From contig CAVYAN010000032.1 of NCBI GenBank assembly GCA_963766075.1, forward strand, positions 1-12,495: a DNA stretch of 12,495 nucleotides, written 5' to 3'. The translations under genes and the position numbers were made by a program. Under the pieces are notes generated by a model, which saw only the letters and a program-made list of their open reading frames with translations, did no database searches and was not told where the DNA came from. How positions within the stretch are numbered: position 1 is the stretch's first letter; every line of letters begins with the position of its first letter. Of this stretch, positions 1 through 12,495 are shown one piece after another. The DNA is from an uncultured cyanobacterium. GTDB taxonomy: Bacteria; Cyanobacteriota; Cyanobacteriia; Leptolyngbyales; Leptolyngbyaceae.

Positions 1-423
1 GCGCAGGAGATCCTGAATGCCCATAACGCGTACCGAGCCCAAGTCGGTGTACCGCCTCTCAGTTGGTCTGACACTCTGGCAAGTCATGCTCAAGAGTGGG
101 CAAACCACCTCAGTGCTAACAGATTATTCCAGCATAGTGGAGCACAGGGCGAAGGAGAAAACCTGTGGATGGGCACATCACACCGGTTTAGCTTTACCCA
201 AATGGTTGAGGGTTGGGGTAACGAAAAGCAGCATTTTGTCCGGGGAACGTTCCCAAATGTAAGCAATACGGGCAATTGGGCTGATGTCGGTCACTATACC
301 CAAATGGTTTGGCGGAATACTACGCAAGTCGGCTGTGCTTGTGTTGACGGTGGTGATGGGAATGCCAGACTCGTTTGCCGCTACAGTCCTCAAGGCAATT
401 TTATCGGTCAATCAGTTTTCTAA
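1..423 (+). CDS. CAP/SCP domain protein, PR-1/CRISP-like (5' end outside window)
   Basis: Frame 1 is open from base 1: AQEILNAHNAYRAQVGVPPLSWSDTLASHAQEWA...QHS...GENLW...GHYTQMVWRNTTQVGC...LVCRYSPQGNF, stop TAA 421-423. These are the canonical CAP/PR-1 motifs. The track ORF 169..423 is only the C-terminal part. Confidence 0.95.
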   Translation, partial: AQEILNAHNAYRAQVGVPPLSWSDTLASHAQEWANHLSANRLFQHSGAQGEGENLWMGTSHRFSFTQMVEGWGNEKQHFVRGTFPNVSNTGNWADVGHYTQMVWRNTTQVGCACVDGGDGNARLVCRYSPQGNFIGQSVF

Positions 424-433
424 CGGCTGTCTG

Positions 434-490
434 ATTGCGGTTAGGCTAAGCCGCTTCCATAGTGGGGCGGTTTAGCCTAACTCGTGCAAT
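434..490 (+). terminator. Intergenic stem-loop (terminator-like or mRNA stabilising/processing hairpin)
   Basis: GTTAGGCTAAGCCGC (440-454) pairs with GCGGTTTAGCCTAAC (467-481) with one G-U pair; outer ATTGC (434-438) pairs with GCAAT (486-490). No U-tract follows. Confidence 0.6.
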
Positions 491-510
491 ACATTAAGAG
501 GAAATAAATT

Positions 511-1290
511 ATGTCTACAACAGTTAAATTGGCACAAATCTATGCTGTGCAGTTGGGTGATTTTCTAGCAGCGATCGCACAGAAATTCTATGGCGATAGC
601 AGTGACGAATCATGGTGCAGAATTTACGAAGCCAACAAAGCGGTGATTGGGCCAGATCCCGCTAACCTTCAACCTGGAATGGTTCTGGTGATTCCCTCTA
701 GTGATTCAAATCCCACGACTAAAGGGGACTTTAGCGCCATGTTAAATGCTTTGGGTGCGTTTGAATCCGGGCTGGCAACTGGCAATCCTAACCAGTATCG
801 TGTGGAAAACACGCTGGGCTTTATGGGCAAATACCAGTTTGGCGAACCGCTGTTGATTGATCTGGGGTATTACCAGGCAGAGGTTTACTATATGCACGGT
901 GCCGATCGGAATAACTGGCAGGGAAATTGGACGGGTAAGCGCGGCATTGGGGGCAAGTCCAGTTTTCTCAATGCTCCGCAGGTTCAGGAAGCGGCTATTC
1001 GGGAAGCCTTTCACCTGAACTGGACGCGCATCAATGATGCTCTCGCGGCTTCCCATCAGTCTGTCAATGATTATCTGGGGCAGGTCATGACATTCGATGA
1101 CCACGGAATTGCCAAAACTGTGACGATGACGCTATCGGGTCTGCTGGCGGGTGCTCATCTGAGTGGACCCTATGGGGTGGCAAACTTGCTGTTGAAAGGG
1201 ACGGTTGCCCTTGATGAATTTCAAACTTCCATCTTGCGATATGTGGATGAGTACGGTGGTTATGCTGTAACACCCACAGACTTTGCCTAA
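511..1290 (+). CDS. LysM peptidoglycan-binding domain + lysozyme-like (muramidase/transglycosylase-fold) domain protein
   Basis: N-terminal YAVQLGDFLAAIAQKFYG...IYEANKAVIG.DP..LQPGMVLVIP is a LysM. The C-terminal domain has ALGAFESG (Glu85, 763-765) followed by NTLGFMGKYQF, the helix-ES / GxYQ pattern of lysozyme-like folds. AAGAGG RBS upstream; no signal peptide evident. Confidence 0.85.
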   Translation: MSTTVKLAQIYAVQLGDFLAAIAQKFYGDSSDESWCRIYEANKAVIGPDPANLQPGMVLVIPSSDSNPTTKGDFSAMLNALGAFESGLATGNPNQYRVENTLGFMGKYQFGEPLLIDLGYYQAEVYYMHGADRNNWQGNWTGKRGIGGKSSFLNAPQVQEAAIREAFHLNWTRINDALAASHQSVNDYLGQVMTFDDHGIAKTVTMTLSGLLAGAHLSGPYGVANLLLKGTVALDEFQTSILRYVDEYGGYAVTPTDFA

Positions 1291-1413
1291 TGCTTCTGAG
1301 TGGATTACAGCGCCTCAGGAATACTCTGGTAATGCGTTCAAGTTCACCCATAATCCACTAATCATGTCACACAATACATGGGTCATACAATCCATAATAC
1401 AAGGAGAATTTTC

Positions 1414-1698
1414 ATGACACAGTCCGCTTTTCCCAACCAGGATTCAAACCTTGCTGACATTCAGCAAGGGAGTTCTAAATCAAAATTGTTGGATACTAAA
1501 GTGATGCGAGCCCCGCTGGATGCTGAGGTGATTCGAGCTGTAACACCTTTATTTATTGCCGCGATCGGTGGCATTATCGGGATTACCGTTTTAGTCATGG
1601 GTGCTAGTGAGGCTGGGTTTGGATTGGCCAGTACTGCGATCGCCGGTGCCGCTGGTTTAGCACAACCCCATAAGGATCAGAATTCAAAGGATCCCTAA
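1414..1698 (+). CDS. Small hypothetical membrane protein (94 aa) with Gly/Ala-rich hydrophobic hairpin
   Basis: AAGGAG RBS at 1401-1406 favours ATG 1414 over 1378. Hydrophobic segment AVTPLFIAAIGGIIGITVLVMGASEAGFGLASTAIAGAAGLA between polar termini. Confidence 0.75.
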   Translation: MTQSAFPNQDSNLADIQQGSSKSKLLDTKVMRAPLDAEVIRAVTPLFIAAIGGIIGITVLVMGASEAGFGLASTAIAGAAGLAQPHKDQNSKDP

Positions 1699-1962
1699 TG
1701 GGCTCTAAGGCATCCGTTTTTGCGGGCATTGATTCTACTGCAAGCGGGGAAGCTGGCCCATGCATTCAAGCTTCACAATTTGACACAGTCGATGTTTAGC
1801 GAGATGAGTATGCTAAAAGTTAATCTGTGGACAGAGATACTGTCTTTCGCTCTAACGGCCTGTCATTCTCATCCTACTGTCTGTCACTCTACTGTGTAGC
1901 TCTGGAGTGTGCTGGATTTCATTGAATTTACCACACCAAAGGGATCGCGTCATTCTCAACAC

Positions 1963-1997
1963 CCGATCCCCAGACTCTTCAAGAATTTGGGGATCGG
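1963..1997. repeat. 35-bp near-perfect palindrome upstream of the CHAT gene
   Basis: CCGATCCCCAGACTCTT-C-AAGAATTTGGGGATCGG: arms complementary at 15/17 positions, outer 10 bp perfect. Confidence 0.8.
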
Positions 1998-2042
1998 AAT
2001 TGTCAATCGGATCGCTATCGCGTTCAACGTTAGGGGGGCATT

Positions 2043-3128
2043 GTGACACCGATCAAAATTTTAATTCTGGCGGCGAATCCCAAGGGAAGCGATCGCCTCA
2101 GGCTGGACGAAGAAGTCCGAGAAATTAAGGCGGCTTTGGAGCAGAGCCAACACCGGGATGAGTTTGCCGTTATCCAAGAATGGGCGGTGCGGGTGGATGA
2201 TTTGCAAAAGCTGTTGCACAATCATGCCCCTCAAGTTGTTCATTTTTCGGGGCATGGCACGGGAGCCGAGGGGCTGGTGCTGGAGAATGAACTGGGGCGG
2301 GAGCAACCGGTGAGCACCCAGGCGTTAGCTGGCTTGTTTAAGCTGTTTCCCACCGTGCGCTGTGTGTGTCTGAATGCCTGTTACTCGGAGGTGCAGGCCA
2401 AGGAGATTTGCCAATACATTGACTGTGTGGTGGGGATGAATCAGGCGATTGGGGATAAGGCCGCGATCCAGTTTGCCAAGGGCTTTTATCGAGCTTTGGG
2501 GGCGCAGCGATCGTTTCAGGATGCCTATGAATTGGGCAAGAATGCGATCGCCCTGCAAAATATCCCCGATGAGTTGATTCCGGTATTGAAACTGAAGCCG
2601 TCTATTCCGTCTACTGACCTAACGTTATTTCCTTTACCTTCTTCTATCTCTGCAAAAATTATGAATGAATCTTCATCTGCGGTTCCTCCCAGTGCTGCAT
2701 TCCCATCTTCGAGTCAGAATCGCTCTGTTTCTATTGGTGGCAATATGACGGGCAGTGTGATTCAAACGGGGGATAGCAATACGGCTTCGGTTCAGTTCCA
2801 TCAGGTCACCTTGCCACCGCCGGATAGCGTCAATATTCAAACCGAAATGACAGCATTGCGGGAGCTGCTAGCGCTGCTGGAAACCCCCGATCGCCGCAAG
2901 ATCGATAATGCCCTGGCGGAGGTGGAGGATGAACTCAAGAAACCAGAACCGGACAAGGCAGAGGTGGGGCAGGCGTTGGAACGGGCTTTCAATTATGCTC
3001 AGAAAGCTGAAGGGTTTTCGGCGGCGATTGAGAAGCTCCAACCCCGAGTTAGCAAGGTGGTTTCATGGTTGGGTGATAATTGGTACAAGATTCTCAGTGT
3101 GGTCAGGCTGGGTGTAATTGGAATGTAG
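2043..3128 (+). CDS. CHAT-domain (caspase-like, HetF family) protease + putative amyloid motif + C-terminal helical domain
   Basis: KILILAANPK...LRLDEEVREI...VVHFSGHG (His71, 2253-2255) and CVCLNACYS (Cys113, 2379-2381) give an intact CHAT catalytic dyad. A Ser/Pro-rich linker follows, then NRSVSIGGNMTGSVIQTGDSNT, then a helical domain ending WLGDNWYKILSVVRLG. GTG start with AGGGGG upstream. Confidence 0.92.
   Translation: MTPIKILILAANPKGSDRLRLDEEVREIKAALEQSQHRDEFAVIQEWAVRVDDLQKLLHNHAPQVVHFSGHGTGAEGLVLENELGREQPVSTQALAGLFKLFPTVRCVCLNACYSEVQAKEICQYIDCVVGMNQAIGDKAAIQFAKGFYRALGAQRSFQDAYELGKNAIALQNIPDELIPVLKLKPSIPSTDLTLFPLPSSISAKIMNESSSAVPPSAAFPSSSQNRSVSIGGNMTGSVIQTGDSNTASVQFHQVTLPPPDSVNIQTEMTALRELLALLETPDRRKIDNALAEVEDELKKPEPDKAEVGQALERAFNYAQKAEGFSAAIEKLQPRVSKVVSWLGDNWYKILSVVRLGVIGM
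2718..2783 (+). other. Putative amyloid/homotypic interaction motif, copy 1 (aa 226-247 of the CHAT protein)
   Basis: NRSVSIGGNMTGSVIQTGDSNT; 14/22 identical to the motif encoded at 12322-12387. Confidence 0.7.
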
Positions 3129-3589
3129 TCTGTATGAGTATAGGAATTCACTTCGTGCTGCTTGGATTTTTTGAATCGTCATTGTTGCGATTTTGAGTTG
3201 TAGTAATTTTGACAAGGAAAAGTTTGTTTGTTCAAAAGCATTCAAGATCAGACGATTCCGGATTAGAAATGAGGCAATTTAGATTGGATCGCCATAGCTG
3301 TAACAATATTTAATTATCTTTTTAGGGTTATCGCTTTACTATCCTTCTATTAGAGAGATCGCATCGTTTAACTCATCCCCCTCTGAGTCAGCCGGGTTCC
3401 TGGATTCTGAGGAAAATCCTGGGGAAGATAAGGTCGCATTCAGTCTTCGTTTTCTTTTACTGTGCGCTATTCCAATTCTTGAGTCGGCATCCTGCGCAGG
3501 GCAGGTTTTTCCCTGGGAAATTTCACGGCTATATTGAACTGTTGCCATGATTGAGTGAACAGTGTTTATTCTGCTCGTTCAATTTGTTT

Positions 3590-3646
3590 GGACTATGGAC
3601 GAGAGTGCAAAGAGTCCATAGTCCGCAATAGTGTACAGTCCGCAAT
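3590..3646. promoter_or_regulatory. Inverted plus direct repeat cluster upstream of tpsA (candidate operator)
   Basis: Perfect 11-bp inverted repeat GGACTATGGAC (3590-3600) / GTCCATAGTCC (3614-3624) with a 13-nt spacer, and direct repeat AGTCCGCAAT at 3620-3629 and 3637-3646. Confidence 0.55.
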
Positions 3647-3757
3647 GTTATTTGCAGGCGATCGCACAACGCCGCCAGAGACGATCAAGTGTCTATCTTA
3701 GTGCAAGCGTATTAACGCAGAGAACTATTGACAAGATTGCTAAGGGGTTGCATTGCC

Positions 3758-6700
3758 ATGAAGGATTTGTTTGAGATTCGTGTGGTTTGGGTTTTGAGGT
3801 TAGCGATCGCGCTTTTCACTGGCCTATTTGTCGGCGCTGATCGCACTTGGGCACAAGTGACGCCCGATCTCACGCTGGGATCGGAGGGTTCGGTGGTGAA
3901 TCCGAATCTGAATATTCGGGGGTTGCCGAGCGATCTGATTGAGGGGGAGCTAGACGGGGCGCGAATCTGTTCCATAGCTTTCTGGACTTTAATGTGGCGG
4001 CGGGGCGCGGGGTTTACTTCGGCAATCCGGCGGGGGTGGACAATATTTTGAGCCGGGTGACGGGCGGCAATCTGTCGAATATTGACGGCAGGCTGGGCGT
4101 GTTGGGCAGCGCGAATCTGTTTTTGCTGAACCCGAATGGGATTGTATTTGGGCCGAATGCCAGTTTGGATGTGGCGGGATCGTTTTTGGCGAGTACGGCG
4201 GCGGGTTTTCGGTTTGCGGATGGGACGACCTATAGTGCCACGAATCCGGATGCGTCCCCTTTGTTAACGGTGACTGCGCCGCTGGGGGTGCAGTTTGGGC
4301 GGGATCAAGCGGGGGCGATCGCCAATGCCGGAAACTTAACGACAGGCCAAAATCTAACGCTGATTGGGGGCACGGTGGTAAGTACCGGGCAATTGAATGC
4401 ACCGAGGGGAAATCTGGAGGTTGTGGCGGACGATGTGGCGGTGCGGCAGTTAACGGCGCAAATCGGCAACCTTAACCGCCAACCATAATCTAAATTTAGT
4501 GGAAAGTCAGTTACAAACCTCAGGCGATTTGACTTTGCGGGCGGGGGATACGGTGCGTGTGCGGGATAGCGTGGCTCTACCGTTCTCGGCTCAAGCCGGG
4601 GGAAATCTATCGATTCAAGGAAATCGCGGCATTGATATTCTGGCGCTGAATCACCTCTCTCAAACTCCCTTTGTCAGTGGTGGCAATCTAAGCCTAATCA
4701 GTGATGGCATTATTTCTGGAGATGCCCATTTTGCTAGCGGTGGTGGGTTTACGGTCCGCAGCCTATCGGGCCTGCCTGCCCAATTTACCAGCCTCTATGA
4801 TCCCATTATTAGTTCTGCTGGCGATATTGATGTTGTCGGCAACTATTTAGGTGTCGCACTGCTCGTGGAGTCCTTGGGAAATATTCGGTTTCAGGGAAAA
4901 CGTCACTATCAATGGACCTGATAGAACTTTTAGTCCCGCAAATCCCGACCCCGACTTAGCCCTGTTAGGAAATTTGCCGGCGCTAATTGTCCATGCAAAT
5001 CGCGATGGTCTGCGATATTCACATACACCTTTACCGACACTTTTCCTCCTAATCCCGAATACAGCGATCTTTCAAACTGGCAGTAATCTCCCCGTTGGAG
5101 TAACTATCCAAGGACTTGTGAAGACCCCTGCGCCTGCGGCAGGCGGCAATGCCGGAAATATTATCCTCAGCGGCAATGCCTTGAATATCCAAGGATCTCT
5201 GGATACTTCTGCGGCAGGCGGCAATGCCGGAAATATTATCATCAGCGGCAATGCCTTGAATCTGACTGGCAGGTTAAGTAGTGATACTTCTGGAGTCGGA
5301 GATGGTGGAGACATAACCATTACGGTTACTAATGCTGTCAATATTGACGGCGGTTCTATTAACAGCCAGGTGCTTCGAGCAGGAAGAGAAGTAAACGGAA
5401 CGGGAGGTAGTATTACAATCAACGCAGGATCACTGCACTTGTCCGAAGGCGCACAGATCAATGCTTTTGTAAATGGTGCTCCTCATCTTGATGGAAATGG
5501 TAACGTTATTCCTGAACCAGATCCAATTGGAGATGCTGGAAATATCACAATCGATGTTGGCAAGGGTGAGATCAGGATTGATGGCAGTGGTGAGGTAGTA
5601 GTTCCACTGGTATTTTCGACACTCTAGGAAATGGGCAAGACACTCCTAATGGTACTCAAAGATCCTCAAAAAAAGGGAAGGAGGCATTGGGGGAAACATT
5701 AAGATTACTCGGGGTCACTGGCAATCATTGGTTTTAATAATGATTTGGGTAACCAAGCCAGGATTCGGGCGATGCAGGTATAGCTGCTAAGACTTTTGGC
5801 GGAAAACCTCTGACGAAACTCAAGTAGGAAGGCTGGAAAAATTAATATAACTACTGATCTCTCTATCCATTACGGGTGGGGGTTTTCTGGATAATAGTAC
5901 CTTTGGTAAGGGCAATGCTGGAATGATCACTGTGAAAGCAAACTCAATTACTTTAACCGATGACAATAAAACTCGCCGCGCCATCCAAAGCACAGCCGGA
6001 ATAGGGGCAACAGGGAAGGCTGGCTATATCAGTCTCAACACTGATCAATTAAGTGTCACAAACGCAAACGTAACGGTGAGTGGTACAGGAAAAAATTCGG
6101 CCGGGGATGTGATCGTCATGCCCATTAATATAAATGCTTCACTTAATGTCTCACTCAATAATGGCGCGATTACAGCTAAGACTGATAGTCCTAGCAGACC
6201 AGGGAGCGAAATACCATTTCCTCCAGCACCTAAATTCACTCCGTTTAGATAACCAGAGTGAAATATCGACCTCAACCCAAACGGGTGCAAGGCGGTGGGC
6301 TGTTGGTAGGACCCACGAGGGTGGCACTGTAGAATTGAATGGGGCAGCAAAATTTCAGCAGAGGCATAGGAAAGGTGGTCAGTGCAGGAAGACTCGCAAT
6401 TGACGCGGAGCGTTGAAGGTTCAAGACGGCTCCCGTGTAACCGTCGGTAGTCTCGATGGCCCTGCAGGTAATCTAACTATTTTTGCCAATCAGTTCGTTC
6501 TAAAAAATCAAGGAACGCTTACTGCGAATACAGGAAAGCCCCCTGGAGGGGCGCGCGAGCGCAAATATTTTCTTGTTCGGCAAAGAGCCTGCTACTGACA
6601 GTTTCGACTCATTAAATAATGCAACCGATACTCTCGCTCCACTCGAGTCATTATTGGCGGCAGTCGATAATCCGCAGGCAGTCAACGATCAATTAGGCAA

Positions 6701-7379
6701 TGCAACTATTCCTTCAAGCAGTTTTCTGATTATGGAAAGCGGCAGCAAGATAACCGCCACGGCTGATCGTAATAGCAATGCCTCTGGAGGCAACATTTTC
6801 ATCAAGACCCAGGTGTTATTGGCCCCTAAAACTGAGAATAAAATTTCAGCCAACGCCGGGGCAGGCAAAGGTGGGAACATCTTTATCTTTGCGAAGCCCT
6901 TGGGAATTTACAATATCGAGTTTCGTTCCACCGGCACCACCACCCTGAATGACATCACCGCGACCTCACTGTCCGGGGCCAACGGCATTGTCAGCATTGC
7001 CATCCCCGACATCAATCCCTCGCGGGGCCTCAACCAACTGCCCACCGACATTGCCGACGCCTCCAAACGGATTAACCCGATTTGCCCGATCGCAGGTCAA
7101 CAGCGCGCCGCCAACCAATTTGTCGTCACAGGTCGCGGAGGCTTACCGGCAACCCCCGATACGGCCCTCAGCAGCAACGTTCTCGTTGGCGCATCACCCG
7201 CAGTCACGCTGCCCGATCGCTCCGCCCCGCCCTCTACCAGCCCAACCGCAACTTCATCCCACGTCGAGGCGCAGGGGTCGACGATCGGGGCAAACGGCGA
7301 ATTCATCCTCACCGCCCATCCAGACCAAGTGTCACCGCATTCATCCTGGCACCCATTCCAAAATTGCAACCCCCAGTAA
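3758..7379 (+). CDS. Filamentous haemagglutinin-family two-partner secretion exoprotein (TpsA), about 1200 aa, interrupted by multiple frameshifts as sequenced
   Basis: Signal peptide ending TWA-QVTPDLTLG. TPS domain (RGANLFHSFLDFNV, NPAGVDNILSRVTGGNLSNIDG, ANLFLLNPNGIVFGPNASLDV) is split over two frames. GxAGNIxI beta-helix repeats follow, then the cyanobacterial FHA C-terminus (NDITATS...PDINPSRGL..LP...C...FVVTGRGGLP). Joins track ORFs 3728, 3994, 4499, 4851, 5923, 6134, 6413 and 6573 through indels at ~3945, ~4461, ~4899, several in 5590-5875, ~6230, ~6300-6410 and ~6560. Confidence 0.9.
5134..5261 (+). repeat. Intragenic direct repeat, 2 x 53 bp with 75-bp period, in tpsA
   Basis: CTGCGGCAGGCGGCAATGCCGGAAATATTATC[C/A]TCAGCGGCAATGCCTTGAAT at 5134-5186 and 5209-5261, one mismatch; encodes AAGGNAGNII[L/I]SGNALN. 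Confidence 0.92.
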
Positions 7380-7409
7380 TCTCCCATCAACTTTTGGCCT
7401 TTTGATCTC

Positions 7410-9215
7410 ATGGCTCAGTTTCCCATCGCTCTACCCATCGCCGTTTTGTTCATCAGCTTGCCGGGGGCCGGAACCACACCAACGCTGGCCCAAATGCCAA
7501 CCGTAGCCCAACTTCCGGCACCTAGCTCGACCTCCCCGCCACCAGCGCGATCGCCATCGCCCCAAGACCTCATCCCCCGACCCAATCCACTCCCGCCACT
7601 CCCCGAAATTCCGCCGCTGACTGCCCCGCCCGCAGAGCTACTCCCCAACCCCCAACCCCAATCCCCCGAAACAGCACCGCCCAACCTGCCCATCAAGTTT
7701 CGGGTTACAGGATTCAAATTTGAAGGAGGCACCGTCTTCAAAGATCAAGAGTTGCTGAACGCGATCGCCACTGCTCTAAAACTCGACCCCGCCACCCTGC
7801 TACCCCGCGAATTCACCTTTGCTGAGCTGCTCGAAGCCCGCTCCGCCATCACCAAACTCTATATCGATAAGCACTACATCACCTCCGGCGCTTTGATTCC
7901 TGCCGAGCAAACCGTTCCGCCGGAAGGGGGAATCGTCCGGATCCAAATCGTGGAAGGCGGCTTAGAAGACATCAAAGTCATCGGCACCCGGCGGTTGCAG
8001 CCCGGTTATATCAGCAGCCGATTGGCGATCGCCACCCCCAAGCCCTTGAATCGCGATCGCCTCCTGGATGCCCTGCAACTGCTGTCTCAATCGGGCCTGA
8101 TTGATAAAATCTCGGCGGAGTTGGCGGCGGGTTCCGCCTTTGGCAGCAGCATCTTGGAAGTCACCCTCCGCGAGGCTTCGACCTTGCATGGGGAAATTAA
8201 TCTTGACAACAATCGCTCCCCCGCCGTCGGCAGTTTTCGGCGCGGCATCACCTTGCACGAAGACAACGTCACTGGTTTGGGCGATCAATTCAGCGTCGCC
8301 TATGCCAATACCGATGGCAGTAATGCGCTTAACTTCAGTTACACAATCCCCGTTAGTCCCCATAACACCACCCTGGAACTGAGTTACAGCACTACTTCCA
8401 GCAACATCATCGAAAACCCCTTCAACGCACTGGACATTACGTCTAAATCCCGCACCTATGAAGTCACGCTGCGCCATCCCCTCATTCGCTCCGTCAAGCA
8501 AGAACTCGGCGTCGGCCTCACCTTCGCCCGCGAAGAGACAGACACTGCCCTCGGCTTTGAAAATATCGGTCCCTTTCCCCTCTCCCCCGGAGCCGATGCC
8601 GATGGCCACACGCGCCTCTCCGTCCTCCGCCTGTTTCAGGACTATGTGCATCGCAACGAAAAAGCCGTCTTCGCCCTGCGCTCTGAATTCAGCCTGGGCC
8701 TGGACCTCCTAGATGCCACCCGCAACGAAATTCCACCGGATGGGCGGTTTTTTGCTTGGCGGGGACAGGCGCAATGGGTGCGGCTATTGGGGCCAAACCT
8801 ACCGCTGGTACTGCGCGGAAACATCCAGCTCGCCGATCGCCCCCTAGTGGCCCTAGAGCAATTTACCCTAGGCGGTCAATTTAGCGTCCGAGGCTATCGG
8901 CAGGATGCTCTGCTGGCAGACAATGGGGCCTTTGGCTCGGTGGAAGTGCGACTCCCCATCCTGCGCTTTCCCGAATCCAATACCCTGGTTCAATTGGTGC
9001 CCTTTGTGGATGTGGGCACAATTTGGAATAACTCAAAAGATGCCAAATTACCTACCGATACATTGGTTTCAACTGGGCTCGGGTTACGGGTCCAAGTCAG
9101 CGATCGCGTTGATTTCCGCTTTGATTGGGGCATTCCCCTGGTATCACTCAATTCGTCCAAAAAAACGCTGCAAGAACAAGGAATCTACCTGACTTTCCTA
9201 TGGAAACTTTTCTAA
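7410..9215 (+). CDS. ShlB/FhaC/HecB-family two-partner secretion outer-membrane transporter (TpsB)
   Basis: Signal-like N-terminus, Pro-rich linker, POTRA motifs (FKFEGGTVF, ITKLYIDKHYITSGALIP, VRIQIVEG), LDNNRSPAVGS, and the loop-6 VRGY motif (EQFTLGGQFSVRGYRQD). Ends in a beta-strand with terminal Phe. Intact 601-aa ORF. Confidence 0.95.
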   Translation: MAQFPIALPIAVLFISLPGAGTTPTLAQMPTVAQLPAPSSTSPPPARSPSPQDLIPRPNPLPPLPEIPPLTAPPAELLPNPQPQSPETAPPNLPIKFRVTGFKFEGGTVFKDQELLNAIATALKLDPATLLPREFTFAELLEARSAITKLYIDKHYITSGALIPAEQTVPPEGGIVRIQIVEGGLEDIKVIGTRRLQPGYISSRLAIATPKPLNRDRLLDALQLLSQSGLIDKISAELAAGSAFGSSILEVTLREASTLHGEINLDNNRSPAVGSFRRGITLHEDNVTGLGDQFSVAYANTDGSNALNFSYTIPVSPHNTTLELSYSTTSSNIIENPFNALDITSKSRTYEVTLRHPLIRSVKQELGVGLTFAREETDTALGFENIGPFPLSPGADADGHTRLSVLRLFQDYVHRNEKAVFALRSEFSLGLDLLDATRNEIPPDGRFFAWRGQAQWVRLLGPNLPLVLRGNIQLADRPLVALEQFTLGGQFSVRGYRQDALLADNGAFGSVEVRLPILRFPESNTLVQLVPFVDVGTIWNNSKDAKLPTDTLVSTGLGLRVQVSDRVDFRFDWGIPLVSLNSSKKTLQEQGIYLTFLWKLF

Positions 9216-12192
9216 ACCGGCTATTTCCCAGGATTACTGCTTTCCTGTCTCGGCGCAGACGACCAGCACCCCTGTGGCTCTGATGATCGCCGTGATTGCG
9301 TTTGTTAGCAGCGTAACTATTCATGCGATCGCTCCCGATCGCGCACTAACGGCAACGCCACCGTCAGCCGTACTGTCAGACTCATCATCAGACTCACCAG
9401 CAGCTTCAGGGATTTGTCTGAACCCGGCTACAACCGCCGCCGACCTTAGCCGGTTGGGCATGGAAAAGTATCAATCTGGCCAGTTTGGTGATGCCCGCGA
9501 TTGCTGGCGGCAGGCCCGTAAACAGCATCAGGGGACAGCGGAGATCGCCGACCAAATCAATCAAGCCCAGGCTGAACAGGCATTGGGGCTGTATCCCTTG
9601 GCCTGCAAAACGCTTTTGCCCCTCTACAGCCCCACGATTCTTGACTGCAAAGCTCTACCCCAAGCTGACAGTGCGAAAGATAATCGGGCGCGGGTGCAGT
9701 TCTTGGAGCAAGTTAAGGCCAATGCCAACACCCCCGACAAGATCGCGGGCTTACACAGTTTAGGCAACATTCTGCGTGGGGTTGGGAGCCTTAGAACTGT
9801 CTCAGACCGTGTTGTCGTTAGCCCAGATCCCGGAGAGTCCCGATCTACAGTTAGATTTGGGTAATACCTACCGAGCATTGAGCGATCGCGCCTGGGACTT
9901 ATATTGGCGATCGGGGGAAGCACCCGACTTGCAAGATGCCATCAAGAACGCCCGCGCTGCCCTGCAAAACTATACGACGGTAGCCTCGGCTGCGGGACAG
10001 TCGGTTGCGGGACGGTCGGTTGCTCCATTGGCCCCAGAGACCATCACCCTGGCCCAACAGCAAGCCGAATTGAACCAGTTGAGTTTGCTCCTAGCTCAGC
10101 AGCGGGAGTTGGATTGTCTGCAAGATTCGACTCACCAGGGTTGCCGGTTTGAAAAACAGCAGCAACGAATAAAAAATCAAAGCAAATTAGCAGGGCAACT
10201 CTGGTCCAGCGAGATCCAGAATCAGCTCAATCGGTTCCTCTCGGGGAGCGATCCATCGCATTCGTTGTCAGCCCTGCTGGCTCAAATCGAGCAACTGCCG
10301 GTGGATCACACCACCCTACAGTTACGCCTCAACTTAGCCCAAATCCTGATCGATCTCCCCACCTTCAAAAATCTGCCGAGTCGCCACAAGTTCTCAATGG
10401 CAGAGCACTCTGGAAATCCTGGCTAAAAGCCACCCTTAATCTGACTCAAAATGATAGTCGAGAACGCTCCTACGTCATGGGATATTTGGGTCAGTGGTAT
10501 CAGCATCAGCCTGTACCCGACTGGACAGCGGCGGAACTCTGGACACAGAAAGCGCTATTACTGGCACAAGCGATTCCAGCCGACGAGATTGCCTATCAGT
10601 GGCAGTGGCAGTTGGGGCAAATTTATCATACACAACCCCAGACGTCTAGTTCAAATCGAAATCCCAAACAAAAGCGCAATCAAAAGCCCAAACGGCGACC
10701 CCGGCAATGGCGATCGCCAGTTAGAAGCCCGCGAAGCTTACAACAGCGCCTTTGAAACCTTGCAATCACTGCGCGGAGAATTAGCCGCCAGTAACCCCGA
10801 TACACAGCTCTCCTTCCAGCAAAACATTGAGACCATCTATCGCGAATATATCGATCTGCTGCTGACAGACAACACCGAACCGAGCCAGCCTGACTTGAAG
10901 ATGGCCCGTGACGTAATTGCAGCACTCCAAGCCGTGGAAATTGAAAACTTCCTGCGGCAAGGCTGTCCCGAAAATAACCTGGCGGCCATTGATAAAATTA
11001 TTGATAGCCAAGCGGGTGAAAAGACAGCCGCTTTTTCGCCCATCGTTTTAGCCAGTGCCGATGGTAAAACGGTTAGAGTCGAAGTCATTCTCAAACTGCC
11101 GGATCCGACTCATACAACGCAAAACCCCGCCCTGAACCAGCAGAAACAGAATGCGGGCAAGCCTGAGAAAGCAACTAACCCGGCTGCATCAGCTGCCGGA
11201 TCCTTAAAGCACTACCGCACCGTGATTGATCGCCAAGAGTTCACCAGCACCATTCGTGACCTCCAGTACGATCTCGAAGAAGAATATACGTTTCGCAGCG
11301 TCAAACAGAAAGCCCACAAGGTGTATCAATGGCTACTGGCCGAAGCCGAGCAACGCGGTGATCTCAACGGCATTGATACGCTGGTCTTTGCGTTGGATAC
11401 CCGCTTGCGGAACATCCCGTTGGCGGCCTTAGTGTACGACCCCACGCTGGATACGCCCGATCGCCAAGGCTACTTGATTGAGAAATATGCCGTGGCGATC
11501 GCACCCCGATTAAAACTCCAAGATGCCGAGCGGTTTCCGGCGAAAGCACTCAAGGTGCTGGCAGTTGGGCTGAGTGAAAAGCCCAAGGTGAAATTTCAGG
11601 GTCGGTTAGCGAACCGATCCTTTCCGGCGCTGCCCTATGTCAAACAGGAATTGCAGATCCTGGAGTCGATGGATCACAAGAAACTCGCCGTCTCCTCCCT
11701 TTTAGATCCGCAGTTCACCGCTAGGGGTTCCAACAAGCACTCAACACCACGACGATCGACATCCTGCACCTGGCCACCCACGGTGAATTCAGCTCCAGAC
11801 CCGAAGGCACATTTATTTTGTCTGCGGATGAGCAGGTGATGAATGTGACGGAGCTGGAACAGATTTTTCGCGATCGCAACCCCAAGCAGGCCAATACGAT
11901 TGGCTTACTGATTTTAAGCGCCTGTGAAACGGCAACGGGCGATCAACGCGCCACCCTGGGGATTTCGGGGGTGGCGGTCAGGGCGGGGGCAAGAGCCGCG
12001 ATCGCCTCCCTCTGGACACTAGATGATGAAGTGAGTGTGACCTTTATCGAAAAACTGTACGAACAACTGACGGATCCGGCCCTCACCAAGGTGCGGGCGT
12101 TGAGAGCCGCCCAACTGGCCCTGGCAAAGGAGGAGGGCTATGAACATCCGCGCTACTGGGCACCGTATATCTTTGTTGGCAATTGGTTGTGA
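9200..12192 (+). CDS. Signal-peptide/TPR-like + CHAT domain protease, interrupted by frameshifts as sequenced
   Basis: Probable start ATG 9200 overlapping the tpsB end (METFLNRLFPRITAFLSRRRRPAP then VALMIAVIAF, needs +1 at ~9270; GTG 9274 is the alternative). TPR-like segments NQAQAEQALG, LHSLGNILRG, LDLGNTYRAL, SYVMGYLGQWY, IAYQWQWQLGQI. CHAT domain with LRNIPLAAL, HLATHG (11767-11784), LILSACETATGD (Cys 11923-11925), ASLW and HPRYWAPYIFVGNWL. Indels at ~9780, ~10375, ~10425, ~10680, ~11725. Confidence 0.9.
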
Positions 12193-12234
12193 TATCCCCA
12201 ATGAAACCTTTCCTATTGAACAGGACTTAAGCGC

Positions 12235-12495
12235 GTGGCAAGTAATGTTGATCAGTTAAAAGAAATAATTGGCAGCAAGTTGTCAGATGAAGAGCTTCAC
12301 AAATTCATCGGCTTGCTCAGTAATCGCTCTGTTGAGGTTCAAGGCAATGCCACAGGAGCCGCAATCATCACGGGGGATAATAACACCACCAACACGACGT
12401 TCAATACGTTCAATATCACTCAAAGCACCAATCGCAGCGAATTACTAGAGCTGCTTGATCAACTCGAAAAACAGCAACAGCTTCCTGTACGGTGC
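12235..12495 (+). CDS. 5' part of an ORF running off the window: short helical N-terminus + putative amyloid motif
   Basis: GTG 12235 with AGGA at 12222-12225, open to the window end: MASNVDQLKEIIGSKLSDEELHKFIGLLSNRSVEVQGNATGAAIITGDNNTTNTTFNTFNITQSTNRSELLELLDQLEKQQQLPVRC. Absent from the ORF track because it has no stop in the window. Confidence 0.75.
   Translation, partial: MASNVDQLKEIIGSKLSDEELHKFIGLLSNRSVEVQGNATGAAIITGDNNTTNTTFNTFNITQSTNRSELLELLDQLEKQQQLPVRC
12322..12387 (+). other. Putative amyloid/homotypic interaction motif, copy 2 (aa 30-51 of the last ORF)
   Basis: NRSVEVQGNATGAAIITGDNNT, matching 2718-2783. Confidence 0.7.

Follow-up and report, generated by a model that had tools for sequence, protein, structure and literature searches.

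A motif of 22 amino acids occurs twice in the stretch of DNA analysed here (the window, 12,495 nucleotides from an uncultured cyanobacterium of the Leptolyngbyaceae), once in a small caspase-like protease and once near the N-terminus of the last open reading frame. This arrangement raises two questions: what kind of protein carries the second copy, and do the two motifs couple that protein to the protease? The window is an entire contig (C32) of an assembly (G000) that comprises 5.05 Mb and is 85% complete, and the contig end cuts off the last ORF. Its features are as follows.

2043..3128, + strand: effector of 361 amino acids, with a minimal CHAT (caspase-fold) protease (PF12770, E 1.3e-11), a disordered linker, a BASS6-type motif and a C-terminal five-helix domain
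2253..2255, + strand: predicted catalytic His71, invariant in 73 of 73 aligned homologues
2379..2381, + strand: predicted catalytic Cys113, invariant in the same 73 of 73
2718..2783, + strand: effector-side motif, residues 226-247, from PSSM and profile; pLDDT <50 in monomer models
2817..3125, + strand: helical-bundle domain with no Pfam family, from structure prediction, fold search and homologues
3758..7379, + strand: gene for a TPS (filamentous haemagglutinin-type) exoprotein, in several frames as assembled
7410..9215, + strand: ShlB/FhaC outer-membrane transporter, intact
9274..12192, + strand: large TPR-CHAT protein with a hydrophobic N-terminus and no motif, in several frames as assembled
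12235..12495, + strand: N-terminal 87 residues of a CHASE2 membrane receptor (helix-helix, motif, strand, helix), from homologues; the remainder lies on contig C44, followed by DUF928
12322..12387, + strand: receptor-side motif, residues 30-51, from PSSM and profile

The two 22-mers, which begin 9,604 bases apart (2718-2783 and 12322-12387), are identical without gaps at 14 of 22 residues and at 41 of 66 bases. The coordinates, translation and identity given in a preliminary description of this DNA were all reproduced. The match exceeds chance. When 99,988 six-frame ORFs of the genome were scored with a PSSM of the two motifs, both copies reached 91.5 and the next best 40.5. A profile of 162 motif copies from other genomes gave two matches in the assembly (E 4e-11 and 1.1e-9) and no third copy, the next match having an E of 0.39. 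These are thus the sole two copies in the 5 Mb assembly, and the motif is not scattered through many unrelated proteins of the genome, a finding that the preliminary description had named as grounds for giving up its proposal.

The meaning of the 14/22 identity is more limited than was first supposed. As a partner-specific match it was overstated; it reflects the consensus of the family, since 23 of 117 CHAT homologues fit the motif of the last ORF better than does its own neighbour. The DNA blocks said to be shared by the two copies are real, but they are weak evidence: the same codon is used at 9 of the 14 identical residues against 5.15 expected (p about 0.03), and this excess is absent from the other two cluster pairs introduced below (3/9 and 5/12). 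Between the 300-base surroundings of the two motifs, the best local DNA match covers 17 columns. Gene conversion between the motifs was considered as a candidate and was not accepted, as its p of about 0.03 pertains to one pair only.

To which class does the motif belong? Counted by eye against the published class set (supplement of PMC8086366), the CHAT copy agrees with entry C09_s051 at 16 of 22 positions, and the README of these motif sets equates C09 with BASS6. Judged by this comparison, the motif belongs to BASS-type amyloid signalling, class BASS6; its earlier, more general assignment to the BASS type was well founded. In the available part of the preprint that defined these motifs (10.1101/2020.01.06.895854), pairs consist of adjacent effector and NLR genes, CHAT is among the alternative effectors, and the defining screen relied on gene linkage within 5 kb. 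The window pair has the motif common to a sensor N-terminus and an effector. Its sensor, however, is a TM-CHASE2 receptor and not a NACHT/NB-ARC (STAND) protein; 9.1 kb and three genes intervene where adjacency or close linkage is the rule; and a helical domain of about 110 residues lies behind the effector motif, which in BASS pairs is C-terminal, after a Bell or enzyme domain. Thus, the pair is one that works like BASS signalling but stands outside NLR/effector-pair membership in sensor type, adjacency and motif position.

The first gene has the hallmarks of a CHAT peptidase. Its match to PF12770 reaches 44.9 bits against a cut-off of 24, and the His-Cys dyad of the caspase fold is present as H71 and C113, the latter being the cysteine named when the protein was first called a caspase-like CHAT. 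The protease part finds its best fold match in SAVED-CHAT (8tl0, E 1.4e-11), a protein in which, according to the available part of the report, filament formation activates the CHAT domain (10.1101/2023.06.23.546230). It begins at the first caspase-fold strand, with no EACC2 ahead of the caspase domain, and the 361 residues contain no signal or TM segment. NCBIfam and PADLOC added nothing beyond a “chat” model. A scan of positions 1690-3800 yielded 0 promoter sites and two terminator-like sites, the latter at the level of shuffled sequence.

The effector motif sits in the disordered linker (pLDDT <50), and the helical domain behind it is modelled confidently. This five-helix domain was overlooked in the preliminary description and can stand alone as an effector: motif and helical domain also exist as a separate protein of 140-170 amino acids adjoining nSTAND1 genes. 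In a comparison with Bell/HeLo/MLKL-like folds, five helices are predicted and the best match is a designed bundle (Z 8.8, rmsd 2.9, 94 aligned), a Z that is within the range of common bundles; fold searches match generic bundles only and furnish no named family. Matches in the Atlas comprise unnamed clusters together with TCAD2 and DUF4404 at 0.90, which are leads only. A query with the motif-plus-helical part retrieves 117 proteins, the named ones cyanobacterial, and the combination often occurs without CHAT.

These properties bring into view a reading in which the motifs do couple as amyloids and CHAT is an optional add-on: the output would come from the C-terminal helical domain, acting as an inverted Bell/HeLo-like membrane effector. 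Consistent with it, motif and helical domain alone pair with nSTAND1 at eight loci, 3 of 93 aligned rows have TIR instead of CHAT or alongside it, and a W-L-G near the effector's C-terminus is invariant. Yet the catalytic dyad is equally invariant in all 73 aligned homologues, and no helix of TM strength is found in the effector tail. We consider this reading very improbable.

The last ORF had been taken for a STAND/NLR that templates the CHAT protein in an inflammasome-like pair, and NACHT/NB-ARC plus WD40/TPR domains were expected beyond the contig end. They are absent; the ORF continues as a TM-CHASE2-TM receptor. The sole longer homologue of the 87 residues (P0118), 61% identical across the whole query, is a CHASE2 protein, and the gene at the same place in a related genome (G012) encodes a CHASE2 protein of 586 residues whose first 90 align with the last ORF. 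The remainder of the receptor gene is on contig C44, where it begins right at the contig's end and continues in CHASE2 with the residues due next, and DUF928 comes after it; the ends of C32 and C44 do not overlap, two bases are unaccounted for, and the junction is not assembled. Both pieces on C44 match PF05226, to which full-length CHASE2 homologues score 125-144 bits. In three homologues, TM segments flank CHASE2: one helix directly follows the module and more follow CHASE2, and no enzyme domain was found in the receptor homologues. The last ORF would thus encode a TM-CHASE2-TM membrane receptor, and the motif module is predicted from this topology to be its sole sizeable cytoplasmic part.

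The first proposal accordingly fared unevenly: the last ORF does appear the likelier sensor of the pair, but its NLR/STAND identity gives way to that of a CHASE2 receptor. Homologues of the module mostly lie N-terminal to NACHT, nSTAND1 and similar cores, and two nSTAND1-WD40 genes are found further along C44, as an NLR reading might lead one to hope. Those two genes, however, begin with other domains and carry no motif. With CHASE2 on both the best full-length homologue and the continuing contig, we regard a STAND/NLR at this place as barely credible.

To judge from its distribution, the receptor module is mobile. In a profile search from which two spurious matches (P0164 and P0167) were dropped, the 85-residue module is N-terminal in 29 of 37 matches, and those 29 are NACHT, nSTAND1, VMAP, FGS-type, TPR, HEAT or unassigned proteins. 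At six loci, the genes bearing it follow a caspase gene (PF00656) whose product ends in the same motif. The module resembles EAD10 (PF19954) in layout, and neither the last ORF nor four full-length homologues match that model at its cut-off; N-terminal matches below the cut-off occur in 4 of 29 module homologues, and the profile-profile probability is 19% (E 0.0012). The Atlas offered nothing usable for the module.

The likeness to EAD10 bears on whether the motif must act as an amyloid at all. Coupling could instead proceed through a small folded homotypic adaptor forming a finite complex (the EAD model). The helix-helix-beta-helix order of the receptor module is that of EAD10, EADs have been proposed to be homotypic adaptors (PMC7159879, in its available part), and Pfam identifies the receptors of two other genomes discussed below (G169 and G050) as true EAD10 (49.5 and 92.1 bits). 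The effector, in contrast, has only the 22-residue beta motif without helices, disordered in monomer models, and the motif matches BASS6. A folded adaptor therefore strikes us as quite improbable, and we retain amyloid templating as the working explanation.

The motif pair belongs to a conserved gene cluster. Its six genes (small CHAT with motif, TPS, ShlB, TPR-CHAT, motif-CHASE2 and DUF928) stand in the same order in three places: the window together with C44, G012, and a metagenome locus (L046). Both motifs are kept in the latter two clusters, so that the co-occurrence of the motif pair, suggested earlier as a check, recurs in relatives. Another locus (L018) has the first half of the cluster and is then cut off by the end of its contig. 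The three full clusters are related and not independent, with proteins only about 60-70% identical, and the receptor or cluster is found in 2 of 90 genomes of the family, its own included. A first metagenome scan gave no match and a second gave two loci, one of which duplicates contig C44 of G012; duplicates were counted once (L017 and L047 are G012:C44, and L019 is G011:C36). About 630 bases separate the small CHAT gene from TPS. TPR-CHAT and DUF928 have hydrophobic N-termini and are probably exported, which leaves the small CHAT as the cluster's sole cytoplasmic protease.

As assembled, the TPS, TPR-CHAT and CHASE2 genes of the window's cluster are frameshifted. Several of the breaks amount to one missing base in a homopolymer run, as sequencing error would produce, and we consider such error the likely cause. 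The cluster may, on the other hand, be decaying: 3 of 4 genes are split within it against 1 of 10 outside, and TPS, ShlB and TPR-CHAT are broken in L046 too.

Elsewhere, the effector family keeps different company. Its motif-plus-helical part is present in 18 of 401 genomes of the class, and partners were surveyed in 16 genomes of the 18 (G000 and G012 left out). In 9 of the 16, the effector gene immediately precedes an nSTAND1 gene with an N-terminal copy of the motif; one further genome has a broken effector before such an nSTAND1, one has a truncated nSTAND1, and five show other contexts. These nine contexts identify the NLR-like nSTAND1 as the family's usual partner and mark the motif as a receptor-effector link.

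An important question is therefore whether the two window proteins are coupled or are simply neighbours. The CHAT gene may have left a CHAT/nSTAND1 pair, the receptor module may have come from a caspase/EAD10-like locus, and the two may share a conflict-gene hotspot in which each protein either has its true partner somewhere else or has no partner at all. The two copies do differ in apparent origin, the closest kin of the receptor module following caspase-C14 genes and not CHAT genes. Nor was partner-specific covariation found: among 19 effectors, the cognate one takes rank 8 for the CHASE2 motif of the window and ranks 7 and 3 for those of the other two clusters, although cognate covariation is absent in nSTAND1 pairs too. 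In G012, other contigs encode six additional motif-bearing proteins, which include a caspase and NACHTs, and immediately upstream lies a second CHAT/nSTAND1 pair whose motif is a different one. The window genes are 9.1 kb apart, unlike adjacent BASS pairs. At 85% completeness, the assembly could also be missing a motif-bearing STAND, which likewise counts against coupling. Mere co-location, however, fits poorly with the retention of both motifs in three clusters whose proteins have diverged to about 60-70% identity, with the lack of a third copy in G000, and with a matching of motif classes that repeats with another motif in G169. On balance we judge co-location without coupling to be unlikely, and we return to a direct link between receptor and CHAT protein.

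Further indications of this link come from CHASE2 receptors elsewhere, relatives of which occur in 259 of 401 genomes. Among 30 listed loci of one group of the DUF928-linked kind (P0176 relatives), the N-terminal slot is occupied by CHAT in 24, by a kinase in 3 and by a cyclase in 3. Caspase, TIR and nSTAND1 fusions to CHASE2 also occur, and the other CHASE2 matches of the module profile search are trypsin fusions in 3 of 4 cases. Where a motif occupies the position of the fused protease, the arrangement conforms to the split-versus-all-in-one pattern of amyloid signalling, which makes a receptor-CHAT link likely. The repeated matching of classes with other motifs argues in the same direction. 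In G169, a member of another family, a CHAT with an N-terminal motif comes after EAD10-TM-CHASE2, DUF928 and TPR-CHAT; this motif is of a different class, and the CHASE2 and CHAT copies agree at 14/20 positions versus 5/20 across classes. In G060 and G304, a CHAT-motif gene is paired with a motif-nSTAND1-CHASE2 gene (11/20 and 8/20). Finally, receptor and effector agree at least as well in the CHASE2 pairs (14, 9 and 12 of 22) as in 16 nSTAND1 pairs (5-12 of 22), which again favours a link. Three observations count against it: close to its CHATs, G169 also encodes an EAD10-NB-ARC protein that bears the same motif; in G050 an EAD10-CHASE2 is present, with no motif-CHAT on its 9.7-kb contig; and fused CHATs resemble the EACC2 type and not the window subfamily (by eye, without a tree). 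A predicted complex of the 87-residue module with three CHAT motif segments scored 0.02, which was counted neither for nor against the link.

The domains and motif class of the two proteins, the lack of further copies in the assembly, the conserved gene order and the fusion equivalents lead us to propose a variant of bacterial amyloid signalling in which a membrane receptor takes the place of the NLR, in effect a split receptor-protease. We offer it tentatively, as a reading that falls a little short of probable. The arrangement suggests that assembly of the protease is seeded, and the protease thereby activated, by a receptor at the cell surface, in a role that normally falls to an intracellular immune receptor. 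The inner-membrane receptor would comprise a cytoplasmic module of 90 residues with the BASS6-type motif, one TM helix, an extracytoplasmic CHASE2 and more TM helices, with no enzyme. CHASE2 would be engaged, probably by something linked to the TPS/ShlB/TPR-CHAT/DUF928 envelope module, whereupon the receptors would cluster and their motifs form a cross-beta seed. By the BASS precedent, this seed could template the matching motif of the cytoplasmic CHAT protein, and stacking of CHAT under the membrane would switch on the protease and/or free the helical tail domain. The receptor motif would hence take the place of the covalent link in the common protease-TM-CHASE2 fusions, and the outcome would probably be a defence or cell-death response.

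A broader claim can be entertained, though we find it decidedly tentative: CHASE2 receptors of TPS/CHAT/DUF928 clusters may have swapped a fused protease for an amyloid motif more than once, nucleating a filament of a cytoplasmic caspase-like protease. The motif swapped in would be BASS6-type here and EAD10-type in G169 and G050. If amyloid signalling is indeed run from the cell surface in this way, it would be a bacterial counterpart of animal receptor-RHIM-caspase pathways, and the beta part of EAD10 would itself be an amyloid motif. Further, a TM receptor with the motif as its sole cytoplasmic output would extend amyloid signalling to extracellular signals, would give a handle on the common, unexplained cyanobacterial TPS-ShlB-TPR/CHAT-CHASE2-DUF928 clusters, and would join two separately described vocabularies, those of BASS motifs and of EAD10.

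Comparison with known systems, as far as the available parts of the cited sources extend, places the window pair between several of them. In the literature examined, the sensors to which bacterial amyloid signalling has been assigned are cytoplasmic. In mainly open literature, and outside Fig. S5 and Table S2 of the BASS preprint, no publication was found that connects CHASE2 with an amyloid motif; in the available part of PMC8195603, amyloid occurs in a reference title, EAD10 with CHASE2 was not found in 11 of its 13 supplements, and CHASE2 was not found in two supplement files of PMC7159879. The BASS6 NLR pairs (Dyrka et al., 10.1101/2020.01.06.895854; PMC8086366) resemble the window pair in motif class, length and G/N/S/T/V/I make-up, in the N-terminal copy on the sensor, in the cyanobacterial host and in having CHAT as an effector already linked to BASS. 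They differ in that the window sensor is TM-CHASE2 and not NACHT/NB-ARC, the window genes are 9 kb apart, and the effector motif is internal, before a helical domain, and not C-terminal to a Bell domain. An all-in-one caspase-CHASE2 fusion has been described (Kaur et al. 2021, PMC8195603). Such EACC2-caspase-TM-CHASE2 and nSTAND1-TM-CHASE2 fusions share the CHASE2 receptor and the cytoplasmic caspase-fold output, whereas in the window a gene of its own encodes the protease, and the receptor has the motif module only; the window showed no EACC2, TRADD-N or DUF1822 partner. EAD10 (Kaur et al. 2020, PMC7159879; PF19954) is alike as a small alpha+beta module N-terminal to conflict-system cores, with a second copy on the effector, but the window module misses the Pfam model and has a BASS6-type beta motif where EAD10 has its own customary one, and its effector has the motif only.

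Two further systems are close in logic. Templating by BASS11 has been shown in phage defence, where, in the Bab/Agp system (10.1101/2024.11.07.622273), a sensor that is not an NLR templates its effector through a BASS motif, as is proposed here. Agp, unlike the window receptor, is a cytoplasmic TPR-GreA/B-PIN protein adjoining a Bell-like effector, and its motif is of another class. In Drosophila, PGRP-LC is a transmembrane protein with the caspase DREDD downstream. The cRHIM of PGRP-LC and Imd (PMC13506858) is similar to the system proposed here insofar as a receptor signals by an amyloid motif, a likeness that is one of analogy only.

In two genomes, the gene for a CHAT protein with the motif and helical domain lies immediately 5' of one encoding a motif-nSTAND1-TM-CHASE2 protein, which is an NLR with a membrane CHASE2 domain as its sensor:
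L121:6219-10974, genome G060; the receptor has a trypsin-like part between nSTAND1 and TM (judged by eye)
L181:6404-11010, genome G304

Elsewhere, the receptor bears EAD10:
L109:12113-18120 and L110:5516-8680, contig G169:C32; EAD10-TM-CHASE2, DUF928, TPR-CHAT, then two CHATs, in that order
L180:1096-7311, contig G050:C137; EAD10-TM-CHASE2 (92 bits), DUF928 and TPR-CHAT
The N-terminal motifs of both G169 CHATs match the beta part of EAD10, which suggests that this beta segment is an amyloid-type motif in its own right. The second CHAT has a changed catalytic stretch and is followed by an EAD10-NB-ARC-TPR gene. G050 represents a third family with EAD10-TM-CHASE2; its 9.7-kb contig holds no motif-CHAT.

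Motifs also occur on other proteins:
L011:13374-14471, L013:12398-13441, L085, L102; caspase-C14 proteins with two differing C-terminal motifs in tandem, BASS6-type then EAD10-type, within iSTAND-MoxR-vWA or NACHT loci
L036, L039, L040, L161:6940-9201; membrane proteins with pentapeptide repeats that have the motif, or motif plus helical domain, either by fusion or as a neighbour
L010:8440-11941, contig G012:C44, just upstream of the cluster; an additional CHAT/nSTAND1 pair with another, N/Q/G-rich motif
The tandem-motif caspases could bridge two motif classes. Protein P0173 carries a motif resembling the N/Q/G-rich one before trypsin-CHASE2.

Upstream of the window's own cluster are:
1-1698; a CAP-domain gene (cut), a gene for a LysM protein, and a short ORF whose product is hydrophobic
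Neither G012 nor L018 has this set conserved ahead of its cluster. The TPS, TPR-CHAT, CHASE2 and DUF928 genes carry many single-base frameshifts (window 3758-12192; end of C44), several in homopolymers. The genome's coding density is normal (84%).

Immediately before nSTAND1 genes stand a candidate unnamed effector:
L015:2463-2981, L016:9954-10379, L030, L032, L033, L037, L041, L043; stand-alone proteins of 140-170 aa
Their N-terminal BASS6-type motif precedes an unnamed helical domain, a layout inverted relative to that of Bell-like effectors.
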